From a virus: a stretch of DNA of 63,351 nucleotides. This document shows, in pieces, positions 1 to 63,351 of this stretch (positions are counted from its first letter, which is position 1; each line of letters opens with the position of its first letter). The notes beneath the pieces were generated by a model, which made no database searches, had not been told where the DNA came from, and saw nothing but the letters and a program-made list of their open reading frames with translations. A program made the position numbers and the translations under genes. The DNA is taken from IMG/VR virus record IMGVR_UViG_3300045988_110668; one strand, given 5' to 3'.

Positions 1-119
1 CTTTTTTTTCCAAGTATTTTTTGTCAATAGCCAGCAATTCGTTTTTAAGTATTTCTTCATAATTAGCCCTTAATTTATTTTCTTCTTCTGAATTACCTTT
101 GATGAAAGCTATATTTTCC
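1..119. repeat. Terminal direct repeat: assembly overlap of a circular or circularly permuted 63,232-bp genome
   Basis: Bases 1-119 are identical to 63233-63351. The tape-measure ORF stays in frame across the implied junction. Confidence 0.95.
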
Positions 120-2086
120 TCATACTTCTTTTGTGCCGTTGCTCTTTCTTTTTCATATTCGTCATCTATAAGGGAAATGCGGGTATCGGAAAGGCGTTTA
201 GCGATATCTTCTTGGTATTTGGCTTGTTCATCAGCTGATTTTTTACCTTCACTTTCTGTTTTTCCTAAGGGGGTTAATAAATCGTCTATATTTAGTTTAT
301 TTTCAAGTTTAATAGTTTGCCTCTCATTTTCTCTCAATTTATTTTGCATTTCAGATATTTTTTCATCTAAATCAGCAGCTTCTTTCCCTAGATCATAAAT
401 ATCTCTAGCTGCATTAGTTGCAGCAGCTGGACCTTTAGTCAATCTTCTTTCTGCATCCCGTATTTTATTATTCAAAACACTACGTTCGTAAAATAAGTTG
501 TTTAATTGGTCTTCATATTCCAACTGTTCTTTAGATCTTTCTACTAGCTTATCCTGTATAGCTCTTGCTTGTGCAGTTTTCAAGATTTGCCCAGCTAATC
601 TGTTATAGGAATCAGCAGCCTTACCGGCTAAAAAATCTTCATTGCTTATATTCTCGAAATATTCAGGGAATTTCCTCTGCAACTCATCAACAGCTGCATT
701 TCTTTCTTGCATTGAACGTGATGTATCTTGGGTTGCTTTATATAATAATTCTAGTTCTTTTCTCTCTTTGATAGAAGAAGATCTTCCTTCTTTTATCGCA
801 TCTACCCACATTCTTTCAGCAGAAACAATATCATCTATTGCCCCCTTACCTTTAAATAAGCTTGCTACCCAATCCATTATATCTTTTCCATATACAGAAA
901 GCAAAGTAATACCTACTACCAACGCTGTTTGCCAACTAAGAATAGATTTTGTAAGCTGCTTCCATACAGGAATACCTTTTTGTCCGGCTTCCTGCATTGC
1001 TTGATACTCTATTCTTGCTTTTTTCAGTTCATCGGCAAGCATCGGCAAGTTGTTGGATATTGCAAGGAAGAAAGTATTCCACCCGACAGCCAAAGAGGGT
1101 AATTCACGTGCGACTTGCTGAACCGACATATTTAATCCATTCCAATGAGACGCATAATTACCTACATTTCTTTGGTAGTTACCCATTTGAGCATCCATAG
1201 ACTTTAACTCATTCTTTAAAGTCTGTATTTGCTGTAAGGTCTTTTGCCCTTCAACTCCCAAAAACGAATCTTTAGGCATATTTTTCAGCCTTTTTTCAAG
1301 AGCTAATACCGCAGCATTCATTTCATTATAGCTGCTAGCAGTTGAAATAATAACCGCCGAATGATTCCGGATTAAATTGGAATATTGCTTGTTTTGCTCC
1401 GATAACTCTGTTTGTCTTTGCTTTAACAGGGCTGATTTATTGAGATATTCAGTAATTCCAATAGTCCCATTCTTATATTCCTTATCCAAAGACTTTAATT
1501 CATCGTTAAGCTCTTTTATTCGAATTTTATTTTGAATCGTATCTGCTGTTAATTTAGTTACATGGCTATCATAGGTTAATATGTTATCAACTATTTCTGT
1601 GTATTTTGCCTCTGTAGTTGAAATAGCCTGATTCAGTTGATTTGCCGATTGCGCATAAGATTGATTAGCTTGTGCGGCTGAATTTTGTGCACTGGAGGTA
1701 CTTTGAAATTTAGAAGAAAGCGCATCAAGAGAACCTGAAAGCTTATTTATGGTTTTAGTCAGATCATCAAATTGCTTAGGCAATGTATTTAACGTCAGCA
1801 ATTTTGTTATCTTGTTTCCATAGTCTCCAAGTAGTTTATTCTGTCTTTCCTGAATAGACGCCAACTTGTTTTGGGTAGTAATCAGGTTGTTTAACGCATT
1901 ATTATACGCATTGGATTTATCGGAAAGTTCTTGATAATTTTTAGGACTAATTTTCATCCCATTTGCTAATAGCCCTATGAATTTCTTATAGGCAGCATAG
2001 TTTTCATTGAATTCTGTTTTTAGGTTCTCTAATTGATTGAAAACGCTTTCATCTACTACATCAGTAATTTTTAATTCATTAGCCAT
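1..2086 (-). CDS. Tail tape measure protein, N-terminal ~695 codons (the ORF leaves the window at base 1 and resumes at 63232)
   Basis: ATG at 2086 (MANELKITDVVDESVFNQLENLK...). My own translation stays open down to base 1. The frame matches ORF 61902..63269 through the 119-bp overlap. The product is long, coiled-coil and Q/N/K/E-rich, with a hydrophobic segment ELPSLAVGWNTFFLAISNNLPML. It is absent from the ORF track only because no stop lies inside the window. The joined product is ~1138 aa. Confidence 0.8.
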   Translation of the reverse strand, partial: MANELKITDVVDESVFNQLENLKTEFNENYAAYKKFIGLLANGMKISPKNYQELSDKSNAYNNALNNLITTQNKLASIQERQNKLLGDYGNKITKLLTLNTLPKQFDDLTKTINKLSGSLDALSSKFQSTSSAQNSAAQANQSYAQSANQLNQAISTTEAKYTEIVDNILTYDSHVTKLTADTIQNKIRIKELNDELKSLDKEYKNGTIGITEYLNKSALLKQRQTELSEQNKQYSNLIRNHSAVIISTASSYNEMNAAVLALEKRLKNMPKDSFLGVEGQKTLQQIQTLKNELKSMDAQMGNYQRNVGNYASHWNGLNMSVQQVARELPSLAVGWNTFFLAISNNLPMLADELKKARIEYQAMQEAGQKGIPVWKQLTKSILSWQTALVVGITLLSVYGKDIMDWVASLFKGKGAIDDIVSAERMWVDAIKEGRSSSIKERKELELLYKATQDTSRSMQERNAAVDELQRKFPEYFENISNEDFLAGKAADSYNRLAGQILKTAQARAIQDKLVERSKEQLEYEDQLNNLFYERSVLNNKIRDAERRLTKGPAAATNAARDIYDLGKEAADLDEKISEMQNKLRENERQTIKLENKLNIDDLLTPLGKTESEGKKSADEQAKYQEDIAKRLSDTRISLIDDEYEKERATAQKKYEENIAFIKGNSEEENKLRANYEEILKNELLAIDKKYLEKK

Positions 2087-2104
2087 ATAACGTGCGAATT
2101 AAGT

Positions 2105-2139
2105 ACCATGCCACTTGACATAGTTTCCGCACAAATATA
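2105..2139 (-). promoter_or_regulatory. -7 box TATATTTG plus a conserved start-site-proximal hairpin (loop TCAAGTGG), upstream of the tape measure gene
   Basis: The minus strand reads TATATTTG (2139-2132), then ACTATG-TCAAGTGG-CATGGT (2124-2105). The same motif occurs at 18217-18249 and 59186-59215. Confidence 0.55.
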
Positions 2140-2195
2140 GAAATATTTTGGGAGTTTTACAAGCTATTTAGAATGAATAAATATAAGGAGGGATA

Positions 2196-2222
2196 GCAAA
2201 AGAAAAGCGGAGGTTAGTCCGC
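2196..2222 (-). terminator. Rho-independent terminator after ORF 2225..2713
   Basis: Minus strand: GCGGA-CTAACC-TCCGC followed by TTTTCTTTTG, starting 3 nt after the stop codon. Confidence 0.65.
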
Positions 2223-2224
2223 TT

Positions 2225-2713
2225 CTATTTTGATTCCATATCCATTATGACATCTTTTATGGCTTTTACATATTCTAAATGAATACTTCTTGATATCAAA
2301 TGGATATAAATATGTCTGTCTGCCTTAATCTCAATAGGTGTGTTTATTATATCGGTAATTCCATTTGACAACATATATTTATCAAACATTCTTGAGAACA
2401 AATTGCTTCTGAATTTTTGTGGAGTTACTCCTTTATCCCTTCTTAAAATGTCGTGTATGTCATCACAGTAGAAATATAATATCAAGTTCTCATTATCATT
2501 GAAAATTTCACCTATAACATTTGATATTTTTAGAAGTACTCCAATATCAGTGGGATTATCACCTTTTACTCTCTCAAGTGTGACATCTGCAATTTCAATA
2601 CTATCTCCAAATATTTCCCGCACCTCACACGGGATTATATCCAAATTAAATGGAGATAATATTATCCGATACTCATCTTCTGATTTAGAATTGATAGAAA
2701 CGGAAATATCCAT
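2225..2713 (-). CDS. Hypothetical protein (162 aa), accessory
   Basis: Track ORF with its own promoter and terminator context. No motif recognised. Confidence 0.6.
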   Translation of the reverse strand: MDISVSINSKSEDEYRIILSPFNLDIIPCEVREIFGDSIEIADVTLERVKGDNPTDIGVLLKISNVIGEIFNDNENLILYFYCDDIHDILRRDKGVTPQKFRSNLFSRMFDKYMLSNGITDIINTPIEIKADRHIYIHLISRSIHLEYVKAIKDVIMDMESK

Positions 2714-2723
2714 TCAGGGAAGA

Positions 2724-2876
2724 TTATACGTTGATTTTAATGGTACAGTTCTTTTTATTGCGTAATTTCTCCTGTTGAGACATTTTTCTATCTCTCAACT
2801 TATTTACAAAGTCCAATAGTGCTTTTGAGGGATTTTCTATAACAAATACCTCTTGTGTGTAAGATGAGGGTTTCAT
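2724..2876 (-). CDS. Small hypothetical protein (50 aa)
   Basis: My translation: MKPSSYTQEVFVIENPSKALLDFVNKLRDRKMSQQEKLRNKKNCTIKINV. It stops 10 nt before the ATG of 2713 and sits downstream of the -7 box at 2964-2971. It is below the track's length cutoff. Confidence 0.4.
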   Translation of the reverse strand: MKPSSYTQEVFVIENPSKALLDFVNKLRDRKMSQQEKLRNKKNCTIKINV

Positions 2877-2963
2877 ATTCAATTCTCCTTTGTTTTTTAT
2901 AAAATAACAGTACTACTGCTATCTTTGTTCGTAACGTATCAAAGATACATTGCTTTGATGTCG

Positions 2964-2971
2964 CAAATATA
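2964..2971 (-). promoter_or_regulatory. Bacteroidetes-type -7 box (TATATTTG)
   Basis: Reverse complement of CAAATATA. It lies ~90 nt upstream of the small ORF start at 2876. Confidence 0.5.
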
Positions 2972-2986
2972 AATAATACAAATCAA

Positions 2987-3002
2987 GATTGATTGATTGA
3001 TT
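2987..3002. repeat. (GATT)4 / (CAAT)4 tetranucleotide tract
   Basis: gattgattgattgatt, lying just upstream of the -7 box on the minus strand. Confidence 0.9.
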
Positions 3003-3052
3003 GAACAATTAACTATATCTGTTATTGGTTTTTAACGGTTTTAACTTTTTAG

Positions 3053-3083
3053 AAACAAAAACCGCCCTTCGCAATAGGGGCGG
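3053..3083 (-). terminator. Rho-independent terminator after ORF 3091..3354
   Basis: Minus strand: CCGCCC-N10-GGGCGG followed by TTTTTGTTT. Confidence 0.7.
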
Positions 3084-3090
3084 GAATGAG

Positions 3091-3354
3091 TTACAATGTT
3101 GACTCCGAGAAATCTAGTTCGTACACGATCTTTTCACTCTCGTCCCTACTGAATACTCCCACACAGATAAGTTCAGGGAATCCGGGACCTGGTATTGTAG
3201 AAAAAATTACGGATATTGCATCTCCCTCGGCAATATCCAGCGTTTTCACTAGCTTTTCGGCTTCTTGCTCACATAAATTTGCAAGTTTCTCCATGCTGTC
3301 CGTGTTCTTGCCACAGCTGACGGATAATCTGGAGGCGTAATTGGATGTTTTCAT
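3091..3354 (-). CDS. Hypothetical protein (87 aa)
   Basis: Track ORF followed by a terminator. The mirror-image + strand ORF 3086..3340 looks like a shadow. Confidence 0.55.
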   Translation of the reverse strand: MKTSNYASRLSVSCGKNTDSMEKLANLCEQEAEKLVKTLDIAEGDAISVIFSTIPGPGFPELICVGVFSRDESEKIVYELDFSESTL

Positions 3355-3374
3355 GATTATATTTTATTTGAGGG

Positions 3375-4259
3375 TTAGGATTCAGAGTTAAGCAGAGAGC
3401 CTGTCGCCTTATTCAATACCAGATGATATTTCTTTTTCTCTCCTGCCTTAGTGGTTGCTTCAACGTCTACTATTACGTTGTCTCCTTCCAATGAATATGA
3501 GGTCTTGTCTACTCTTATTTCTTCATCGGTAAATGTAGTCTGCCAGACAAAAGATTCTAAGTATCTATATTCTGATATATCTACACAATTTACAGTATTG
3601 CCTGCTATATAAACCATATTCTTTACAGATAAAGCTATATAGTTCTTCTGCTCTATATAGGCAATAAATTTCTCTGTATGCATAAACCCAGTTAGATTTT
3701 TCCATATAATATTTAAATCTTTATCTAATACAGAGATAAAATATGCACTAGTTCTTATTGTGGAATATATCACAATATATTCTCCATACCATTCTGCTAT
3801 TTTTTCGGGGTAAAAGCGCAAGGATGGACTTTGAGAATCATATATGTCTAAATATTCTTTTTTTACTATTTTACCTTCTCTTACTTTTAACATAAATTTA
3901 TGAGGATGAGCAACCTGAGCGCCATATAAACTGACCAATATATAGAGATGATCATTCTTATTTAAAGCACTTAAAATGAAACATCCATTAACTGGGTATT
4001 CTTTAGTTTCTCCAAACCCTAAGTCCTCAATATACCCTTCCGCCTTATCCTTGATAGTAAAAGCCTTGTTGCCTGATTCGTCAATAGCCTCTATATAATA
4101 ATCTCCTTCAAAAATATAAGATTGTAGTTTAATATCACCTACTTGAACCGTACTATTGATACTATATTTTGGAGGTTCCGGTTCATCTATTACATCTTCA
4201 CTAGAACTACAGCCTGCTAATAGCAATATTGCTACTAAAGGGAATAAAATTTTCTTCAT
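3375..4259 (-). CDS. Lipoprotein (294 aa)
   Basis: Signal peptide plus lipobox: MKKILFPLVAILLLAGC|SSSED. Confidence 0.8.
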   Translation of the reverse strand: MKKILFPLVAILLLAGCSSSEDVIDEPEPPKYSINSTVQVGDIKLQSYIFEGDYYIEAIDESGNKAFTIKDKAEGYIEDLGFGETKEYPVNGCFILSALNKNDHLYILVSLYGAQVAHPHKFMLKVREGKIVKKEYLDIYDSQSPSLRFYPEKIAEWYGEYIVIYSTIRTSAYFISVLDKDLNIIWKNLTGFMHTEKFIAYIEQKNYIALSVKNMVYIAGNTVNCVDISEYRYLESFVWQTTFTDEEIRVDKTSYSLEGDNVIVDVEATTKAGEKKKYHLVLNKATGSLLNSES

Positions 4260-4279
4260 GTTGTGTGTACTTTATGTGT

Positions 4280-5146
4280 TTATTTAATAAGTTCTCCTGT
4301 CTCCTTGTCAAATTCAAAATTTAAGACCTCTTTTTCTTCCGTTATATACGTGATATTTATAGTAACAAGAATGGTATTATTCTGGGAATAGGAAGACTCC
4401 CAACTATTTATGACAAACTCATTATTATTAATATCACACATGTATTGCCAAATATAATGGGAAGAGTTGCGAATATCATACCAACTGATCCTCAAAGGAT
4501 TTTTAGCATGAATTCCCTCCCCTCCACTTACATTTATTACATGATACAAATCTAAAACTTTGCCATAATGAGTATGTTTGCTTATAAGATTTAATTCATT
4601 ATCATACACATGTCCTTCTGAAGCGGTTGCTTCTGGATATGCGGAATAGTTTTCAGATACATGTATACTATTATCAAACCAAAATGCCATATCCGTAGGC
4701 AAGTAAGAACTAGTATTCAATGTTACTGCATGAACCTTGCCATTCTCGTAAGAATATAACTTTCTAATTCCCCAAAAACTCAAAATATCAGATTGGTCTC
4801 TTAAATCTGCTAATAGATAATATGTATTTTCATATTGAAGAATATCAAAAATTTTAATATACGAAGCGATAACATCTTTTTTATTTCCATATCCCAAATC
4901 TATATCCAACTTAGTCCCTTTTCCTATTTCTTCGGACACTTCAAAAAGGAATTCATTATCTTTACTAACCTTTATGGTGTAATTTTCTTCATTAAAATCA
5001 ATATTACAGCTAAAACCATTAACTAAAAATGCATTATTATCACAGGATTCCGTGTTTTCCTCATTATTTTTCTCTGGAACAGGATCGCTTTCTTCGCTGC
5101 ATCCAATAAGAAACAGCAAGGCAAATATTAGAAATGCTTTATTCAT
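4280..5146 (-). CDS. Lipoprotein (288 aa), architecture similar to 3375..4259
   Basis: Signal peptide plus lipobox: MNKAFLIFALLFLIGC|SEESD. Confidence 0.8.
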   Translation of the reverse strand: MNKAFLIFALLFLIGCSEESDPVPEKNNEENTESCDNNAFLVNGFSCNIDFNEENYTIKVSKDNEFLFEVSEEIGKGTKLDIDLGYGNKKDVIASYIKIFDILQYENTYYLLADLRDQSDILSFWGIRKLYSYENGKVHAVTLNTSSYLPTDMAFWFDNSIHVSENYSAYPEATASEGHVYDNELNLISKHTHYGKVLDLYHVINVSGGEGIHAKNPLRISWYDIRNSSHYIWQYMCDINNNEFVINSWESSYSQNNTILVTINITYITEEKEVLNFEFDKETGELIK

Positions 5147-5277
5147 ATTTTGTGTGTATTATGGTTGTACAAAAGCAAAATAAATGACAACTGTTCATAA
5201 ATGCAAGGAAATCAACATATATCTTTACTTTGAAGGTAAAAAAGTTGTTTTTCCTTGCTTTTTTCAAAAATAGTTTG

Positions 5278-5460
5278 TATGTTTGCGGCGTTCAACATAT
5301 TTAAATCGACTGTGCAGGCGGAGCTTGCATTCTTATGCAGGCATTTTTTATGCTTGTATTTAAAATATTGAGGTATATTGTACCCCCGTGTGGAACTATA
5401 ATGGAACCACAGCATAGTCGATATGTGTTGAACAGCGGGAAAGGCAATATACCTTTTTTA
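5278..5460 (+). promoter_or_regulatory. Promoter plus structured leader with interleaved P1 helix and intrinsic terminator (leader copy 1)
   Basis: Elements in order: TATGTTTG 5278-5285; P1 strands 5290-5311 / 5416-5433; box GCAGGCATTTTTTATGCTTGTA 5337-5358; terminator stem 5372-5380 / 5445-5453; T6. Confidence 0.7.
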
Positions 5461-5517
5461 TTTATTGTTATGTTCAACAATATCGACAATCATCATCAAA
5501 CAAATAATAGTAGTTTG

Positions 5518-6258
5518 ATGGCGACGTTAATCCACGACACGGATAGAATGAGTTCGCTTGAAATAGCTGAACTTACAGGCAAAAGACATGATGCTATCTT
5601 GCGAGACATCAGGAACTTACTAAAACAAGGAGTATCACACCACAATTTTGTGGAGACATCCTACAAGCAACCACAGCCAAGAGGAGGATATAAAGAACTC
5701 CCCTGCTTCGAACTCACCAAGAAAGGATGCCTGATCCTCGCCTCCGGCTACGACGCAGTACTCCGTGAGAAGATTATTGATCGCTGGGAACAACTCGAAC
5801 TAGAGAAGCGCAAACCTCAAACTCCCCAAACCTACCTCGAAGCCCTGAAAGCCCTCGTATCATCGGAAGAGGAAAAGCAACGGCTGGCACAGGAGAAGAA
5901 GCAACTAGAACAGCAAAACGCCAAACTCCAGCCAAAAGCAGCCTTTGCCGACGCAGCCTTCGCCACCGACGACAAGGTAGACATAGGAATGTCCGCCAAG
6001 ATCCTAAAGCTCGGATTCGGGCGAAATACCCTATTCGACAAGCTAAGGAAAGCGGGCGTATTCTTCGCCAACCGCAACGAACCCAAACAGAGGTTTATTG
6101 ATGCCGGATACTTCGAGATGAAGGAGAAATTCATCGAGCGAAACAATCATCCGGGATTTGTCGTAACCAAAGTGCTAGTTACCCAAAAGGGATTGGCTTA
6201 TCTGAACCACCTGTTTGGAGGAAAACCTTCTGACGGAAAGCTAGCCAAGATAGTATAA
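5518..6258 (+). CDS. Antirepressor-type protein (Rha-like N-terminus plus KilAC/ANT-like C-terminus)
   Basis: Start chosen at MATLIHDTDRMSSLEIAELTGKRHDAILRDIRNL (Rha-like). C-terminus reads KAAFADAAF...DIGMSAKILKLG...LFDKLRKAGV...GYFE (KilAC-like). The upstream 61 codons of the track ORF overlap the leader RNA. Confidence 0.75.
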   Translation: MATLIHDTDRMSSLEIAELTGKRHDAILRDIRNLLKQGVSHHNFVETSYKQPQPRGGYKELPCFELTKKGCLILASGYDAVLREKIIDRWEQLELEKRKPQTPQTYLEALKALVSSEEEKQRLAQEKKQLEQQNAKLQPKAAFADAAFATDDKVDIGMSAKILKLGFGRNTLFDKLRKAGVFFANRNEPKQRFIDAGYFEMKEKFIERNNHPGFVVTKVLVTQKGLAYLNHLFGGKPSDGKLAKIV

Positions 6259-6362
6259 CACACATCGCACATTTACAGCAGTCCGTTTCAATGCCGGACA
6301 GCCACAACTATATCGAAAAATTAAACGAATCACACGAATCACACTAATAAAAATATATCACT

Positions 6363-6518
6363 ATGGACTTATACGAAATTTTACTGCAAAGAATTGTATT
6401 ACTGACTGATGAATACTTGCAGTTAAAGGAAAGGGTTAAGGAGTTGGAGAACGAGACAAGAATAAAGAACTCAACGGCTCCAAGGATAATAAAGATGAGA
6501 ATAGAGAAAGCAAAATAA
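6363..6518 (+). CDS. Small coiled-coil protein (51 aa), paralog of 14348..14503
   Basis: MDLYEILLQRIVLLTDEYLQLKERVKELENETRIKNSTAPRIIKMRIEKAK compared with MDMYEVLLQRVITLTNEYLKLKERMSEMEKELNTKHLSSPRIIKMKIEKSK. Confidence 0.65.
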   Translation: MDLYEILLQRIVLLTDEYLQLKERVKELENETRIKNSTAPRIIKMRIEKAK

Positions 6519-6522
6519 GTTA

Positions 6523-6563
6523 GTGTCAGGGGCTTCGGCCGGCACATTAGTTGACGCCAATCA
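6523..6563 (+). repeat. Conserved motif GTGTCAGGGG..CCGGCACATTAGTTGACGCCAATCA (copy 1 of 3)
   Basis: Near-identical copies lie at 14305-14343 (-) and, rearranged, at 46138-46209 (-). Confidence 0.8.
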
Positions 6564-6567
6564 GCGG

Positions 6568-6601
6568 GAAAGGGTAGCTTAGGGCTGCCCTTTCTTTGAT
6601 T
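6568..6601 (+). terminator. Rho-independent terminator (convergent with the minus-strand gene ending at 6604)
   Basis: GAAAGGG-N13-CCCTTTC followed by TTTGATT. Confidence 0.6.
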
Positions 6602-6603
6602 AA

Positions 6604-7320
6604 TCACATTGCCAACAGATTGATGATACCCTGTCTGCCAATTCCGGTAATCTTTCTATGGTAGATAATATGACCGTTGTCAGCAACCTCTTGCTTTATA
6701 TCAAACCAACCAAGCGTAGAGTATTTGGTGTATGGAACCCACGTCTGATTAACTTTGTATTGTACGCCAAGTTCTTTTAAACGGTTATTGAGTTCAATTG
6801 CCGATTTAAGCCCTAGCTCTTTCGCAACCTCCGTACATGTATAGGTCTTATTGACATGAGTAAGCACAGCTACCTGTTTCTCCGCTTCAATGCGTGCCGA
6901 CCGTTCCTCTTTTAGCTTAGTGAGAAGTTCAATACCGAAATCCGGATTATTCAATATCTGGTCAATAATATTGTCGGTAGCATAGATGCCATGTTTGCGG
7001 ATTGAAGGTAGCACTTCACTAGTTATCCATTTACGAAACGGTTTTACCTTTTGAGAAGAACTTTGAAGGATTACATCGTAAAAACCTGATTCAGTAACAA
7101 AATTAGCTTTTGTATTTCCGATACTACCCTTTGTATAATTTAGGGCGTGTAAATCAAGCAATTGTACATCCTCGCTATCTAACCTACTCTTCACAGTTGT
7201 TGGATTTTGTAACTCCAGCACTTTGCAAATATCTGCCAAGCAGAATAATGGTTCTTCACTTGTTCCGGCTACACGCACTTCACCGAAAGCTTCATTTTTG
7301 AAAATCTGAATATCATTCAT
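6604..7320 (-). CDS. Bro-N plus KilAC-type antirepressor
   Basis: Start at MNDIQIFKNEAFGEVRVAGTSEEPLFCLADICKVLEL (Bro-N). The 31 upstream track codons overlap a leader terminator. Confidence 0.75.
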   Translation of the reverse strand: MNDIQIFKNEAFGEVRVAGTSEEPLFCLADICKVLELQNPTTVKSRLDSEDVQLLDLHALNYTKGSIGNTKANFVTESGFYDVILQSSSQKVKPFRKWITSEVLPSIRKHGIYATDNIIDQILNNPDFGIELLTKLKEERSARIEAEKQVAVLTHVNKTYTCTEVAKELGLKSAIELNNRLKELGVQYKVNQTWVPYTKYSTLGWFDIKQEVADNGHIIYHRKITGIGRQGIINLLAM

Positions 7321-7358
7321 ACAATTTTCGTAGTGTGCCCTTTCACACACAGGAATAT

Positions 7359-7475
7359 AAAAAAACAGCACCGAACGCTTGAGGATCTTTCGGCACTGTT
7401 TATATATTCCCAACTCTATGGAAATACTTAATATCTTATATGCGCTTCCCCAAGCTGTATCGCACTACAAATATA
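7359..7475 (-). promoter_or_regulatory. Promoter (TATATTTG, 7475-7468) plus a leader containing an intrinsic terminator
   Basis: Minus strand: ACAGTGCCGAA-N13-TTCGGTGCTGT (two G-U pairs) followed by T7, ~40 nt upstream of the ATG at 7320. Confidence 0.6.
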
Positions 7476-7613
7476 GCAAGTTTTTATTATTTGGCAAACA
7501 ATTATTTTATTTTTCTCTCGACGGTGTTTTATTGTTCTATTTTTCCTAAACTTTTTGTATAACCCCCGTGATTTTTCTAACAATGCACACCAAATATTAT
7601 TCTATTCTTCGTA

Positions 7614-7799
7614 TTACGGATATATGTATTCGACGAAAACACCCTTGTATTCTTCTCCCTCTTTTGCATACCAAATACTGCCATCCTCTTTTTTGAATAG
7701 AACATACACTGATTTCTCCATTTTAGCCGCCTTCTTTGCGATTTCCCGCATTTTCTCTTCAGAAGCAAGCCTCTTATTGCCTTGACACCAACAACTCAT
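7614..7799 (-). CDS. Hypothetical protein (61 aa)
   Basis: Track ORF; ATGA overlap with the upstream gene. Confidence 0.45.
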   Translation of the reverse strand: MSCWCQGNKRLASEEKMREIAKKAAKMEKSVYVLFKKEDGSIWYAKEGEEYKGVFVEYIYP

Positions 7800-8326
7800 A
7801 ATACGCCAAATTTTGAAAAGTAATTCTTAAGCGCCGGGTTAAGTACATATTTGAGGAAGTATTCACGGGACTTCACTCCTACTCCCAATATGGCACTCCC
7901 ATACTTCCTTTCTATATCCGGGCCTATGTCGCTTCCTCTTGTTTCTATCTTCAATCCCTTTGAGGACGAAGAGACACGTATAGAATCATAGAATTCGCCT
8001 GTTATAATGAGGTTGGGAGTATAAATATCTCTAGCCGGATAGCCCTGGAAAGAGGGAGTAGGTTTTGTTATTCTCTTCTTCATCTTAGCGTACCCCTTTG
8101 CATTGTTCTTCCACTTCCCGGCTTCATCAGTAGCAAACCAAGGGTCATTCAAGTAAGTCGGTCGCAATGGTTTATCATTCCCATTTACACCTGAATACAA
8201 CTGCTCTGTCACAAATTCCCTAACAAGAGATTTGTTCGAATCCATGGTATTTTGAATCTCTCCTTCAAACCCATTAACAAAAGCTGTCACATTATCCAAT
8301 GCTTCTTTTATTGTAGCCATATTCAA
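7796..8326 (-). CDS. Hypothetical structural-module protein (176 aa)
   Basis: Track ORF in the slot between the tail tube and the tape measure. Confidence 0.6.
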   Translation of the reverse strand: MNMATIKEALDNVTAFVNGFEGEIQNTMDSNKSLVREFVTEQLYSGVNGNDKPLRPTYLNDPWFATDEAGKWKNNAKGYAKMKKRITKPTPSFQGYPARDIYTPNLIITGEFYDSIRVSSSSKGLKIETRGSDIGPDIERKYGSAILGVGVKSREYFLKYVLNPALKNYFSKFGVL

Positions 8327-8385
8327 TTGATAAATAATAGAAAAAGGGAAGGCTACAGCCCTCCCTCCTCTGAAAAATAACCACT

Positions 8386-8574
8386 TTAAATAATACTCTC
8401 TGAAGGAGATCTGACACCTACAATTCTATCATAGATATCAGAGAGAATACTTTCCTTTTCATTTTCAGTCCGACCAGAAAAAAGGACTTTATGTTTAGCA
8501 ATAAACTCTTTTTTCTTCATTTTCCGCACTTCTTCGTCTACGAAATTGATACCTTCGACTTTCATGCCTTCCAT
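8386..8574 (-). CDS. Hypothetical protein (62 aa)
   Basis: Track ORF overlapping the stop of 8562..9410. Confidence 0.5.
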   Translation of the reverse strand: MEGMKVEGINFVDEEVRKMKKKEFIAKHKVLFSGRTENEKESILSDIYDRIVGVRSPSESII

Positions 8575-9410
8575 TGTTCAATACCGACAACACCATTCTC
8601 TTGTAGAACCTTCGGAGACTTCAAGGAAGGAGTACCGGTTGCTGTGATAACCAAATTTCCATTCTCAAATTTAACAGCGGACACCTCACCATCAAAACAA
8701 GTTGTTGCACCTTCAGCCAGTACCGCACCAAAGAAAGAAGTGATATCCAGATTTCCAAAGTGCTCTTTCAATTTATAATTGTTCTCTCCGGTATCCAGTT
8801 TTACAAGTTCAACATATACAAGGCCTTTCAAGGCTTCCACTACATCGAACTTATATACACGGTAATCAGCATTTTTCACATACTTCTCATAGTCCTTGAA
8901 CATTGTGCCTACCGTTAAATTAGCCTCGGTACCGGACGAATCCCAATCTTGGCCACCCGGATATATACCAGCAAGAGGAATACCGGCTAAAATATCAGTC
9001 CCGTCATTCATCCCATAAACAACATTGTTTTCATCCACGAAATAGGCATCAAAAGCCACTCCTTTAGCAGCCATGATATTTGCCTTTAAACTGGCGTCAT
9101 ATTCATCGACAGTCCACACATCATCTTTTGCTGAATACGAAGTGATTTTATTTGGACCGTAACCGACAGCGTTTTTATTCGCTTCACCGCCAGAAGGTGC
9201 GTATTCAATAATGGTTTTAATCGGAAAGATTCGATTTGGTCTATCATCGTGACAAGCAGCCTCCAGTAATTCAGCAGTCGCATTTGCCGGTAGCTTATAA
9301 CCATGCATAGTCAATATAATAGCCTTTACCTTTCCGGGATCAAGCAAACATTTTGAGGAACCGGTATTAAACTGAGCTATACCAGCACATTCTCTAAGTT
9401 CTATCGCCAT
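8562..9410 (-). CDS. Putative major tail (tube) protein
   Basis: 282-aa beta-rich ORF after the connector genes and before the tape-measure region. The call is based on position only. Confidence 0.45.
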   Translation of the reverse strand: MAIELRECAGIAQFNTGSSKCLLDPGKVKAIILTMHGYKLPANATAELLEAACHDDRPNRIFPIKTIIEYAPSGGEANKNAVGYGPNKITSYSAKDDVWTVDEYDASLKANIMAAKGVAFDAYFVDENNVVYGMNDGTDILAGIPLAGIYPGGQDWDSSGTEANLTVGTMFKDYEKYVKNADYRVYKFDVVEALKGLVYVELVKLDTGENNYKLKEHFGNLDITSFFGAVLAEGATTCFDGEVSAVKFENGNLVITATGTPSLKSPKVLQENGVVGIEQWKA

Positions 9411-9912
9411 AACATTTATTATTTTTGATTTTTATATTCAAATTCTTTATCTCAATAGCATCAATGAAATCTCTAAATGGTTTTCCGTCAGCTTCCACGC
9501 CTTTTCTGCCATATCGGTAGTTTTCCGTATACAAATGGGGAACTATACCGCTATATTCATTAATCAGGTCAGGAGAGGATAATATGCTACGAATAAATGC
9601 ATCATACACTGGCCGAAGCACTCTTTGAAAAGAAACCTTCTCTCTTTCCTCGTTAGTATACCCTTTTTGAGTATCAATCATAATAAGAAATTCAAGAGTT
9701 GCACCGAAAGTTTTGGATGTACGATCTTCGATATATGGTGAATACAGACATATTATAGGGAATTTTAAGCAACTTGTTTTCTGAGACTCACTCCATTCTG
9801 TCAATTGACCTGCAATGTATTCCCAATCCCCAAACATGTAAGATACGTTATTACCGTATATCTTAGCAGTATCTGCAACAACATCTCTAAATATGTCATT
9901 AATTGATTTCAT
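9394..9912 (-). CDS. Putative head-tail joining / tail terminator protein
   Basis: Synteny between the capsid and tail tube genes. Confidence 0.4.
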   Translation of the reverse strand: MKSINDIFRDVVADTAKIYGNNVSYMFGDWEYIAGQLTEWSESQKTSCLKFPIICLYSPYIEDRTSKTFGATLEFLIMIDTQKGYTNEEREKVSFQRVLRPVYDAFIRSILSSPDLINEYSGIVPHLYTENYRYGRKGVEADGKPFRDFIDAIEIKNLNIKIKNNKCYGDRT

Positions 9913-10406
9913 ATTCCCATTCCATTAATACATTCAAGCATAGTGCAGTTGAAAGAAAAACCTTCATATTCCTTATCTGATTCAAGAAAGTCATACAGGT
10001 CCTTATTCATCTGTACCATATCGTTCCAGGCAGAAACCAAAAGAATATTAGGATTAGCCTTCTCATCGCCAGAAGCATATACAGTTCCTACCGGAGTCTG
10101 TTTTATGCCACATCTTCTTACATAATGAAAATATACATAATTAGCCACCGGACTATATCCCCGAAAAGAAAGTTTATCCTTCAATTTTTCCCATTTATCG
10201 ACCTCATCTTCTTTTGATGAAAGATATTCAATAAATTTACGGCTCATACTTTCCCCTAAAACAAGTCGGAGATATTCTCTTTCATACAAATCAATATATG
10301 ATTGCAAATTATCTCTTTCCGCTATTCTGGTTGGTGAATCATTATCTATATCCCAGATAATGCCAATATTTAGAATCCCCGTAAAGTATGAACCGTCAAT
10401 AATCAT
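9909..10406 (-). CDS. Putative head-tail connector protein
   Basis: Synteny; ATGA overlap with the next gene. Confidence 0.4.
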   Translation of the reverse strand: MIIDGSYFTGILNIGIIWDIDNDSPTRIAERDNLQSYIDLYEREYLRLVLGESMSRKFIEYLSSKEDEVDKWEKLKDKLSFRGYSPVANYVYFHYVRRCGIKQTPVGTVYASGDEKANPNILLVSAWNDMVQMNKDLYDFLESDKEYEGFSFNCTMLECINGMGI

Positions 10407-10409
10407 GAA

Positions 10410-10625
10410 TTAGTCTTTTTTACGTTTTGTGAAAAGTTTTTCGCATCCTAAAGCCTTGGCATCATTAACCAATTCGCTAGTCGCTTCAATTTTACCTTCT
10501 GCATAAAACTTGCTGGCAAGAGGCATACCTACCATAACTTCCTCTCCACTTTTATACATTGTACCATCTTTGATAAACGTTACCTTGTAGCGTTTTGTCA
10601 AATTCATATTATATTCTCTTCCCAT
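10410..10625 (-). CDS. Hypothetical protein (71 aa) just downstream of the capsid gene
   Basis: Track ORF. Confidence 0.5.
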   Translation of the reverse strand: MGREYNMNLTKRYKVTFIKDGTMYKSGEEVMVGMPLASKFYAEGKIEATSELVNDAKALGCEKLFTKRKKD

Positions 10626-10632
10626 ACTTTAA

Positions 10633-11985
10633 TCAAATTGATTTGGTAATACCTTCAATAACTGTATTGAATTTGTCCTTAACAAATGCTGTCTTATATT
10701 GCGACTTGATGTAACACATCAGCCTTTTTTCAGCAAGCACCGTTACAATATTCTTTCTGAAATCATCGTTTTCCCAACCTAGAGAAATTGAAAGAGCCCA
10801 TAAGTCACGAATATTCAAATAAGAGAAATCTCCCATGATAAAGTCCCCCTGTGCTACTGCGGTAGTAGTTTCAACTCTTAATCCCTGAATCAACTCATCG
10901 TTGTATCGGAATGGGCGTAAGTACTGTCCGTTAGCATCTTTCGTTAATTGCATTGAAGCATAATCCAAAGGATTCATCAACACCAAGTTTGGACGATAAG
11001 CCATTTCACTAGTCGAGACGATTTGAGAATAAGCAGCAACAAGAGCGTCAAACATATTAGCCTTATCAATATAGAAGTTTGTCAAAGAGAAAGCCGGCAT
11101 ATCTGCGGCCACACCTTTGATTTCTCCAGACGATCCTGTACCTTCCAAAATTCCCTGTTCTTCCTTTATACCAAGCTTATTGACCATTTCCGTTTGTACC
11201 TCATTCACAAAGCTTGGAAAATCAGAAAGAGTTTCCTCTGTGAATTTAGCAGCAATAGCGACCTTGGCTGCCGTAACGGTCTTTTCTGCTAAAGTTGCAT
11301 CCATTAACGGTTTTAATCCGCCTTCGGAAACCCAAGCTGCATCACCATCTTTACTAACATATTCTGCATAAATAAGCGACCTGCTGTTAGTCCCAGAAAC
11401 ACTTGCATAATTACGAATTACAGTTTGAGATCTTGGATTTACAGATAAATTGGGATCGATCTCAACACCATAATGAGGGGCCAAAGAACCAGACGATATA
11501 ACCGCAGCATCCTTTGTATTTACTACCAGATTCAACTCTAACTTATTGCCCGGAGATGCTTTGCATGCAGACTTCAAATCAACTGTAGAACAACCATTTT
11601 GGTTTTCGGTAATATAAGCTTTTAACTGTTCCCGAAGTTGATCTTCAATAGACTTTAATTTATATGTCCCTCCTTTTGTCTTTTCGGTGGCCGCCTTAAT
11701 GCGTACAATTGTTTCTTCAAAAGATTTTAAGCGTTCATTGATAGATTCACTATCTGCAAATCCTTTTACTTCTTTCTTCAACTCCTCAATAGATTTTGTT
11801 GCATCTTCGATTGATTCCTTCATGGACTTAGAATCAATTTCATCTTTCATAAACTGATCAAAGAGAGCTTCCATATAGCCGTCAAGCCCTTTGGAAAACA
11901 CATCGAAAACCTTAGATTCATCTTCGGACAATCCTTTTGTATCAAGAAAGTCTTTAAACTCAATCTTTTTCACTTCTTTTCCCAT
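10633..11985 (-). CDS. Major capsid protein (HK97-like, with a coiled-coil N-terminal region)
   Basis: 450-aa ORF immediately after the prohead protease, with an E/K-rich coiled coil at the N-terminus. The call rests on synteny and size. Confidence 0.7.
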   Translation of the reverse strand: MGKEVKKIEFKDFLDTKGLSEDESKVFDVFSKGLDGYMEALFDQFMKDEIDSKSMKESIEDATKSIEELKKEVKGFADSESINERLKSFEETIVRIKAATEKTKGGTYKLKSIEDQLREQLKAYITENQNGCSTVDLKSACKASPGNKLELNLVVNTKDAAVISSGSLAPHYGVEIDPNLSVNPRSQTVIRNYASVSGTNSRSLIYAEYVSKDGDAAWVSEGGLKPLMDATLAEKTVTAAKVAIAAKFTEETLSDFPSFVNEVQTEMVNKLGIKEEQGILEGTGSSGEIKGVAADMPAFSLTNFYIDKANMFDALVAAYSQIVSTSEMAYRPNLVLMNPLDYASMQLTKDANGQYLRPFRYNDELIQGLRVETTTAVAQGDFIMGDFSYLNIRDLWALSISLGWENDDFRKNIVTVLAEKRLMCYIKSQYKTAFVKDKFNTVIEGITKSI

Positions 11986-11987
11986 AC

Positions 11988-12740
11988 TTACTTTAATTTT
12001 AAATTTTTGAACATCGATTTCACCTTATTGCCATGCATGTCGGCTTCCTTTTCTTCAAGTGAAGATTCTTTCCGATTCTCCGGCTTGAAAGATGCAAGTG
12101 ACATTGCTTTTGATATAATTCTTTGTATCTTCTGTTGCTTGGATGCGGACATTCCTGAACACATTTCAGATATTTCGAAATTTAATTCTTCATAAGCTTT
12201 TTCAGTATCTTCTATAGATTTTAACCCCAAATATTCAGTTTTCCCATTGCAACCGATAGAGACTACTGATATCTCATAAAGCTTTACCTCTTTCACAATG
12301 AAAGCGTCTTTTTCCGCATCGTATTCGCAATTTTCCCACACATATTGATAACCTATAGAGAACTGGTTTAAAGTTCCAGATTCGAGCTGTTTTATTGCCT
12401 GTTCTCCTCTCAGTACTTCATCTATTATTGCTTCAAAATAAAGCCCCTTTTCATCTTCGTTCAATACTGTAATCCGACCTATAGGTTCATTCATGTTATG
12501 CATCCACAACATGATTATCTTGTCATTTGCAGAACTCTCTGGACCTCGATCTTGGATACTCTTCGAGAAACAACCCTTAACCAATATATCTCCGGCTTTA
12601 TCTTTATTCCCAAAGACCGCAGCATAACCGCTAATAGTACGGCTTTCGTTGTCGTAATTTACTTCTTTAGCATAAATGGAGAATGTCTTATACTGCATCC
12701 CCATTCTTCCGCTATATTTATTAGTTTTATCCATTTTCAA
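11988..12740 (-). CDS. Prohead protease (HK97 / S78-like)
   Basis: 250-aa ORF between the portal and capsid genes. N-terminal region ISGYAAVFGNKDKAGDILVKGCFSKSI resembles prohead proteases. Confidence 0.65.
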   Translation of the reverse strand: MKMDKTNKYSGRMGMQYKTFSIYAKEVNYDNESRTISGYAAVFGNKDKAGDILVKGCFSKSIQDRGPESSANDKIIMLWMHNMNEPIGRITVLNEDEKGLYFEAIIDEVLRGEQAIKQLESGTLNQFSIGYQYVWENCEYDAEKDAFIVKEVKLYEISVVSIGCNGKTEYLGLKSIEDTEKAYEELNFEISEMCSGMSASKQQKIQRIISKAMSLASFKPENRKESSLEEKEADMHGNKVKSMFKNLKLK

Positions 12741-14040
12741 TAGAGTTATTAGTTTTTAATTCACCTTTTGGATTATCAGGATCAATATCTATAAACTTTG
12801 CTAGCTCATTTCTGGATTCATCAAGAGTTATTTGACCTTTTTCAACTAACTGAATTAAAGAAGAAGCCATTTTCTGAAATGCAGAAGAAGATGATGATTT
12901 ATCCTTTTGAAGGCAGTCTACATGGGTATAATCCAGCTTTATAAAAACACCCTTAGGGCAAATAGCGTCCGTTAAAGCTTCTGCAACTTTTTCAGAATCA
13001 GGAATAATAAGACCTTGATAAGCTGATTTTTCAGCTATGCTTTTATTGTCATATTTAGATTCATCAAATAAGCTATAATCAACTCCTACCGCATTGCATA
13101 TCTTTCTGCTACATCGTTCATCCTCTTCATGAAGTTTAAGCTGGGAGGAATCATAATTCAAAGGAATCCAACCAAGTTTTATCTTTGATGTCAGAATTGG
13201 GAATTTATTGAGAATGCCATATTTTTCTTTTAGTTTAGATTCCAATATTTCTTTTTCCTCTGGTGTCATAACTTGATTACCCATCTTATCGGTATAATCA
13301 GAATAAATAATACCTTTGGGACCGCCATTTACAATTAATTGATAACTGGCTGTCATCGCTGCAATCCAGTTATTAACCGGCATAGAAAGGGAGTCTGTAA
13401 CAGAAGAGAATTCTATGTCTCGATTGGAACCATTAACATTTGCAGAACTATCGTAAATTACAAAGTAGTCTTCGTCTGATAATTCTTCCCGCAAACCATC
13501 CCACTCCAAGTATACGCTAGAAACAATATCCTTTATATCATACTGGCGAAATAGTTTCCCAGAAGAAACCATGTGAAATATCTGTGCAGGTATGATATAC
13601 ATTGCGAGTGGCAATGATTTTTTTGCTGCTCTTACAGTGAAAATGGGACAATATCCGAAAAGTTTAAGAGACATCTCAATCTCTTTTAAAAAACCAACCC
13701 TTGTTTGAAGTGGATTAGGACGTGACAACAACTCTCTAATGTCGTTATATCCCTCTTTTTCATTACCTTCCTTATCTGTGACATATATTTTCCCATTCGC
13801 AAAAAGAGAACCTATTTTATTTACAACAGTAGAAAACGGGGTACATACAAGAAGAGAATCTGCTTTATCCCTATCCAATGTTAGATCATAATCATTTTTA
13901 ATTTTACCAGATGGCGAGAAGAAATTGGAAAGATACCAGAAATTCCCATTAGAATCCTTTTCAATAGCCTTTACTGTCTCTCTCATGGAGGGAACAGATA
14001 TATTAATCCTTTTTTGAAACCAATTTCCTAATTTAGACAT
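12727..14040 (-). CDS. Portal protein
   Basis: ~437-aa ORF upstream of the protease. Start chosen at MSKLGNWFQKRI (ATG 14040). Confidence 0.65.
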   Translation of the reverse strand: MSKLGNWFQKRINISVPSMRETVKAIEKDSNGNFWYLSNFFSPSGKIKNDYDLTLDRDKADSLLVCTPFSTVVNKIGSLFANGKIYVTDKEGNEKEGYNDIRELLSRPNPLQTRVGFLKEIEMSLKLFGYCPIFTVRAAKKSLPLAMYIIPAQIFHMVSSGKLFRQYDIKDIVSSVYLEWDGLREELSDEDYFVIYDSSANVNGSNRDIEFSSVTDSLSMPVNNWIAAMTASYQLIVNGGPKGIIYSDYTDKMGNQVMTPEEKEILESKLKEKYGILNKFPILTSKIKLGWIPLNYDSSQLKLHEEDERCSRKICNAVGVDYSLFDESKYDNKSIAEKSAYQGLIIPDSEKVAEALTDAICPKGVFIKLDYTHVDCLQKDKSSSSSAFQKMASSLIQLVEKGQITLDESRNELAKFIDIDPDNPKGELKTNNSIENG

Positions 14041-14267
14041 AAAAAGAATGATTATCTGATTTGAGATAACCATTCCCTACGAAATGAAGAGGTCTTTACG
14101 GACAAAAACACTAACGAAAAAATCCGATAGCATAAAAACGTATAGGTTCCGTGCGTCTTCACACGAAGGGATTGGTAATCCTCACCGCAAATATATATAT
14201 TATTTCTATTTAGTCCAAATAAAAATAGATAATTATTTTATGATGAAATAGACATGTTTATATAAAC

Positions 14268-14292
14268 AGAAAAAGCAGCTTTAAAAGCTACT
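14268..14292 (-). terminator. Rho-independent terminator ending antirepressor cassette 2
   Basis: Minus strand: AGTAGCTTT-T-AAAGCTGCT followed by TTTTTC. Confidence 0.6.
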
Positions 14293-14304
14293 CTTTCTTT
14301 TCGA

Positions 14305-14343
14305 TGGCGTCAACTAATGTGCCGGAACCGATACCCCTGACAC
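14305..14343 (-). repeat. Conserved motif GTGTCAGGGG..CCGGCACATTAGTTGACGCCA (copy 2 of 3)
   Basis: Matches 6523-6563. Confidence 0.8.
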
Positions 14344-14347
14344 TGGT

Positions 14348-14503
14348 TTATTTCGATTTTTCAATCTTCATTTTTATTATCCTAGGAGAAGATAAATGCT
14401 TCGTGTTCAACTCCTTTTCCATTTCAGACATTCTTTCTTTCAGTTTTAGATACTCGTTTGTCAAAGTAATAACTCTTTGTAGCAAGACTTCGTACATATC
14501 CAT
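14348..14503 (-). CDS. Small coiled-coil protein (51 aa), paralog of 6363..6518
   Basis: Internal Met of track ORF 14348..14617. It is preceded by the same GAATCACAC x2 spacer as its paralog. Confidence 0.65.
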   Translation of the reverse strand: MDMYEVLLQRVITLTNEYLKLKERMSEMEKELNTKHLSSPRIIKMKIEKSK

Positions 14504-14617
14504 AGCGACATATTTTATGGTGTGATTCGTGTGATTATTCGATATAATTGTGTGTACTCCCTGTGTATTGATAAATAGTACACAGGGATGATGAAAATGT
14601 GCTGTCAGCTTATACAA

Positions 14618-15448
14618 TCAAGACAATTTTGCAAGTTGGAACCCTAATAGCCCCAATAGTTCTATAAATTTATCCTCATACCATAAAGGTTGAGTGCTTT
14701 TAGGATTGTTGGGATTGACTTGATTTTCACCGTACAAAAGACCTGATTCAGTTATGGATTTGAAAGGCTTGTCTTTACCATGTGACGATTTTCTTTTCAT
14801 CTCACATAAGAATCCCTTTTGAATTGCTCTTTGATTAAACGCTTGTGCACTGATAGATAATCCTTTTTCTTTGAGCAATTCAGTGGCGGACTTTACTATC
14901 CCTTTGCTTGGGGTATAATCGGGTGTAGGTAATCCGAGAGGAGTGGCTACTTTCCCAAGCAATGAAAGTTTAGAAGAATCATTAAGATTAAGCAGTTCAC
15001 TTACACCCTTTACCCATTCAAGACCAACACGGACTTTTGTTGTTAAGGATGGCTCACGCTTAGATTTGTTCTGGTCTTCGATTGTTTTCTGGGCAGTGTG
15101 GTGGAATACTTGTCTGTACACCTCAAACACAGGTCTTACTTTGCGGGCGATGAAGAACTCCATACAAGAAACGGTTAGGTAGTAGTTCACTTTGTTGTTA
15201 CCTCCCCAACTTGCTTCATCTTGCTTGCCATTTTGGGCAAGCGTTTTGTAATCAACTCCTTCAATGAATTGCTCGTTTGATGTCAAAGCTCTAACAGCCT
15301 TTCCCTTTTCAGAATAGACCAACGGCCACACTTCATCAAGGTTAATTGGGAACTCGTTATCAGATTGGGATAACTTTAATACAACGTTGAAGTACGCTTT
15401 GATTTCGCTTTCGCTACTTTCCTTTGATAGAATAATTTCTTTTGCCAT
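14618..15448 (-). CDS. Antirepressor-like DNA-binding protein (276 aa)
   Basis: It occupies the same cassette position as the Rha/KilAC gene. The N-terminus FPINLDEVWPLVYSEKGKAVRAL..FIEGVDY resembles phage antirepressor N-domains; this family call is from memory only. Confidence 0.5.
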   Translation of the reverse strand: MAKEIILSKESSESEIKAYFNVVLKLSQSDNEFPINLDEVWPLVYSEKGKAVRALTSNEQFIEGVDYKTLAQNGKQDEASWGGNNKVNYYLTVSCMEFFIARKVRPVFEVYRQVFHHTAQKTIEDQNKSKREPSLTTKVRVGLEWVKGVSELLNLNDSSKLSLLGKVATPLGLPTPDYTPSKGIVKSATELLKEKGLSISAQAFNQRAIQKGFLCEMKRKSSHGKDKPFKSITESGLLYGENQVNPNNPKSTQPLWYEDKFIELLGLLGFQLAKLS

Positions 15449-15469
15449 TTTTGTAACGTTTTATGGCAT

Positions 15470-15660
15470 TGCAGAAAAAAAGACGGTCTGCAATTAACCC
15501 GTCGTTACACATACCTTAGTGGCAGTTGGGAAGCTGTTAACTTTCCTCACAGGTTTGCAGACCGTTGTATTATATATACAGCGTACTTACAAGCATAAAA
15601 AATGCCTGCTATTAGCAGACAACCGTCTGCCACTAAATATGTGTAACGCTGCAAATATAC
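15470..15660 (-). promoter_or_regulatory. Promoter plus structured leader (leader copy 2)
   Basis: Elements: TATATTTG 15659-15652; P1 strands 15647-15627 / 15525-15504 (20 bp); identical 22-nt box 15609-15588; terminator stem 15565-15555 / 15493-15483 (11 bp); T-run. Confidence 0.7.
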
Positions 15661-15812
15661 GCCATTTTTCTATAACGCCAAAGTTTTACATAAAAATTTT
15701 ATCTGATTATTATTGAATGAACATTGCTGAAATGTTCTATTTTTAATATAATTATAAAATCGGTCAGAAAAACACCGAGGGTAATACAAAAAACAATGTC
15801 CTATTTTTAAGA

Positions 15813-17693
15813 TTATATCATTTTTAAAGATTTTACACGAGCACATACACAAGATAGCACATACATACTTTCAAAACTGTTAATGCCGTCATAATCAGAC
15901 ATATTAGCTATTAATGCACTAAATGAATCATCCAATTCTGGAAAACAGATTGTTTTAATAATCGATTTATAAGATTCAATCATGGTTTTCTTGTCTGCTG
16001 TTTCTTCTCTTACCCACAAATTATGATCAACACGCCTTCTATAATCGTCTGCATAATGTTTCATCTCAACAGGTATCTCCATTTGTGCATTCCCGTCTAT
16101 TTTATTAATAAGCTGGTCAACAGGTATTAACGAATCGGAGAACAAGCAATCAATCATGAATATCTTTCCGTCAACAGCACAATAAGAAACCATTATAAAT
16201 AGCCCATTAATATTCGGGTGTATCTCAACAAATATATGGTTATTTTCTCCCATCTCTTCTTTCTTGTAGTACAGGACATCTATTTCACCTCTCATTTCCA
16301 CAGTTCCTGTAAGAGCATCGCAAGCATCATCATAAGAATTCTTTCCTTTCTTCCTATATGTTTTCAGTTGAGACGCAAACTCCGGCCACCTCCTTTCCCA
16401 ATCAGTAGGAAAATAAGTAAGATTTATCACCTCGGAAGATCTGGTAAAGATCCGAACCTCCTTATTTTTTGACTGATGAAACCAGCTTACTTGAGTCCTA
16501 GGATTACCAATTATCCGCATCTGTTTCTCTACATTCCTAGCAAATCCTCTTCCTCCATTATTGCTTTCCATATTCGCCTTGGATATTTGGTCTTTAGTAA
16601 GCATTTTAGCTGTTTCCGGCTCGGTAAATTCCATGTCCTTTTGTGTAAAAAGGACATCAAGAATAAAATTTCCTATCTCCGTATCAATATAATCAATAGA
16701 GCATAAATAATCACTCCCCGTATCTGCTGTATCTGTGTAATTCTTTCTTATTGCCCTATTTGTGATTGGTATAGTATCATAAGTTTTAAATTTACTATAC
16801 ATTAAGCCCTCCATAGGAGTAGGATTCTGCATATATTGAGTTTCAAAGACATAGCTGTTTACTTTTTGCATTCTATGCAGTTCTTCAAGTGTATGCTTAA
16901 ACTCCCATAAGGCTTTCTCTTCCCCATTTTCATAGACTATTACAGGAAGTGACAAAACAGTCCATTCTCCTGGCTCCGTTTCCATTAAATATCCGCAAAG
17001 GTCATGCTCATGAAGCCTTTGCATGATGATTATGATAGGGGTATTCCGTGAGTTTACACGGTTTCTTATTGTTGTTTCAAACCTTTGATTTACTTTTTCC
17101 CTAGGAGTGTCAGATATCGCATCTTCAGGCTTAACCGGATCGTCAATAATCAATGCACCTGCAAATTTAGAAGAAGGTTTTAATTCTTCTAATGCTTCGG
17201 ATAAATCGTTTTTATCATCGACAGCACCGGCTCCAAAACCTGTAACTTGCCCCCCAGCAGCCGTAGCGTACATGCCACCTCCTTCTGTTGTGTACCATTT
17301 CTTTTTTGCATCACTAGTTTTCTTTATGCCTACATAAGGAAATATACACTTGTATTCTTCCGACTTAACTATATCTCTTACTTCCTCCGAATTATCATTA
17401 GCAAGATCATCAGAATAAGACAAATGAAGAAATTTGGCAGATGGATTGATTGCAAGTCCATACGATATGAAATTCTTAACTACTAATTCCGTCTTGGAAT
17501 ACCTCGGAGCTATGTTTATAATCAGTTTCTTTATTTTTCCGTCAATCACATCATCAAGAGCCTGGCATATCTTTACGTGATGGTCGTTTACTACAAATTT
17601 ACGACCAAATCTTGCTTTAAAGAAATACCTCGTATAGTTCAATGTTCCTGACAAGCAAAATGCCCGTATGTAATCATATCCTTCCCCCATCAT
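15813..17693 (-). CDS. terL: Terminase large subunit
   Basis: 626-aa ORF overlapping the stop of the small-terminase gene. It has an ATPase-like N-terminal half (..LIINIAPRYSKTE.., ..ALIIDDPVKPED..) and a nuclease-sized C-terminal half. Confidence 0.8.
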   Translation of the reverse strand: MMGEGYDYIRAFCLSGTLNYTRYFFKARFGRKFVVNDHHVKICQALDDVIDGKIKKLIINIAPRYSKTELVVKNFISYGLAINPSAKFLHLSYSDDLANDNSEEVRDIVKSEEYKCIFPYVGIKKTSDAKKKWYTTEGGGMYATAAGGQVTGFGAGAVDDKNDLSEALEELKPSSKFAGALIIDDPVKPEDAISDTPREKVNQRFETTIRNRVNSRNTPIIIIMQRLHEHDLCGYLMETEPGEWTVLSLPVIVYENGEEKALWEFKHTLEELHRMQKVNSYVFETQYMQNPTPMEGLMYSKFKTYDTIPITNRAIRKNYTDTADTGSDYLCSIDYIDTEIGNFILDVLFTQKDMEFTEPETAKMLTKDQISKANMESNNGGRGFARNVEKQMRIIGNPRTQVSWFHQSKNKEVRIFTRSSEVINLTYFPTDWERRWPEFASQLKTYRKKGKNSYDDACDALTGTVEMRGEIDVLYYKKEEMGENNHIFVEIHPNINGLFIMVSYCAVDGKIFMIDCLFSDSLIPVDQLINKIDGNAQMEIPVEMKHYADDYRRRVDHNLWVREETADKKTMIESYKSIIKTICFPELDDSFSALIANMSDYDGINSFESMYVLSCVCARVKSLKMI

Positions 17694-18199
17694 AAGTCTT
17701 CTATTATTCGTTTGGCTTCCTCTTTACTCATAGGAGATACAATGTTTATATTCATATCTTGAGGAGAATCAAAGCCAAGCATTTTGCAAATGCGCTGGAT
17801 AGTCCATGTACGCCCATTTAGTTTTATTTCAATCCCATCCTTTCCTTGTTTCACGCTTTCGACCTGCATTGCCATTTCATTAGTCCAATCTTCGCTATCT
17901 TTGAAAATGACATTGCCGTTTTTTATGGTAAGGAAATTACGTATGTCAGCATACATAAAGCTTTTAAGCATATTTAATACCTCTTCTTTTGTAATGTCTG
18001 ATTTCCTCTTTAGTTCTTCTTGAAGCTCTTTTACCCTTACCAAAACCTTACCATTATCTAACAGAGCCGACGCTTTTGTCCATACCACTTTATCAGCCCA
18101 ATTTTCACTACTTGGATATGCACGCCTATAAGCCTCAGATGCATTCCCGCACTCAATATAGTAATTGCAAAATTTTTCCTGTTTTACTGATAACTTCAT
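17690..18199 (-). CDS. terS: Terminase small subunit
   Basis: MKLSVKQEKFCNYYIECGNASEAYRRAY is a typical small-terminase N-terminal HTH. Confidence 0.8.
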   Translation of the reverse strand: MKLSVKQEKFCNYYIECGNASEAYRRAYPSSENWADKVVWTKASALLDNGKVLVRVKELQEELKRKSDITKEEVLNMLKSFMYADIRNFLTIKNGNVIFKDSEDWTNEMAMQVESVKQGKDGIEIKLNGRTWTIQRICKMLGFDSPQDMNINIVSPMSKEEAKRIIEDL

Positions 18200-18216
18200 G
18201 TCTTTTCGTCTGATTA

Positions 18217-18249
18217 GCTACATGCCACTTGACATGTAGCACAAAGTTA
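18217..18249 (-). promoter_or_regulatory. -7 box TAACTTTG plus a perfect 8-bp hairpin GCTACATG-TCAAGTGG-CATGTAGC, upstream of terS
   Basis: Seen directly in the sequence. It shares its loop and core with 2105-2139 and 59186-59215. Confidence 0.6.
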
Positions 18250-18427
18250 GTAATTTCAGTTTATTATTTTACACTCTTCCCCCACATTTCCGCATTATAC
18301 AGGGCATAAGCATATAGCTTTATCTCTTCGCTGGTTTCCAGGAATTCCACTTTCATGGCTTCCTTCATACATTCCGCCAGTAGGTTGCTGTCTTCTTGGT
18401 TCATAATCATTTTAAAGGATCAATTAT

Positions 18428-18733
18428 TTATTCTCTGTCTTCTATTTTTCTTTTAAGATTACTGTATTCATCCTCAATATACTTGCTTATCTTGGCTGCA
18501 TCTTCGTAACGTTCAGACTCTATCAGTATTCTTTTTATCTCTTCAAGCTGATTGATGTATACGATGTCATTGCGGTCCGCTACATGCTGAATATAACTTT
18601 TGATGCCATTCAGCTTGTCCTCCATGCGTCTGTGCCATTTGCTTATCAAAATTACAACAATGGCAACGGTTGTGGCATTGAGGATGAATAACGCTATTTT
18701 AAGTATTAATTCTGCTATTTCGCTTATTGGCAT
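18428..18733 (-). CDS. Membrane-anchored hypothetical protein (101 aa)
   Basis: Track ORF with an N-terminal hydrophobic helix. Confidence 0.55.
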   Translation of the reverse strand: MPISEIAELILKIALFILNATTVAIVVILISKWHRRMEDKLNGIKSYIQHVADRNDIVYINQLEEIKRILIESERYEDAAKISKYIEDEYSNLKRKIEDRE

Positions 18734-18735
18734 GG

Positions 18736-19116
18736 CTATTCCTCCTCCACTAGTTTTAACGCTTCTTGTATTCCGACTTCCAATGCTTCTTCATAGGTGT
18801 CCCACTGACCGCCATCGTTAGGACCGTCAAATATTCCATCGGTTATATGAGTGCCATTGTCAGCTTTGCATATATCATAGCCATAACCGCAAGCGTTTCT
18901 AATGATGGAAATATGCAGGTTCTTGGTTTCACGTAGCCATTTTTGGGCAACGGGTTGAGTAGGTTGGGAACATAATTTTATTGGTAACCCGCTATTTGTT
19001 CTATTGGTACCATATTGTCTACTATCTTCAATATTAATAGCAATCATACATGGCTCATTAAAGACTTTCTCTCTCAGCATCTTTGCTGTCTCTAATGTTA
19101 CAAGTTCTTCGGTCAT
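18736..19116 (-). CDS. Hypothetical protein (126 aa)
   Basis: Track ORF, tightly packed with its neighbours. Confidence 0.55.
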   Translation of the reverse strand: MTEELVTLETAKMLREKVFNEPCMIAINIEDSRQYGTNRTNSGLPIKLCSQPTQPVAQKWLRETKNLHISIIRNACGYGYDICKADNGTHITDGIFDGPNDGGQWDTYEEALEVGIQEALKLVEEE

Positions 19117-19118
19117 AG

Positions 19119-19319
19119 TTATTCCTCCTTATTTAAATCTTCACAATGCAACTTATAAGCATAGGCAAACATCTTCAAAGTAATAGGTTCAAAGTGAAAG
19201 TCTGCCTGTTTACCTTCTACTACAACAGAAACGCATAAAATTCCATCACAAAAATCGAAATACGCCACAGCATCGTTATCTCCTTTGATAGAAAAGGTCT
19301 GTGTCTGTACGCTATCCAT
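19119..19319 (-). CDS. Hypothetical protein (66 aa)
   Basis: Track ORF. Confidence 0.5.
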   Translation of the reverse strand: MDSVQTQTFSIKGDNDAVAYFDFCDGILCVSVVVEGKQADFHFEPITLKMFAYAYKLHCEDLNKEE

Positions 19320-19743
19320 GATTCACCTCCTTCTCTTTAAAGTGTTCGATTAGCTCTTTTACGGTAGCCTTGTGACAATAAAGTGATTCTATCTGAGTTC
19401 CAACATGCCTTCCTCCGTTACGATCTGTAGATTGAAACCAAGTACCTTTAGGAATATAAACATATATTTCTACATCCATTATAAACCATTGATACTTGTC
19501 TGTATCATCCCTGAGTGAAGCGATAGCCAAGAAAAGTTCCTCGTTGGTTCCGCAATCAATAGAACGAGATAGTTCTTCCAAATACCCTAAAGGTCTATTT
19601 AAATAATATTCTCTATTTACAAATAGATAATTCCCTCTATCATCGTCTATACATTCAGGATGCAAATAATATCCCAACTCCTCCAACTTCTTCCGAAGCT
19701 CCGGTGTATTGCGTCTAATAAACGCTGCTGTTGTAAATCCCAT
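19312..19743 (-). CDS. Hypothetical protein (143 aa)
   Basis: Track ORF. Confidence 0.55.
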   Translation of the reverse strand: MGFTTAAFIRRNTPELRKKLEELGYYLHPECIDDDRGNYLFVNREYYLNRPLGYLEELSRSIDCGTNEELFLAIASLRDDTDKYQWFIMDVEIYVYIPKGTWFQSTDRNGGRHVGTQIESLYCHKATVKELIEHFKEKEVNHG

Positions 19744-19745
19744 AG

Positions 19746-20207
19746 TTATTTGTTTTTAAGTTCTTTCAATACCTTTTTCGCTATCTCATAGTAATTCAAC
19801 TGCCAATCAGAACAGATGTCGTCCGCTTCATCATCGTAATGATTGACATGTACGTATAAGTCCAATTCCTCCCTAAACTGTTCTCCGCATAATCCATCGT
19901 CATCACAATCATCATACATATTCAATTCATGGGCTACTTCTTTACATTCTTGATGTGTGATGAAGTCGCCCACTACTCCGTCATAGACATTTGTCTGACG
20001 GACATATTTTTGTCCTATCGCTATCTTTTCGCAACAAAACTCACATCCATGCTCTTTCCTGGCTGTTGGATAGGTTTCTCTTAATACTGTAGGCATAGTT
20101 AATCCTCCCATTCTTCGTCTTCGTATTGCATACAATATCCTAATAAGTTCAACTCTGGATCGTCCAATAAACATTCTGCTTGGTGTACACAATTCATGCA
20201 ACACCAT
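19746..20207 (-). CDS. Cys-rich hypothetical protein (the start may be the internal Met at 20096)
   Basis: Track ORF containing HGCEFCCEK...HQECKEV. Confidence 0.5.
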   Translation of the reverse strand: MVLHELCTPSRMFIGRSRVELIRILYAIRRRRMGGLTMPTVLRETYPTARKEHGCEFCCEKIAIGQKYVRQTNVYDGVVGDFITHQECKEVAHELNMYDDCDDDGLCGEQFREELDLYVHVNHYDDEADDICSDWQLNYYEIAKKVLKELKNK

Positions 20208-20241
20208 TCGTCTGATAATATACTCATTGTTATTCGTTTAA

Positions 20242-20499
20242 CTACTTTGTTACTATTGTTCTATCACTCCTTACTACTTTCATCTTAGGCTTCTTAAACT
20301 GTTTGTCGCACGATGTATAAGGAAGCCAATACGATCTATCTTCATATAAATATTGATCTATTGGAACAAGGTGAAACAATTCATTGTCAAAATCAACGCC
20401 AATCAGCATACACTCTATATCAACATCAGGATGCCTTTGGTGATAGATAATGATTTCGCTATGCCGATAAGAGTAATGAATAAATTGATTGCGAGTCAT
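20242..20499 (-). CDS. Hypothetical protein (85 aa)
   Basis: Track ORF. Confidence 0.5.
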   Translation of the reverse strand: MTRNQFIHYSYRHSEIIIYHQRHPDVDIECMLIGVDFDNELFHLVPIDQYLYEDRSYWLPYTSCDKQFKKPKMKVVRSDRTIVTK

Positions 20500-20546
20500 G
20501 ATTAAATCATTTTTTGTTTTTAATTGTTACCTTAGTTATTTCCATA

Positions 20547-20966
20547 TTAATCTCCTTTCTCTTTAATCCGTTCTAGTACATCTCTGTTGGCTTCGAGTAT
20601 TTCATCGAAAGACGGAATAGGCATCCAATAGATTACATCATCTCTATGATAACTCTCACTTGCAGCGCAGTCATACCAAAAGTGATATTCCATATCTTCG
20701 TTGTAATCTTCATCATAATGCGCTATTCTTATTGTTCCATCTACAAGCATTACTAATTTTTCGTTTGTATCTTCAGGCAACCGCTCTTTCGTGCTTATCC
20801 ACGGGGATTGCTTTGCGTGCCATTCTGCACCACATTGAAAATCTTCCATACAATCAGATTTCCGACTAACATAGTTATCTGGATCAACCTCCTTTAAAAC
20901 CTCTTTTCTAAACTTTGTTTTATTAGTAGCATAGTCGTATGCTGCTTCTTCTAATGTCTGTTTCAT
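20547..20966 (-). CDS. DUF551-like phage protein
   Basis: SPWISTKERLPED...VIYWMPIPSF pattern, recognised from memory. Confidence 0.5.
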   Translation of the reverse strand: MKQTLEEAAYDYATNKTKFRKEVLKEVDPDNYVSRKSDCMEDFQCGAEWHAKQSPWISTKERLPEDTNEKLVMLVDGTIRIAHYDEDYNEDMEYHFWYDCAASESYHRDDVIYWMPIPSFDEILEANRDVLERIKEKGD

Positions 20967-20967
20967 A

Positions 20968-21162
20968 TTACTCTGTTTTACGGTTTTCTCTTAATTTTTC
21001 TTCACTGACGGTAGTATTAGAAATTGTATTTGTATTATTGGGTTTGCAATACAAACACATTTGGGTAAAAGGTGAATATACCCTCCCACACTTCGGACAA
21101 ATCCAGCCCTGCTGTCCAAACAGTCCGTTATACGGATTGATTGCGCTTGATTCTTGTTTCAT
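20968..21162 (-). CDS. Small zinc-ribbon protein
   Basis: WICPKCGRVYSPFTQMCLYC. Start chosen at the internal ATG (MKQESSA). Confidence 0.5.
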   Translation of the reverse strand: MKQESSAINPYNGLFGQQGWICPKCGRVYSPFTQMCLYCKPNNTNTISNTTVSEEKLRENRKTE

Positions 21163-21379
21163 ATTATGGTTTATTAGATTAATATTTCTTCCCGTGCATT
21201 TTTTCACGGAGTTCGTTATACTTCATTTTCTGATTGCAACATGAGTCATTCCACCAGTTAATTCATGGCCTGTTATTGCCGTTAGATGCCCTAAATGCGG
21301 ATTAATTTCGCTTTTTGACGCTAACTTCCTTGACATTTAACCATTGTAGTACTCGCAATGGTTGCAATCTTTTGGACTG

Positions 21380-21411
21380 CCGTACAAGTTTAAAACAAGT
21401 ACGGCTTTTTT
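21380..21411 (+). terminator. Hairpin plus T-run oriented for the + strand
   Basis: CCGTAC-N13-GTACGG followed by CTTTTTT, in an otherwise minus-strand region. Confidence 0.35.
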
Positions 21412-21441
21412 CTATATTCTTCATTTCTATTTTTATTTTAA

Positions 21442-22206
21442 TTACACAAATAGCGATTGCTGGATACGTGATAACACAAATTTATTCGCATCAGCAAAGA
21501 ACTTTTTTTTAATCTCAAATCCGTATGCCCTGCGTCCCAACTGGGCAGCAGCTAATAAGGTAGAACCGCTTCCGGCACATGGATCAATAACGACATCACC
21601 TTTGTCGGTGAATATCTCTATCAGTCTACGAAGCAAAGGAACCGGCTTTTGCGTGCTATGAACCTTCGGAGTTTCATTGTCCAACACCCAATCAAAGCAA
21701 TTGAAGATCATCCGACCATCGTTGTTAAACTTTGGAAGTTTATCGCGGTAAAGCAACAATCCATATTCACAATTGCCGACTATCTTCATATTGGCTTTCA
21801 AGACTTGCGCTGAAAAGTTCTTTCTGAATACAAGATTGATGTAATTATTCAGCCCATATCTTTTACCCAGTTCAATATACCGGAACTGGTCTTCAAACTC
21901 GCAAAATATTATCATGCAAGGCGCCTTGCCTTTTTCCTTGGGTTCCTTTACAAGCATCTGGGAGCAGAAGTGCATAAACTCGGCAGGGCGAAAATCTTTA
22001 TCGGTATCAAAGAATTGTTTGCCGGCTAATTCGCTTTCCCCGTTCTTGTTATCTCCGTCCACATACCATGAAGGGTTAGAAGCATAAGCACTATTGCCTA
22101 AATTGTAAGGGACATCAGCTATAATTAACTGGGCTTTTGGGATTCCATAAGAACGGAAATTTTGGAAATGGTCATTGAATAACTTAGGTTTTATATTTTT
22201 ATCCAT
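21442..22206 (-). CDS. DNA methyltransferase (N6/N4 beta-class)
   Basis: IIADVPYNLG (DPPY-like motif IV) comes first, then C-terminal TQKPVPLLRRLIEIFTDKGDVVIDPCAGSGST (motif I). Confidence 0.8.
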   Translation of the reverse strand: MDKNIKPKLFNDHFQNFRSYGIPKAQLIIADVPYNLGNSAYASNPSWYVDGDNKNGESELAGKQFFDTDKDFRPAEFMHFCSQMLVKEPKEKGKAPCMIIFCEFEDQFRYIELGKRYGLNNYINLVFRKNFSAQVLKANMKIVGNCEYGLLLYRDKLPKFNNDGRMIFNCFDWVLDNETPKVHSTQKPVPLLRRLIEIFTDKGDVVIDPCAGSGSTLLAAAQLGRRAYGFEIKKKFFADANKFVLSRIQQSLFV

Positions 22207-22745
22207 TTTAATCCTCCTGATGTTTTACTCCTGCCATTTAATACTTGAGATATAGCCCCTTTACATAAACCTTTTGATTTTTCTGCTAATCTTACAGATT
22301 CAAAAACCTCGCCTGTGTTAACACATTTTACCATTGTATAAGAATGTCTCTTTTGATGTAATTCCCTATATGCATGTTTTAAATTATCACTTCGGCTACA
22401 CCACTCTAAATTATCAACATGGTTATTGCATTTATTACCATCTTTATGATTAACTTGTTCAAGGTTTAAAGGGTTATTTATAAAGGTTTTTGCAACAAGT
22501 CTATGAACTGTGAAAGCCTTAGTTTTATTCCCTATTCTTAGCCAAACGATACAATATCCATTATTTTGAATACCGTATTTAATAATTCTTCCTTTATGTA
22601 TACATGTATGTCCATTTTTACAATATCTTTTTCTATCAACAGATTTTATTCTACCAAAAGAAGATGCTTGGTATGAATAGTCTGTTTCAGGAATAATTTT
22701 CCAAACTTCTTGGAAATGGTCATTATATAGTTCTATATCTTTCAT
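22191..22745 (-). CDS. HNH homing-type endonuclease
   Basis: SFGRIKS..NGYCIV..VHRLVAKTFINNP..VNHKDGNKCNNHVDNLEWCSRSDN. Confidence 0.8.
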   Translation of the reverse strand: MKDIELYNDHFQEVWKIIPETDYSYQASSFGRIKSVDRKRYCKNGHTCIHKGRIIKYGIQNNGYCIVWLRIGNKTKAFTVHRLVAKTFINNPLNLEQVNHKDGNKCNNHVDNLEWCSRSDNLKHAYRELHQKRHSYTMVKCVNTGEVFESVRLAEKSKGLCKGAISQVLNGRSKTSGGLKWIKI

Positions 22746-22762
22746 TTCTATTCTGTTTTTAA

Positions 22763-23755
22763 TTATTTCTTTATTACAACTGCCATAGTACTAACAGCCG
22801 TTCCGCTTTCCTTGAACTCACCGGCTCCGATTTCAAAAACTTCTCCATGAACTTTTTCCAACCATTCCCGGAACTCAACACATTTCTTTTCAGACGCGAA
22901 TTTCCAATGCCGGCTGGTTATAACCGCAAGAATTCCACCTTCTTCCAAGCGTTCATACATAAGTCTTACATGGTCAATATCCTGATTACCGGAAAATGGA
23001 GGATTAGCAATAATCTTAGTGTAATGCCCTACACTATCTTTCGTAAAATCTTCATCAAGCAATATTACGTTATCAAGTGTATGAAGGAACTCCCTGTTTT
23101 CCGGCATCAGTTCATAGCATTCAACTGTTACTGACGGGCACGACCGATGAATCGCTTTTATCAGAGCACCACGTCCGGCACTTGGTTCAAGTACGGTATC
23201 TTTTTCGTGAATTCCACCGGCAAGCATTACCAACCAGTCTGCAATATCAGCAGGTGTTTCAAAGAACTGAAAATCTTTTTGCAAATCGCATCGCTTACCT
23301 TCTTTCAAGATGGAGAACACACGTTCCGGATTAAAAGGAAATGTGAATCCCTGTATCTTACCTCCCTGCCATGAGCCGCCAGCTTCTTCTATCCATTTTT
23401 TAGCTTCAGCATAGGATTTCTTATTGAATTGTACTTTCGGAAGTTTAAGAACACTATCCTCAAGAGTACAATGCTTCAGTATCTCTTCCACATTCCATTT
23501 CTTACCTTCATCAGCCTGGCTCTTCCTTTCATCAACCGGAGCGCCCGGCGCTAACAGTGAGGATATTTTCGTAATAACCATATTACTCGCATCCATAAAA
23601 GTATTAACACAGAAAAGCGCTTCCATAAGAAATTCAGTATCAACATATCCGGCAGCGTCATAAACATCTATGCCTTCAGTCATATCCGACAATTCATTGA
23701 GCTGGGTTACACTACCACGTAACGTTTTTATTAAAGTCTCTTTGTTGTTCATCAT
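22763..23755 (-). CDS. N6-adenine DNA methyltransferase (gamma-class order)
   Basis: VLEPSAGRGALI (motif I) then IIANPPFSG (motif IV), with a ~170-aa N-terminal extension. Confidence 0.75.
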   Translation of the reverse strand: MMNNKETLIKTLRGSVTQLNELSDMTEGIDVYDAAGYVDTEFLMEALFCVNTFMDASNMVITKISSLLAPGAPVDERKSQADEGKKWNVEEILKHCTLEDSVLKLPKVQFNKKSYAEAKKWIEEAGGSWQGGKIQGFTFPFNPERVFSILKEGKRCDLQKDFQFFETPADIADWLVMLAGGIHEKDTVLEPSAGRGALIKAIHRSCPSVTVECYELMPENREFLHTLDNVILLDEDFTKDSVGHYTKIIANPPFSGNQDIDHVRLMYERLEEGGILAVITSRHWKFASEKKCVEFREWLEKVHGEVFEIGAGEFKESGTAVSTMAVVIKK

Positions 23756-24818
23756 AACTTTTTTGTAAATAAATTCTTGTTGTATCTACACTACCATGAC
23801 CAAGAAGGTCTGCTAATTGAATTACATCTTTGGTTTTCTTCAGGAACATTTTAGCAAAGAAGTGCCGGAAGGCGTGAGCGTGCATTTTTTTCGAATCGAT
23901 ACCACAATGTTTACCCCATGCTTTTAGGTGTTGGGAAAAACCTCTCTGAGTCAACGGTCCGAATCTCCCAACAGCAAGAGTACCGGACTTGCCTGTCTCC
24001 TTTATATAGTCCTTCACTTCCCTCTGCAATTGCTTCTGGAAAAAGAAACGCCGATACTTGTTCCCTTTCCCTTTCAAAACAACTTCGCCGATCGCTATAT
24101 CCTCCCACGTGAATTGCTGAAACTCCGAGAGACGAGCTCCTGTAGTACCCAATACCTTAATAAAGAAATAGTAATCCTTGTTGTTTTTTGTTTTCAGATA
24201 CTCTAGTAACCGATTGTATTCATCTTCGGTAGGAACATTAGAAATATCTAGCCTACGTTTCATTTTAGGTCTCTTCAATTCTATCGGCTTTTTCATCCAT
24301 TTAGAGAACTTTTCCAAGGCAGTAATCCTTAAACGGATGGTTTGCGGAGACAATGTTTTTTCTTCTAATGTACGTATAAACCTCTTACAGTTTTCCATAT
24401 TTATATTGTTAGCGTATGCAAAATATTGCTTCAAGGATGTGTGATAAATATCCACTGTATGCGAAGAGTAATCATTGTTATCGGTTAGCCATATTATAAA
24501 ATCATTTAACAACTTTCTGTTCTTTTCCGAAATGGTGTCAAGTCTTTCTAAAGCTTTTACTTTCTTTTCTTGACGGTTATATCCGATTTTAAGGTGAAAC
24601 AATAAATCACAAATAGCTTCACTCATCAATGGATAACGTGCCCCAATATTGGCATTTTCACGCTTATAAGCCAGATAGCCACGACGATTGATTTCTTCGG
24701 CACTTTCAAGAAAATCAGTTACATATTTGATATATTTCCCAATAGTATCATAAGTTCTTCTTGTTGTATACAAGTAGCTAATATAATCAGTTAAGATTTT
24801 CTGCCTTTCATTATTCAT
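23712..24818 (-). CDS. Tyrosine recombinase (Xer/integrase family), second copy in this genome
   Basis: C-terminal HAHAFRHFFAKMFL...LLGHGSVDTTRIYL catalytic signature. Confidence 0.8.
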   Translation of the reverse strand: MNNERQKILTDYISYLYTTRRTYDTIGKYIKYVTDFLESAEEINRRGYLAYKRENANIGARYPLMSEAICDLLFHLKIGYNRQEKKVKALERLDTISEKNRKLLNDFIIWLTDNNDYSSHTVDIYHTSLKQYFAYANNINMENCKRFIRTLEEKTLSPQTIRLRITALEKFSKWMKKPIELKRPKMKRRLDISNVPTEDEYNRLLEYLKTKNNKDYYFFIKVLGTTGARLSEFQQFTWEDIAIGEVVLKGKGNKYRRFFFQKQLQREVKDYIKETGKSGTLAVGRFGPLTQRGFSQHLKAWGKHCGIDSKKMHAHAFRHFFAKMFLKKTKDVIQLADLLGHGSVDTTRIYLQKSYDEQQRDFNKNVTW

Positions 24819-25126
24819 GATTATTTATTTCTTTTTGATTTAATCTTAATAGGATTATTTTTGGTCCCTGTTCCAAAACTACTTAACGGAATCTTATGTA
24901 TCCGTAACCAGTATTTAAACCTTAGAATTTCATCTAATATAATTTTATTCATTTCATTATTGTTTTACTCTATTTGACTTCTACTTTAAACGGAAGAGGA
25001 TAACCGCCAATCAAACGATTGTAGACATCTTCCCAGCAGTACGGCATATTGGCATTATTTGCCAATTCCTTTGCTATCTCTTGTAATCTTTCTTTGCTCA
25101 TTACTATTCTGTTTTAAATTAAACTC

Positions 25127-26032
25127 CTATTCACAAAGTCCATGATAAAGACTCATACAGCTATACCCACCTTCTGGCTCAAACATATCATCCATACCGA
25201 CATCGTTACGGTTCACATACTCGAAAACTTCCTGTACTGTTGGATAAGTCCTATTTTTACAGAAACGATCAGGGATGTAACCGGGTGAGAAGAAAGACGA
25301 GCCTTTTGGAGTTTCTTCTTTCATCCTTTGCTCTGCATCTATCAAGCGGTTACGCCCGAACTCTTCTTGTGAAATGAGTTTGACTTCCTGCTTTCGGCAC
25401 ATAATACAAGGATAGCAACCAACACGGGAAAATCCACGAAAATACAAAGGATTTGGCTTTTGTCCGGCAGATAAGATATGATTTATTACTTCTTGTGCCG
25501 ACCACTGAAAAATCGGACGGGAAACGCTTGCATCATAGTGTTCACACCATTTAAGTACATCTTTTCTACGATAATCCTGCTTCCATACTTCAACAATCTT
25601 TCCTTTGCGATTCTTTTTAATGCGTTCGTAATACTCCCCAAAGTAATTGCATTCATAGGGAAGTTTAGCACGCTCTTCACTTTCCTTTGCCCGGATGCCT
25701 TGTATAATCACGCAAGGTTCAGTAAGTGAGAGAATGTAATCAATCATCGGTTTAATTTTCAATTCCGAAGTACAAAACCTTCTTTGGGAAGACGGGAACC
25801 GGGAGCGCTTGATAGACATATCTACAAAATCAGTATATTTCTTGCTTCTCAAAACTACTAATTTAACATCAAGCTGTTTGCACAGATCACTAATATGTTG
25901 ATAGGTTTCGGGATGCTCCCAACCAGTATCACAGAAAACAGCTTCTATTTTATCAGCTCCGTATTTATTGGTAGCCTGGATTAAACAGGCTTGCGAATCC
26001 TTACCACCGGAAAAACTTACTATTATTTTCAT
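25127..26032 (-). CDS. PAPS-reductase / PP-loop ATPase family protein
   Basis: N-terminal IIVSFSGGKDSQA PP-loop. Confidence 0.75.
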   Translation of the reverse strand: MKIIVSFSGGKDSQACLIQATNKYGADKIEAVFCDTGWEHPETYQHISDLCKQLDVKLVVLRSKKYTDFVDMSIKRSRFPSSQRRFCTSELKIKPMIDYILSLTEPCVIIQGIRAKESEERAKLPYECNYFGEYYERIKKNRKGKIVEVWKQDYRRKDVLKWCEHYDASVSRPIFQWSAQEVINHILSAGQKPNPLYFRGFSRVGCYPCIMCRKQEVKLISQEEFGRNRLIDAEQRMKEETPKGSSFFSPGYIPDRFCKNRTYPTVQEVFEYVNRNDVGMDDMFEPEGGYSCMSLYHGLCE

Positions 26033-26202
26033 TGCATATAGACTTTTTTATTTTCATCTTCAAAATATACTGTTTCATACTTATTGCGATTAAAAGCAAT
26101 AGGGAGGTTCTCTATCGGACAATATCCGAGAAACTCATACACTATTCCATTTTTGCGAATAGAGAATAGGTCACCTATTTTTAAATTCTTGATTTCGCTC
26201 AT
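26029..26202 (-). CDS. Small hypothetical protein (57 aa)
   Basis: My translation: MSEIKNLKIGDLFSIRKNGIVYEF... Its TGA overlaps the ATG of the PAPS-reductase gene. Confidence 0.4.
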   Translation of the reverse strand: MSEIKNLKIGDLFSIRKNGIVYEFLGYCPIENLPIAFNRNKYETVYFEDENKKVYMQ

Positions 26203-26213
26203 TTTTATATTTG

Positions 26214-26447
26214 TTATGTTTTAACTTCTTTGTATATTACATCAGGGTGATTCTCACAATATTTTATAATCTTTTCGTTTCCTTCCTGCCAACAAATAGG
26301 CACAGAGGCTAAACTTCTTACATTTTTTGCTAAATCGCAATCGTTGCAATTTTCTTTCCCCTTAACTTTGATTCGTTCATATTTCTTGCCATCTATAATT
26401 ATTTTACTCATTTCTATTCTTGTTATACGCAAATCCTTGATAATCAT
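26214..26447 (-). CDS. Small Cys-rich hypothetical protein (77 aa)
   Basis: Track ORF. Confidence 0.5.
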   Translation of the reverse strand: MIIKDLRITRIEMSKIIIDGKKYERIKVKGKENCNDCDLAKNVRSLASVPICWQEGNEKIIKYCENHPDVIYKEVKT

Positions 26448-26468
26448 TCAAGAACTTGCAAGGTTTAA

Positions 26469-27440
26469 TCAATTATCTAATTCTTCTATCGCTTTGAAAA
26501 TTTCAATAATCACATGCGGAACTATGGCGTTTCCATATCCTTTAATTGATTCCTGTCTCCATTTTGTGAAAGGAATGGTAAGGTTGTCCACATCAAAGGG
26601 AAGCCCATCATTTCCTCGACAAACAGGGGATTGAGTTGGGAAGTTTTCCCAGTTTGATCGGATATGTAATGATTCAGTTGGGATTTTCTGCTTGTACCGT
26701 CCTTTCTCTCCTTGCAGCATCCGTTGTGATGGCAACTCGCAGTAGGAGTAGGTAACAACCCCATCTTTGCTGCTAAAGCAATTGTTGGACGTTCCTTTGC
26801 ATTGGGTGAGCGGCTCTTGTTTATTCTTCCCGTTCCGGCATCTATCGAGGTCGGAGTGGGGAGCATCATTCCTGTGAGCAACAAACCACACTCTGTCTCT
26901 TCTGTGGGGCGCTCCGACGGCACAAGCCGGAATAAGCAACGGTTGGACGGAATATCCTTCTCGTTCAAGGTCTTTACAGATGGTTTCGACGACATACTCT
27001 TGTCGTAACAATACTCTTTTTCGGTTATCTTCTCCGAAAAGAGCGGTTTGGCTTCCCATTTCAGTCTCCTCACCGGACTGAACCATTGTGAGGATTCCAG
27101 CAACGTTTTCACCAATAACCCAAGTGGGTCGGATTTCGCGTATTGCTCGTAACATTTCTGGCCAGAGGTAACGGTTATCATCCGCTCCCTTTCTCTGACC
27201 TGCAAGGGAGAAAGGCTGGCAAGGAAATCCGCCTGTGAGGACATCGATTCTTCCTTTCCATTGACTAAAGTCTGTCTTTGTAATATCTTCATAATGTTCT
27301 GAATCAGGAAACCAATATTTTAGTATCTCGTTGCAAAAAGAGTTTATCTCACAGTGAAAGGCATTTTTCCAGCCCATCCATGACGCTGCAACGCTAGGGG
27401 CATCAAAGCCGCTAAATAAAGAACCGTGAGTTTTATTCAT
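26469..27440 (-). CDS. dcm: DNA (cytosine-5) methyltransferase
   Basis: Motifs in order: SLFSGFD (I-like), GGFPCQPFS (IV), ENV (VI), APHRRDRVW (VIII), GNAIVP (X). Confidence 0.85.
   Translation of the reverse strand: MNKTHGSLFSGFDAPSVAASWMGWKNAFHCEINSFCNEILKYWFPDSEHYEDITKTDFSQWKGRIDVLTGGFPCQPFSLAGQRKGADDNRYLWPEMLRAIREIRPTWVIGENVAGILTMVQSGEETEMGSQTALFGEDNRKRVLLRQEYVVETICKDLEREGYSVQPLLIPACAVGAPHRRDRVWFVAHRNDAPHSDLDRCRNGKNKQEPLTQCKGTSNNCFSSKDGVVTYSYCELPSQRMLQGEKGRYKQKIPTESLHIRSNWENFPTQSPVCRGNDGLPFDVDNLTIPFTKWRQESIKGYGNAIVPHVIIEIFKAIEELDN
26522..27292 (-). other. 256-codon ORF in the +1 frame, fully nested in dcm (candidate overprinted gene or frameshift isoform)
   Basis: Track ORF. It is 2.4 times longer than any other same-strand nested ORF in the window. 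Its product carries LPTPT x2 and LNPLFVEEMMGFPLMWT. Confidence 0.4.
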
Positions 27441-27561
27441 ATCATTCGTTGTTTAATTAATCACACCCATTAAGTAGTCTGATATTGCGTAGACTACCAG
27501 ATAAAATAAGATGTTAACTCCTAGGAGAAGGAGGATGTTTAGGAGTATTCTCATTGTTTGA

Positions 27562-28284
27562 TTACATTTTAGCAATATAAGGAATTCCAACACGAATAGA
27601 AGCTCTTTTAATAGCATCCTTATCTCCGCTTTCCACAAGCTTTTTCTCTTGTTCAAGGTATTCGACATAAGATATACTATTGTTATCACGTTCTTCAACT
27701 TCTTTTTGACGCTGTAAACGATATTGTTCACGTTCATGCCGATCAATTCCTTTTCTCCTTTCCGATATATATTCAAGCATAGCACTTGTTATCTTCATAG
27801 GATCAATAGCTCCGTAAAACCTCCCATATTTGCCAGATTTAAAACGAGCTATGAAAAAACATATTTCAGCGGCATTGATATAATAATACTCCGAAAGAAA
27901 TATTGCAGCCAATTCCTCAAGTTGAGTTTTGGCTATCTTTGTAGATACCTCTGCAAAATCATTCAACGTTCCAAATTGAATTTTAAGCCACTCTAAAGGA
28001 GTTTCATCCCCATAAGTAGAAGCCAAAAGCCCCAAACTTGGTATTTCAAGATTTAAAGCTAAATCTGCGTGTGTAGCATTACATCTGACAATTTTAAATT
28101 GCAAATCCGGGTTATAATCAAGAATGAATTGTGCCGGATCAGGGTATTTGTCCAATAATGCCCTCTGCTTCAAGCTCCTTTCTCTTTTTTGCGGCAGCTT
28201 CTCGGACGGTTGTAGCGACTGCAAGAACTGAATCACGTTTTCGCTGCTCGCTATCTTGTTGATTTTTACTAATCCTTGTTCCAT
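27562..28284 (-). CDS. Hypothetical replication-module protein (240 aa)
   Basis: Track ORF. The first in-frame ATG gives a 146-nt overlap with the upstream gene. Confidence 0.55.
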   Translation of the reverse strand: MEQGLVKINKIASSENVIQFLQSLQPSEKLPQKRERSLKQRALLDKYPDPAQFILDYNPDLQFKIVRCNATHADLALNLEIPSLGLLASTYGDETPLEWLKIQFGTLNDFAEVSTKIAKTQLEELAAIFLSEYYYINAAEICFFIARFKSGKYGRFYGAIDPMKITSAMLEYISERRKGIDRHEREQYRLQRQKEVEERDNNSISYVEYLEQEKKLVESGDKDAIKRASIRVGIPYIAKM

Positions 28285-29065
28285 TGTAGTTACCTTCTAA
28301 AATTTTAGTATAATTGGCCTGTTTGAATATCCAATCAAAGTCACACTTCCAGTTGCGATCATTTCCGCCAAGCAAGAAAGAACTTTGAAGAACAAGATTA
28401 AACACAGTCCTTACACTTTCCTTACTATATTGGGCTATGCGTGCCTTAACAGCTTTCTTACGTGTTTCAGTCATTGATTTTATAGCAGGAAGCTTATCTT
28501 TAAACAACTCATTGTACCAATTCATCAAGCCGTTATAATCAATATTTCCCGAAACAGAATGGAAAGAAAGCTCGCCTTTCTTTTCTTCTCCGTTAGGAGA
28601 AGTTTCTTTATTATCTTCCTTTTCCATTTCCATTTCCTCCGCGGTGTTCACGTCGTCATGACATAGTGTTGACGTGGTGTTCACGTCGTCATTTTTTAAA
28701 GCCCTACTAATCAATTCATTAACCAAAGATTTATCTTTACTGATGTATGATTTATCGTATCTCTTATCAATGATCTGATGGCTACGAAATGTGCGGATAA
28801 TGTAATAGCTTTCTTCTTTGTGAATAATAGGTATTAGCATCCGGGCATCTACTAAGGCATCTATCCATTTTTTTATTTCAGATACTCGTAAATTTTCATC
28901 ATAAGGAAAAATCTGTGATTTAAGAAGTGCGGCATTGCTTTTAATTACACCAAAATCATCTGCGAAATTCCAACACCCAATAAAGAAAAGTCGACATGGA
29001 ATAGGTAATTTCCCTATTTTTTCATCTTCCCAAAATTCGGGTTTAACTGTTCGTATGCGGGCCAT
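28139..29065 (-). CDS. Putative replication initiation / organiser protein
   Basis: N-terminal MARIRTVKPEFWEDEKIGKL...RLFFIGCWNFADDFGV is a pattern I associate with phage replication-region proteins. This is from memory only. Confidence 0.4.
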   Translation of the reverse strand: MARIRTVKPEFWEDEKIGKLPIPCRLFFIGCWNFADDFGVIKSNAALLKSQIFPYDENLRVSEIKKWIDALVDARMLIPIIHKEESYYIIRTFRSHQIIDKRYDKSYISKDKSLVNELISRALKNDDVNTTSTLCHDDVNTAEEMEMEKEDNKETSPNGEEKKGELSFHSVSGNIDYNGLMNWYNELFKDKLPAIKSMTETRKKAVKARIAQYSKESVRTVFNLVLQSSFLLGGNDRNWKCDFDWIFKQANYTKILEGNYNGTRISKNQQDSEQRKRDSVLAVATTVREAAAKKRKELEAEGIIGQIP

Positions 29066-29133
29066 GCTTATTATATAAATGTTTATCCATAATTAAAAGT
29101 TATTTAGGGTTACCGACAAGTAACCCTGTTGAT

Positions 29134-29904
29134 TTATGCGGCATCTTTCCCTAGAAACTTATTCACAAAATAGATTTGTCCTTTTCCCGTAACCTTCGTT
29201 GTAGTAGTAACTAACACCGTCCCATCTGGCTTGGTTATTGTTGTTTGTTTTATTTCAAACAATCCTAATTCCATAGATTTTTGTGTAGGTTGATTATAAT
29301 ATTGTCCTTTCTGACAGAGATAGCCATTATCACGCAGCCATGAGAACAAGCGATTTTGACCGATATTCACACCGTTCTGCTGTAGTATCTTCGCTAATTC
29401 AGCGATCAAACAAGAACGTTGGGAAGTCGAGACCGCATCGGCAAAAAGAACTTTAGGAGCGTCCTGTTGAATTTTACTTTCTACTTCGATAAGGCGCTGC
29501 TCTTTTCGTTTCAGTGTTTCTTGTGCTACAATCAACGCACGTGCCATAATTTCTTCGGGAGTATCATTTTGCTGGGTTGTAATATAGCCGCCATGTTTGC
29601 GGATAGATGGAAGAACTTCGCCACATACCCAATCTTGGAAAGGTTCGGCTTGTGGTTTATCCGAACGCATGATTACTTTATATAGATTCTTTTCTGTTAC
29701 AAAATTCATCTGCTGTGCTCTACCCATTGAATCTATGACCCCAAACCGAATGGGGGCATCCTTTATTCTTGATTGTACGGCGTCTACTCTTAACTCAAGC
29801 ACTTTACACACATCTGCCAAGCAGAATAATGGTTCTTCATTCTCATTCATCGCAATTCTTACCTCTCCGAATTGCTCATTCTGAAAGATTTTAATTTTAT
29901 TCAT
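29134..29904 (-). CDS. Bro-N plus KilAC-type antirepressor
   Basis: IFQNEQFGEVRIAMNENEEPLFCLADVCKVLEL (Bro-N) with a C-terminal LFADAVSTSQRSCLIAELAKIL..GYL (KilAC-like) region. Confidence 0.75.
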   Translation of the reverse strand: MNKIKIFQNEQFGEVRIAMNENEEPLFCLADVCKVLELRVDAVQSRIKDAPIRFGVIDSMGRAQQMNFVTEKNLYKVIMRSDKPQAEPFQDWVCGEVLPSIRKHGGYITTQQNDTPEEIMARALIVAQETLKRKEQRLIEVESKIQQDAPKVLFADAVSTSQRSCLIAELAKILQQNGVNIGQNRLFSWLRDNGYLCQKGQYYNQPTQKSMELGLFEIKQTTITKPDGTVLVTTTTKVTGKGQIYFVNKFLGKDAA

Positions 29905-29975
29905 AATATATTGATTTAAATTTTAGACAATAGCGATACAGGCGGAAGTATCTCATTCTGCCATTTAGTTAGAAT

Positions 29976-30212
29976 TTAAATATTTGATAACAGAAACTTT
30001 AAACAATCCTTGTGTGGATCGCCTGAATGATGACTAAAATGGTAATCCTGGAATTGCTGGAATAATCCTTGCGAGAGTATGAAGGCATAAGCTTCATTCT
30101 TGCAATTTTTTTCGATTAGGAACTTTTCATAAGATACAGTTTTCGCACTGCTGGGCGCAAAGTTGGGGTTACTATTATTCGCCTTAACTCTGATTTCGTT
30201 GGTTCTTGGCAT
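29976..30212 (-). CDS. Hypothetical protein (78 aa), first gene after leader copy 3
   Basis: Track ORF. Confidence 0.5.
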   Translation of the reverse strand: MPRTNEIRVKANNSNPNFAPSSAKTVSYEKFLIEKNCKNEAYAFILSQGLFQQFQDYHFSHHSGDPHKDCLKFLLSNI

Positions 30213-30231
30213 TGAACGAAATTTGAGTTGT

Positions 30232-30413
30232 TAAAAACAAGAAAGGCTATCGCCTCCCGTTCCGCCAAGAACCGACACCGTTAGAGATAACGAGCATCCA
30301 ATGGGATTTGATAGCCTTATATCTTTGCAATATTACGCTTACAAACGAACATAAAAATATGCACGTTAATCTCTTTCAGAAGTCTTGTTCTTGGCGTGAA
30401 CACCGCAAAGATA
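30232..30413 (-). promoter_or_regulatory. Promoter plus structured leader (leader copy 3)
   Basis: Elements: TATCTTTG 30413-30406; P1 strands 30401-30387 / 30272-30259 (14 bp); box-like hairpin 30364-30340; terminator stem 30318-30310 / 30251-30243 (9 bp); TTTCTTGTTTTT. Confidence 0.65.
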
Positions 30414-30444
30414 CACTCAAATTTCAAAATACCAAATGAAAATC

Positions 30445-30852
30445 TTATTTTTCTGCTAAGTAACCATTCACAACCTCTATAAACTCCTCCAAAGACCGGC
30501 AGACAACATACTTCGCTCCTATACTATCAAATTCCTTTTGATAGGCTTTTTGGTGATCGCTTTGTCTTCCTGTCTTAGTCTTTAATTCAATTCCCATAAA
30601 AGGATAATACTTGTTAGGGATCAACAGAAGTAAGTCAGGGAAACCGGCACGTACTCCCATCTGTTTAAACTTTGCAGCTTCGATAGCATTCCGTTTACCG
30701 CCATTAGGAGAATGATGCAACCTTAGCCTATATTGAGGATATTCCAAATCGAACCAGCAAACACAAGCTCTTTGCAAATCATCCTCTTCATGTTTTGGCT
30801 TCTTGCGGATATTCTTACCGCAGTACTGGGCTTTCATTTCTTCGAATGTCAT
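30445..30852 (-). CDS. VRR-NUC domain nuclease
   Basis: ..HHSPNGGKRN..GVRAGFPDLLLLIP..MGIELKTKTGRQSDHQK.. Confidence 0.75.
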   Translation of the reverse strand: MTFEEMKAQYCGKNIRKKPKHEEDDLQRACVCWFDLEYPQYRLRLHHSPNGGKRNAIEAAKFKQMGVRAGFPDLLLLIPNKYYPFMGIELKTKTGRQSDHQKAYQKEFDSIGAKYVVCRSLEEFIEVVNGYLAEK

Positions 30853-30853
30853 A

Positions 30854-31003
30854 TCAACCTTTCTCCTTACTCCTTTGGAGTTTCTTTCTAGTTTTACGAA
30901 TCATATCTTCATCTCTCAAATTATATCCCCTAATGAGGATTTCTGACGTTTTCAAGCACCGGACTATCGTCTGGTATTCTTGTTTGGTGATTGTTATTTT
31001 CAT
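30854..31003 (-). CDS. Small hypothetical protein (49 aa)
   Basis: My translation: MKITITKQEYQTIVRCLKTSEILIRGYNLRDEDMIRKTRKKLQRSKEKG. Its stop abuts the VRR-NUC ATG, and its ATG lies 2 nt after the tRNA-like element. Confidence 0.4.
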   Translation of the reverse strand: MKITITKQEYQTIVRCLKTSEILIRGYNLRDEDMIRKTRKKLQRSKEKG

Positions 31004-31004
31004 G

Positions 31005-31193
31005 TGGGACAAGCAGGAGTCGAACCTGCACAAGTATCGTCTGCTTTCTCGTTTTCGTCCGTAGATTGGTTATCCTACGATTTTTAAACTACTCAACCAG
31101 TTACTAACAGCACCGGTCTTGATGACATCCATTCTTATGTACACTTAGAATTTCCGTTCATTTAGTCTTAGCGCCCTATGACCATTTTGTCCC
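31005..31193 (-). ncRNA. tRNA-like RNA (acceptor stem plus canonical T-arm, ~157-nt non-tRNA interior)
   Basis: 5' GGGACAA pairs perfectly with 3' TTGTCCC. T-arm is GCAGG-TTCGACT-CCTGC. A -7-like box TAGCTTTG lies at 31248-31241. Confidence 0.5.
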
Positions 31194-31245
31194 ATGTTCG
31201 CCCGCCAATCTTCACAGACAGGCTGGGGTAAAAAGGTTAACAAAG

Positions 31246-31440
31246 CTATCTTAACAGCTCACTCTTGCGGATTATAGCTCTACCAGTGACGATAGTATTC
31301 TCCGTATTGTGAGATAATGTACTTTGCTTAATTCCTATCTGATCCTCGGACAAATGGCGAAATATGCCCGTTACCGAACTGAAATAATAGTTCCGCTTTT
31401 CGAAGATCAGGTAGACATGGATTACTTTAGTTCTACGCAT
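31246..31440 (-). CDS. Hypothetical protein (64 aa)
   Basis: Track ORF. Confidence 0.4.
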   Translation of the reverse strand: MRRTKVIHVYLIFEKRNYYFSSVTGIFRHLSEDQIGIKQSTLSHNTENTIVTGRAIIRKSELLR

Positions 31441-31496
31441 TTCGCATAACTTTTATTTCAAAACTTCCAAATAGCAGTTATTTGGAATAACACTTC

Positions 31497-31871
31497 CTAA
31501 TATCCCGTTTTATTTAATCTCATAGCTTCCTTCTCGTAACTCAACAAAGTGCGTAAGGCGTCTAATTGATGCGTACAAGCAGCATTAAGCCGGTCAAGCC
31601 TGTCCACCAAATACGATTCATCCTCCGCTATGCTGTCAAGCAAGGCATTTTGCACCTTTGCCGACAAACACTGCTCTTTTGCTATTGCGATGATAGTATT
31701 ACTTATCTCTGTGGATTTCTTCTTTCTGAGTAGCTTCTTTGCATCCGCAAGCATTTCACCGGATCGGTTCAGGTATACCATTATGACTGATATCCTTTCC
31801 TGTATCTCTACCGGATTATTTGAACAGGTAATGTTCAGGTAATCGTTTATTTCGCTAATTTCTTTTTCCAT
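31497..31871 (-). CDS. Hypothetical protein (124 aa)
   Basis: Track ORF. Confidence 0.55.
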   Translation of the reverse strand: MEKEISEINDYLNITCSNNPVEIQERISVIMVYLNRSGEMLADAKKLLRKKKSTEISNTIIAIAKEQCLSAKVQNALLDSIAEDESYLVDRLDRLNAACTHQLDALRTLLSYEKEAMRLNKTGY

Positions 31872-32539
31872 AAGCTACCTACCATTTTTTCAATTATTTC
31901 ATTAGCCTTCAGAATTCGCTTCTCAAATTCAGCGATAACAGATTCATCCCTTGTTATCTCTACTATATGAATATTATGCTTCAAGAATGGACAGAAAACA
32001 ACAAAATCAGCCTTTTCTAAACCCGTACAAGCCATTTCCGCTTGAACCTGGTAGAAGTACTTAGAGTTTACTGATTTAAGTGTGTCGTTATCCTTAACCT
32101 CCGCCATGTATTCCATGAACGTCTTAGGCAATGGACATTTAATCTCAACCACTTTCCTTGTACTACAAATGGTTGATATGCGGTCTGGTGAAGCAGAAAA
32201 ATAAGGTATTGTAGGGTGAGTAATGCTTTCGCATTCTTCCAGTTCGCATCTAGTAGCAAGTTGATACCGTTCCGCAGCAAAATCTTCATTGTCGTGTCCC
32301 CAATCAATAAATTTATTGCCGACACTTACCTGTTCCTGGTATATTTCAAACAGAAAATCATCCTTGATATATTTAGGAAGGAGATTTCTTTCCGCTGCAA
32401 CTTCATAGATATAGGAGAGGGCTGTCTTTCCAAACATCTCCCCTTTTTTCTTTCCGCTTGTCATAAGGTCACCTATCCGGCTTCCCGTGAAATTTCCCAA
32501 TCGGGCAACTAGCCAATCCTTTGACCCCTGCTCTATCAT
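31847..32539 (-). CDS. YqaJ-like (lambda-Exo-type) recombination exonuclease
   Basis: MIEQGSKDWLVARLGNFTGSRIGDLM N-terminal signature; paired with an upstream annealing-protein gene. Confidence 0.75.
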   Translation of the reverse strand: MIEQGSKDWLVARLGNFTGSRIGDLMTSGKKKGEMFGKTALSYIYEVAAERNLLPKYIKDDFLFEIYQEQVSVGNKFIDWGHDNEDFAAERYQLATRCELEECESITHPTIPYFSASPDRISTICSTRKVVEIKCPLPKTFMEYMAEVKDNDTLKSVNSKYFYQVQAEMACTGLEKADFVVFCPFLKHNIHIVEITRDESVIAEFEKRILKANEIIEKMVGSLWKKKLAK

Positions 32540-33390
32540 TGTTCAGTTTGATTAAAAATTTCACCAGTAGTTTCGTCTACGGATGTAGATATAGCCTTTT
32601 TCATCGCATCTTTCTTTGCTTCTTTGCTTTCACGTATCGGTTTCATTAATTCATCAACTGTAGTATCTTCGTCTTTCAGAGCCTGGATCGTTCCCATTAG
32701 CATTGAAATTTCATCAGCACCGATTTGATTTGCCGTTTGCTTTCCGCACATCTTTACAACTTCTTCTTCGGTTATGCCATAGTTGTTTTTGAAATTATTC
32801 AGCACCCCTGTTCTTACTTTCAAAAGTTTGTCATGGTCGGACAAATCACCGGTTATAAATTTTTGTGCTGCGTAGTACACTCTATCTGTTATAGCTTTAG
32901 GAATAACGGCAAATACGGCATTACGATAAGCAATTGAGTTTGCAGCGTTACCCGTAACTGTAATCATGTCGTCAGAAAATCGCTGTCCGTTTTTACCAAT
33001 GATACTACGTCTAACTTCAAATGCAGAAGCAACATTAGTTTCTAGATCCCAGCATGTCCCACGGCTGATGACTTGCTTGTCTGTTATTTGCACAACTTTT
33101 GCCTCTGTACGCATATTACCCCAATTAGAGACAATTATTTTAGCTAGATGAACGGACGGGCCGGTGATAGGTTTTCCGCCACGGGGAAGGGCGTAACTAC
33201 ATGATTGAGCTGTTTCTTGATTCATAGTAGCCATTACAACCGAGTTGTCTATACTGCGTCTTATATCTCGTGGATAACGTTTAGCTGTTGCTACTTGTGA
33301 ATCAACATTTGCTCTTTCTACGGCATCAACTTGTACGATTTGTACATCTTGCTCTTCAACGGGAAGCACTTCATAGTTTTCTAAATTCAT
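32536..33390 (-). CDS. Single-strand annealing protein (RecT-like)
   Basis: Position immediately upstream of the YqaJ exonuclease gene, plus size. The family call is tentative. Confidence 0.5.
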   Translation of the reverse strand: MNLENYEVLPVEEQDVQIVQVDAVERANVDSQVATAKRYPRDIRRSIDNSVVMATMNQETAQSCSYALPRGGKPITGPSVHLAKIIVSNWGNMRTEAKVVQITDKQVISRGTCWDLETNVASAFEVRRSIIGKNGQRFSDDMITVTGNAANSIAYRNAVFAVIPKAITDRVYYAAQKFITGDLSDHDKLLKVRTGVLNNFKNNYGITEEEVVKMCGKQTANQIGADEISMLMGTIQALKDEDTTVDELMKPIRESKEAKKDAMKKAISTSVDETTGEIFNQTEQ

Positions 33391-33456
33391 ATCTTATATT
33401 ATTTAAAGTGGTTTAAATTGCTCCCGGAGTGCCGATCAAAGCAAACCGGGATTAAG

Positions 33457-34122
33457 TTAAGATAGTTTGCGGATAATCTCACCGCCATACGAGTTTTTAG
33501 TCAGTTCTATAAACTCATATACAGTAAACCTATCATTGTCTACATCTATACCTTTGTCCTTACAAAAAGCTTCTCTTCCAGCCTTGCAACTCTCAGTGAG
33601 TACATGATGCCATATAAACAAGTCTTTAGCAGAATACTTTCTAGAAAAGTCAGAAAAATGCTCTTTAAACTTAAGAATCCTTTCCTCTTCTGTACTATCA
33701 TCATAAAGCTTTTCTCGCAAAGATTCAAATGCCTCATGTAGAGTATTACCATGAGAAATTTGATTGTTCTCTTTTGCTATAAAACAGGGAGTAAGAGATA
33801 AATCAGACTGAAGGATAAAACCTTTTGCGATATTACCCTTTACATTTGTGATAATAGTAGGTATATTATCTACTACATAAATAGAATTCCCATTTATGGA
33901 TTTTATGCCATAGCCATAGCCAGAGCCAGAGCCAGAGCCAGAGCCATCGCCATCGCCAGAGCCATAGCCAGAGCCATAGCCATCGCCAGAGTCATAGCCA
34001 GAGCCAGAGCCATCGCCATAGCCATAGCCAGAGCCAGAGCCATAGCCATAGCCAGAGCCATAGCCATAGCCAGAGCCAATACTTAGAAACTGCTTTATTC
34101 TATCTTCCATTACCTTGCCCAT
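33457..34122 (-). CDS. Protein with a ~60-aa (G/S/D)-Y low-complexity N-terminus and a globular C-terminal domain
   Basis: GSGYGYGSGYGYGSGSGYGYGDGSGSGYDSGDGYGSGYGSGDGDGSGSGSGSGYGYG. Confidence 0.7.
   Translation of the reverse strand: MGKVMEDRIKQFLSIGSGYGYGSGYGYGSGSGYGYGDGSGSGYDSGDGYGSGYGSGDGDGSGSGSGSGYGYGIKSINGNSIYVVDNIPTIITNVKGNIAKGFILQSDLSLTPCFIAKENNQISHGNTLHEAFESLREKLYDDSTEEERILKFKEHFSDFSRKYSAKDLFIWHHVLTESCKAGREAFCKDKGIDVDNDRFTVYEFIELTKNSYGGEIIRKLS
33907..34077. repeat. Degenerate hexanucleotide tandem repeat (GCCAKM)n, ~28 units
   Basis: gccatagccagagccagagcc...; it encodes the Gly-Ser/Tyr/Asp tract. Confidence 0.9.
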
Positions 34123-34391
34123 ACCGGTACACTTTCAATAGATTTTACAGCTTCATCCGAACACGGGATAATTTCAATCACATCCAGGATCTCTATCTCT
34201 GGAACCGTAACTGTGAATTTGCATTCATGTGGGTTAGTTGTACCATTAACTGCTAATTGAGATATACTAGCAGCACCATCCCAATACCACAATCTACGAC
34301 AATTTGCGAGCTTAACCTCACTACCATTTCTTTCTACTAACTCTCCGAAAAATACACCGGAACGATCTCCTCTTACAATTACTTTTTTCAT
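34110..34391 (-). CDS. Hypothetical protein (93 aa)
   Basis: Track ORF. Confidence 0.55.
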   Translation of the reverse strand: MKKVIVRGDRSGVFFGELVERNGSEVKLANCRRLWYWDGAASISQLAVNGTTNPHECKFTVTVPEIEILDVIEIIPCSDEAVKSIESVPVWAR

Positions 34392-34619
34392 AACTATATA
34401 TATTATTAAAGTGGTTAATCGAAAATAAAGCGTCTATTTTCACAAACCGACGCTTTCGAAAATTTTAATATACAAAAAAGATTGTTCCTAGATACCGAAC
34501 CAACGGACACTAGGATAGTATAGAACATGTAAAACTCAAATACAGGGACTCGCACCCTACGACATCCTGGGGTGTCGGCATTGGGTTAATTAATAAATGA
34601 ATGGAATATAATTTTATAG

Positions 34620-34928
34620 CTATTTTACATTGATATACTTATTTAAATCAATCGTAGCCAAAGCTTGTTTAATCTCCAATCTGGAATAGCATACAGGAGA
34701 ATTTTTACCTATCCCTTTTCTTTTGCCTTTTATTAATCCTTCTGATTCCATTTTGTTTATATATGAAGGATCGATACCAAGAACCTTGAACCATCTAACC
34801 AACTCTCTTGTGCTTATATTATCTTTCGTTGGTTCATAAACTTTAATAGCCTTCATGTACCCAACTTGAACCATATCAGCCATAATGTTTTTTAATTGAT
34901 ATAAATCTAGCTCTAGCTTTGTTTTCAT
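34620..34928 (-). CDS. Putative small DNA-binding (excisionase/HTH-like) protein
   Basis: Track ORF. ..STRELVRWFKVLGIDPSYINKMESEGLIKGKRKG.. looks HTH-like. Confidence 0.4.
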   Translation of the reverse strand: MKTKLELDLYQLKNIMADMVQVGYMKAIKVYEPTKDNISTRELVRWFKVLGIDPSYINKMESEGLIKGKRKGIGKNSPVCYSRLEIKQALATIDLNKYINVK

Positions 34929-34959
34929 AGCTATTGTGTATTACTACATGAATTATAAA

Positions 34960-35193
34960 TTAGTAGTTTCTTACTACATCAATATATCCAGCTTTCCGGT
35001 TTGTTAGCACTGAATATAGTGATTGGTCTTTTTCAGTTATTCTATCTATTTTAGCCAATCTATTTAAGTCAGATACACATCTACGAAGTTGTATAACTAA
35101 TGTATCACTAAAATTGTAACGAATTGAGTCTTCTTTTTTTCTCAATTTCTTTTTTATTTCTGCTCTTTCTTTAATTTCTTTTCTTCCTGCCAT
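34960..35193 (-). CDS. Hypothetical basic protein (77 aa)
   Basis: Track ORF. Confidence 0.5.
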   Translation of the reverse strand: MAGRKEIKERAEIKKKLRKKEDSIRYNFSDTLVIQLRRCVSDLNRLAKIDRITEKDQSLYSVLTNRKAGYIDVVRNY

Positions 35194-35221
35194 AACTATT
35201 AAAATTTAAATTATTGACTTG

Positions 35222-35293
35222 TGGACGTAACTGGATTCGAACCAGTAATAAACCAACTGGGCAGGTAATCTCATGCACTGCCACTTTACGCCC
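35222..35293 (-). ncRNA. tRNA-like RNA, 72 nt (acceptor plus T-arm, no cloverleaf)
   Basis: 5' GGGCGTA pairs with 3' TACGTCC (one G-U). T-arm is ACTGG-TTCGAAT-CCAGT. Internal hairpin GGCAG-N13-CTGCC. Confidence 0.5.
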
Positions 35294-35382
35294 GTTTGCC
35301 TGTATCACGTCAGATACAGGACTTAATCGAAACACGAATTTTCACACATAAAACAGCTATTCTCCCGAACCGCATACCTATA

Positions 35383-35544
35383 TCACTTTTCTCTCTTTAG
35401 TCTCTTTTGGTGCTTTTCCATGTATATGGAACATAATGCAAATACAGCAAACGAAAGCCAAAATACAATATTCATTTCGTTTGCAAGCAATACTGTTAAT
35501 GCAAACGATATTGCCCAAATTCCTAATAGTGGAGTACGTTTCAT
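35383..35544 (-). CDS. Small two-helix membrane peptide (53 aa)
   Basis: My translation: MKRTPLLGIWAISFALTVLLANEMNIVFWLSFAVFALCSIYMEKHQKRLKREK. Confidence 0.4.
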   Translation of the reverse strand: MKRTPLLGIWAISFALTVLLANEMNIVFWLSFAVFALCSIYMEKHQKRLKREK

Positions 35545-35569
35545 AATATTAATTATTTGATTATTATTG

Positions 35570-35651
35570 TGGACGGAACCGGAGTCGAACCGGTCTCACG
35601 GAATATTGGTGCACCTCACCGCAGTTTCAGCCATGATATACACATCCGCCC
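35570..35651 (-). ncRNA. tRNA-like RNA, 82 nt (acceptor plus T-arm, no cloverleaf)
   Basis: 5' GGGCGGA pairs with 3' TCCGTCC (one G-U). T-arm is ACCGG-TTCGACT-CCGGT. Contains an internal palindrome GGTGCACC. Confidence 0.5.
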
Positions 35652-36078
35652 GATTAATTAAAAAAGTGCACTATCTTCACAGACCGTACACTATACAACA
35701 CACAAACACAAAATAAAACACTACATAAAAGTGCCCTACCCGATTCTCACTACCGGATGTCAGTTTCAAACTGTCAGTAGGGCTATATTACAATCAGCGT
35801 ACGGACGCCTATTCCCGTTTTCTTACTGATAAAGACGATGTTTTTCAGACTGATTTTTTCGATATATTACTTACTCACGTTGCTTCCTTCCGCTCATATC
35901 ATCGCTGGTTGGCTATTACGCTATACTCCGCCTCGGCTATAATGCTTATTAGCGCAGGCTACTTTAACGTGCCCTGAACACGGCTTCATTTTTGAGGGTT
36001 AAGCCTCCCATCCCGAATTAGGATTCATCGGTTTACCGTTATGCTCTGAAAGCGTTTCGCTCGCTTCTTCCGTAGGTT
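35652..36078 (-). ncRNA. ORF-free, relatively GC-rich segment with many local helices (candidate structured ncRNA; the alternative is an origin region)
   Basis: No ORF of 60 aa or more in any frame from 35194 to 36078. Helices include GCCCTAC/GTAGGGC (35733-39 / 35777-83) enclosing CAGTT/AACTG. Confidence 0.3.
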
Positions 36079-36264
36079 CTAACCTAACAGAGATTCGTAA
36101 AATTTTATACTTTCCAAAAAGGAATCTATAATTTCACTTTTAGTTTTATTACTTTTCGCCAATTTCCTAACAGTGGATTCATCATAAGTTTCTAAGTCTT
36201 TCACATATTTACGAAGAAAGACTAATTGATTATTTATATATTCTATATCCATAATTACCTCCAA
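36079..36264 (-). CDS. Hypothetical protein (61 aa)
   Basis: Track ORF. Confidence 0.5.
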   Translation of the reverse strand: MEVIMDIEYINNQLVFLRKYVKDLETYDESTVRKLAKSNKTKSEIIDSFLESIKFYESLLG

Positions 36265-36533
36265 GAACTATCACGATTTATATAATCAGCATGATTCCCG
36301 GTAAAGAACGCTTTCAATACATTACCTTCTTTTTTAGGAAACTCCGGCTTATATGACTTCTTTTCCTCTTCAATCTCTCTATATTCTTTTTGTTGTCTCT
36401 TTGCCAAGAACCAATCCTGTTTCAATGCTTCACTCAAAGAAATACGACGATACGCTTTCAAGATGTGAGCGTGTTTCATTATCTCACTGTTATTGAAATT
36501 TCCGGTTTCTGTCAAAAATGTAAATGCGTTCAT
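36255..36533 (-). CDS. Hypothetical early protein (92 aa)
   Basis: Track ORF; the first gene leftward of the operator region. Confidence 0.55.
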   Translation of the reverse strand: MNAFTFLTETGNFNNSEIMKHAHILKAYRRISLSEALKQDWFLAKRQQKEYREIEEEKKSYKPEFPKKEGNVLKAFFTGNHADYINRDSSWR

Positions 36534-36610
36534 CTTGATCTCTTTTTAGTTATTACTATTGTTTCTATCAAATTTTATCCTTTTATTTGTATTGGATTGA
36601 TTTGGTATTG

Positions 36611-36666
36611 CAAATATACTATAAGAAATTATACTATCAAAATATATACTATAAATAATTATAGTA
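36611..36666. promoter_or_regulatory. Operator array: TATACTATMA x3 at 15-bp spacing plus an inverted TTATAGTA, overlapping a -7 box
   Basis: Repeats at 36615-24, 36630-39 and 36645-54. The inverted copy is at 36659-66. CAAATATA lies at 36611-18. Confidence 0.6.
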
Positions 36667-36715
36667 AAAACATTATTTAACTATTAGAGCGGATTATACA
36701 TTATTATATAAAATC

Positions 36716-37039
36716 ATGGAATTGAAAGAATTTATAAAAGAGACAATATCAAGCATCGCAGATGCAGTATATGAACTTAATGAGGAGAAATCAGAAAATG
36801 GTCTTATCGTTAATCCATCAAAAATGAAATGGAAAGGAGAAACCAATGATTTATACGAAGATGGAAGAATTGTTAAAAATATAGAGTTCAACCTTAGCGT
36901 ACAAGCATCAGATAAAAATGGAACGGGAATAGGGCTTAAAATTAATATTGTAAATGCTGGAATTGGTAATGAAAAGACCAACTCCACCATAAGTACAATT
37001 AAGTTTTCTATTCCGGTTGCTTTCCCTCCACAGAAGTAA
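36716..37039 (+). CDS. trypco2-like small protein (107 aa)
   Basis: N-terminal helix LKEFIKETISSIADAV, then IEFNLSVQASDKNGTGIGLKINIVNAGIGNEKTNSTISTIKFSIPV. This pattern is recalled from trypsin-co-occurring domain 2 proteins. Confidence 0.5.
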   Translation: MELKEFIKETISSIADAVYELNEEKSENGLIVNPSKMKWKGETNDLYEDGRIVKNIEFNLSVQASDKNGTGIGLKINIVNAGIGNEKTNSTISTIKFSIPVAFPPQK

Positions 37040-37199
37040 CCCATTTATAGAAAACTTGAGCTAGTTCCAAAGGGGTGCTAATCCATTTTCCAGAGCAGCA
37101 TTGAGCTTCATAAACATAAACTGCGTATTTTAAACAATTCATTCTAATTTGTTCATCAGAATTACATGAATCGGGAGATAGGTTTAATTTTTCGTCCAT
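37008..37199 (-). CDS. Hypothetical protein (63 aa)
   Basis: Track ORF; its 3' end overlaps the convergent 36716..37039 by 32 nt. Confidence 0.45.
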   Translation of the reverse strand: MDEKLNLSPDSCNSDEQIRMNCLKYAVYVYEAQCCSGKWISTPLELAQVFYKWVTSVEGKQPE

Positions 37200-37344
37200 A
37201 GTTTTTGGGGCTAACTGTTATTAATTGGAAATAAAAATATCCGCAATAGGTTGCAGCTACTACGGATACCATATATTAAACCTCTTGTGAGGGAAGTTTA
37301 ACCACTTTGTCTCTGTAACATCTGCAACTTGTTACGATGCAAAG

Positions 37345-37365
37345 ATACTATAATAATTTATAGTA
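37345..37365. promoter_or_regulatory. Palindromic operator ATACTATAA-TAA-TTTATAGTA in the divergent region
   Basis: Same half-site as the 36611-36666 array. It lies next to the box TATCTTTG (reverse complement of 37340-37347). Confidence 0.55.
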
Positions 37366-37387
37366 CAAACAAACAGTTGATTTATTT

Positions 37388-37804
37388 ATGGAAAGAGATG
37401 AACGTTTTTTAGAAGTGATTAATGAACTTCAAATTACAGCTTATACGCTTGAAAAAGAAAATGGTATAAAAAATGCGCAAGCCAAAGTGTCTCATTACAA
37501 AAAAGGAGTAACCAAAAGTATATCTTCAGATATAATAGTTGGGCTTTGTGAGGCATATCCGCAAGTTAACGCTAATTACATTCTCACCGGCAACGGCCCC
37601 ATGTTCAAGGAAGAACAAGCCACTCAAAACATTAACGAACATTCACAAGTAATACAAATAGACAACACAAAACAGGTAAGACACATGCTGGATGTTATAA
37701 ATGAACAACAAAAAACGATAGAAAACCTAACAGAATATATCAAAAAGATAGAAGGAAACCCGAAAAGAAGTATAGAAAACAAGAAGGATGGTATGACCGC
37801 ATAA
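37388..37804 (+). CDS. CI-like repressor (HTH)
   Basis: ..FLEVINELQITAYTLEKENGIKNAQAKVSHYKKG.. is an XRE-type HTH. It is the only long + strand gene in the lysogeny region and is divergent from the early genes. Confidence 0.6.
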   Translation: MERDERFLEVINELQITAYTLEKENGIKNAQAKVSHYKKGVTKSISSDIIVGLCEAYPQVNANYILTGNGPMFKEEQATQNINEHSQVIQIDNTKQVRHMLDVINEQQKTIENLTEYIKKIEGNPKRSIENKKDGMTA

Positions 37805-37853
37805 ACAAATATAACATATCCTTTGTTCTCAAATGACCTAAATATCTAAAAAT

Positions 37854-38051
37854 ATGGATGACCCTTTGTTTAGAGAGTTTGAGAATGTACTATCTGTTAT
37901 GAAAAGGCAGAATGAAGTGATTAAGGAAGTTGTATTAAAAGAACCATTAGAAAAGATGAAATTGATTGTCTGTTCCGGGAAAAGAACGGATGATAGTTTT
38001 AACCTTAAATCTTTTAATAAAGACATACTTAAGAAAATGAGACAAATTTAA
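37854..38051 (+). CDS. Hypothetical protein (65 aa) co-oriented with the repressor
   Basis: Track ORF. Confidence 0.45.
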   Translation: MDDPLFREFENVLSVMKRQNEVIKEVVLKEPLEKMKLIVCSGKRTDDSFNLKSFNKDILKKMRQI

Positions 38052-38068
38052 TTGTCTATTTGCAAAGG

Positions 38069-38110
38069 AAGGCGTGACCTATCAAAAAGATCACGCCTTG
38101 TTTGTATATT
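38069..38110 (+). terminator. Terminator of the repressor operon
   Basis: AAGGCGTGA-N13-TCACGCCTT followed by GTTTGTATATT. Confidence 0.6.
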
Positions 38111-38133
38111 ATAAGCTATCTCATTTTAATAAA

Positions 38134-38235
38134 TTACAGTCTTTTTATCCATTTCTTCCCAGACGGAGTTTCGGTATAAATCCAAAAGGAAATGGTTATT
38201 ACCGTTATAAGTCCAAATCCATATAATGCTATCAT
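38134..38235 (-). CDS. Small hydrophobic peptide (33 aa), tandem paralog B
   Basis: MIALYGFGLITVITISFWIYTETPSGKKWIKRL. Confidence 0.4.
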   Translation of the reverse strand: MIALYGFGLITVITISFWIYTETPSGKKWIKRL

Positions 38236-38236
38236 A

Positions 38237-38341
38237 TCAAAGATCTTTCAGCCATTTCTTGCCACTTTTGGTATGTGACCAAATAACTAGCGCAGCCCCT
38301 ATGACACTAGTCATTAAGAAAATCATTGTTAATGCATCCAT
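38237..38341 (-). CDS. Small hydrophobic peptide (34 aa), tandem paralog A
   Basis: MDALTMIFLMTSVIGAALVIWSHTKSGKKWLKDL. Confidence 0.4.
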   Translation of the reverse strand: MDALTMIFLMTSVIGAALVIWSHTKSGKKWLKDL

Positions 38342-38348
38342 ATTACTT

Positions 38349-38591
38349 TCATTTTAAAATTCTATTAGCAAAATTGGCAAAAATGTAAGTAGAAAAAATT
38401 CCCAATACAATTGTAGTCCAATTTATTTCATTTGAAGCATTAGTAAACAAGGGAGTTATACCACCCAACACAAGGGCGGCAAACACAAGTTTAGATAAAT
38501 CGAAGAAGTAACTAGCAAGCTTTTCCCGCCTAGTCTTATCTTTGTCCTTAACCTCCTTCTTTGCTTCTTGCATTTTGCTAAAATTGCCCAT
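38349..38591 (-). CDS. Two-TM small membrane protein (80 aa)
   Basis: Track ORF. Confidence 0.55.
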   Translation of the reverse strand: MGNFSKMQEAKKEVKDKDKTRREKLASYFFDLSKLVFAALVLGGITPLFTNASNEINWTTIVLGIFSTYIFANFANRILK

Positions 38592-38646
38592 ATTCTAACT
38601 ATTGACAACGCAAATGTACAAAAATAGTTTGATTATTCAAATTAAA

Positions 38647-39981
38647 TTAATACACGTTATTATTAAACACATAATCAATAACTTTGGAATTAGCCTCATT
38701 TATAGAACTAAAATCCTTCTTGATATAAATTTCAGTTACCCTCATGGATTCGTCAACATGATTTAAGGCGGAATGGACTACATACTTGTCTATTTTAAGA
38801 TCATTAGCCGCAATAGTAGCCCATGAATGGCGGGCAGCATAAAATTCCAAATCTTCTATGATGTCACCGTTCTTTTTTGACTTATTTATATCGTTAATGC
38901 TCTTCTCAATCTCCTTAAGGCCCTTATTGATAGCTTTATTAAAGTTCTTATAATCGGCATACATTTGATAGAATCTGAACACTCTTTTCCCTGTATGATC
39001 TTTGTATTTCTCCAGCAGATCGGAAATAAACGGGGGTACATCTACATGAATTTCCGCGTTATCTCTACGTCTAGTTCTTGTTTTCTCTCTGAAATACTGA
39101 ATCGTATTATTGCTTATCTTATCACAGCTATATAAGTCAGCAGAATTCATTCCTATCAGACAGAAAGACAAGATAAATACATCTTTTGCAAGATTATATC
39201 TGCAATTTTGCTCTACATTTTTCCTGGCGTTATGCCGCATTATGTAGGGTAAATCATAAATTGCTTTTATTGTTTGCGGTGATAATGCCCTTTTTCTTGT
39301 AGTCTCTTCTTTGGGAACCTTAAACTTCATGAATGGAGACCAAGGTATTAGTATTACTCCTTTCTCTTCATCGTTATATTTTAATTTAGCCTCCTTATGC
39401 AAATGCCGAATACATGCGGTATAGTTAGATAACATTCTATTGGTTGTGATACGCTTCCCTTTTTTTATAGCTTCTAAATTGGATTTCTCCTTTTTTTCTA
39501 TCAGAAACTTCGAATAATTAACCAGCATTGAATAGGTTATTTCAGAAATAGATATAATATCTCTTTTCATAAAGTTGATTAATGACTGAAGCATGCCTTT
39601 GTAATTAGAAGCAGTTCCATTTTTACCTTGTTTTTCAAGATTGTTTATATAGTCCTTTGCAAAAGATACAAAATCAATATCTTTCTTTTTGTCTTCTTCC
39701 TTTTGGTTCAAATAATCGACCAATTCATCTATTGACATATTATCTATAGTAAGAGCGATCTTGCTACATTTATTACGATAATAATTGATAATCTCATTGC
39801 ACTGATCTATCTTTTCCTGATTTTTTATCTTGAAATTCTTGACCGTCAAATCTTCTTGGTTTACATATATAGAGGTTGGCAACCTTCGAACAACCCTGTT
39901 ATGAGTTATCCGAATTTTTACATTCCAGGTCTTATCTTTTCTTTTTTGGTGCTTTTGCACTTCTGCTTTAAATGTAGCCAT
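38647..39981 (-). CDS. int: Tyrosine integrase (Bacteroidetes phage/CTn type)
   Basis: Start at MATFKAEVQKHQKRKDKTWNVKIRITHNR. C-terminal ARHSWATIAAN...HSALNH...TEIYI. Confidence 0.85.
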   Translation of the reverse strand: MATFKAEVQKHQKRKDKTWNVKIRITHNRVVRRLPTSIYVNQEDLTVKNFKIKNQEKIDQCNEIINYYRNKCSKIALTIDNMSIDELVDYLNQKEEDKKKDIDFVSFAKDYINNLEKQGKNGTASNYKGMLQSLINFMKRDIISISEITYSMLVNYSKFLIEKKEKSNLEAIKKGKRITTNRMLSNYTACIRHLHKEAKLKYNDEEKGVILIPWSPFMKFKVPKEETTRKRALSPQTIKAIYDLPYIMRHNARKNVEQNCRYNLAKDVFILSFCLIGMNSADLYSCDKISNNTIQYFREKTRTRRRDNAEIHVDVPPFISDLLEKYKDHTGKRVFRFYQMYADYKNFNKAINKGLKEIEKSINDINKSKKNGDIIEDLEFYAARHSWATIAANDLKIDKYVVHSALNHVDESMRVTEIYIKKDFSSINEANSKVIDYVFNNNVY

Positions 39982-40015
39982 AATTTCATATGTATTTTTT
40001 ATGCTTTTCTTTTTC

Positions 40016-40033
40016 GAGCAACAATAGAGCAAC
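40016..40033 (+). repeat. 18-bp direct repeat GAGCAACAATAGAGCAAC (putative integrase arm site, copy 1)
   Basis: Identical to 40282-40299. Confidence 0.85.
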
Positions 40034-40170
40034 AATTTCAAGCAAAAGTAGCGTTTTAAATCAAAAGTAACAAAATAAAAGGGCTATAAATCATTTTAGA
40101 CTTATAACCCTATTTATTTATAATCATCTGAAAATCAACACAAACAACTAATAATCAGACCTTATTTTTG

Positions 40171-40220
40171 TGGAGCGGTAAGCGAGACTCGAACTCGTGA
40201 CCCTTAGCTTGGGAAGCTAA
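40171..40220 (-). other. 3' half of a tRNA-Gly(CCC)-like gene: putative attP core
   Basis: Minus strand: TTAGC-TTCCCAA-GCTAA (anticodon arm, CCC), GGGTC, T-arm ACGAG-TTCGAGT-CTCGC, TTACCGC-T-CCA. There is no 5' half upstream. Confidence 0.65.
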
Positions 40221-40281
40221 CCAATAAAACAATATAATAATATGTACAACAAATACTTACAACAACACATTACAACAAAAA

Positions 40282-40299
40282 GAGCAACAATAGAGCAAC
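40282..40299 (+). repeat. 18-bp direct repeat (putative arm site, copy 2)
   Basis: Identical to 40016-40033. Confidence 0.85.
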
Positions 40300-40396
40300 T
40301 TTATCCAAATTAGAAACTTTCCTCTTTTTATTCAGGTAAATATAAGAAATATTTTATAGAATAGAAACAAAGTCGGATATAATCAAAAAAGGCAGC

Positions 40397-40648
40397 TCAT
40401 TCGGCTGCTTTTCCTATCTTCTCCTTAAACAATCTCAACTGATCTATACTAGGATGAAAAGTAGGATTCTCCCAGTTCCTAGAGATAACCGAAATCATTG
40501 AATCCAGAAACTTCCCGCAGTCGAGAATCTTCGCACATTTATCCAATTGGAACTCTCCGGAAGGATATTTCTTGCTGTCAAGAACATCCTTAGCCCATGT
40601 CAGTAACTCATTCACCGAGTCGTGGTTGTATTTATTTTCCTCCGCCAT
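40397..40648 (-). CDS. Hypothetical protein (83 aa)
   Basis: Start moved to MAEENKYNHDS because a TACCTTTG -7 box lies inside the longer track ORF. Confidence 0.5.
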   Translation of the reverse strand: MAEENKYNHDSVNELLTWAKDVLDSKKYPSGEFQLDKCAKILDCGKFLDSMISVISRNWENPTFHPSIDQLRLFKEKIGKAAE

Positions 40649-40786
40649 AATAACTTTGTTTTCGGCAAAGGTATAAAAAATCCCGGCATATCTAATACAC
40701 CGGGAGGATTCCATTTTAAAGAGGCAGTTATAAATGGAAGGAGCTATTCACCAAACATATAATCCTCAAAGTACAAGAGATTCCTT

Positions 40787-41233
40787 TTATTGAGGATCAT
40801 GTACGCCATATATTTTGGCTGGGAGAGTAAAAGAAGGGAGTCCTGTGCGGACAATCATATTTTGAATATACTCTCTAAAATAAGGCCAGATAAATACTGA
40901 TAAACTTATCTCTTTAAAAACATCAAAGAAATCTTTTGTTATTGTGACCTCTTTTAATTTACTATATCTGACTTTAAACTCTCCAGATATAGTAAATAGT
41001 TTCTCCGCATTTTCTTGCTCGCCAATTATACCTTCAAGCTTAAAGGAAGCTATAAAACAAGCATTACTTTCAGATTCAGAAAACGAGTATTTATCTTTAA
41101 AATTTAAATTGATAGAGCCTCCTTCTGATACACACTCAAACACCTTAACATTTCCATCCGAAAGAAATATATTATCTAATTTTATGGAAGTTAATATTGA
41201 AGAATATTCTTCTGGGGTAATTTTATTTTTCAT
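40787..41233 (-). CDS. SecB-like chaperone
   Basis: C-terminal IWPYFREYIQNMIVRTGLPSFTLP parallels E. coli SecB [26 protein letters not shown]. Confidence 0.7.
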   Translation of the reverse strand: MKNKITPEEYSSILTSIKLDNIFLSDGNVKVFECVSEGGSINLNFKDKYSFSESESNACFIASFKLEGIIGEQENAEKLFTISGEFKVRYSKLKEVTITKDFFDVFKEISLSVFIWPYFREYIQNMIVRTGLPSFTLPAKIYGVHDPQ

Positions 41234-41235
41234 AT

Positions 41236-41784
41236 TTATATAACTGATTTAAATTCGGTATGTTCATAAAAACGAGATTGAGTAGCATTACAAAACAAGG
41301 TATTTGTTTTGTAATTAATTGAATTAAGGTTCCTTAAAATCATATCATTTTGGGCAGTAATCTTTTCATCAATCTCATCTATTTTTCTTTCACATTTCAA
41401 TGAAACATCATGTTGTCCAATTCCGTATGCTAATAATTGATTAACATAAGAATTGAGGGAAACACCATTCATTTTAGCTTGTTGTATCAACGAAGAATGA
41501 ACCCATGAGGATGTTCTAACTGAAAATGTACCACTTGAATTTTGCTCCTCATTTACAACTTCAGGGATAGGCTCTCCTTTTTCATACAACATTTCTATAA
41601 AAGCATCTTTTTCTTCAATAAAACTATTTAAAGCAGATACTTTATCTTCTCCTATCCCATGACAAGCATTTAAACCAAGCTCATTGCAGTATGCAACATA
41701 CCACTTTTCGCCATCAAGTTCTTCTTTTTTAATAATAACATTGTACTCCAATGATTTGTAGTACTGTAAATCTTTTCGTGACAT
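41236..41784 (-). CDS. hicB: HicB-family antitoxin with a ~60-aa C-terminal extension
   Basis: YNVIIKKEELDGEKWYVAYCNELGLNACHGIGEDKVSALNSF..GEPIPE, then SGTFSVRTSSWVHSSLIQQAKMNGVSLNSYVNQLL (RHH-like), then extra residues. Confidence 0.75.
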   Translation of the reverse strand: MSRKDLQYYKSLEYNVIIKKEELDGEKWYVAYCNELGLNACHGIGEDKVSALNSFIEEKDAFIEMLYEKGEPIPEVVNEEQNSSGTFSVRTSSWVHSSLIQQAKMNGVSLNSYVNQLLAYGIGQHDVSLKCERKIDEIDEKITAQNDMILRNLNSINYKTNTLFCNATQSRFYEHTEFKSVI

Positions 41785-41804
41785 AATTGTATTGGGTTAG
41801 TGAG

Positions 41805-42128
41805 TTATTGCTTTTTCTTTATCCTTATTATTTCAATTAACACTGGATAAAGATACTGTTTAAAATTAGTCCTCTTTATTAGGACTTCATTGCCACCTTT
41901 ATGGACAACGTGTACTCCAAAATATTTGCCAGGTGTTGGGGCTAAAGGGTGATAAAATCTTTCCATAGAACCACGTGGGCTATCTTGTAATTTTGATCCA
42001 AGAAATTCCGCAATCTTAACCACATGATTAAAAGGCAGATCCACCACAGGCGCACTATAAAGATTTTCTAGTTCTTTTTCCGCATCCTCAATAGTGGTAT
42101 CATTCGTTATTTTAAACTTAAATTTCAT
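41805..42128 (-). CDS. hicA: HicA-like toxin (divergent; GSM instead of GSH)
   Basis: ..PRGSMERFYHP..GVHVVHKGGNEVLIKRTNFKQYL... Position is immediately upstream of hicB. Confidence 0.55.
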   Translation of the reverse strand: MKFKFKITNDTTIEDAEKELENLYSAPVVDLPFNHVVKIAEFLGSKLQDSPRGSMERFYHPLAPTPGKYFGVHVVHKGGNEVLIKRTNFKQYLYPVLIEIIRIKKKQ

Positions 42129-42465
42129 ATAAAACCGAATTTTGGTTGCAAATATAATACCAATATTCCAATTTATAACAGAAAAAAGATAAAAAAGTTC
42201 TTTTTCTTACTCTATTTATACTTATATTCTTTTATAAATATATATAAGAATCCCCGACTACATAGCCAGGGACAAACACAAAGATATAACCCTTGCAATA
42301 ATAGCAAGAGGAATAAGCCAGTATAGCCACTTTTCTAGGCGTTCCATAGCATTACTAGCAGAAGCCGGCAGAAATCCGAGTGGTATCGGTCGTCTGCTTG
42401 TGAAATCAAATCATCTATGTAGTCTTTTTCTCTCATTTTCGCCTGTATTTCTGACAAAATGCCCC

Positions 42466-42891
42466 TTAATATCTTCGGCATAAGTTCTTCCTGCAATGTT
42501 CACACAAGAAGTTCTTCGCTATTGGAAACATCTTCTGACCTACCTCACCGGAAAGATATTGGGCTTCCTCCCCGTAAGGATCAATATTGAATACCTGTGA
42601 GATATGCCGGCACAAGTGCCCTTTTTCGTGGTCCCATGAGTTTTGAAACTCTCCCGGGGAAGAAGTGAGAGCAATTACCATCACAGTCTCACGGTCCTCA
42701 AAGTTCGAATAAGTAAGACCGGTATTGAGAACCCCGGAAGAGAGGTTTCTGTATGCCTGTTTGAAATCCTCTCCTCTACAACCGATACGGTGAAGTGCGC
42801 ATAGAATATCACTGGTCCAGTAAGTCGTTACGGCATAGTACACCTTAACTATCCAATCATATTTCGGTATGTAGAAATCTTGAACTATCAT
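42466..42891 (-). CDS. Small HExxH protein (putative zinc metallopeptidase)
   Basis: WDHEKGHLCRH motif; last gene of the 7-gene cassette. Confidence 0.5.
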   Translation of the reverse strand: MIVQDFYIPKYDWIVKVYYAVTTYWTSDILCALHRIGCRGEDFKQAYRNLSSGVLNTGLTYSNFEDRETVMVIALTSSPGEFQNSWDHEKGHLCRHISQVFNIDPYGEEAQYLSGEVGQKMFPIAKNFLCEHCRKNLCRRY

Positions 42892-42893
42892 AA

Positions 42894-43373
42894 TCAGAGC
42901 ATATCATCCCACATTATAGGTGTGCCACTTCCGATACAATCCGCATAGAAACGGGTAAAAGGAAGACCGTCATACCCGTCAGGATCATCTATGTAATCCT
43001 TCAAGAATAATGCCAAATGGGATTCATCTATAATGGAACTCTTATAATAATCAGCTTTCGCCATATTAGCTACATATACGCAATCATACCCAGCATCTTT
43101 CTCCAGTTTAATTCCGTACTTTTTCAGAAGCTCTTCTACTTCCTCCTTTTTGATCGAAACGAGTTTTTCCTTCTGCTTGGTAGCCTTGTTCTCAACTTCC
43201 ATTTTAGAAACAGCCCATTCACACATCTTCTTAGAGAAGTGCCAACCGTATAACGACAGATAATTTTTCATTGCCGGAGGCATCTTGTCATACGTATCTA
43301 GTCTTTGTCCCATAATTAATTGCTTTTTAGGATAAGAGGGGATTTCTCCCCTCATACGATTAATAGAACTCAC
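42894..43373 (-). CDS. Hypothetical protein (159 aa)
   Basis: Track ORF. Confidence 0.6.
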   Translation of the reverse strand: MSSINRMRGEIPSYPKKQLIMGQRLDTYDKMPPAMKNYLSLYGWHFSKKMCEWAVSKMEVENKATKQKEKLVSIKKEEVEELLKKYGIKLEKDAGYDCVYVANMAKADYYKSSIIDESHLALFLKDYIDDPDGYDGLPFTRFYADCIGSGTPIMWDDML

Positions 43374-43641
43374 CGTTTGAGCGTCTGCGTCTGCGCTCTC
43401 CCATATCTCCGTATATAGGGGATTCCGGGAAATAGCCTGGCATACGACGTTCGTTCATACCGTCACTATCGTAACGTCCATTCTCACGGAATCCCATTCC
43501 ACCGCCACGCATTTCACTCATGGCCTTTTCATAACCATGACGGCAACCTTCACGATAGGCTTCTTCAACCTCGTTTCTTCCTCTCATTCCGAAATCACGA
43601 TCATATCCATCGTGTTCTTCTCTTATCGTCCACATTCCCAT
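43360..43641 (-). CDS. R/G/M/E/D-rich low-complexity protein (93 aa)
   Basis: Track ORF; 14-nt overlap with the next gene. Confidence 0.55.
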   Translation of the reverse strand: MGMWTIREEHDGYDRDFGMRGRNEVEEAYREGCRHGYEKAMSEMRGGGMGFRENGRYDSDGMNERRMPGYFPESPIYGDMGERRRRRSNGEFY

Positions 43642-43643
43642 AA

Positions 43644-44201
43644 TTATTTCTTTGTTTTGGATGTTTCAATTACTCCGAGCTGTTCCATTAACTTCTGATT
43701 CTGTACAATGAGGTCAGCCATATTTCTGCTCATCTCCTGCATGTTCTTATCCATATTGGACATTTGCCCTTTCAATGCGGATATTTCCTGCTCCTGCTGT
43801 TGCTTGGCTGCAAATTCAGGGTTAAGCATGGCAAGCATCTGGTCACATACCCCAAGAAAGTTCTGATGATATTCCACGCTTTTTAGAACATCCTCACTCT
43901 TCTGTTTCATAGTAAGGACCTCGGTATTCATCTCGTCTCTTGACCCTGTAATCAGCATTCCTGTTTTAACATCATCAGCAATATTGGCATTAGCCGGTAT
44001 CTCTTGCAAATTGACATTCTGTCCGTTTATATTCACGACAAAATCAATAACCTGGACAGGCTGTGGATAAGGCATGTTGGGAACAGTCTTATATATAGTT
44101 TTTATAGGGCTTACATTAACGACCTGCCCACATTCCAAACTTGGATTTGCACCTCTGTGAAGAAGATATAACGTACTGTTTACTCGTAAGTTCTGAAACA
44201 T
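43644..44201 (-). CDS. Hypothetical protein with a Q/M-rich C-terminal coiled coil (185 aa)
   Basis: Track ORF. Confidence 0.6.
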   Translation of the reverse strand: MFQNLRVNSTLYLLHRGANPSLECGQVVNVSPIKTIYKTVPNMPYPQPVQVIDFVVNINGQNVNLQEIPANANIADDVKTGMLITGSRDEMNTEVLTMKQKSEDVLKSVEYHQNFLGVCDQMLAMLNPEFAAKQQQEQEISALKGQMSNMDKNMQEMSRNMADLIVQNQKLMEQLGVIETSKTKK

Positions 44202-44270
44202 GATTGTTTAATTTTAAAGGAGTGTGGCTATTTCCATTTTGGAAAATACCACAAAACTCCATGTTAATTA

Positions 44271-44687
44271 TTACTTGCTCCGTAAAGAAGCGGTTTCTAC
44301 TGTAGGAGCCGGAACCGTTGTCGGTCTGTATCCGCCATTAACAAGATACAATTCGTTGGTGTACTTGTTGTAATGAATCTCATAGATGCCGGTTCCAGCC
44401 AAGTTTGCAACAGTTACAGGCTCATTGTTATAAGCCATCAACGGTCTTGTGTCCCCGTTAGTCCCTATCAGTATCGGGAGTGTTGCAGTCGTACCAGCAG
44501 GGATCGCCTGACGAAGATTGACATAGAACCCTCCGACATAGTCCCTGTTGCGGAACGCATGGTTAGGAAGCTCCAAAGTCACATTTTCAGTACCGACAGT
44601 TACAGCCACCGTAGGAAGAGTATTGAAATTCGCTCTTCCTATTGACGGAAACGAGAACGGAAATCCTGTAAAAAAGTTAGGCCACAT
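44271..44687 (-). CDS. Beta-rich hypothetical protein (138 aa)
   Basis: Start at ATG 44687, preceded by AGGAGG. The longer track ORF begins with TTG. Confidence 0.55.
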   Translation of the reverse strand: MWPNFFTGFPFSFPSIGRANFNTLPTVAVTVGTENVTLELPNHAFRNRDYVGGFYVNLRQAIPAGTTATLPILIGTNGDTRPLMAYNNEPVTVANLAGTGIYEIHYNKYTNELYLVNGGYRPTTVPAPTVETASLRSK

Positions 44688-44710
44688 AATTACCTCCTTT
44701 CTTACCAGAA

Positions 44711-45676
44711 TCAACCCCAGTAGTTATTACAACCGCATCCGCTACGTCCGTATGCTGAGTCACCAACATAAGCACCGAAAGCAGCCGCACGGTAAGTATC
44801 CATGTTTACACCAACAATGTTAGGGTATTGAACTGGAACTGTGTTAGGTAACTTGCATTTGATTCCATCAACATCGCTTTGCAATGCTTGCAATCCTGCT
44901 GCAAGGGGAGCAATCTGTTGACCTACCGCATTCAGGATTGTAGCATTCTGATTACGTTGGGAGATTTCAGCCGTAAGAGTTGCCTTTTCCGCAGTAAGAG
45001 ATGCAATCTTATCCTGTAATGCCTGATTCTGAATTGCATCAAGTTTGGCAAGGATAGCATTCGTGTTGGCAGTAGCACCGTCACGTAATGACAATGCGTT
45101 TTGGTTTGCAGTATTAACCAATGTATTGGTCTGGTTGCACATTGCAAGCTGACTCTCATATCCTTGTGTGGTTACAAGCTGTTTCATATCGCAGCAACAG
45201 CTACAGATTTGAGATGTCAGAGCGTTGTTACCCTGCATAATTGCGGTAAGGATACTGTTGGTATTCTGTCCCATTTGGTTGCCAAGACCACAGATTGCCT
45301 GGGATACAGAGTTAATACCGGCAAGGATTTGATCGGAAGAAGTGTTCACGGCTTGTGCCAGTGATGCAATATCGACACCGTTTCGGTTAAGTGTCTGCAT
45401 GATCATCTCTCTTCCTTCGTTCGCTCCTTGATTGTTATTTCCGCCAAAGCCGAAATTGCCATTTCCAAAAATAGCCGCAATCACAATAAGCGCAATGATG
45501 TCTTGAAAACCACCATTGTTACCAAAGAAACCACCGTTACCATTGCCGCCTCCAAGCAGCCCCATCAAGTATCCGGTATCAATTCCTCTGTTTTGCAAAG
45601 ACGGAAGAATAGAAGCAAGCAGACCGTTGCCTGAAGCCGCTCCACCGTCTTGGTTAAAAACATACGTTCTTTCCAT
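44711..45676 (-). CDS. Gly/Asn-rich membrane-anchored coiled-coil protein with Cys clusters (321 aa)
   Basis: GGGNGNGGFFGNNGGFQDIIALIVIAAIFGNGNFGFGGNN, ..ICSCCCD.., C-terminal GCGCNNYWG. Confidence 0.6.
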   Translation of the reverse strand: MERTYVFNQDGGAASGNGLLASILPSLQNRGIDTGYLMGLLGGGNGNGGFFGNNGGFQDIIALIVIAAIFGNGNFGFGGNNNQGANEGREMIMQTLNRNGVDIASLAQAVNTSSDQILAGINSVSQAICGLGNQMGQNTNSILTAIMQGNNALTSQICSCCCDMKQLVTTQGYESQLAMCNQTNTLVNTANQNALSLRDGATANTNAILAKLDAIQNQALQDKIASLTAEKATLTAEISQRNQNATILNAVGQQIAPLAAGLQALQSDVDGIKCKLPNTVPVQYPNIVGVNMDTYRAAAFGAYVGDSAYGRSGCGCNNYWG

Positions 45677-45747
45677 AGAGATTTATACTTTTTTATTACG
45701 GTCAATATCAACCGCATCACAAAAGTATATAATAGAAACTGCGTAAA

Positions 45748-46044
45748 TCAGAGCTCATTTTCAAGCGATTTACGAATATTTTGCAAATATATTGCAATCA
45801 TTTTATTTGTTGTTTTTCGACTCTCAAAAGTAGATATCAGGTAACGTACACTGGCTGATGTTTTGTGAAGCAAAGTGGCGATCTGTTCAGGGTACAGACC
45901 GAATTCAGTAAGGAAGAACACTACAATGGAGCGGGCATCAACAACTTCAGTCACTTTACTTGATGAAAGGATTAATTCTGTGGAAACTTCAGTTTCTTTT
46001 CCTACAAGGTTCAATATTTCGGCAAAAATCTCTGACTTACACAT
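45748..46044 (-). CDS. DnaA-domain-IV-like HTH protein (putative regulator)
   Basis: ..SSSKVTEVVDARSIVVFFLTEFGLYPEQIATLLHKTSASVRYLI.. Confidence 0.55.
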   Translation of the reverse strand: MCKSEIFAEILNLVGKETEVSTELILSSSKVTEVVDARSIVVFFLTEFGLYPEQIATLLHKTSASVRYLISTFESRKTTNKMIAIYLQNIRKSLENEL

Positions 46045-46137
46045 GGTAATTAATTTTTTTGTTGTACTTTTGCCCTTGCCAATCAGTACATACACCAAAA
46101 GAACAAAAGCATACTTCGGAATGTTAAGGATATTATA

Positions 46138-46209
46138 CCCCCTGACACAACCGATGTATGCTTTGGTGTATTAAAGTATTGATTGGCGTCAACTTTAATG
46201 TGTCGGGGG
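46138..46209 (-). repeat. Third, rearranged copy of the CACATTA(A)AGTTGACGCCAATCA / GTGTCAGGGG motif pair
   Basis: Minus strand: CCCCCGACACATTAAAGTTGACGCCAATCA-N31-GTGTCAGGGGG. Confidence 0.7.
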
Positions 46210-46414
46210 TTCTTTTTACTCTACCCCCAAAAGAGCTACATTTGTTATGATAACCGGCCTTCTACTTACCGGATAAACTTAGTGCTTAGTATTAATTAAT
46301 GTATCATTTTAGCCTCCTTTCTTTTAAAACATTTTTCCATTGGAAATTGTTATGTAAGTAAAACTTAAACTTTTCATACCGGAAACGGTCTGTGAAGATA
46401 GTAGTTCCGGTAAT

Positions 46415-46885
46415 TTACCACATAAACAAGTTATAACTAACTCCGGCACCGAAGTACCAACCTCCCGGATAACTATATCCTGCCTGCAAGCCCAATCCCC
46501 AGCGTTTCTTCTTCTGTAAAGGTGAAAGAGTAATAATTTCCTTGTCTCTGTACACCTCCATAAAATCAAGGCTGGGATTATATCCACTGACTACCGCCCG
46601 GTAATCATCGGTCTTATACTCCTTGCTTGTTATCGGTATCAGTGCCGGAATAGAATCTCCTTCTACGATTCTGTCAGTCGTTGTATCTATCAGAATAGGT
46701 AGATATACCGTATCGGTACGTTTCATATTTTCTTTTACCGGCTTAGGGATTGTGTCTCTTACTGTGTCCCGGATATGTACGGTATCTCCCTTAATATAAA
46801 CCGATGACGGCTCGTGCGGATTACAACGCATCCACACGAGAACACCTATAAGCAGGCAGACTAATATCCAAGGGAGGGACTTCAT
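46415..46885 (-). CDS. Membrane protein with an N-terminal TM helix and an aromatic C-terminus (possible lysis accessory)
   Basis: MKSLPWILVCLLIGVLVWMRC... ...WGLGLQAGYSYPGGWYFGAGVSYNLFMW. ATGA overlap with the upstream gene. Confidence 0.5.
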   Translation of the reverse strand: MKSLPWILVCLLIGVLVWMRCNPHEPSSVYIKGDTVHIRDTVRDTIPKPVKENMKRTDTVYLPILIDTTTDRIVEGDSIPALIPITSKEYKTDDYRAVVSGYNPSLDFMEVYRDKEIITLSPLQKKKRWGLGLQAGYSYPGGWYFGAGVSYNLFMW

Positions 46886-47151
46886 AGGATCTCCTTGCTC
46901 GTCCAAGCCGGACTAGACAACAATACATTTAAATCCTCGCCCTCATAGGTAGGATAAGGGAAAGACAACTCTTCCGTTCCGTCATCAGCAATAGTCCTAA
47001 TCATCTTATGAGGAAATAACGCAGCATAGTGCTGGCATTTCATCAAGGTTTCACTCTCATTTACACTCTTGCGAGGAACAAGGTTACGCTTGTTTATCTC
47101 ATCCTGAGGGACCTCTTGCAAGTCAATTGTTGGGAATACAGTGTATTTCAT
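46882..47151 (-). CDS. Hypothetical protein (89 aa)
   Basis: Track ORF. Confidence 0.5.
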   Translation of the reverse strand: MKYTVFPTIDLQEVPQDEINKRNLVPRKSVNESETLMKCQHYAALFPHKMIRTIADDGTEELSFPYPTYEGEDLNVLLSSPAWTSKEIL

Positions 47152-47182
47152 AAACTTTACTATTGAATTACTATCAGACTAA

Positions 47183-48997
47183 TTATACTTGCTCCCAAGT
47201 AACACTCCCATCCTCGTTGAAGATAATTCTCTTACCTGCTATCTCAACTACTGTATGAGAAGATGAACCTATTATGATCTGATTACTATCGGATGTTTTA
47301 ACATTGTACCCTATGGCAATAGAATTTTCTATCACTGCCGGAGTGCTCTTAGAATGCAGTTTAGCTAAATGTCCTATACAGATATTATTCTTACCGTCGA
47401 CATCATAATTGTTCATTGCATCCATTCCTATAGCAACATTTCCTTCACCTTCTATATACAATGCAGCATTAGCCCCGACAGCGACACATTTAGTGTTATT
47501 ACGCACACCTGCAGATGCCCCGACAGCAACACATTTTGATTTAGCAAAATGTGCAGAACCACCACTTAATGTTCTATGCCCTATAGCTACGTTATCGACG
47601 AAATCATTGCTATTTGTCTGCCCTAACGCATTTGTCCCAATTGCGACATTGCGTTCTCCTTGCCCTCTAACCTCTCCCAATGCAGCCTTACCTATTGCTA
47701 CATTATCCTCTCCTTTTGGTATATACCACGCCGCATCAGAACCTATTGCTATATTTCTATCTCCCTCAATTAGGCGCGTTAGGGGGAATGTTCCTATACC
47801 GATATTCCTTGCTCCATATTTTAAGGAACTTAACGATCTCTGACCTATTGCAATGTTGCGGGATCCATTCTGGTTCTTTGCAAGGGCATCGGTTGCACCT
47901 ATTGCAATGTTCCACCAGCCTGTAATGTTATCTGTCATTGTGCCTCCTTCAACATTTTCGTAGTGCTTATTACTATCAGAATCAAGTTCTACCTCTATTG
48001 ATGCCTCATCCTCAGAAACAATTTTACGAAGTTCCACTCCATACACACTTCCATCATATGCTGATGATGCGGTAATTTTAAGACTACCACCGTCCGATAT
48101 CATACCAACATAGAATTTACCTAACGTTCCATTATAGATATCACATAATCCCCCCTCACCGATACTAACACAAACATCCTTTTCGTATGTGCCGACTTTA
48201 GAATAATTGAATATTGCTACATATTTTTCACCCTCAATAGTAGCATGATCAAAAATAAGAGTATCTGTATTGCCTATAGCATGCGTATAAACCCCTTCTG
48301 TGTATTGCCAGTTATCTCCATTGCCAACAATTGAACTGATAAGGTTATCGCCAAGATATAATTTTTTACTTACTTTTCTACGAATGCAAGTTTTAATATC
48401 TTCGGATTGAATATCTTCGTCAAGAGTCACAAGCCCATCTAGTCCAACTCTGAGAAATTTCCCTGCGTTGTTTATTCCTTGCTGTTTATCAACCTTGCCA
48501 TTTATTAATCCAAATTCTGATTTGTATTCAATATTGGTAGGTTCATAGCTTACTCCAGATGAATTAGCGCAATAGACATATAGGTAATTACAATCAGAAG
48601 GTAATACTATCTCAAATGGAAAGTAGTGAGTCTCAATGCTTGTATATCCGTCACAAGCATTAACAATTGAACCGGATACGAAATCGCAATCTTTTACAGG
48701 CAACACGGAGGCTCCATGAGCCGTATCTATCGGTGTAATCATCAGATTTCTTCCTGCCACAACAGGGATAACCTTGTGCTTTGTCAATCCATAATTTCCA
48801 TTAGTTCTGAAAACTAAATCACTACTTGTAATTAATCCACTCCGATAATCATACAAATTCAAGTCGATTGCTTGGGCTTCAATACCAGTAATTTTATCTA
48901 CCTTTGAAAATATTTCCTCAAAGTTCCCATCTATCCCTTGCGCAATGACTCCCCACTTTTGTTCGGAGTCCTTTGCTATGTCAAATATCTTTTCCAT
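47183..48997 (-). CDS. Tail fibre with YadA-head-like N(I/V)AIG repeats
   Basis: At least 12 repeats of ..RNIAIG../..NVAIG../..CVAVGA.. in the C-terminal half. Confidence 0.7.
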   Translation of the reverse strand: MEKIFDIAKDSEQKWGVIAQGIDGNFEEIFSKVDKITGIEAQAIDLNLYDYRSGLITSSDLVFRTNGNYGLTKHKVIPVVAGRNLMITPIDTAHGASVLPVKDCDFVSGSIVNACDGYTSIETHYFPFEIVLPSDCNYLYVYCANSSGVSYEPTNIEYKSEFGLINGKVDKQQGINNAGKFLRVGLDGLVTLDEDIQSEDIKTCIRRKVSKKLYLGDNLISSIVGNGDNWQYTEGVYTHAIGNTDTLIFDHATIEGEKYVAIFNYSKVGTYEKDVCVSIGEGGLCDIYNGTLGKFYVGMISDGGSLKITASSAYDGSVYGVELRKIVSEDEASIEVELDSDSNKHYENVEGGTMTDNITGWWNIAIGATDALAKNQNGSRNIAIGQRSLSSLKYGARNIGIGTFPLTRLIEGDRNIAIGSDAAWYIPKGEDNVAIGKAALGEVRGQGERNVAIGTNALGQTNSNDFVDNVAIGHRTLSGGSAHFAKSKCVAVGASAGVRNNTKCVAVGANAALYIEGEGNVAIGMDAMNNYDVDGKNNICIGHLAKLHSKSTPAVIENSIAIGYNVKTSDSNQIIIGSSSHTVVEIAGKRIIFNEDGSVTWEQV

Positions 48998-49000
48998 AAC

Positions 49001-51457
49001 TTATTCGTTTTTAATTAATGTTTCATTTGAAATTAAAGTCTCGTTGTCTAACATTGTCAAGTAGCTGGAGATAACTATGTTGATCTTCTGTGGAGACTTG
49101 GTGATCTTTCCGGTTACTTCATAGATACCGTTGTCTCCAGATATGGATATGTCGCTAATGGCGTTAGATGATATACCGACCAGCTTATCAGAGGAATTTG
49201 ACAATGTTATGGTGATAGTGACCGTACTACCCTCAGCAACGTATTCCCCCGGATTAACCGAGTAGGATATCGACGAATAAGGGATGTTGCTCTTCACTAT
49301 TGGTCTAAACTCCACCATGCCCGGATACAGAGTGCCTAGTTTGTGCTTCTTTAGCTGGCGCTCGATTAAGAATTTACTCATAGAGTAATGAAAAAGCATA
49401 AAGGAATACAGCGCTAAAGCGGAATAACCGTTATTGATACCATACCTAGCGATTGTTAATCCTGTGCCTAAACTAGTAGAAGAACCTTTATTAATAACTG
49501 TATCTTTATACTGATATGTTGACTGATAACAAATCTCTCTTTCCTTATTGATAGATATAGCAGTATTAGCTAGATAGGAATAGGTAGATTCATTTGCGTT
49601 AACGCTTCTATGTTCTACTAAGAAGGGAGTATTAGCATTTTCACCAGCAGCATCACTTGTAGCTGTAAACTGAGGAGTACTTACTATTGGATATGCTCTA
49701 TCAATAACCACAGTGTAATCCTTCAATCCCAAGTCACCTACAAACTGACCATAGTCATCTACTCCGTCAAAGCAAAGAGCACCTGCGAAGTCGGGAATTT
49801 GCTCAATAACTAATCCTGTCCAATCTAAGCTAGTGTCATTAACTTTAAACCCGTGACCATTACTACTCGCTCCTGAGGGCGGTAATGTATGTATTCCGTC
49901 CTTATCTAATCGAAAGTTTTTTAATGAACCATTGTCGTAATACCCATAGTCTACATAACCATTAGAATTAATACCAGATACTTTTATCTTAAAACTAGGT
50001 AATTCAGTTACATACCACATTAACCAAGTTCTTTTTAAACTACCATTAACGGTAAAACTATAACTATTATAGCTTATTTTAGATTCGGCATCTTTTGACC
50101 AAATACCAAAATTAGTAACATATTTACCAATCCCACTTCCCGGATTCCAACCAATATTGAACAACTGCAAGTCTCGGCTATTACCACTATAATCAATCAA
50201 CTTATCGCCAAACTGTGTATGATTATCATTAGTAAGACCTTGCTTCTTGACATCATAGTAAATATCAGGTTTAACATACTTGTCCAAGTTGAAGTAGGCG
50301 ATTACTTGATTAATTTCGTCAGTGGTCAATACTCGTTTGGCGATGAAAGTCCAGTACCAGGCAACAGAGGAAGTGTACCATATCCCTTGATTATTAAATC
50401 CTTCAACAGAAAAATAATCTAATCCCGTAGACTCTAACAAACTGTTAGCTATATAATCATTTTTATCTCCCAGTATGGTGTTTACATTAGATATCTGACC
50501 GTTTCTTATATCGGTTGAAGTATAGCCGTATATTCCAGTTTTCCCGGGTTTCCCTTTTTCTATCTTAGATTCCAAATAAGAAGTAGGGGTAAATAACCAG
50601 TTATTTCTATTAACAGGATCGGATGTATCACTAATTTGACACATCATGGACACCACCGTTAACTCATTGCTTCCGCCCAGCATCTCGGATACAGGATTCT
50701 GACTGACAATCATGTCGTCGACTCCGTCAGTAACAAAGGCGCCTTCATATTCTGGAAGAACTTCAATAGTTATATCACAATCGAATTCTGTAACTTCCTC
50801 TGATATAGGACTAATAAACATTCCTATCCAAACATTAGTAGTTGAATCTAATAATGCGTCTGTTGGAACAAACGATTTAGCTAATTTATGAGTACCATTA
50901 CTTAAAAATATTGATGTTTCCCTTGTTGCATCTTTCGTAGCTAAATATTTGTAAACAAATTTACTATTTCCTTCAAGACCTTTAACAGTAACTCTAAAAG
51001 CGGGTATTTCTTTTATATTAGTTAGCACTCCATTTTCTTTCACATAACTATATAACAGACCTCTATTTGCAAGTCTGACATGAGTTATATGAATCGTAGT
51101 ACTAGTAGTATCAGAAGTATAATTTGCTGTACCTGAAAGATGTTCCCAAGTCTTATTATCACCGAACACTACTGGATAACCATTACAACCTGACATACCC
51201 TCATACGCAGCATTAAGTATCTCAAAATCACCTCCCCTGCCAGGAAGTTTGTTCTTGATGATATTGCGGTCGGGATCAGTATTGCTCTTGCCGTCAGCTA
51301 TCCATACACCTGCCAAGGAAGACAATACATCGGGAGAGATGTAGGGACGGTCGGTAACGGAAGAAGCTCCCGGAACTCCCAACTTAATCGCATTGAAGCG
51401 GATAGGATCAAGCCCTATCGCATCAAGCCTAATCGGATTTAATCCTATCGCTCCCAT
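49001..51457 (-). CDS. Large tail / receptor-binding protein (818 aa)
   Basis: Size and position among the fibre genes. Confidence 0.55.
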   Translation of the reverse strand: MGAIGLNPIRLDAIGLDPIRFNAIKLGVPGASSVTDRPYISPDVLSSLAGVWIADGKSNTDPDRNIIKNKLPGRGGDFEILNAAYEGMSGCNGYPVVFGDNKTWEHLSGTANYTSDTTSTTIHITHVRLANRGLLYSYVKENGVLTNIKEIPAFRVTVKGLEGNSKFVYKYLATKDATRETSIFLSNGTHKLAKSFVPTDALLDSTTNVWIGMFISPISEEVTEFDCDITIEVLPEYEGAFVTDGVDDMIVSQNPVSEMLGGSNELTVVSMMCQISDTSDPVNRNNWLFTPTSYLESKIEKGKPGKTGIYGYTSTDIRNGQISNVNTILGDKNDYIANSLLESTGLDYFSVEGFNNQGIWYTSSVAWYWTFIAKRVLTTDEINQVIAYFNLDKYVKPDIYYDVKKQGLTNDNHTQFGDKLIDYSGNSRDLQLFNIGWNPGSGIGKYVTNFGIWSKDAESKISYNSYSFTVNGSLKRTWLMWYVTELPSFKIKVSGINSNGYVDYGYYDNGSLKNFRLDKDGIHTLPPSGASSNGHGFKVNDTSLDWTGLVIEQIPDFAGALCFDGVDDYGQFVGDLGLKDYTVVIDRAYPIVSTPQFTATSDAAGENANTPFLVEHRSVNANESTYSYLANTAISINKEREICYQSTYQYKDTVINKGSSTSLGTGLTIARYGINNGYSALALYSFMLFHYSMSKFLIERQLKKHKLGTLYPGMVEFRPIVKSNIPYSSISYSVNPGEYVAEGSTVTITITLSNSSDKLVGISSNAISDISISGDNGIYEVTGKITKSPQKINIVISSYLTMLDNETLISNETLIKNE

Positions 51458-51738
51458 TACTCTTCTGATTCAAAATATTGAGCCTTGACCGGCTGCGTCT
51501 CACATTCAATCTTGATGTATTGTCCGGGGATTATTCCGACAATCGGACGGGCGAACTTCTTATCGTAATTTCTGCTCTCTACAACAGAGAAATTTTCTCC
51601 GTCATAGCTTATATACACCCAAAGCTTACCTCCTTTTTCAAATGTGATCTGCAATCCTATTTCTGCCGAATTTACTTGTACAGTATCACTTATATAATTA
51701 CGTTCGTCTTTAGCAAAGGTTATATCTGTTAATGCCAT
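51457..51738 (-). CDS. Hypothetical protein (93 aa)
   Basis: Track ORF. Confidence 0.5.
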   Translation of the reverse strand: MALTDITFAKDERNYISDTVQVNSAEIGLQITFEKGGKLWVYISYDGENFSVVESRNYDKKFARPIVGIIPGQYIKIECETQPVKAQYFESEE

Positions 51739-51755
51739 GATTGTTCCTCCTATTA

Positions 51756-52274
51756 TTATGATTCAAATTTGATATCGTTAATTCTATTCAACCACCCTCG
51801 TTTGAACTTGTTGTTTGCAGGACGTTTCCGGCAGATGTCCTCTATAAAATCAAAACGAGCAATCTTGATCCGATCAAATAACTCGCGTGGATTCTTAGAA
51901 TTAACTGCCGAAATGGTTTTTGGTCCGACAATACCGTCAGGAATTACGCCGACCAATTCCTGCGGGATCTTGATACCATGAATACCAGAGGCCCACACCC
52001 AATCAACGAGAATATTAGCAACTGATTGAGATTTTATCTCGTCAGCCTTCCAACGGTCCCAATACATTGTTTTCATGATCTCTGTCCATTCCTCCTTAGA
52101 GAGATTCTTCAACCTTTCTATTGTTGGTTTTGGATAGCCTTTTTTCTTGCAATAAGCCTCATAGGTGGAGATTGTTACTCCCATATTGGTAGCTCCTCCT
52201 AAATCATCAGGATCATTTACGAAACCACCTTCCCATTTTAAGATGAACGGTGCCAATTCTTTTACATCTGCCAT
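51756..52274 (-). CDS. Endolysin (GH108 N-terminal domain plus peptidoglycan-binding domain)
   Basis: [24 protein letters not shown] signature. Confidence 0.85.
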
Positions 52275-52286
52275 ATTTCTTTCCTC

Positions 52287-52565
52287 CTATAATATCAATG
52301 TTAATACTCCCAACGCCAGACCCACGCAATCACAGATGATGTCTTTAATTGAGAACTCTGTTTTCTTACAATACTTATCGTATATCTCCTTCAAGATGAA
52401 GATTGCTATGGTTATAATGATTGCTTCCCATAGTGGCACAATTCCAAAAAACTTTGATAGCCATATTATCAAGTTCTGGCACACTATAATGTGAGCCATG
52501 CCGTCTAATCCTATCTTGGATAGAGATTTACTGATTAATGTCTCGATTCTATTTACCCAATTCAT
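52287..52565 (-). CDS. Small membrane protein (holin/antiholin candidate)
   Basis: Two or three hydrophobic helices, adjacent to the endolysin gene. Confidence 0.5.
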   Translation of the reverse strand: MNWVNRIETLISKSLSKIGLDGMAHIIVCQNLIIWLSKFFGIVPLWEAIIITIAIFILKEIYDKYCKKTEFSIKDIICDCVGLALGVLTLIL

Positions 52566-53028
52566 CCACTTCCTCCTTTTCTATAATTTCCTTCACATCC
52601 TCCTTATCAACCTTAAACACCTTCTTACCAAACACACCCAAAGCCCCGATAAGATTGATGTTAATCCCCTTTGGCTTCAGTATATTCCCAACGATTGAGC
52701 ATCCCTCTATAAAGCATACCAATAAGCAGGAGTACACATCAATAGGATATTCATTATGACTCGCTACGCTAATCATACAGACCATGCATACGAAAGCAAA
52801 GTAAGTGACCATTTTTCCCATGGTCGCACGAATTGCGCGAGAGAATCTTACTTTATCACCCATTAGCATGCTTTTCCTTACTCCGAACAGGAGATCACAG
52901 AGAATTACCGCACACGTAACAATCAGCCATGGAATCATATTTTGCAATGATTCGGCAACAAACGCTCCGGCTATTGCGGCGAAACTGCCAGTAGTGGTAT
53001 GGATTATCGCTTCTTTCATATTAGACAA
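52549..53028 (-). CDS. Holin-family membrane protein
   Basis: Multi-TM. ..WLIVTCAVILCDLLFGVRKS..SRAIRATMGKMVTYF.. resembles the holin family 4 pattern. Confidence 0.6.
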   Translation of the reverse strand: MSNMKEAIIHTTTGSFAAIAGAFVAESLQNMIPWLIVTCAVILCDLLFGVRKSMLMGDKVRFSRAIRATMGKMVTYFAFVCMVCMISVASHNEYPIDVYSCLLVCFIEGCSIVGNILKPKGININLIGALGVFGKKVFKVDKEDVKEIIEKEEVDELGK

Positions 53029-53516
53029 GTCAGATAAACGGTTAACAACGAAATTACCTCTATCCAGAACATAGGTTTCCTTTTGACAAGAGTCGCAATG
53101 AAGTTACCCGTCCAGTTCTCACTTATCGCAATAGCCAGATATGCAATAAATCCCACCCATAGAAAAAGCCAATACCAGGCATTACAACCTACCCATATTT
53201 GGGAGAAGATTAAAGACATGGCGGCACCGATACAATGTGATACCTTCTGGCTTCCTTTAAAGTTGGGAGACACACCCAACACTCCCATTCCGACAACAGA
53301 AAGGAATACAAGAAACTGGCTGTTCTCGGAACTGGCTTCCAATGCAGCCGGAAGAAGCAATGCACCGGAACCGACCATGCAAAGAGTAAACCAGAACTTA
53401 TGCGTCAGGGCGTAGTAGGTATCACTGATTGAATAAGGGATTTCTTTACCCTTCTTTATCATCGCGAAGACATACCCGGCGATGAGGATGAATGACATTA
53501 ATACTAGTAAAATCAT
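53016..53516 (-). CDS. Polytopic membrane protein (166 aa)
   Basis: About 5 hydrophobic helices. Confidence 0.55.
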   Translation of the reverse strand: MILLVLMSFILIAGYVFAMIKKGKEIPYSISDTYYALTHKFWFTLCMVGSGALLLPAALEASSENSQFLVFLSVVGMGVLGVSPNFKGSQKVSHCIGAAMSLIFSQIWVGCNAWYWLFLWVGFIAYLAIAISENWTGNFIATLVKRKPMFWIEVISLLTVYLTCLI

Positions 53517-53536
53517 AGGTTTATCTGTTTTTTAAG

Positions 53537-53800
53537 TTATTGATTTACTTTTGAAAGAGCTTCGTTGACAGCCATTCGATCAATTACACGAGTAAATAGC
53601 TGTGTATACTTTTTTAGAGATTCCGCTTGTTCAGGCGATATATCAACTTCTCCTTCCCGGTGTATATCTTGTGCAAGATTAAATTCTCCAAGATCACCTG
53701 TAGTCTGAAAAATCGCATTTCCAAATGTTTTAGATACATCGATGGTACTCTTATTCCCTTCGAGATCCACTAGTTCAATTTTTCTAAAATCTATTTTCAT
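53537..53800 (-). CDS. Hypothetical protein (87 aa)
   Basis: Track ORF. Confidence 0.5.
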   Translation of the reverse strand: MKIDFRKIELVDLEGNKSTIDVSKTFGNAIFQTTGDLGEFNLAQDIHREGEVDISPEQAESLKKYTQLFTRVIDRMAVNEALSKVNQ

Positions 53801-53808
53801 TGTTACAA

Positions 53809-56800
53809 TTATTTAATAAACAGGTTATTAACGTAATATGGTGGGGAAGTCTTAGCAATATCAGCTGTCACAAATGTTACGAACTTCCAAGGTTCAATAG
53901 TATAAGTTAGAGAACTAGGCTGATTATATACCACTCTTTTAGGATAATCAGAGCTATTAACAACCGTCACTTTCTTGAATGTTGCAGAATCGCAAATACG
54001 CAAAACATAATTTCCATTTCCTTCCATAACAATGCAATCTATAGGTTGTCCCGATTGAGGATATCTATCTACATTATTATCTGATCCATAACCATAGATG
54101 TGAACATAAAAATTCCAATCATTATTGGCAAAAACTTTAATTGTAGTCATTACTCTATGCCCGAACTCCCCTCTGCACCACAAGTCAGATGTGTAAAATC
54201 TCCATGAGCGACCTTCCTCAGAATTGTACCCTTGTTGGTATAAATCCCCAGAAATCCAAGTTTTTGAAAAATCAATATTAAACGAAGAGGAAACATTATC
54301 TCCAGAGCCTTCTGTATTAAAAGAAATCTTGCCTTGCATCTTGCCTGCATTATCAATAGCTTGTAATTCTTTGAAAGTACCCGTTGCCCCTTTTAATTTT
54401 GTCACTTCAAGAGTATCAACGTTAATAAACTCCGTCTTTATCTTCCCGGCTTCTATGAAAGTCTTTCCGCCTACGGTCATTCCCCCACTTTCAGGAAGAG
54501 ATATTTTTCCGTCAGCAGTTAACTCAACACCTGTCTGATTATGCTTGATGGAGCCTTCAGTCATTAACCAACCCTCTGTCTTCTCCAGATTACCCACAAA
54601 TATCCCCGAAGTACCGAGGACATCAATAGTTGCGTTCTGCGCCAAAAGGACGTTGGTAGCTACGTTCACAAATTCACTGAATTCTTCCCACTTCGTTGAA
54701 TCGAAAGAAGAAGTAGATGTATGAGTAATCTTACAGAGTTTGTTCTGGCCGTTATAGATTACAGTATCTATAAATGCATCATTATGATAATACTCTGTAT
54801 TTGCTGCCCATACTCCACGCGGGCGGAGCATTGCACCGGGTAATCCAGTCTTTCCTTGGCTTCCAGTAATACAAACCGGATCGCTTTCCCATGTAGAATT
54901 GTCCGTATAAGTGACCTTGGTCTTAGACCATAAGTATTTGCCGTTTTGCCACGTGGGAGAAGTGCTAGACCAAGAACCACCAACTAAGGAACTGGAAGAA
55001 GTCGAAAGGTAGTATAAGACATCAACAGCACTTATCCCTACGCCATCGTTCCCGCTAGGCCCCTTTCCGCCTGTCACACATACGGGGTTAGTTTCCGTAT
55101 AAGAATTGTCTGTATAAGTTATAATGGAACGTGTCCAGATATATTTACCGTCCTTCCATGCCGGAACAGTAGTAGACCATGAACCACCCGTAGTGGTACT
55201 ATATGATGTAGATAGGTAGTATTGCTCGGAAACACTCTTAACGCCAATTCCCGTAGCCCCCTTACCACCCGTCACACATATCGGATCGGTTGTCGTTGAT
55301 GCGCTATCTGTATATGTTATTACTGACCTAGTCCAAATATATTTCCCATTTTCCCATGTCGGAGGTGTTGTACTCCAAGAGCCACCAACCAAGGAATTAG
55401 AAGAAGTAGATAGATAATATTCTTCGACAATGCTTGATACTCCCCTACCATTATCTCCAGTACTGCCTTTACCTCCGGTGATACAAGCCGGATTGGTTTC
55501 AATAGACGAACCGTCTGTATAGACCACTTTGGTTTTACTCCAAATGTATTTCCCATCTACCCAAGTTGGTGAGTTCGTAGACCATGAACCACCGGAAAGG
55601 GAGGTTGAAGAACTGGAAAGATAATAAAGAACATCAACGCTCTGTACACCTTTACCGTCTTTTCCTGCTTCGCCCTTGATTTTAGACCAAGTATAATCGG
55701 CAAACACATTGCTATCTGCCTGTACAAAATCTACATATACACCCATGTATACACCGGGAGTCTCACCATTATTAGCGGTGAAGGTTTTCCCGTCATCAGA
55801 GTATTTGATGTGAAGGTAGCTGGTCTTCCCATTTTCTCCATTTGTACCAGGTATGCCATCACCTCCTTCAAATTTAGCCCATGTATACTTAGAAGGATCG
55901 CTGCTACTTGCTTGAACAAAGTCAACATAAGTACCAATATATTTATTGGGAGTATCAGTCATTTGAGAAGCCGTAGGATTCTGGACGGGAGAATACTTGA
56001 TATGAAAATATGAAGTTTTTCCGTCAGCACCATCTTTCCCGGGTATTCCGTCCTTTCCGGGCGCTCCTTGTGAGCCTGTATCCCCTTTAGATATAGATTT
56101 CAACCAGTCCGTAGAAGAATCTGACGGTTCCTGCGTAGTCGTGGACTCAATGCAAATCCATGTACTGCCGTTATGAGTCACTTCATCGTAGTACCAGTAT
56201 GTGTCGGATTTCCATTTACCCTTGAATACCGGAATGGGAGCCTCAGTCACACCGTCACTGGATATCTGCCTGATAGTTCCGGTCATATAGACTCTATTGA
56301 GATATGCGCTATGACCGGACATATCAATGCCAAACAGCTTCAGGTTAGATAAGTCGCCTAACTGCATGGCTATCATGTCCTTCGTTATTTCCCAGTTATT
56401 AACACCCTTAAGGAAGCGGATGTAATTCTGTGTAGAGTAACATGACTTTTGGCGCTCAGCGTTAGTGAAATTACCGTATGCGACAAAATGCATCGCCTTA
56501 CAAGGATTGAAAGTATATCCACTACGGAGGACGTATTTAAAAGAAGAGTTATCTATCTTTTCTGTAATCCGAAAATACGCAGTTTGGAAACCGGTATCGT
56601 TATTGAATACTCCCTTACAGATATCATCAACCTCTACTTGTGATACCTCCCCGGGTTCCAGCTTTAAATGAACGGTCTTGTTCGCTGCATCCACTGATTC
56701 AATGATACCACCGCCGGGAGCATTCCATTCTTCACCGGATACAATAGACACACGGTTATACCGCAACTCCGGTACTTCCAAGAAATCACGCAGCCGCAAG

Positions 56801-57276
56801 GACTTTGCGTCAATATGGCCTTCGGGAGTAATCAGCCAGCCTAGGAGATTCTGCACGTAGTCTTTTGATGATATTTCCTTTGAGAAAGTTGCGTCTTCGG
56901 CTATCAATTTCTGAATAACAGCCTTGATCTTAACATTAATACCGGCAAGGAAAGTTATCAACCCTCTAGCTTCATCATCCTCTATCTTGCTAAGATATTT
57001 GTTCCCGGATTCTTCTTCCGTAATAATTGGAGATAATCGATAATGCTTTCTACCGTCTTCTTCAGATATAGTATCATCCTTCACCAGTTTATACACGCCT
57101 TCGCCTATTTCGACAGAAATAATCTGACCGGCATACGGGAAATACTCTTCCGCGTCCGTATTACGGGCATACGATGTCGCATCCTCCAATGTCTTGAAGG
57201 TTTCAGTGGAATCAATAGGTCTTCCCGTTGTTCTTTTATATTGTAATGCAAAACTACTTCCGTTTATCTTCACCAT
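53809..57276 (-). CDS. Tail fibre with collagen-like G-X-Y stretches and tandem ~65-aa repeats
   Basis: Start at MVKINGSSF, 5 nt after the upstream stop. GDTGSQGAPGKDGIPGKDGADGK, then four repeats of ..YYLS.S...L.GGSWS...P.W..GKY.W......YTD. Confidence 0.8.
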   Translation of the reverse strand: MVKINGSSFALQYKRTTGRPIDSTETFKTLEDATSYARNTDAEEYFPYAGQIISVEIGEGVYKLVKDDTISEEDGRKHYRLSPIITEEESGNKYLSKIEDDEARGLITFLAGINVKIKAVIQKLIAEDATFSKEISSKDYVQNLLGWLITPEGHIDAKSLRLRDFLEVPELRYNRVSIVSGEEWNAPGGGIIESVDAANKTVHLKLEPGEVSQVEVDDICKGVFNNDTGFQTAYFRITEKIDNSSFKYVLRSGYTFNPCKAMHFVAYGNFTNAERQKSCYSTQNYIRFLKGVNNWEITKDMIAMQLGDLSNLKLFGIDMSGHSAYLNRVYMTGTIRQISSDGVTEAPIPVFKGKWKSDTYWYYDEVTHNGSTWICIESTTTQEPSDSSTDWLKSISKGDTGSQGAPGKDGIPGKDGADGKTSYFHIKYSPVQNPTASQMTDTPNKYIGTYVDFVQASSSDPSKYTWAKFEGGDGIPGTNGENGKTSYLHIKYSDDGKTFTANNGETPGVYMGVYVDFVQADSNVFADYTWSKIKGEAGKDGKGVQSVDVLYYLSSSSTSLSGGSWSTNSPTWVDGKYIWSKTKVVYTDGSSIETNPACITGGKGSTGDNGRGVSSIVEEYYLSTSSNSLVGGSWSTTPPTWENGKYIWTRSVITYTDSASTTTDPICVTGGKGATGIGVKSVSEQYYLSTSYSTTTGGSWSTTVPAWKDGKYIWTRSIITYTDNSYTETNPVCVTGGKGPSGNDGVGISAVDVLYYLSTSSSSLVGGSWSSTSPTWQNGKYLWSKTKVTYTDNSTWESDPVCITGSQGKTGLPGAMLRPRGVWAANTEYYHNDAFIDTVIYNGQNKLCKITHTSTSSFDSTKWEEFSEFVNVATNVLLAQNATIDVLGTSGIFVGNLEKTEGWLMTEGSIKHNQTGVELTADGKISLPESGGMTVGGKTFIEAGKIKTEFINVDTLEVTKLKGATGTFKELQAIDNAGKMQGKISFNTEGSGDNVSSSFNIDFSKTWISGDLYQQGYNSEEGRSWRFYTSDLWCRGEFGHRVMTTIKVFANNDWNFYVHIYGYGSDNNVDRYPQSGQPIDCIVMEGNGNYVLRICDSATFKKVTVVNSSDYPKRVVYNQPSSLTYTIEPWKFVTFVTADIAKTSPPYYVNNLFIK

Positions 57277-57280
57277 AATC

Positions 57281-58261
57281 TTATGCAGTTTTAAAAGTGA
57301 AAGTATCAGGGTCATTCAATCCGGGTGTCTGAATAACCCACATCTTATAACTAATAGCGGCACTTCCATTGGCTCCTTCTACGGAAATATCCACCGGACC
57401 GGTAGTAATACCCGTATCTTCTATGAAGTTACCCGGGTAAGCTGTCAATGTCAATTCCTTGATCACATCTGCTGGAATACACACAGCAATCGTTTTCCAT
57501 TTATCTACAGAGAACTTATATGTGCCTGGGCCGCTATAAAGTCCACTTGTTCCTAATGCACGTACTTCAGCAGAAGTGGTGGGAACAGAAGAACATATAC
57601 CGGCAAACCATTTACGGCGGACATTTACACTGATCTTATCAGTCAAGGTTGCTTCCGGAGTTTTCCCATCTTCACTTGCAGAATATACCACCGTAGCCGT
57701 ATATGTTTCGTTTTTTACATATTGCCCTTCTAATATTCTGGTTGCCGTCTGTATGCCATTGGATTCAGGAGAAAATTCCATAACATTTTCTTCATCTCCG
57801 TCATAATACGCCTTTACGATCGCTCCCTGACTACCTTTATTGGAGGTATAAGTTATCATCCCTTTGCTTGTGCCATACTCTACGTCGTTAGGAGTTGAGA
57901 GACGGGAAACCAAGGAAGCGCTATTGACGCCACTAAATATTGCAATAAATATTTCTTCGTAAGACATTCCCTTTTGAAGAATCTTTCCCGGCTTTACATA
58001 CCCTACCTGGGGAGAAGATACCTTAATATCCTGACTTAACGAGGCCCCCCCTCCTATTTCCTTTACGTTTCCCTTATCTGTTCGAACTACAATTCGCGGA
58101 GATGAATCTTCATCATGTATATATATCTCACCTCTATTTAACCCTTCCAAAGAACGATCTTCTGCCGGATCAACAGGTGCGGCAGGAGGATATACAGGTG
58201 TCCCTTTCTCATCCACCTCATTTCCATGCCATAATATTTTAGATATATTCTTTTTCATCAT
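57281..58261 (-). CDS. Tail / baseplate-associated protein (326 aa)
   Basis: Synteny. Confidence 0.5.
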   Translation of the reverse strand: MMKKNISKILWHGNEVDEKGTPVYPPAAPVDPAEDRSLEGLNRGEIYIHDEDSSPRIVVRTDKGNVKEIGGGASLSQDIKVSSPQVGYVKPGKILQKGMSYEEIFIAIFSGVNSASLVSRLSTPNDVEYGTSKGMITYTSNKGSQGAIVKAYYDGDEENVMEFSPESNGIQTATRILEGQYVKNETYTATVVYSASEDGKTPEATLTDKISVNVRRKWFAGICSSVPTTSAEVRALGTSGLYSGPGTYKFSVDKWKTIAVCIPADVIKELTLTAYPGNFIEDTGITTGPVDISVEGANGSAAISYKMWVIQTPGLNDPDTFTFKTA

Positions 58262-59157
58262 ACCTCTATTTTGTTAGTATTAACAAAAGCAACTTTCGTT
58301 TCGTCATACTGAAGCATCTCACCATTCCTAGGATTGTCAACATTAAATCCGACAAGATTAATAGCGGAAGATTTTCCGGGTACTCCTCCAACTCCAGAGA
58401 TTTCATTTTCCAATGGTTCCAAGATAATAGACACGGAAAACATCTGTCCGTCTTCCGATACTGGAGACATCTCAGGAGTAGAGTTTCCTGAACGTACATA
58501 TCCTTTTCCGTTAATTCTGAAGTCAGACACACATAAGATTTTATTGATAAACTGCGCGAACCAATAGGGGATACCGGATGCATTTCCGCATGTCAAGGAA
58601 AAGGCATCATAAGGAATAGAGTACAATTCTATTATCTCTTGCTTCTGGTTTCTAAATTGCTCATTTTCTATCTTAGGCGAAAATCCTCCCGGTTTAAAAC
58701 CGGCTTCCAGCCTGAAATTAAATACCTGTTGTGCATCATCGATCCAGAAAATGTTATCAAACGGAGAATTATTATCCTTATGAGAGTAAGAAATAAGAGA
58801 TGTTTCTTCAAGCATCAGGCTATCAGAGCAAACGGCAAAAGGCTCGCTTAAGACATAGAAATCTCCGGATGCATCCACAACTTCTATTTTGTAAACCGAA
58901 TCCGATAACCCGGTTATATTAGAATAGTACATCTTAGTACTATCATTGACTTCATATTCTAATAGGCTGATACTACTTTGAGTCCCGACTATCAAATTTC
59001 TAAGATATGCCCTTACAGTATGGGAAGAATCATTTGAAAAGATTTGAATCAGAACGTTATCATTAGTATGAAAACGTTGAATATAGTCTATGTCCTGTTG
59101 GAATTTATTCTTTATAGGATTAAAGAACAATGGACAGATGTCTCCTATTTTAATCAT
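58258..59157 (-). CDS. Tail / baseplate-associated protein (299 aa)
   Basis: Synteny; it has its own promoter/hairpin motif upstream. Confidence 0.5.
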   Translation of the reverse strand: MIKIGDICPLFFNPIKNKFQQDIDYIQRFHTNDNVLIQIFSNDSSHTVRAYLRNLIVGTQSSISLLEYEVNDSTKMYYSNITGLSDSVYKIEVVDASGDFYVLSEPFAVCSDSLMLEETSLISYSHKDNNSPFDNIFWIDDAQQVFNFRLEAGFKPGGFSPKIENEQFRNQKQEIIELYSIPYDAFSLTCGNASGIPYWFAQFINKILCVSDFRINGKGYVRSGNSTPEMSPVSEDGQMFSVSIILEPLENEISGVGGVPGKSSAINLVGFNVDNPRNGEMLQYDETKVAFVNTNKIEV

Positions 59158-59185
59158 ACGGTCTTTTCGTTCTTAAGTGGGTAAC

Positions 59186-59215
59186 AGTGCCACATGACAC
59201 TTCACTGCAAATATA
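59186..59215 (-). promoter_or_regulatory. -7 box TATATTTG plus hairpin AGTG-TCATGTGG-CACT
   Basis: Third copy of the late-operon motif. Confidence 0.55.
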
Positions 59216-59298
59216 CCAATAATCTCAAAAATAGCAAAAGATTTTCCTTTTTATTGCATATAAGCAACAGAAGGCACTTTAACAATCCTCTTATTGTT

Positions 59299-61284
59299 CT
59301 AACTCTTCACTTCTTTTACGATCAGCGTATATGTAGCGGCCTTCTCCTTTGCGACATTCAATGACATCTGCTTTATATACCCGGTTATTATTTTACCTTT
59401 ATTGCTAAATGACACCAAACCGGTTAAATCGCTGGGAGTAGACATATCGCTAGTTTTCACCTCTACCTCCGATACTGTAAACAAACGTCCAGATGTCGGG
59501 AAATCGTCGGTCTCTTTCACACCATTGATAGCAACATCACTATTTCCGTCAGAAGATGTAAACTTAAGCATTCCAGTACAAGATCCTATATATTTTTTGT
59601 TCGCCTCCAGCATAAAACGTGGCGAATATTGAAAATTAAACATAGTCTCAGGACTTAGCAACCCGGAAAACTGAGAAGGTGTATATGCCCTATACAATTT
59701 GAGATTCACCCCGTCTTGATCGCAACTTACAAAGAATACATCATTATCACTGTCGTTATCCGTAGTATCCTCGCCTCTTTTCTGAACCAGAAACTCTATT
59801 CCGTAGGCATCTGCCCTATACGGACTTATCAGAGACAAGGTATTGTCCCGCAAGTTAAGCCCGGTAGAAAATTCATTGGTAAACCGGAACTCATCACGGC
59901 CGTTAACACTGTCATAATCTTCTTTGTCATAACCAACCTTTACAGAAGAATATATTAAAGAGTCATTCACGGAGAACTCATAATCGTTTATTTCTGTACC
60001 TAAATCTTTAACTACCGTTGAAGTGAACAGTTTATCACGATGCATGAAGGTCACAGTATTTTCATTTATAACAGGTACATAACCAAACTCAGCCTCCATC
60101 CAATCGCAGAATTTTTTATAAGAAGTATATAGTTTTGCATTCGGAAGGCCACGGGCACTTTCCGCCGCCATGATATAGGAAGTAGAAAGCCTATCCATGC
60201 TCATACGGGGATCATAATCATCAATAAGTCCGGAATACGTTTCGGTACTATCGGTCATGCTATCCAGCAATTTTCCAAGAACTGTAATAGGCGAGATTAC
60301 ATCTATGTTTACAGTGTTAATTCTAGACATAAAGCTTATTCCCAATGAAAAGTTAGGGAAAACTACGTCAACTACATTTTTGGTAAAAGAACCTTCTGAG
60401 ATAGGAGCTCCGAAAGTCAACTCCATCATGAAATAGGTCTTTTGTCCTTTTATCAAATCAATTGGTATAATTTCATTGATATATTTGTAAAATCCGTCAC
60501 TATAATGCGACCACACGTCTTCGATAGCCCCACCAGAGTCTTTCTTGAATATCCGGAGCTTGATATTCTTAACTATTCCCTCATATATGTGTACATAATA
60601 GTCTGTTGTGAAATTAAAATCAATATGCACATCCGCCAAAGCTTCGGCAAAAGGTACCCCTTCCTCCAAACTACTTTCGGTAAATTGGGCGTCGCTAAAA
60701 ATTATAGGGGAATCCAAAGAAGGAAGTTCGCTATTGCTCAATTTATATATAGGGATTGTATATGCATAAGTTCCACCGAAAACCTTTGTTATATTAACAT
60801 ACTGAACACCGTCCGATTCATAAGTACTTCCTCCTAATACATATTTAGCCTCATATTGAAACTTCAAGCCATCATAATTCAAACTTCTGGTATAAAGATC
60901 GGCTACCGGATATTCATACAGAATATTCCTTTTTGCCTTGATGATAGCAGCGAGATTATCGTCAACCGCATTGATAGAGACAACCATACCGCCTTCCGAA
61001 TAAGTTCCAAAATCCAATGTGCAATGAAATATCTTATCCCAATTCCAGCTATTATTCCTTTTATAGAAAGCAATGCCGGCTTTAGAAGAAAGATAGTTTT
61101 TTGCAAACTCCTCCTTTAAAAGCTCGTAGGAGCGATTGACAAATTCGAATTTTGTACTAAACGACCGGATTACCCCGTCATAATTACTTCTCTTATAAGC
61201 CAATTCGAAATCATCCCAATTCTTAAGATCATCGGTCGCTTCATAAGATATTCCGTTTATTAATATCTGGCATCTGAAATACAT
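59299..61284 (-). CDS. Large tail-tip protein (661 aa)
   Basis: Second gene after the tape measure. Confidence 0.5.
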   Translation of the reverse strand: MYFRCQILINGISYEATDDLKNWDDFELAYKRSNYDGVIRSFSTKFEFVNRSYELLKEEFAKNYLSSKAGIAFYKRNNSWNWDKIFHCTLDFGTYSEGGMVVSINAVDDNLAAIIKAKRNILYEYPVADLYTRSLNYDGLKFQYEAKYVLGGSTYESDGVQYVNITKVFGGTYAYTIPIYKLSNSELPSLDSPIIFSDAQFTESSLEEGVPFAEALADVHIDFNFTTDYYVHIYEGIVKNIKLRIFKKDSGGAIEDVWSHYSDGFYKYINEIIPIDLIKGQKTYFMMELTFGAPISEGSFTKNVVDVVFPNFSLGISFMSRINTVNIDVISPITVLGKLLDSMTDSTETYSGLIDDYDPRMSMDRLSTSYIMAAESARGLPNAKLYTSYKKFCDWMEAEFGYVPVINENTVTFMHRDKLFTSTVVKDLGTEINDYEFSVNDSLIYSSVKVGYDKEDYDSVNGRDEFRFTNEFSTGLNLRDNTLSLISPYRADAYGIEFLVQKRGEDTTDNDSDNDVFFVSCDQDGVNLKLYRAYTPSQFSGLLSPETMFNFQYSPRFMLEANKKYIGSCTGMLKFTSSDGNSDVAINGVKETDDFPTSGRLFTVSEVEVKTSDMSTPSDLTGLVSFSNKGKIITGYIKQMSLNVAKEKAATYTLIVKEVKS

Positions 61285-61287
61285 AGG

Positions 61288-61905
61288 TTATTTATGTTTT
61301 ATCGATTTGCTCATAGACTTTACATCTTCACACATACGCTTTACCATGAAAGCATATTCCTTTGCACTAATCTCGTTCTTCCGGATTTGCATTCCAAAAT
61401 GAGACATAACCATCACTCTTTCTCTTGCAAAGTAGTTTTTATCCATTTTTGAGTTATTTTCAGGCTTTTCCTTAGCATTTATTCGTTCAAGCATATATTT
61501 ACTCATAGAAAGGATAGAATATACTTTCTTACGTATCTTTTCGTGTTCGGAGGGAAAATATGAAAATCCAAACTCTGAAAGAATATGTGCAGCATCCTCC
61601 CAATCCTTGTTTTTAATCATAATTTCAACTCCCTTCATACACTCAATTTTTATGTGAAGGTTGATTAAATTGTTTCTTTGGGACATTTCAGACAGAAAAG
61701 AGGATCCTCCGATTATCTCTACATATTCGGTAATGAGTTTCTCCGATTGTTCGGACAGTTCTTTTTCAGAATGTTCTCCTTCGATGATAAGCTTACTCTT
61801 ATCTCCTGTAAATACATCAATGAATGTATCTAGGGAAATTTTATCAAGATCGGTGTATAACATAGTTTTTACGTACTCCTTCACACGCTTATTAATTATA
61901 TTCAA
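61288..61905 (-). CDS. Hypothetical protein immediately downstream of the tape measure (205 aa)
   Basis: Its start overlaps the tape-measure stop by 4 nt. Confidence 0.5.
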   Translation of the reverse strand: MNIINKRVKEYVKTMLYTDLDKISLDTFIDVFTGDKSKLIIEGEHSEKELSEQSEKLITEYVEIIGGSSFLSEMSQRNNLINLHIKIECMKGVEIMIKNKDWEDAAHILSEFGFSYFPSEHEKIRKKVYSILSMSKYMLERINAKEKPENNSKMDKNYFARERVMVMSHFGMQIRKNEISAKEYAFMVKRMCEDVKSMSKSIKHK

Positions 61906-63351
61906 ATAATACCTGATAGATTACGATATTCGGAAGTTCGGGCCATTTTCCGCAATGTCTTGTTCAAGTTTGCCATACTTTGATTAGCCATATCCATTTT
62001 TCGTTCAAGGTTTTTATAATCATTCTTGACATTGACAATAACCGGTTCTCCATTATTGTTTCTCATTTGTCGATCAAGCATTAGAGCATCAGAATGTAAA
62101 GACATCTTGCGATAATCGACCAAATTAGGGATAACCTTCGCTCTTTTGGGGATATCTACCAAAGTGGGAACAGAAGGAGTAATATACGCACCATTATCAG
62201 TTTCAATAACCTCCTGCCTGCCTCCATCACCAACAATAGCCAATCCACCGGGATGATTATCAGTCCCCTTTGCGTATTTAGGTATCGGCTGCGAGGCAAT
62301 TATAGCTACTTGGGCGGCTCCCATAGCTCCGATTACAGCCGCAAGAATAGGACCGGCGAAAGGTCCGGCCTCTGCCAAAGCCTTCATTATAGCCTGAGAG
62401 GTAGCAATAGTCGTCTGAATAATAGAATTAGCCTTTTGCCACTTGGCCTGCTTTTGTTCCAAGTCAGCTTTTTGCTTTTCCAATTCCTTATTTTTATCTG
62501 CTGTTGCTTGCTCGGCAGCTCTTTTTCTAGCTTCTGCTTCCTCTGTAGAGATAACACCGGACTCCGCCAACTCCTCAATGCGTTCTATCTCTTCTTCTCC
62601 AGCTTCCTCGTTCTTTTCCTGTTGCTCTTCTATTTTCTCCATTTGTTGGTCGTACATTCCAACCATAATAGAAGTTAGCCCTTCTGATATTGCACTGATA
62701 CTAGCTAATAAATCTTCAATTTCTAGTTTACCATCACGGACAACTTTTGTAATTAGGCTCATTAACCCACTAAATAATGTGCCCAATCCATCTACTGCAT
62801 TATTGCTGACATATTCCAAATGCTGCAATGAAGCTTCCAACTCTGCCCAATACTTCTTTTCATCTTCTGTTTCTTCATCTCTGGCTTTCTTCTTAGCGTC
62901 ACGCACTTTATTAGCTAAATCTATTTCAGCTTTCGCTAGAGCCTCTTTTATTTTAAACTTTTCCTCATCAGACAGACCAGAAATCTCGATTTGTTCTTTG
63001 AGGAGATCAATCGCTCTTTGAGCTTCTTGAAGAGCGTATTTTTGAGTTATTTCAGCTTTGTTTTTCTCGTATTGTTCTTTAGAAATTTCTCCCTGTCTGT
63101 ATCGTTCTAATTCATCATCAATCTCTTTTTGCATATTTTGAGAATATGCAATAGCTAATGTTGCATATTCTTGTTGCTTTTCTTCCAATTGATACTTAAC
63201 AGAAGCCTCTATCTTCTTCCTTTCTTCTTCATCTTTTTTTTCCAAGTATTTTTTGTCAATAGCCAGCAATTCGTTTTTAAGTATTTCTTCATAATTAGCC
63301 CTTAATTTATTTTCTTCTTCTGAATTACCTTTGATGAAAGCTATATTTTCC
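61902..63351 (-). CDS. Tail tape measure protein, C-terminal part (continuation of 1..2086)
   Basis: Track ORF 61902..63269 (LAIDKKYLEKK...) continues upstream without a stop to the window end. It has a coiled-coil E/K-rich region, then a Gly/Ala-rich hydrophobic stretch (GPFAGPILAAVIGAMGAAQVAIIASQP). It lies upstream of the tail-tip genes. Confidence 0.8.
   Translation of the reverse strand, partial: ENIAFIKGNSEEENKLRANYEEILKNELLAIDKKYLEKKDEEERKKIEASVKYQLEEKQQEYATLAIAYSQNMQKEIDDELERYRQGEISKEQYEKNKAEITQKYALQEAQRAIDLLKEQIEISGLSDEEKFKIKEALAKAEIDLANKVRDAKKKARDEETEDEKKYWAELEASLQHLEYVSNNAVDGLGTLFSGLMSLITKVVRDGKLEIEDLLASISAISEGLTSIMVGMYDQQMEKIEEQQEKNEEAGEEEIERIEELAESGVISTEEAEARKRAAEQATADKNKELEKQKADLEQKQAKWQKANSIIQTTIATSQAIMKALAEAGPFAGPILAAVIGAMGAAQVAIIASQPIPKYAKGTDNHPGGLAIVGDGGRQEVIETDNGAYITPSVPTLVDIPKRAKVIPNLVDYRKMSLHSDALMLDRQMRNNNGEPVIVNVKNDYKNLERKMDMANQSMANLNKTLRKMARTSEYRNLSGII
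63233..63351. repeat. Second copy of the terminal direct repeat
   Basis: Identical to bases 1-119. Confidence 0.95.

Follow-up and report, generated by a model that had tools for sequence, protein, structure and literature searches.

What kind of device precedes an antirepressor gene when its leader carries a long helix interleaved with a terminator stem? The question arises from IMG/VR virus record IMGVR_UViG_3300045988_110668, the whole 63,351 nucleotides of which were analyzed and are called the window here. Antirepressors act as switches through which a prophage is induced by another phage or by a signal, and to our knowledge how they are silenced in Bacteroidota, the dominant gut phylum, is essentially unknown. 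A reading made from the sequence alone had described such a leader, with a closing helix P1 and a terminator stem T, in one copy ahead of a Rha + KilAC gene and in two further copies. All its coordinates and strings for copy 1 are correct base for base, including AGCGGGAAAGG between P1b and the T 3' strand. The P1 helix of copy 1 has the 18 bp (11 + 7) that had been counted between 5416-5433 and the 5' strand, one of them U·G, and a bulge of 4 nt; another three or four pairs lengthen it to 5315/5412. The same ordered layout is present in copies 2 and 3 (Table 1); the helix sequences differ among the three copies with pairing preserved, and the 22-nt box of copy 1 is identical in copy 2. A fourth copy was considered before the Bro-N + ANT gene at 6604-7413(-) and rejected, this gene having its own TATATTTG box without the element.

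Table 1. Features of the three copies of the element and of their targets in the window (TIR, translation-initiation region).
Copy	Feature	Position	Strand	Description and basis
1	Promoter	5255-5285	+	-33-like TTGC 5255-5258, 19-nt spacer, -7 box TATGTTTG 5278-5285
1	P1a (P1 5' strand)	5290-5315	+	At or near the RNA 5' end; sequence, fold, covariation
1	hp1	5312-5330	+	S1 5312-5319, loop GGA, S2 5323-5330; fold and covariation
1	Alternative S2:S3 hairpin (t1)	5323-5342	+	GCTTGCAT/ATGCAGGC, U6 5344-5349 adjoining; intrinsic-terminator form
1	hp2 (22-nt box)	5337-5358	+	GCAGGCATTTTTTATGCTTGTA: S3 GCAGGCAT, U-rich loop, S4 ATGCTTGT
1	Ta (5' strand of long-range stem T)	5372-5380	+	GGTATATTG; sequence, cognate pairing
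1	PK2a	5385-5389	+	CCCGU; pairs with 5435-5439, lengthening T across an internal loop
1	hp3	5390-5410	+	Small hairpin TGTGG..CCACA; covarying stem, conserved loop U(G/U)UAAUG
1	P1b (P1 3' strand)	5412-5433	+	Complementary to P1a and to the start-codon region
1	PK2b	5435-5439	+	GCGGG; then conserved AAAGG internal loop 5440-5444
1	Tb and U6 (candidate terminator t2)	5445-5459	+	Tb CAATATACC 5445-5453, U6 5454-5459; sequence, cognate pairing
1	TIR target	5470-5487	+	In-frame ATG 5470-5472 and GTTCAACAATATCGAC 5472-5487; 8 + 8 bp with P1b
1	Downstream gene	5470-6258	+	Phage_pRha + ANT (KilAC), 262 aa if started at ATG 5470; Pfam
2	RNA element	15475-15659	-	nhmmer E = 4.6e-31
2	-7 box	15659-15652	-	
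2	P1a	15647-15627	-	
2	hp2 box	15609-15588	-	
2	Ta	15564-15555	-	
2	PK2a	15554-15549	-	
2	P1b	15525-15504	-	
2	PK2b	15502-15497	-	
2	Tb	15493-15484	-	
2	U-run	15483-15475	-	
2	Bipartite target	15443-15458	-	CGTTACA-aaaa-ATGGCA; ATG 15448-15446 begins ORF 14618-15448
3	RNA element	30233-30413	-	nhmmer E = 6.7e-11
3	-7 box	30413-30406	-	
3	P1a	30401-30387	-	
3	hp2	30366-30345	-	
3	Ta	30318-30310	-	
3	P1b	30273-30259	-	
3	Tb	30251-30243	-	
3	U-run	30242-30233	-	
3	Target	30201-30217	-	GTTCAATGCCAAGAACC; holds ATG 30212-30210 of 78-aa ORF 29976-30212

Temperate phages and prophages of Bacteroidales carry a large family of such elements, for which Rfam has no match. An nhmmer profile and two pattern scans gathered more than 140 distinct members with about 50 P1 sequences (among the matches listed in two IMG/VR scans), and these sequences are mutually related, so that the counts are not of independent events. 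The genomes that bear it are of Bacteroides, Parabacteroides, Segatella and Tannerella. The sequence-only reading had known of no named RNA family with this layout, and both Rfam scans agree: at gathering thresholds over the whole window, cmscan found none at the three loci and only DUF2693-FD at 35733-35783, and a scan of 5150-5600 (copy 1) at a permissive E-value gave chance-level matches, none of them to C4, c4-type or isrK models. A lack of covarying homologues outside this genome would have spoken against that reading; homologues with covariation were found far beyond it. In the INPHARED cultured-phage records no match to the 261-nt element was detected, even in distant mode, and the window has only patchy relatedness to the Bacteroides temperate phages BKO1-TP3 and BS-TP2/3/4. 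A description of the element was not found in a literature search. The Bacteroides-2 motif (Weinberg 2010) was rejected as its identity, being a different, G+C-rich sequence. The box pattern occurs three times in the window versus none in 100 shuffles, and the fold energy of each window copy has a z of about -5 against dinucleotide shuffles.

The limits of the RNA can be predicted from consensus motifs. The housekeeping promoter of Bacteroidetes has TTTG at -33 and TAnnTTTG at -7, with about 19 nt as spacer. Of 61 elements, 41 have TTTG 17-21 nt ahead of TAnnTTTG, the distance being exactly 19 nt in 31, and in 60 TAnnTTTG stands 3 nt ahead of P1a; the -7 box itself is in all of them by the way the set was built. 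In most members a run of T6-T8 comes after Tb. The motifs expected for a start at a Bacteroidetes-type promoter and an end at a stem with a U-run are thus present, and transcription probably starts and stops where they suggest.

Covariation supports P1, the long-range T stem, the CCCG:CGGG helix (PK2) that extends T, and three hairpins. Among 28 diverse homologues, 92.5% of the cells are paired, versus 81.0% in shuffles (none of 500 reached the observed value) and 35-40% with the partners slid; 18 pairs changed on both sides. All seven outer P1 pairs have compensatory change. The cognate P1a:P1b pairing beats every unrelated non-cognate one in 27 of the 28 (z = -8.3) and cognate Ta:Tb does so in 26 (z = -4.9); P1 and T are both real, covarying and interleaved, as had been proposed. 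PK2, which is predicted by RNAalifold too, is 99.3% paired, with two pairs showing compensatory change (CCCA:UGGG, CCUG:CAGG). Three of the four hp1 pairs changed on both sides. The hp2 helix is 96.9% paired in the 28 homologues, and members found with a different anchor have the compensatory variants GGUAU:AUACC, GGAU:AUAUC and GGUGC:GUGCC. On the transcribed strand the helices hold 103 G·U pairs versus 23 A·C pairs, an excess that bears out a structured RNA read on this strand. Joint covariance modelling of P1 and T is impossible because they are pseudoknotted.

P1 and T had been taken as possibly mutually exclusive folds, as in an attenuator. However, P1 (5290-5315/5412-5433) and T/PK2 (5372-5389/5435-5453) are not classic competing folds because they share no nucleotides; the two folds lie within 7-13 kcal/mol of each other, and if they oppose each other, this would have to be through topology or kinetics. 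Alternatives with shared bases do exist in another part of the element. The "hairpin box" is more than a simple hairpin: S3, its 5' strand, also pairs with S2 of the preceding hairpin, and hp2 makes up the 3' part of a switch of four segments that has, as one of its folds, a terminator-like hairpin adjoining a conserved U5-7 tract. The hp1/hp2 pair and S2:S3 are alternative helices that share nucleotides, hence mutually exclusive. S2:S3 covaries and is kept with unrelated sequences in an independently anchored set. In the nascent RNA its stability is close to that of hp1, and about 20 of 28 members have it in their minimum-energy fold. In copies 1 and 2 the call of a terminator scan is S2:S3 with U6, in copy 3 it is a local hairpin; the scan makes no call at T because the loop of the T stem is about 55 nt. 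An internal promoter in the hp2 box, where TATGCTTG resembles TAnnTTTG, was considered unlikely: its variable positions change in step with their partners in S3, and two or more mismatches to the consensus are found in many members.

The second segment resembling the P1 5' strand, which had been noticed after the T-run and proposed to pair with P1b, proved to be a family-wide feature and the most informative one: its changes track those of P1, and its place is at the start codon. For 51 distinct addresses, collected by means of an independent 3' anchor, the 110 nt downstream were compared with the reverse complement of P1b; the longest exact match has a mean of 8.45 nt, versus 5.31 ± 0.16 nt in 2000 permuted pairings (z = 20), none of which attains 8.45. 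The match adjoins the first open ATG (gap of 0-7 nt) or begins on it in about 44 of 52 cases; in the first set, by our own reading of the listed matches, about 27 of the 28 have it at or adjoining an ATG. In copy 1 this bears on the gene itself. The ATG previously taken as the start, at 5518, is present, but the in-frame ATG at 5470 is likelier because the frame from it stays open in all 19 close relatives, and relatives read by eye have only whole-codon indels in it; the true start is therefore probably 5470. Two coding readings of the leader were rejected. A conserved leader peptide does not fit a frame that is open from 5335 into the gene in copy 1 and meets a stop after 8 codons in copy 2, nor does a conserved upstream ORF at the YAATGCC motif fit the varying lengths and frames, with AAC for ATG in one member.

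Energies place limits on the start-codon pairing. P1b of copy 1 has -29.8 kcal/mol with P1a and -22.1 kcal/mol with TIR. In cis, P1a:P1b (-26 to -34 kcal/mol) is always more stable than P1b:TIR (-11 to -24), and P1b would reach TIR in cis only with P1a removed, occupied or kinetically bypassed. The P1b:TIR energy of copies 1 and 3 is about that of the best chance matches in 126 kb, and copy 2, which like its relatives has a TIR match of only 7-8 nt plus AUGGCA (-11.4 kcal/mol), pairs no better than chance sites elsewhere in the window. It is thus position and co-variation, and not energy, that make the case for P1b:TIR pairing. An energy-only test with 178-nt or 110-nt downstream windows was noisy (8 of 21 and 13 of 28 ranked first) and was superseded by exact-match length and position relative to the ATG.

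The copies in the window have orthogonal addresses. Cognate P1b × TIR energies are -22.1, -11.4 and -21.9 kcal/mol for copies 1, 2 and 3, versus -4.5 to -10.3 kcal/mol for non-cognate combinations, and tandem cassettes with differing addresses were also found in loci L082 and L050. The address is where close relatives differ. In copy 1 the outer part of P1a (5290-5300) is conserved and the inner part (5301-5313) hypervariable, and diversity among the 19 close relatives is 0.45 in the inner part of P1a, 0.33 in that of P1b and 0.34 in the variable part of TIR, versus 0.05 and 0.06 in the outer parts of P1a and of the TIR segment. Most other parts of the element have 0.04-0.16, Tb (0.29) being an exception whose changes are mirrored in Ta. 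As three 10-20-nt copies (direct, inverted, direct) beside genes for DNA-binding-type proteins, the addresses might be operator- or iteron-like protein sites, with the RNA helices a by-product, and we regard this DNA-level explanation as highly improbable: G·U pairs outnumber A·C pairs on the transcribed strand, six more helices that are not address copies covary, a predicted promoter lies ahead of the element and a stem with a U-run follows it, and the downstream N-terminal DNA-binding domains are nearly invariant (0.15) while the address varies (0.34-0.45).

The genes behind the element are heterogeneous. An antirepressor gene directly downstream, as had been described, is found for copy 1 but not for the other two: behind copy 2 lies the gene of a 276-aa protein without a Pfam hit, and behind copy 3 a 78-aa ORF, followed by a Bro-N + ANT (KilAC) gene (29134-29904; Pfam). 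In the family, what comes after the element is a gene of the antirepressor-type families Rha, AntA, Bro-N, KilA-N and ANT, a small ORF or, in one case, a SymE toxin gene. Small ORFs without known function make up about half of the genes that follow in the wider set, and "antirepressor control" is therefore not valid for every member. These small ORFs, together with the complementarity at the start codon and a SymE_toxin family gene downstream in L123 (a Tannerella metagenome-assembled genome), would suit a type I toxin-antitoxin-like module, in which an RNA antitoxin blocks a harmful neighbour product and the role is addiction or abortive infection; SymE of E. coli is controlled by antisense RNA. 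However, most identified downstream genes encode Rha, AntA, Bro-N, KilA-N or ANT proteins of 230-290 aa and not short hydrophobic toxins, and a tandem same-strand RNA with a self-masking P1a is unlike known type I antitoxins. In the window, the 262-aa and 276-aa products and the 78-aa ORF before Bro-N + ANT do not correspond to the small toxic, usually membrane protein of such a system. We consider such a module improbable.

An address at the start codon points to translational or antisense control, of the type of c4 and CI RNA, over a plain attenuator. In coliphage P1, icd precedes ant, and the mature c4 RNA is released by RNase P processing, acts in trans and gives heteroimmunity. The element resembles c4 of phages P1 and P7 (immI; Rfam RF01695) in being an RNA encoded ahead of an antirepressor operon whose strand it shares, with a specificity that differs among related phages, and the target of copy 3 is a small ORF before the antirepressor gene, as icd is before ant. 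In the c4 logic a1b1 / a'b' / a2b2, the upstream site was proposed as a competitor of the downstream one (PMC2864571, Additional file 1), and a2b2 is at the translation start (icd ribosome-binding site) of the first downstream ORF (PMC2864571). P1b is the counterpart of a'b', complementary to the upstream site (P1a for a1b1), and TIR takes the place of a2b2. An antisense segment complementary to an upstream site and to the translation start of the downstream ORF was thus found here as well; location on the same strand upstream of an antirepressor gene (Rha + ANT, Bro-N + ANT, AntA, KilA-N + ANT) applies to some members and not to all. In contrast to c4, the element matches no Rfam model in sequence or structure, has about 175 nt instead of about 77, carries a single long address instead of two short loops, has P1 interleaved with a terminator stem and an extra four-segment switch with a U tract in its 5' half, ends at an intrinsic-terminator-like stem and is not known to be processed by RNase P. 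The host phylum is another one, without Shine-Dalgarno-led initiation.

The P4 CI RNA (seqA – seqB – seqC) is likewise a leader RNA whose central segment is complementary to an upstream and a downstream site. Its action was reportedly linked to premature transcription termination by Sabbattini, Forti and Dehò in 1995. Since P1a overlaps S1 of hp1 at its 3' end, occupation of P1a would favour the S2:S3 + U6 terminator-like fold. There is no homology between the two; in the element the downstream site is on the start codon, the termination mechanism is inferred from sequence alone, and antirepressor-type genes take the place of the P4 replication genes. The element is outside both the c4 and the P4 CI families. 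With attenuators and riboswitch platforms it shares four consecutive segments (S1:S2 + S3:S4 versus S2:S3, one fold by a U tract) and a variable closing helix, P1, around conserved junction sequences. Unlike these, it has a main terminator T without bases in common with P1, no known ligand, and a closing helix that is hypervariable in close relatives and copied at the start codon.

The explanation we favour, and think somewhat on the probable side, is that antirepressor-type genes are controlled by an antisense cassette encoded in their leaders, which works like c4 and the P4 CI RNA. Its order would be a -33/-7 promoter, the RNA of about 175 nt, a terminator and the TIR of the gene behind. The hypervariable address P1b would pair either with its own 5' end, P1a, or with 8-19 nt adjoining or including the start codon. 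We infer that the latter pairing represses translation of the antirepressor-type gene, with P1a as a built-in competitor that masks P1b. Two conditional terminators may set read-through to the gene: t1, the S2:S3 hairpin with its U tract, competing with hp1/hp2, and t2, the long-range T/PK2 stem around P1b with its U-run. Action in trans on transcripts that bear the same address is probable too, either by the terminated RNA or by a 3' domain released by processing, in which the T/PK2 hairpin would present P1b in its loop; in that case the gene would be silent in lysogens and immunity address-specific, as in c4 and CI RNA.

A more specific proposal, which we hold as tentative, is a trans-acting, address-coded immunity switch with two locks, termination through P1a pairing and a block at the start codon. 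The RNA would pair with P1a of same-address nascent transcripts and unmask the S2:S3 + U-tract terminator, as in P4, and would pair with the start-codon region of read-through transcripts, a translational block as in c4. If this is true, the fast-evolving triple address lets one phage run several orthogonal antirepressor modules, and RNA-defined heteroimmunity groups among gut Bacteroidales phages decide which incoming phage induces which resident prophage.

The element may instead be a purely cis-acting switch, without trans action or immunity, in which a riboswitch-like or protein-sensing core that binds a ligand, a phage or host protein or another signal (hp2, the CCCCGUG/CGGGAAAGG junction and the hp3 loop UAAUG) tunes P1: with P1 formed TIR is free and the gene ON, and with P1 open P1b sequesters TIR, T terminates and the gene is OFF. 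Core blocks conserved family-wide beside a variable, covarying P1 are typical of aptamers, the small energy difference between the P1 and T folds suits a switch, and without Shine-Dalgarno sites an anti-TIR strand must co-vary with whatever sequence TIR has. However, diversity is concentrated 3-8 fold in the address among otherwise near-identical elements, and all same-genome copies have differing addresses. Such diversity and orthogonality are expected of a trans determinant that avoids cross-talk, and a cis-only switch has no need of them, which argues against it; the heterogeneous downstream genes suggest no ligand or binding partner. We think the cis switch unlikely, though still to be taken seriously.

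The antisense cassette, if real, would be the first RNA-based control of antirepressors described in Bacteroidota, and an example of RNA-gated translation in bacteria without Shine-Dalgarno-led initiation. Its design is unusual, with one hypervariable address written three times and a long closing helix interleaved with a terminator, upstream of which lies a second, four-segment switch. The family would offer about 50 or more natural orthogonal RNA/target pairs for Bacteroides engineering, and RNA-defined phage immunity groups in the gut are directly testable. The RNA and TIR travel together as one module: locus L012 and window copy 2 have the RNA and ...CGTTACAAAAATGGCAAA in common, and their proteins diverge from residue 4.

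The window is a temperate phage of Bacteroides type, with genes for a portal protein, a terminase-like protein, YqaJ and VRR-NUC, and with patchy similarity to Bacteroides phages BKO1-TP3 and BS-TP2/3/4. By direct reading of the sequence, every part that the sequence-only reading had listed for copy 1 of the RNA element was found where it had been placed, and its claim that the layout recurs with other helix sequences held for copies 2 and 3. Matches to the box pattern GCAT(N)TTTTTATGYTYGT number 3 in the window and 0 in 100 shuffles, the fold of each copy is ~5 standard deviations better than dinucleotide shuffles, and a family nhmmer profile gave exactly three matches in the window, namely copies 1, 2 and 3.

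Positions of the element copies, their downstream genes and neighbouring features (window coordinates, except for loci L082 and L050)
Feature	Position	Strand	Remarks
Copy 1		+	Gene behind: Phage_pRha + ANT (KilAC), Pfam
Copy 2	about 15475-15659	-	Parts in the order of copy 1; gene behind: 276-aa protein, no Pfam match
Copy 3	about 30233-30413	-	Parts in the order of copy 1; behind: 78-aa ORF, then Bro-N + ANT, Pfam
Other members			Genes behind: Rha, AntA, Bro-N, KilA-N + ANT, ANT, one SymE_toxin, several small uncharacterised ORFs
Extension of copy 1 gene	5470-5520	+	16-17 codons (MFNNIDNHHQTNNSSL...)
Open frame through copy 1	5335-6258	+	From ATG in hp2 box (5335, also 5350)
YAAUGCC(A/U) motif	15461-15474	-	Also at many loci, e.g. 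L008, L038, L050
YAAUGCC(A/U) motif	30208-30217	-
Bro-N + ANT gene	6604-7413	-	Converges on copy 1 gene
TATATTTG box of that gene	7475-7468	-
Gene of copy 2 cassette	14618-15448	-
Portal gene	12727-14073
Terminase-like gene	15813-17693
Paralogue-like ORF	3375-4259	-	294 aa; signal peptide …LLAGCSS
Paralogue-like ORF	4280-5146	-	288 aa; signal peptide …LIGCSEE
DUF2693-FD RNA (RF02926)	35733-35783	-	56.5 bits, gathering score 44.5, E = 1.5e-10
Tandem cassettes, locus L082	11878-12334	-	ORFs starting MKNNQNP... and MKININP...
Tandem cassettes, locus L050	4835-5549	+

A scan of IMG/VR viral contigs with the hp2 box gave at least 118 loci, and ~95 among the matches listed bear the element according to the family profile. 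An independent pattern from the 3' core, ACCCCCGTG...CGGGAAAGG, gave at least 117 loci in the same contigs; among the matches listed there were 93 distinct elements, only 24 of which have the original box. A stricter pattern had 7 matches in species-representative genomes, from Bacteroides, Parabacteroides, Segatella copri, Tannerella and Bacteroidaceae/Bacteroidales. The element is without known counterpart in Rfam (gathering-threshold scan of the whole window, permissive scan of the copy 1 region), in the GenBank phage collection or in the literature, where no description was found. Two loci, L082 and L050, hold tandem pairs of complete cassettes, each cassette with its own address (the hypervariable 3' strand of P1, P1b) and its own downstream ORF; the ORFs of L082 are paralogues.

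Pairs were counted, for in-register helices only, in a MAFFT alignment that covered 28 diverse members and was not fitted to any structure. Paired cells made up 92.5%, against 81.0% in shuffles (0/500 reached the observed value) and 35-40% with partners slid by 1-3 columns; 18 pairs changed on both sides, and the covariation score was 0.381 against 0.189. In P1 all 7 outer pairs covary and show as many as five pair types; in hp1, 3 of 4 pairs covary. PK2, a previously unnoticed helix (CCCG(U):(G)CGGG), connects the position that follows the 5' strand of the terminator stem T with the one that follows the 3' strand of P1; it is 99.3% paired, has compensatory variants (CCCA:UGGG, CCUG:CAGG) and was independently predicted by RNAalifold. 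Because helix lengths vary in T and inner P1, their cognate and non-cognate strands were compared by RNAduplex: the cognate pair beat every unrelated pair in 27/28 members for P1 (z = -8.3) and in 26/28 for T (z = -4.9). The stem of the small variable hairpin, hp3, covaries around a conserved loop, U(G/U)UAAUG. G·U pairs exceed A·C pairs by 103 to 23, and the structure is therefore read as RNA on the stated strand. That the element acts as a DNA site is very improbable, given this excess, the covariation of six other helices and the lack of variation in the DNA-binding domains encoded downstream. A -7 box, TAnnTTTG, ends 3 nt ahead of P1a in 60/61 elements, and 41/61 have a -33 TTTG 17-21 nt upstream of the box; this putative promoter fits the Bacteroidetes type. 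Relatives of copies 2 and 3 also share a conserved motif, YAAUGCC(A/U), placed after the terminator U-run and ahead of the start-codon target. Its sequence is complementary to GGCAUU in the 5' strand of hp2 and is similar to UAAUG in the loop of hp3; it does not vary and therefore gives no covariation signal. A conserved upstream ORF was rejected as its explanation.

P1 and T are interleaved, as the sequence-only reading had said, but they share no bases and so are not ordinary mutually exclusive folds. T and PK2 make a stem of ~14 bp whose 'loop' contains hp3 and P1b, while P1a is supplied by the 5' end of the RNA. In pseudoknot-free folding P1 is favoured over T by 7-13 kcal/mol; since both helices covary, each must form at some time. 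On kinetic grounds, a 20-bp P1 that formed first would slow the winding of the 14-bp T on its still-tethered 3' strand.

With its overlong loop, T escaped a terminator scan. What the scan did call, in copies 1 and 2, was a hairpin that S2, the 3' strand of hp1, forms with S3, the 5' strand of the box, immediately ahead of the box's U6. The box is thus not the simple hairpin once proposed: S3 also pairs with S2 to give a terminator-like stem. In nascent RNA up to the U tract, S2:S3 is in the minimum-energy fold of ~20/28 members, with a stability about equal to that of hp1 (-9 to -14 kcal/mol); with S4 included, hp1 and hp2 prevail. S2:S3 is 85.9% paired, against 78.2% in shuffles and 28-51% when slid, 4 pairs changed on both sides, and RNAalifold prefers it. 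Members found by the 3' anchor keep all three pairings of the four segments despite quite different sequences (for example CCGCUU:AAGCGG, and GCACC:GGUGC then U7). Each has a U5-7 tract, whose conservation can therefore not be put down to the first search pattern. Neither the terminator scan nor folding gave a clear S2:S3 hairpin in copy 3. Because S1 overlaps the 3' end of P1a, occupation of P1a would favour the terminator-like fold.

The feature of the element that decides its reading is that the address is written a third time, at the start codon. The suggestion that a second P1-5'-like segment could pair with P1b proved general: the segment recurs in every subfamily and changes along with P1. 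In copy 1 and relatives the target begins with an in-frame ATG and then repeats P1a minus the bulge (ATG-GTTCAACA-ATATCGAC), and in copy 1 it pairs with P1b over 8 + 8 bp (-22.1 kcal/mol). In copy 2 and relatives the target is bipartite: the initial 7-8 nt of P1a stand 3-5 nt before the ATG, and an AUGGCA repeats the P1a end. The match of copy 3 encloses the ATG. In the first set, the best downstream match to the P1b reverse complement was on, or at most 18 nt from, the first open ATG in ~27/28 (listed matches, by eye). In the independently anchored set, 51 distinct addresses had a mean exact match of 8.45 nt, against 5.31 ± 0.16 for permuted pairings (z = 20; 0/2000 permutations reached this value), and in ~44/52 the match either adjoins the ATG, with a gap of 0-7 nt, or starts on it. 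Typical matches are aaaaTACTCTACAatg, aaaaGTCTTCCACCTatg and caaCTGCTAAACGatg. The Rha + KilAC gene of copy 1 had been given its start at 5518, but it probably starts at 5470, because the frame from this upstream ATG is open in all 19 close relatives and, in those inspected by eye, indels are whole codons; codons 2-6 of the extension are the variable target. A longer frame, from the hp2 box across the RNA 3' half into the Rha gene, is not conserved, copy 2 reaching a stop after 8 codons, and was dismissed as coincidence.

For the 19 close relatives of copy 1, the variable portions of P1a, P1b and the start-codon segment have diversities of 0.45, 0.33 and 0.34, against mostly 0.04-0.16 elsewhere in the element and 0.15 in the next 110 nt of coding sequence; the exception is Tb, the 3' strand of T (0.29), whose changes are matched in Ta. 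In pairings of P1b with the translation-initiation region (TIR), the three window copies are mutually orthogonal. RNA and start-codon region travel together as a single block: locus L012 and window copy 2 have both in common, yet their proteins diverge from residue 4. Address diversity, orthogonality, the separate addresses of tandem cassettes and such movement are signs that the address may be a specificity determinant. A sensor acting only in cis, in which the conserved core stabilises P1, would fit the structure but leaves address diversification and orthogonality within genomes unexplained, and we consider it rather unlikely.

On balance we favour a leader-encoded antisense cassette of c4/CI type, because the layout matches the logic of P1/P7 immI and of P4 CI RNA. 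P1b would block the start-codon region, P1a would mask P1b, and the putative terminators t1 (S2:S3 with its U tract) and t2 (T/PK2 with its U-run) would meter read-through; RNA that is terminated or processed would probably act in trans, its targets being transcripts with an identical address. What chiefly weakens the antisense-cassette reading is that in cis P1a always outcompetes the start-codon site for P1b (-26 to -34 vs -11 to -24 kcal/mol). P1b therefore has to be released in some way; candidates are processing, pairing in trans, and cleavage of the long P1 duplex by RNase III. The start-codon pairing of copy 2 is weak, and by energy alone 0/3 targets stand out from chance sites in the window; the case rests on position and co-variation, not on energy. 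In the supplementary account of immI (PMC2864571, Additional file 1, citing Citron and Schuster 1990), segments a'b' of c4 RNA pair with a1b1 upstream and also with a2b2 at the icd translation start, before ant, and a1b1 is proposed to compete with a2b2. The element has the same layout logic, P1b pairing with P1a upstream and with the start-codon site downstream. P4 CI RNA has a seqA – seqB – seqC arrangement, and its action is linked to premature termination; the three-segment arrangement is shared, whereas termination is only predicted for the element. The element matches no covariance model, differs in size, fold, host phylum and RNA 3' ending, and adds the interleaved terminator and the upstream four-segment switch. 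It thus lies outside the c4/CI families despite its c4/CI-like logic: it is an unrelated RNA family that seems to have arrived at this three-site antisense design on its own.

The link between the element and antirepressor-type genes is strong, though not true of every member. Both halves of the copy 2 protein resemble, by eye, antirepressor-type proteins behind other members. SymE toxin of E. coli is under antisense RNA control, and in a Tannerella sp. metagenome-assembled genome (locus L123) a SymE_toxin family protein (PF08845, E = 4e-14) is encoded ~200 nt downstream of the element start. A type I toxin-antitoxin system would suit this one case and the small ORFs, but it does not fit the majority of genes and is improbable. 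The window has a fourth antirepressor-type gene, Bro-N + ANT, with a TATATTTG box of its own; no copy of the element was found ahead of it, so not every antirepressor-type gene in the phage is under element control. The copy 2 cassette and its gene are inserted, like a moron, in the middle of the packaging/head module, between the terminase-like and portal genes. Two adjacent paralogue-like ORFs with lipoprotein-type signal peptides lie close upstream of copy 1 on the other strand and are candidate phage accessory (moron) or exclusion genes. The sole Rfam match in the window is a DUF2693-FD RNA.

Follow-up and report, generated by a model that had tools for sequence, protein, structure and literature searches.

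The leader described here, copy 2 of a repeated element in phage DNA (IMG/VR record IMGVR_UViG_3300045988_110668; the whole stretch of 63,351 nucleotides is referred to as the window), is a real, strand-specific structured RNA located upstream of an antirepressor-like gene. We lean modestly toward the view that copy 2 is an attenuating leader in which termination is coupled to masking of the start codon, in the manner of c4-ant or IsrK-orf45-anrP. An earlier note on this DNA had proposed a leader with a covarying helix P1, a conserved box and a long-range stem with a U-run ahead of an antirepressor-like gene, and that reading is supported. New relative to the note are second partners for both long-range helices (A2 and X2), the helices P2 and P4, and a chain of 1:2, 2:3 and 3:4 hairpins.

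The repetition of the leader, also proposed in the note, was recovered with a covariance model, which finds exactly three copies in the window. Copy 2 scores 139.9 bits, and the other two are as follows.

5286..5463, plus strand: leader copy 1, 134.4 bits, upstream of a Rha plus KilAC antirepressor gene (5470-6258)
30233..30399, minus strand: leader copy 3, divergent, 44.5 bits, upstream of a 78-aa open reading frame (30212-29976)

In copy 3, a Bro-N plus KilAC gene (29904-29134) comes after the 78-aa open reading frame. The elements of copy 2 are given below from 5′ to 3′; those named in the earlier note all sit on the minus strand where the note placed them.

15679..15682, minus strand: -33 promoter element TTTG, 19 nt upstream of the -7 box
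15652..15659, minus strand: -7 promoter element TATATTTG, which fits TAnnTTTG
15627..15647, minus strand: A, the 5′ strand of the long-range helix P1, GTTACACATATTTAGTGGCAG
15615..15630, minus strand: P1a hairpin GCAGAC-GGTT-GTCTGC (s1:s2), s1 overlapping the distal end of A
15597..15621, minus strand: alternative hairpin s2:s3 (TGTCTGCT-AAT-AGCAGGCA) and then an invariant U6
15588..15609, minus strand: box hairpin s3:s4 (GCAGGCAU-UUUU-AUGCUUGU), nearly invariant and G-U-rich
15563..15583, minus strand: P3 hairpin CGCUGUA...UACAACG, read from the sequence, in the copy-2-type subfamily only
15555..15565, minus strand: X, the 5′ strand of the long-range terminator stem T2, ACGGTCTGCAA
15550..15554, minus strand: P2 5′ strand ACCUG (family consensus CCCCG), an inward extension of T2
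15529..15546, minus strand: P4 hairpin with a bulged A; loop UUAACAG in copy 2, family consensus UUAAUG
15504..15525, minus strand: A′, the 3′ strand of P1, CTGCCACTAAGGTATGTGTAAC, inside the region enclosed by T2/P2
15497..15501, minus strand: P2 3′ strand CGGGU
15483..15493, minus strand: X′, the 3′ strand of T2, TTGCAGACCGT
15475..15481, minus strand: U-tract of 7 U, directly after T2
15468..15475, minus strand: X2, UCUGCAAU, an alternative partner of the 5′ portion of X′ (AUUGCAGA, 15494-15487)
15461..15469, minus strand: putative mini-ORF AUG-CCA-UAA inside a conserved AAUGCCA motif, likewise read from the sequence
15452..15458, minus strand: A2, CGUUACA, 4 nt upstream of the AUG, repeating the first bases of A
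15443..15468, minus strand: P5 hairpin UGCCAU/AUGGCA, pairing the start codon, with A2 in its loop
14618..15448, minus strand: downstream open reading frame of 276 aa, antirepressor-like by a shared module

The 3′ strand of P3 abuts or overlaps X. Three details of the note hold at copy 2: the terminator stem X:X′ has 11 bp with strands 61 nt apart and is followed by CTTTTTTT; the 22-nt box (15609-15588) is identical to the copy 1 box at 5337-5358 on the plus strand (2 matches against 0.01 expected); and the ATG at 15448 opens the 276-aa open reading frame. P1 also pairs as proposed; its length is not the 20 bp first given but about 21 pairs, 19 of them Watson-Crick and 2 G-U, with 1 bulged A.

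The 178-nt copy 2 leader folds at -62.3 kcal/mol, compared with -41.7 ± 4.2 kcal/mol for shuffled sequences (z = -4.9). When the pairing was scored in 60 distinct members of the leader family, 87.9% of cells were paired, against 68.2% in shuffled controls and 32-43% in slid ones. The covariance model R1 gives copy 2 139.9 bits on the minus strand and 32.6 bits on the plus strand, and G-U pairs predominate at several positions (UG:31, GU:53). Both the G-U-dominated positions and the low reverse-strand score indicate that the structure belongs to the RNA of the minus strand at copy 2. They also bear on a reading at the DNA level, in which the inverted repeats A/A′ and X/X′ would serve an invertible segment as recombinase sites, or would form the hairpins of a single-stranded DNA origin. 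A and A′ do flank about 100 bp, and promoters that invert between flanking inverted repeats are a known feature of Bacteroides genomes. The predominantly G-U positions, however, would read as A-C mismatches on the opposite strand, where the score is so much lower, and the promoter lies outside the repeats, which tolerate bulges and vary in length. Among the approximately 200 family hits all have one orientation and none has an inverted inner segment. We regard a DNA-level element as very improbable.

Strong covariation of both long-range helices, which the note had expected, is found across the 40 clusters of the family. In P1, all 15 modelled pairs have changed on both sides and are 96-97% paired. 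For the terminator stem, the inner six T2 pairs are 90.1% paired and 6 of 6 have changed on both sides; the 3′ domain was aligned here with MAFFT alone, which put it in register without the bias of a structure-fitted alignment. The P2 extension of T2 (CCCG/CGGG) is paired in 98.2%, with CCCA/UGGG and CCUG/CAGG variants, and the pairs of P4 covary as well. Duplex energies give the same picture for strands of the same leader (cognate) and of different leaders: -35.7 against -19.8 kcal/mol for A:A′, and -23.3 against -14.8 kcal/mol for X:X′. P1 and T2 cross each other. Because they interleave, the arrangement is that of a pseudoknot or a switch and not of a simple aptamer followed by a terminator. 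On geometric grounds, with linkers of 2 nt, a complete 21-bp P1 would seem hard to accommodate beside P2 and P4.

The mutually exclusive hairpins s1:s2, s2:s3 with its U6, and s3:s4 form a chain around the invariant AUUUUUUAUG. P1a is 88.9% paired, with 5 of 5 pairs changed on both sides. The s2:s3 hairpin is 93.9% paired, and its pair 78/96 occurs as CG:24, UA:19 and UG:10. The box hairpin s3:s4 is 96.8% paired, and the ATTTTTTATG run is invariant in 40 clusters. The s2:s3 hairpin with U6 is a canonical terminator-like site within the leader, and in a scan with a standard terminator consensus it is the only terminator-like call in the region; T2 is not called. T2 has a G+C-containing stem and then a U-tract (the 11-bp X:X′ and U7), as an intrinsic terminator does, but it is not a compact short-loop hairpin, as it encloses 61 nt that hold P2, P4 and A′. 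A U-rich run follows T2 in most of the 40 clusters, and leaders L001 and L064 have only UUUA. A short leader RNA of approximately 170-175 nt probably ends at the copy 2 U-tract.

Immediately ahead of the leader, TAnnTTTG is present at the same offset in 40 of 40 clusters, and TTTG at the 19-nt spacing in 32 of 40. These motifs we take to be the Bacteroidetes primary-sigma promoter consensus known from the Bacteroides promoter literature. Transcription of copy 2 would start a few bases past the -7 box, near 15651-15647. A conserved leader peptide was considered and set aside: a 5′-proximal AUG is found only in some subfamilies, where A mimics the start region.

Both A′ and X′ have second partners downstream. 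In copy 2, A2 can pair over 7 bp with the 3′ end of A′ (UGUAACG, 15509-15503), and X2 with X′ in an 8-bp run, a hairpin with the U-tract in its loop. Family-wide, the A2 pairing was assessed by Watson-Crick-only runs and permutation; exact common substrings and G-U-allowing runs are too noisy for A2 in A+T-rich DNA. The cognate Watson-Crick run averages 6.95 for A′:A2 against 4.55 for mismatched leaders, and 4.92 for X′:X2 against 3.65; in each case 0 of 5000 permutations reached the cognate mean. A2 is found 0-14 nt from an ATG across the family. In copy 2 itself the 7-bp A′:A2 match (-9.4 kcal/mol) is no better than cross-copy values. P5, which encloses A2, is present in the minimum-free-energy fold of the 227-nt RNA and shows one covariation, ACCA/UGGU in leader L074, and the family gives this predicted hairpin weak support.

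Perhaps the A/A2 and X/X2 repeats are by-products of cassette assembly or movement with no part in regulation, such as duplications of the original 5′ untranslated region or recombination joints, and the leader is only a stable structured 5′ end or a simple attenuator. The second partners are indeed short (5-10 contiguous pairs for A2 and 3-8 for X2), X2 is absent from several subfamilies, and the chimeric leaders L052 and L116 show that modules recombine at the conserved box. But A2 tracks A′ rather than A: in L132 and similar leaders, A2 has C-G pairs where A has U-G, and in the chimeras the match to A′ is kept by A2 but lost from A. In addition, A2 is always at an ATG though the downstream genes are unrelated, and the A′/A2 and X′/X2 permutations point away from by-products as well. 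We consider this explanation improbable.

The attenuating reading, which we prefer, may be set out as follows. Copy 2 would be the 5′ leader of an autonomous promoter-leader-antirepressor cassette in a temperate Bacteroidales phage. Its RNA would start just past TATATTTG, with P1 (A:A′) and T2/P2 (X:X′ plus CCUG/CGGG) interleaved around a conserved core of box hairpin and P4. T2 and U7 would act as the attenuator, with most transcripts ending as the leader RNA of approximately 175 nt. In read-through transcripts, A′ would re-pair with A2 at the start codon and X′ with X2 just past the U-tract, which would mask the start. Since A′ and X′ have these alternative partners, whether P1 and T2 are closed would decide whether the translation start is open; the direction of regulation is likewise a prediction. 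The leader may act on the long isoform or on nascent transcripts through its short form or through a processed 3′ domain in which A′ is displayed, as enterobacterial leader RNAs do. In nascent transcripts, capture in trans of A, including s1, would free s2 for the s2:s3 and U6 terminator. A′:A is near -36 kcal/mol and A′:A2 near -13, so in the short RNA A′ would be masked by A and action in trans would need processing or strand exchange. In this way the leader may gate prophage induction.

Antirepressors trigger the inactivation of prophage repressors, and how they are silenced and released is understood for only a few enterobacterial phages. The closest parallel is IsrK of the Salmonella prophage Gifsy-1, a terminated leader sRNA whose read-through orf45-anrP mRNA is silent through leader-ORF pairing (PMC4825925); the short form activates the orf45-anrP long form in trans (PMC4825925, Hershko-Shalev et al., 2016). 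Both leaders are promoter-driven and have a U-tract terminator upstream of an antirepressor gene, the IsrK terminator being Rho-independent and the 3′ ends being predicted for the present leader. In both, part of the transcripts read through, presumably so in our case, and the leader can pair with sequence close to the translation start, which yields alternative folds. Copy 3, with its 78-aa open reading frame ahead of the antirepressor gene, has the order of IsrK-orf45-anrP. The two differ in size, 77 nt for IsrK and about 175 nt here, and in architecture, the present leader having two long-range helices that cross and a conserved core. They also belong to different host phyla and use different types of promoter, and action in trans, demonstrated for IsrK, is an expectation for the present leader.

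The c4 RNA and sar also control antirepressors (PMC12197685). As in c4-icd-ant of phages P1 and P7, the leader is co-transcribed with and upstream of an antirepressor gene on the same strand. Both systems have two recognition elements with complementary copies upstream and at the ribosome-binding region, here A/A′/A2 and X/X′/X2, and the recognition sequences differ between related phages. For c4, Citron and Schuster are said to have described, in 1990, a layout of a1/b1, a′/b′ and a2/b2. However, c4 is released by RNase P processing, with no terminator-based short form described; its size and fold differ; and in the present leader the upstream copies, A and X, are themselves structural parts of its helices. 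IsrK is filed in the C4 family of Rfam. The leader shares with that family the same-strand antirepressor operon downstream and, by the permutations of A′/A2 and X′/X2, the complementarity to the start region, for which the copy 2 match is weak at 7 bp; it has no match to the Rfam C4 antisense RNA covariance model. The leader is not a member of the C4 RNA family.

Immunity of the satellite phage P4 offers a further likeness, in that an internal antisense segment (seqB, comparable to A′) is complementary to upstream and downstream sites on the same transcript. In this system of CI RNA with seqA, seqB and seqC, the pairing causes premature termination (PMC4825925). P4, however, controls replication genes and not an antirepressor, its CI RNA is processed and 69 nt long, and a termination-by-antisense step is hypothetical for our leader. 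With classical attenuators and riboswitch expression platforms the leader shares the exclusive hairpins 1:2, 2:3 and 3:4, a P1 3′ strand that can mask the start region, and a stem with a U-tract before the gene. It differs in having no conserved leader peptide; moreover, the U-tract of 2:3 is also the loop of 3:4, and the main terminator is long-range and crosses P1. If the attenuating reading is true, self-targeting leader-RNA control of antirepressors arose independently in another phylum and in a much more elaborate form, with two crossing helices and a spare partner for each. It would also offer a concrete, testable entry point to how abundant gut phages decide between lysis and lysogeny.

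A different possibility is a purely cis-acting sensor, i.e. a riboswitch or protein-binding leader in which a small molecule, or a conserved protein of host or phage, bound at the invariant core shifts the balance between closed and open P1 and thereby sets T2 termination and start-codon exposure. The layout is that of a riboswitch, with variable, covarying helices around invariant loops and junctions and, as expression platform in the 5′ untranslated region, a terminator. The 3′ strand of P1 alternatively pairs with the start region, which resembles an anti-anti-SD/anti-SD/SD arrangement, and the downstream proteins vary so widely that binding of the gene product by the conserved RNA core is unlikely. 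The A strands also behave as expected of a cis-only element: within a genome they are no more different than between genomes (3 of 14 within-genome pairs are similar, compared with 13% between genomes). This gives no hint that orthogonality is selected for and lends no support to trans-specific selection, which counts against the attenuating reading. Against a sensor, the leader matches none of the riboswitch aptamer classes described in Rfam, antirepressor genes point to no obvious ligand, and a helix that closes the aptamer and crosses the terminator would be unusual for riboswitches. In addition, the cited precedents of RNA control of antirepressor genes use RNA-RNA pairing and not ligand sensing (PMC4825925, PMC12197685). 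We hold a cis sensor to be possible but unlikely. The more specific proposal that the core (box hairpin, P2-P4 junction and UUAAUG loop) senses a metabolite, second messenger or host protein, and represents a new riboswitch-like class that times antirepressors, is somewhat less likely again. Were a sensor present, prophage induction in the human gut would be gated by RNA, alongside or instead of an SOS-type pathway.

Among 36 proteins scanned that are encoded downstream of the leaders, ANT/KilAC domains were found in 15, Rha in 8, Bro-N in 8, AntA in 5 and KilA-N in 1. By these domain matches, the leader-associated genes are antirepressor types that consist of Rha, Bro-N, AntA or KilA-N plus KilAC. 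The copy 2 open reading frame, called antirepressor-like in the note, has no Pfam match of its own; its C-terminal 160 aa, however, are 58% identical to a module in AntA- and Rha-headed proteins, and it is this part that carries the assignment. The copy 2 cassette is inserted between the terminase and portal genes. The phage has an integrase and an open reading frame that reads like an HTH repressor, and it is on these grounds that it is called temperate. Near 40.2 kb, ARAGORN reports no complete tRNA and only a 3′-half-like stretch.

That one functional class lies downstream across unrelated protein families speaks against an independent, trans-acting sRNA directed at mRNAs of the host or at other mRNAs of phage, to which the adjacent antirepressor would be incidental. 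Some phage sRNAs do act on host genes (PMC12197685), and the leader has a strong promoter of its own and a terminator-like end. The complementarity to the leader's own start region, however, co-varies with each leader. When the window was scanned crudely for further complements of A′, hundreds of chance runs of at least 9 pairs arose once G-U was allowed. An independent sRNA seems to us distinctly improbable, although not to the degree of a DNA-level element.

With Rfam 15 at gathering thresholds, the whole window yields no match to the leader; its sole match is DUF2693-FD (RF02926) at 35733-35783. A scan of 15300-15900 at E ≤ 10 gives only four chance-level matches, to unrelated families. Literature searches found no described antirepressor RNA motif of Bacteroides phages, and the words antirepressor, KilA and Bro are absent from the searched text of a paper on 224 motifs.

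The leader itself is abundant. There are approximately 200 more copies, in 40 clusters below 90% identity, in phage contigs of IMG/VR and in two genome bins of Bacteroidales; among gut Bacteroidales phages, a single genome carries as many as three cassettes. The family is thus common in these phages, large and highly structured, and it is without an Rfam 15 match; its hypervariable, co-varying strands make the leader attractive as a natural scaffold for programmable RNA switches in Bacteroides. When a degenerate box pattern was used on a genome collection, 16 matches were obtained, and full leaders are present only in one Parabacteroides bin and one Bacteroides bin. Most of the other matches are in unrelated phyla, fit the family profile only over the box or nowhere, and look like chance terminator-like hairpins. 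The exact 22-mer box is carried by 88 IMG/VR stretches, and 198 of the 222 family hits are full-length and colinear on one strand.

Reading the minus strand of 15300-15800 places every element of the copy 2 leader where the earlier note had located it. The elements of this leader, and the two related leaders in the window, are as follows.

15659-15652, minus strand: TATATTTG, the -7 promoter box
15647-15627, minus strand: A, the 21-nt 5′ strand of the long-range helix P1, GTTACACATATTTAGTGGCAG
15609-15588, minus strand: 22-nt box
15565-15555, minus strand: X, the 5′ strand of the long-range terminator stem T2, ACGGTCTGCAA, pairing with X′
15525-15504, minus strand: A′, the partner strand of A, CTGCCACTAAGGTATGTGTAAC
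15493-15483, minus strand: X′, TTGCAGACCGT, followed by CTTTTTTT
∼5276-5463, plus strand: copy 1 leader, which bears the second box occurrence
∼30415-30233, minus strand: copy 3 leader, divergent

The box is shared with copy 1, as had been claimed, and occurs twice in the window where 0.01 occurrences are expected. The terminator strands are separated by 61 nt, and the ATG at 15448 is confirmed as the start of a 276-aa open reading frame. The proposed P1 pairing is present; instead of 20 bp it comprises about 21 pairs, 19 of them Watson-Crick and two G-U, and a single A is bulged. Against shuffled sequences, the predicted fold of the 178-nt leader is more stable by 4.9 standard deviations.

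A covariance model of the leader family (R1) detects exactly three copies in the window, with scores of 139.9, 134.4 and 44.5 bits; on copy 2 the opposite strand scores just 32.6 bits vs 139.9. Overall, R1 detects 64 copies in 50 sources. The exact 22-nt box is found in 88 IMG/VR stretches and a one-base variant in 116 further ones, and a profile search over all DNA retrieved gives 222 hits, 198 of them full-length and falling into 40 clusters below 90% identity. Among species-representative genomes, full leaders are found only in two bins, one of Parabacteroides and one of Bacteroides; the terminase region of the window is similar to Bacteroides fragilis phages. The sequence TAnnTTTG precedes the leader in 40/40 clusters, and TTTG stands exactly 19 nt upstream of it in 32/40. 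These elements are the Bacteroidetes promoter consensus. The leader is promoter-proximal, strand-specific and highly structured. Copy-2-type cassettes carry a motif three times in the promoter spacer and early transcript (GGCGTTATA / GGCGTATAT / AGCGTTACA; 15660-15682, minus strand, in the window), which could be a protein operator; copy-1-type promoters lack this motif.

The leader is tied to genes of a single functional class. A protein with Rha and KilAC domains is encoded behind copy 1, and a 78-aa open reading frame followed by a Bro-N and KilAC protein behind copy 3. The gene behind copy 2, described earlier as antirepressor-like, has no Pfam match of its own; the description holds through its C-terminal 160 aa, which are 58% identical to a module in AntA- or Rha-headed proteins that likewise follow this leader. 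Scanning of 36 downstream family proteins gives ANT/KilAC in 15, Rha in 8, Bro-N in 8, AntA in 5 and KilA-N in 1, and PHROGs labels the downstream family proteins anti-repressors. In some leader subfamilies a short open reading frame of unknown function comes first. The large terminase gene (15813-17693) lies on one side of copy 2 and a small open reading frame, followed by the portal gene (12727-14073), on the other; copy 2 therefore looks like a self-contained inserted cassette. The phage encodes an integrase and an open reading frame that reads like an HTH repressor; it is therefore temperate, which makes antirepressors relevant to its biology. A fourth antirepressor paralogue, with Bro-N and KilAC domains, is encoded at 6604-7413 (minus strand) and is related to 29134-29904; R1 gives no convincing leader before it. 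In another phage contig (L122), the second open reading frame behind a leader encodes a WYL_2 (PF10902) protein.

The order of elements along the RNA is A, hairpins, X, the 5′ strand of P2 (the inward extension of T2), helix P4, A′, the P2 3′ strand, X′ and the U-tract; thus P1 and T2/P2 cross. The linkers between A′ and P4 and between A′ and the P2 3′ strand are ∼2 nt each. By qualitative geometric reasoning, P1 at its full 21 bp would be hard to fit alongside P2 and P4, and a shorter P1, its distal end ceded to the hairpin P1a, could coexist with both.

Covariation was assessed on a model-based alignment of 60 distinct sequences, where pairing cells amount to 87.9%; shuffling lowers this to 68.2% and sliding to 32-43%. 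Two-sided changes occur at 9/9 pairs of proximal P1 and 6/6 of distal P1 (each 96-97% paired), at 5/5 pairs of P1a and at 6/6 of P4. The box hairpin is nearly invariant and 96.8% paired. P1 and P4 are recovered independently by RNAalifold with a naive MAFFT alignment. For the 3′ domain, a plain MAFFT alignment fitted to no structure shows the six inner pairs of T2 90.1% paired, with two-sided changes at 6/6 (one position reads GC:13, UA:11, CG:3, AU:1), and P2 (the CCCG/CGGG extension) 98.2% paired, with variants CCCA/UGGG and CCUG/CAGG. Duplex energies within the same leader are −35.7 kcal/mol for A:A′ and −23.3 kcal/mol for X:X′, vs −19.8 and −14.8 across leaders. G-U predominates at several pairs in the 60 sequences (UG:31, GU:38, GU:33, GU:53), which, with the strand asymmetry of the R1 score, shows that RNA of this strand, and not duplex DNA, is the structured molecule.

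For each long-range helix the mRNA body offers an alternative partner, in one case at the start codon. The opening bases of A recur past the U-tract, 0-14 nt from an ATG (termed A2: CGTTACA in copy 2, GTTCAACA..ATCGAC in copy 1, GCCAAGAAC in copy 3). The longest Watson-Crick run between the A′ 3′ end and the 75 nt downstream has a mean length of 6.95 for a leader's own sequence vs 4.55 for other leaders; the mean of 6.95 was attained in 0/5000 permutations. Wherever A and A2 are not identical, A2 complements A′ better than A does. Directly past the U-tract, X2 pairs with the 5′ part of X′ (AUUGCAGA/UCUGCAAU in copy 2; further examples are UUGCGG/CCGCAA, GAACAG/CUGUUC, GGCAAA/UUUGCC and GCGUAG/CUACGC), with a mean run of 4.92 for a leader's own sequence vs 3.65 for other leaders, the former again attained in 0/5000 permutations. 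In copy-2-type leaders a hairpin UGCCAU/AUGGCA is predicted at the start codon with A2 in its loop; one covariation supports it. Natural chimeric leaders (L052:3437-3605, L116:553-727 and also L181) have a 5′ half of one specificity type, which extends to the conserved box, and a 3′ half of another, so that A no longer pairs with A′ (∼−22 vs ∼−36 kcal/mol). In L052 and L116 the A-A′ match is lost and the A2-A′ match kept. L052 shares its contig with a normal leader, L035, that has an identical A strand.

Between A and X the strands s1-s4 form three mutually exclusive hairpins: s1:s2 (P1a), s2:s3, after which comes an invariant U6, and the box hairpin s3:s4. Together with U6, the s2:s3 hairpin is the sole site called a terminator by a standard scan, and across the family it is 93.9% paired. 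The ATTTTTTATG run is invariant in 40/40 clusters.

The closest working precedents are self-targeting leader RNAs found in antirepressor operons. One of them, the leader IsrK, ends at a terminator; the orf45-anrP mRNA made by read-through is silenced by pairing between leader and open reading frame, and is switched in trans by the short form (PMC4825925). The ant gene is controlled by P1/P7 c4 and P22 sar (PMC12197685), and the P4 CI RNA has seqA, seqB and seqC sites (summarized in PMC4825925). The leader, as proposed here, works like c4, IsrK and CI, but is more than twice their size and has a different fold, and the sequence-structure test that defines the c4/IsrK Rfam family excludes it. 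Rfam 15 scans of the window and locus give no matching family, and a literature search found no description of the leader family. We regard it as a new RNA family that serves, in a different phylum, a known type of role: the control of an antirepressor by a leader or antisense RNA. Its design, two crossing helices each with a spare partner, is unusual.

All conclusions on the leader are drawn from sequence comparison and thermodynamic prediction. These make it very probable that it is a cis-encoded regulatory leader of an antirepressor cassette. A model of attenuation with start masking is, as stated here, slightly favoured. T2 and the U-tract would attenuate transcription to give a short RNA; in transcripts that read through, masking of A2 and X2 would depend on whether P1 and T2 leave A′ and X′ free. 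Since P1 (∼−36 kcal/mol, computed) is far stronger than A′:A2 (∼−13 kcal/mol), the start region should be open unless P1 is disturbed. Given this model, the odds that it includes a short form acting in trans are about even. A P4-like step is structurally possible, whereby capture of A, including s1, in trans would free s2 to form the s2:s3 and U6 terminator. Trans action is argued against by the predicted masking of A′ in the short RNA, by the A strands within one genome, among which no orthogonality was found, and by the A′:A2 pairing of copy 2, which is 7 bp only. These three points make a sensor that acts purely in cis, whether riboswitch-like or protein-binding, a serious rival, and it would also account for the invariant loops and junctions; in the Rfam 15 scans the leader matches none of the riboswitch classes.

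Other features of the window were also noted. An identical 119-bp direct repeat at its ends (1-119 and 63233-63351) suggests that the window is a whole phage genome of 63,232 bp, either circular or terminally redundant. The sole Rfam match at gathering threshold is a DUF2693-FD RNA (RF02926; 35733-35783, minus strand, 56.5 bits). The integrase-like open reading frame (38647-40041, minus strand) has Phage_int_SAM_5 and Arm DNA-binding domains. Adjoining it, the reverse complement of 40171-40219 resembles a tRNA 3′ half (...TTCGAGTCTCGCTTACCGCTCCA) and ARAGORN detects no whole tRNA there; the stretch is thus probably the attP core. Four copies of a ATATACTATAA-type repeat (36614-36673, 37343-37372) flank an open reading frame at 37388-37804 (plus strand), whose 138-aa product has an HTH-repressor-like N-terminus and no Pfam match; together they are a candidate immunity repressor with operators. 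A 221-aa protein (33457-34122, minus strand) contains a long Gly/Tyr/Ser/Asp repeat (GYGYGSGSG...), coded by tandem 6-, 12- and 18-nt repeats at 33879-34100.

Follow-up and report, generated by a model that had tools for sequence, protein, structure and literature searches.

A promoter-proximal hairpin and box, most likely an RNA control signal common to the late operons, in gut Bacteroides-type phages

Introduction

The closest described counterparts of the element reported here are the lambdoid nut sites and the antiterminator leaders of rrn operons, which are promoter-proximal, bipartite RNA signals composed of a small hairpin and a linear box a few nucleotides apart, with terminators further downstream. 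In nut sites, which belong to early operons, the hairpin has a GNRA-like pentaloop, read by the arginine-rich peptide of the N protein, and the linear part is a boxA (GCUCUUUA; CGCUCUUUA-like), and in rrn leaders the parts are arranged as boxB-boxA-boxC. The Q protein of lambda, which acts at PR'-qut-tR', reads a DNA element at one late promoter and needs a sigma-dependent pause. The put sites of phage HK022 are cis-acting, promoter-proximal RNAs made of two larger stem-loops (~65 nt), which modify RNA polymerase without a DNA site and are protein-free. LoaP and other NusG paralogues, including UpxY of Bacteroides, which acts on 5' UTRs, are associated with small leader hairpins, intrinsic terminators behind them and long operons; in LoaP-type systems, polymerase requires the leader hairpin to pass the terminators, and the paralogue (NGN + KOW) is encoded together with the operon it controls. 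Finally, 5' stabilizers, such as the Escherichia coli ompA leader and the T7 class III/phi10 stem-loop, place a hairpin near +1 and have neither a specific loop nor a fixed companion box. The Bacteroidetes are a host phylum rich in NusG paralogues. To our knowledge, no nut-type system has been described in the Bacteroidota, and we know of no established mechanism for the late-gene switch of temperate Bacteroidales phages. A 2026 study of gut-prophage induction distinguishes early and middle-late gene clusters and gives no mechanism (10.64898/2026.06.25.734096).

Here, we describe a family of leader hairpins with a downstream linear box, which is most likely a shared RNA control signal for the late genes of a large group of gut Bacteroides-type phages. 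A 12-mer noticed in an earlier, sequence-only reading of one such genome is, judged from comparison with its relatives, the top of this small RNA hairpin, and the element is located at the predicted starts of packaging, head, tail and, in relatives, lysis transcripts.

The window and its late operons

The window, that is, the whole stretch of 63,351 nucleotides analysed here (IMG/VR record IMGVR_UViG_3300045988_110668), is a Bacteroides-type temperate siphophage genome with a GC content of 37.5%, whose terL is ~68% identical to that of Bacteroides fragilis phages and which encodes integrases, methylases and antirepressors. Nearly all of its genes are found on the minus strand. The genome appears to be circularly permuted, with the N-terminal portion of the tape-measure gene running past coordinate 1 and the ORF 63269-61902 matching C-terminal parts of tape-measure proteins in PHROGs. 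TerS is a Pfam Terminase_2 protein, and the identities of terL, the portal, the major head protein, the tape measure and a tail protein are backed by PHROGs. As to the genes that had been named behind the three sites first reported, terS, terL and the tape measure are borne out by Pfam and PHROGs, but the 299-aa 'tail gene' has an unannotated PHROG as its sole match; the tape-measure gene and two genes for virion proteins precede it. The lysis genes of the window sit within the tail operon, from this 299-aa gene onward. Each late operon has its own promoter (Table 1). The transcript of the 176-aa tail-protein gene must read through the terminator at 8370-8341, since no promoter follows it.

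All four copies of the hairpin in the window, as well as all copies in relatives, are preceded by a TAnnTTTG box, which is given in PMC7366714 as the -7 element of the Bacteroidetes primary sigma factor. The -33 element, TTTG or TTG at ~19-21 nt upstream of the -7 box, has the form TTTG + 19 nt at the tail promoter and TTG + 20 nt at the tape-measure promoter, and is absent at terS; in several clades, TTTGGA/TTTAGA-N5-TCTAAATAAT is found in place of a -33 element, 3-4 nt upstream of the late -7 boxes.

Table 1. Coordinates of promoter, hairpin, box and terminator features in the window
Feature	Position	Strand	Remarks
-7 promoter box TAACTTTG of terS-terL operon	18242..18249	-	TAnnTTTG match; shared by every terS relative with 83-100% identity
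Leader hairpin, terS copy, GCUACAUGUC[AAGU]GGCAUGUAGC	18217..18240	-	5' arm 18240-18231, loop 18230-18227, 3' arm 18226-18217
Linear box ACGAAAAGAC, terS leader	18200..18209	-	7 nt after hairpin, directly before ATG 18199
-7 box TATATTTG of tape-measure operon	2132..2139	-	TAnnTTTG match
Leader hairpin, tape-measure copy, ACUAUGUC[AAGU]GGCAUGGU	2105..2124	-	Loop 2116-2113; two U.G pairs; ATG 2086
Intrinsic terminator just upstream of tape-measure promoter	2226-2203
-7 box TATATTTG of distal tail operon (299-aa gene onward, including lysis genes)	59208..59215	-
Leader hairpin, tail copy, AGUGUC[AUGU]GGCACU	59186..59201	-	Loop 59195-59192
Linear box ACGAAAAGAC, tail leader	59161..59170	-	15 nt after hairpin, 3 nt before ATG 59157
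-7 box TATATTTG of portal/head operon	14188..14195	-	TTTGGACTAAATAGAAATAAT upstream at 14219-14199
Fourth leader hairpin, portal promoter, CGUGUG[AAGA]CGCACG	14150..14165	-	Small hairpin GGAUUaccAAUCC before
Strong intrinsic terminator inside head-tail operon	8341..8370	-	Directly before 176-aa tail-protein gene, no promoter after
Possible related element TATCTTTG tgttt GUCCCUGGCU[AUGU]AGUCGGGGAU	42250..42286	-	Cargo-region promoter; same loop, different stem top

A hairpin family at late promoters

The sequence-only reading had reported three minus-strand sites at which a -7 box is followed, within 1-10 nt, by a hairpin, and all three read as claimed: 18249-18217 before terS (TAACTTTG t GCTACATG-TCAAGTGG-CATGTAGC), 2139-2105 before the tape-measure gene (TATATTTG tgcggaa ACTATG-TCAAGTGG-CATGGT, with one G.U pair in the flanking stem) and 59215-59186 before the 299-aa gene (TATATTTG cagtga AGTG-TCATGTGG-CACT), the gaps between box and hairpin being 1, 7 and 6 nt, respectively. 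The shared core TGTCAWGTGGCA has three exact copies, each of them intergenic and on the minus strand, against ~0.01 expected from base composition. A fourth copy, at the portal promoter, had been overlooked, as had the tetraloop and a second, linear box. The '8-nt loop' of the earlier description is indeed shared, but it pairs internally (U.G and C-G) and leaves a tetraloop, AAGU or AUGU; it is to be read as such because AAGT and ATGT loops dominate in relatives.

Dozens of gut phage contigs in IMG/VR show this architecture in a pattern scan. In addition, relatives of terS and of the 299-aa gene were taken by protein homology and their upstream regions read, which removes the bias of a motif search. 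The unit is composed of a 6-10 bp stem and an A-W-G-N tetraloop, in which the A and the G are invariant; a U.G pair is usually second from the loop, and the closing pair is C-G, G-C or G.U. The consensus is UGUS-AWGN-SRCA, and the 12-mer is the window-clade version of this looser pattern. Among promoter-proximal tetraloop hairpins in these loci, the loop is AAGT in 39 cases and ATGT in 13, with any other at <=5. All orthologs of the 299-aa gene, including those with as little as 45% identity, keep the order TATATTTG, 3-7 nt, hairpin, spacer, (G)ACGAAAAGAC(C) and ATG, and the stem varies by clade (AGUGUC[AUGU]GGCACU, ACAAGUG[AUGU]CGCUUGU, GCAAGUG[AUGU]UGCUUGC, GACGUGUG[AAGU]UACACGUC and AGCUUGUG[AAGU]CACAAGCU). 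The hairpin is likewise kept, with a changed stem, at the tape-measure promoters of relatives, where an A-U pair becomes G.U next to other compensatory changes.

A first, narrow covariance model (R1), based on the 12-mer core, recovers the three copies reported earlier and no others, so that the portal copy is missed, and was replaced by a clade-wide model (R2). R2, which was built partly from the same four window sequences, detects these four and nothing else >16.3 bits in the window; each of the four lies at a promoter and on the gene strand. A search of 42 related loci returns 84/84 matches on the gene strand, nearly all of them at the starts of terS, portal, tape-measure and tail genes. 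The terS hairpin scores 35.2 bits with R1 and 28.1 bits with R2 and has a folding energy of -15.4 kcal/mol (z = -3.8); the tape-measure hairpin scores 33.9 and 30.3 bits and the tail hairpin 30.0 and 19.9 bits, the latter being thermodynamically unremarkable when taken alone (z = -0.26). The R2 score of the portal copy, 25.9 bits, follows by construction, its sequence being among those used to build the model, and the single-sequence minimum-free-energy structure of the 120-nt portal leader does not include this hairpin; independent support comes from the orthologous portal promoters of a distant clade, which carry AGCGUGUG[AAGU]UGCACGC. On the 3' side of the family hairpin, the portal leader contains a weak hairpin that resembles a terminator and has a U5 run, as well as CGTAAAGACC (14100-14091).

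At terS, tape-measure and tail sites, every clade has the base of the family hairpin 1-9 nt downstream of the -7 box. With transcription start sites placed 4-6 nt after the box, as the '-7' designation suggests (PMC7366714), the hairpin is predicted to start at approximately +1 to +5 of these transcripts, with an overhang of 0-5 nt; these positions are estimates from the promoter consensus. At portal promoters, the family hairpin begins 17-20 nt after the -7 box, behind another hairpin (GGAUUaccAAUCC in the window), which would put it ~15 nt or more into the RNA. A hairpin with an unrelated loop is also found at the promoter at 45727 (UGCGGUUG[AUAU]UGACCGUA, identical in the distant clade).

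A possible further relative is the AUGU hairpin at 42273-42250, which is kept with compensatory changes in related phages, before variable cargo genes; the R2 model gives no match to the element at 42250..42286. The promoter concerned serves a cargo region that adjoins the integrase and may be expressed in lysogeny, an observation that counts against the antitermination model favoured below.

Searches of databases and literature give no earlier description of the element. At the gathering threshold, Rfam has no match in the window except DUF2693-FD elsewhere, and with a permissive E <= 10, applied to two sites, it returns only noise. Blastn with the leaders finds nothing among deposited phages, and the Bacteroides phages B40-8 and BF486P2 are without the element; the hairpin-plus-box pattern has one chance match, in an unrelated MAG, among the GTDB species-representative genomes. 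In the literature searched, we found neither the element itself, nor the motif or box together with 'Bacteroides', nor a usable Bacteroides boxA sequence. The strong 'B. fragilis phage promoter' P_BfP1E6 might be a member of the family.

An RNA structure rather than a DNA operator

Pairing in the stem is conserved well beyond its sequence. In 34 unique hairpins, 92.3% of cells are paired, as compared with <=52% when the 3' partner is slid; compensatory changes are found at 7/8 pairs, and the covariation score is 0.78 versus 0.285 +/- 0.029 for shuffles. RNAalifold, applied to 14 orthologous tail-gene leaders that had been selected purely on protein homology, returns the same helix, with covariation at 5/7 pairs; in 10/14 of these leaders, U.G occupies the second position from the loop. 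Of the non-Watson-Crick pairs, 49 are G.U when read on the sense strand and 5 when read on the antisense strand, a count in which the collecting filter, which took G.U but not A.C pairs, introduces a bias that is not zero but small, since nearly all orthologous sites passed it. The earlier remark that the stem flanks differ yet stay complementary applies to relatives too: stems are swapped between clades and operons with compensatory changes.

These features point to an RNA structure. The sequence-only reading had offered two options, an RNA stem-loop at the 5' end (serving stability or the loading of an antiterminator) or a DNA operator for a late-gene regulator, and covariation together with the sense-strand G.U bias speaks for the former. 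An operator that overlaps the transcription start site and is bound by a late-gene repressor or activator would be in keeping with the 12-mer being an imperfect palindrome, TGYCA-N2-TGRCA, at approximately +5 to +20, and with the palindrome of the terS copy reaching upstream of the likely start. However, a duplex palindrome bound by a dimer should lack strand bias and should not tolerate replacement of its half-sites, whereas the stems here are wholly replaced, with pairing kept, both between clades and between operons of one phage, and the non-Watson-Crick pairs are confined almost entirely to G.U on one strand. Moreover, a better candidate for the site of a DNA-binding late activator is found upstream of the -7 box, where several clades have TTTGGA/TTTAGA-N5-TCTAAATAAT in common. 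We consider a DNA operator at the hairpin very improbable.

A second box and leader terminators in relatives

The hairpin is accompanied by a linear box, whose exact form ACGAAAAGAC occurs at just two places in the window, behind the terS hairpin and behind the tail hairpin. Its consensus is ACGAAARGAC, and the pattern AC[GT]AAA[AG]GAC is present in 65/135 unique sites, always 7-15 nt past the hairpin. The distance from the box to the ATG ranges from 0-3 nt (terS, tail and one tape-measure clade) through 46 nt (a portal leader) to 124-170 nt (lysis leaders), so that the box, with its constant spacing to the hairpin, is tied to the hairpin and not to the start codon.

The layout that surrounds the element differs between the window and some of its relatives. 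In the window, the terS, tape-measure and tail leaders are without a leader terminator, and the hairpin lies ~17-28 nt before the ATG. In four lysis-gene loci reached through a conserved 93-aa protein (L431, L416, L438 and L417), an upstream terminator is followed by TATCTTTG, the hairpin AGCGUGUG[AAGA]UGCACGC, 13 nt, ACGAAAGGAC, ~40 nt, a 14-bp intrinsic terminator with a U-run and, finally, genes for a holin and a GH108 endolysin. A hairpin followed by a terminator is also found before the portal gene in L077, with ACTAAAAGACC between the two, in L244 and before a tail-region gene in L284. In the last case, the ATG is 12 nt after the terminator with no promoter between, and expression of the gene therefore depends on read-through. 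By-eye inspection finds no complementarity between the family hairpin and the terminator arms, which makes simple attenuation by alternative structures unlikely, and no consistent complementarity that would allow a pseudoknot or pairing of the loop with downstream sequence (ACCCA or the box).

A working model and its alternatives

The reading that we favour, if tentatively and as somewhat short of probable, is that the bipartite element is a cis-acting, nut-like antitermination signal on nascent late transcripts. Transcription would start from an ordinary host sigma-A-type promoter with a TAnnTTTG -7 box, and the 6-10 bp stem with its A-W-G-N tetraloop would fold within the first few nucleotides of the nascent RNA; the single-stranded box ACGAAARGAC would then emerge 7-15 nt downstream, and hairpin and box together would form a loading site at which a phage- or host-encoded factor binds loop and box. 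The bound factor would stay with RNA polymerase and make it pass intrinsic terminators, i.e. the leader terminators of relatives and the internal one at 8370-8341, and in this way the four late operons would be switched on together. The hairpin probably also shields the mRNA 5' end at three of the four window sites, where it lies at or near +1. What favours antiterminator loading over other RNA functions, indirectly, is the layout in relatives, where hairpin and box stand directly upstream of a strong leader terminator; this arrangement resembles lambda PR'-tR', nut sites and LoaP leaders and matches factor-dependent processive antitermination. At the tape-measure promoter of the window, which follows a terminator, processive read-through would not be strictly needed.

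The terS, tape-measure and tail leaders, where the hairpin is simply 5'-terminal and no leader terminator is present, fit equally well with the main rival, an mRNA stabilizer and expression leader that needs no dedicated factor. In such a leader, a hairpin at +1 to +5 would block 5'-end-dependent decay, the A-rich box would open the start region for Shine-Dalgarno-independent translation, and the conserved loop would reflect folding or avoidance of host RNases. The closeness of hairpin and -7 box at these three sites in all clades agrees with this, as do the hairpins with unrelated loops at which other promoters of the same phages begin (at 45727 and the portal), the related hairpin before cargo genes and the outcome of the Pfam, PHROG and PDB-sequence searches, in which no trans-acting factor was found. 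On the other hand, protection of an end requires neither an invariant loop A and G nor a U.G stem top kept by clades that have replaced the stem, the family hairpins of portal leaders are not 5'-terminal, and the spacing of the box follows the hairpin; in lysis leaders, the box is separated from the ATG by 124-170 nt and one terminator and so is not a translation-initiation element there. We regard a stabilizing leader as somewhat unlikely to be the explanation of the element. Protection of the 5' end, perhaps as an additional function, is plausible in view of the hairpins near +1, the unrelated hairpins of other promoters and the AUGU hairpin of the cargo genes; it leaves the invariant loop bases, the box spacing and the non-terminal copies unexplained.

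A protein could also act on finished mRNAs, with the element serving as an RNA operator through which first cistrons are repressed or activated, for instance to silence the strong sigma-A promoters in a lysogen. A sequence-specific loop with a single-stranded box nearby does resemble the operators of mRNA-binding proteins, the box abuts the ATG in the terS and tail leaders, and an extra layer of control is to be expected of an integrase-carrying phage whose promoters resemble good host promoters. Portal and lysis leaders, though, hold box and hairpin far from the ATG, the element is anchored on the promoter side, and the leader terminators point to control of transcription elongation, not of translation, which leaves an RNA operator quite unlikely. 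It is highly unlikely that the promoter-hairpin-box-terminator units of relatives are small-RNA genes, e.g. for decoys with the same 5' end as late mRNAs: each would give a discrete RNA of ~100-120 nt, bounded by a stable 5' hairpin and a strong terminator, but the L284 gene described above depends on read-through of its unit and the window is without one. A sigma-54 promoter, a preQ1-type riboswitch and a TGT substrate were also considered and dismissed on sequence grounds.

Candidate partner factors

Proteins that might load onto the element were searched for with Pfam and PHROGs over most ORFs, the Pfam scans covering all but a few large tail ORFs, and against PDB sequences for early genes and a conserved block; these searches find no sigma factor, N, Q, NusG/LoaP-like protein, antiterminator or RNA-binding fold. 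A distant, near-complete genome (contig 127742; L041, L255 and L283) shares with the window only structural genes and the block 46885-42466, and a conserved phage-encoded factor would lie among these genes, as they are the only ones in common. The block consists of genes of unknown function, including those for a 98-aa protein with a weak DnaA_C-like helix-turn-helix and a 93-aa protein (43641-43360) with RGG motifs as well as a conserved ERRRRR motif at the C-terminus. Both proteins are candidate factors, to be taken as leads only, and a host-encoded factor is equally possible. The genes just upstream of terS are unlikely partners, since the distant clade has an integrase there instead. The paper on RbpB, a global RNA-binding protein of Bacteroides thetaiotaomicron, contains no matching motif.

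It is possible, though rather less than probable, that the hairpin and ACGAAARGAC form the RNA loading site of a new processive antitermination system of Bacteroidota phages, which would turn on every virion and lysis operon at once, with a factor unlike N, Q and the NusG paralogues. If so, the factor possibly comes from the block 46885-42466, as would be the case for the Arg-rich 93-aa protein, or the signal is possibly recognized by RNA polymerase itself, as in put.

Comparison with known systems

The element is an RNA signal of ~40 nt that all morphogenetic operons have in common in hundreds of gut phage contigs, and it offers a testable handle in its loop A and G, its compensatory stems, the leader terminators, and the box and its spacing. 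Should it prove to be an antitermination site, it would represent the first such system described in Bacteroidota phages and could be used as bait for its factor; if it is a stabilizer or expression leader, it would provide a small, transferable part for driving high-level expression in Bacteroides.

Among stabilizers, the ompA and T7 phi10 leaders resemble the element in the hairpin near +1 and, as regards phage, in serving highly expressed late transcripts. They differ from it in that the element has a specific loop and a companion box at fixed spacing, and in that its portal and lysis copies are non-terminal or followed by a terminator. The leaders of LoaP-type systems and of UpxY also have a small hairpin, then intrinsic terminators and long operons, but they share no sequence similarity with the element, and Pfam finds no NusG/KOW protein among the window ORFs scanned; dependence on a host NusG paralogue is pure conjecture. 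In the lysis-gene relatives (L431, L416, L417 and L438), a constitutive-looking promoter, ~100 nt, a strong terminator and then holin and endolysin genes recall lambda PR'-qut-tR', with late genes that would be under read-through control. This terminator before the lysis genes is absent from the window. In contrast to the DNA site read by Q, the conserved element behaves as RNA; it is found at four or more late promoters and not one, and no Q-family protein was found here. With put, the element shares the nature of a cis-acting RNA close to the promoter, but it is a single hairpin of 16-24 nt with a linear box.

The most extensive likeness is to nut sites and rrn leaders, with which the element has in common the bipartite build with a few nucleotides between hairpin and box, the conserved loop on a variable stem, the occurrence of several copies per genome, one per operon, and the terminators downstream; the order of hairpin and then box is the same as in rrn leaders. 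Compared with nut, the element has an A-W-G-N tetraloop with a U.G stem top in place of the pentaloop, ACGAAARGAC in place of boxA and late operons in place of early ones, and no N-like gene is recognizable by Pfam or PHROG.

Conserved hairpins and a candidate DNA element at promoters

Besides the leader hairpin of late operons in this phage, which is capped by an AWGN tetraloop, other hairpins lie close to promoters (listed below with the further features of the window). The AUAU-loop hairpin of the 321-aa gene has a counterpart in the related phage locus L283 (13235-13275). It is identical between the window and this clade, although protein identity between them is only 40-70%, and therefore represents a second, distinct conserved 5' hairpin. 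The AUGU-loop hairpin is also present in L362, L363, L373, L377, L385, L390 and L391, where its conservation is accompanied by compensatory changes, and the cargo genes located 3' of this promoter-hairpin vary by relative (DUF6965, HicB-associated and others). The window has a second promoter at 42156-42149, nearer to the 107-aa gene. Promoter-proximal hairpins also occur 5' of terS: in the more distant phages L170-L198 (terS homologs, 47% identity), TAACTTTG is followed by a different hairpin, CUUGA-ucuuuau-UCAAG, that is, the hairpin is retained and the AWGN loop is absent.

Located 3-4 nt upstream of the -7 box (TAnnTTTG), a DNA element, TTTGGA/TTTAGA-N5-TCTAAATAAT, is conserved in several clades and is found at portal, tape-measure and tail promoters (L244, L249, L254, L041 and others). 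The portal promoter of the window has TTTGGACTAAATAGAAATAAT in this place (14219-14199). A late activator may bind this element.

Features of the window outside the late-operon leader hairpins
Feature	Position	Strand	Details
Antirepressor-type genes (Rha/ANT) and unannotated two-gene cassette	5335-6258, 6604-7413, 14348-15448	plus (5335-6258)	
TATATTTG promoter and leader	15659-15470	minus	leader ~170 nt; between terL and 276-aa gene
DUF2693-FD RNA (Rfam)	35783-35733	minus	56.5 bits (gathering score 44.5)
tRNA-like 3' fragment	~35620-35570	minus	…GGTTCGACTCCGG…TCCA-like
AUGU-loop hairpin with promoter	42286-42250	minus	10 bp; GUCCCUGGCU/AGUCGGGGAU
93-aa protein gene	43641-43360	minus	RGG motifs; conserved C-terminal ERRRRR(S/A)NGEF
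AUAU-loop hairpin with promoter	45727-45685	minus	promoter TACTTTTG, 3 nt, hairpin UGCGGUUG[AUAU]UGACCGUA; 5' of 321-aa gene
Long imperfect inverted repeat	46190-46075	minus	~110 nt; GCCAATCAATACTTT…GTACTGATTGGC; upstream of 98-aa gene (46044-45748)

Possible structured leaders and other RNA-like sequences

Within the leader downstream of terL, long-range pairing is seen between GTTACACATATTTAGTGGCAG and CTGCCACTAAGGTATGTGTAAC and between ACGGTCTGCAA and TTGCAGACCGT, the latter with a T-run, and an internal terminator-like hairpin is located at 15621-15603. The leader has no match in Rfam; it looks like a structured leader, a riboswitch-like element or an sRNA. The inverted repeat upstream of the 98-aa gene is preceded by a terminator-like hairpin, and L283, a distant relative, has long-range pairing of similar placement and different sequence at 12770-12890. 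The 98-aa protein is small and HTH-like (weak DnaA_C), and the repeat may be a structured leader of its gene.

Among curated RNA families, DUF2693-FD alone gave a match in the window. No tRNA was called by ARAGORN at the tRNA-like fragment, possibly the core of an attP site that derives from a tRNA gene's 3' end.

Conserved block and genome layout

The 93-aa protein, with 477 related stretches in IMG/VR, is encoded in a conserved block of genes of unknown function (46885-42466) that the window shares with distant clades. Its 138-aa neighbour is 93% identical between clades that otherwise show protein identities of 40-78%.

The tape-measure gene is split at the window boundary (1-2086 and 61902-63351): its N-terminal part runs past coordinate 1, and ORF 63269-61902 contains its C-terminal part. 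The window thus looks like a circularly permuted phage genome in which some sequence is missing, or the reading frame is broken, where the two ends meet. The Rha/ANT genes and the two-gene cassette have their own promoter and terminators and are inserted within the morphogenesis region; compact relatives, with portal directly after terL, lack both.
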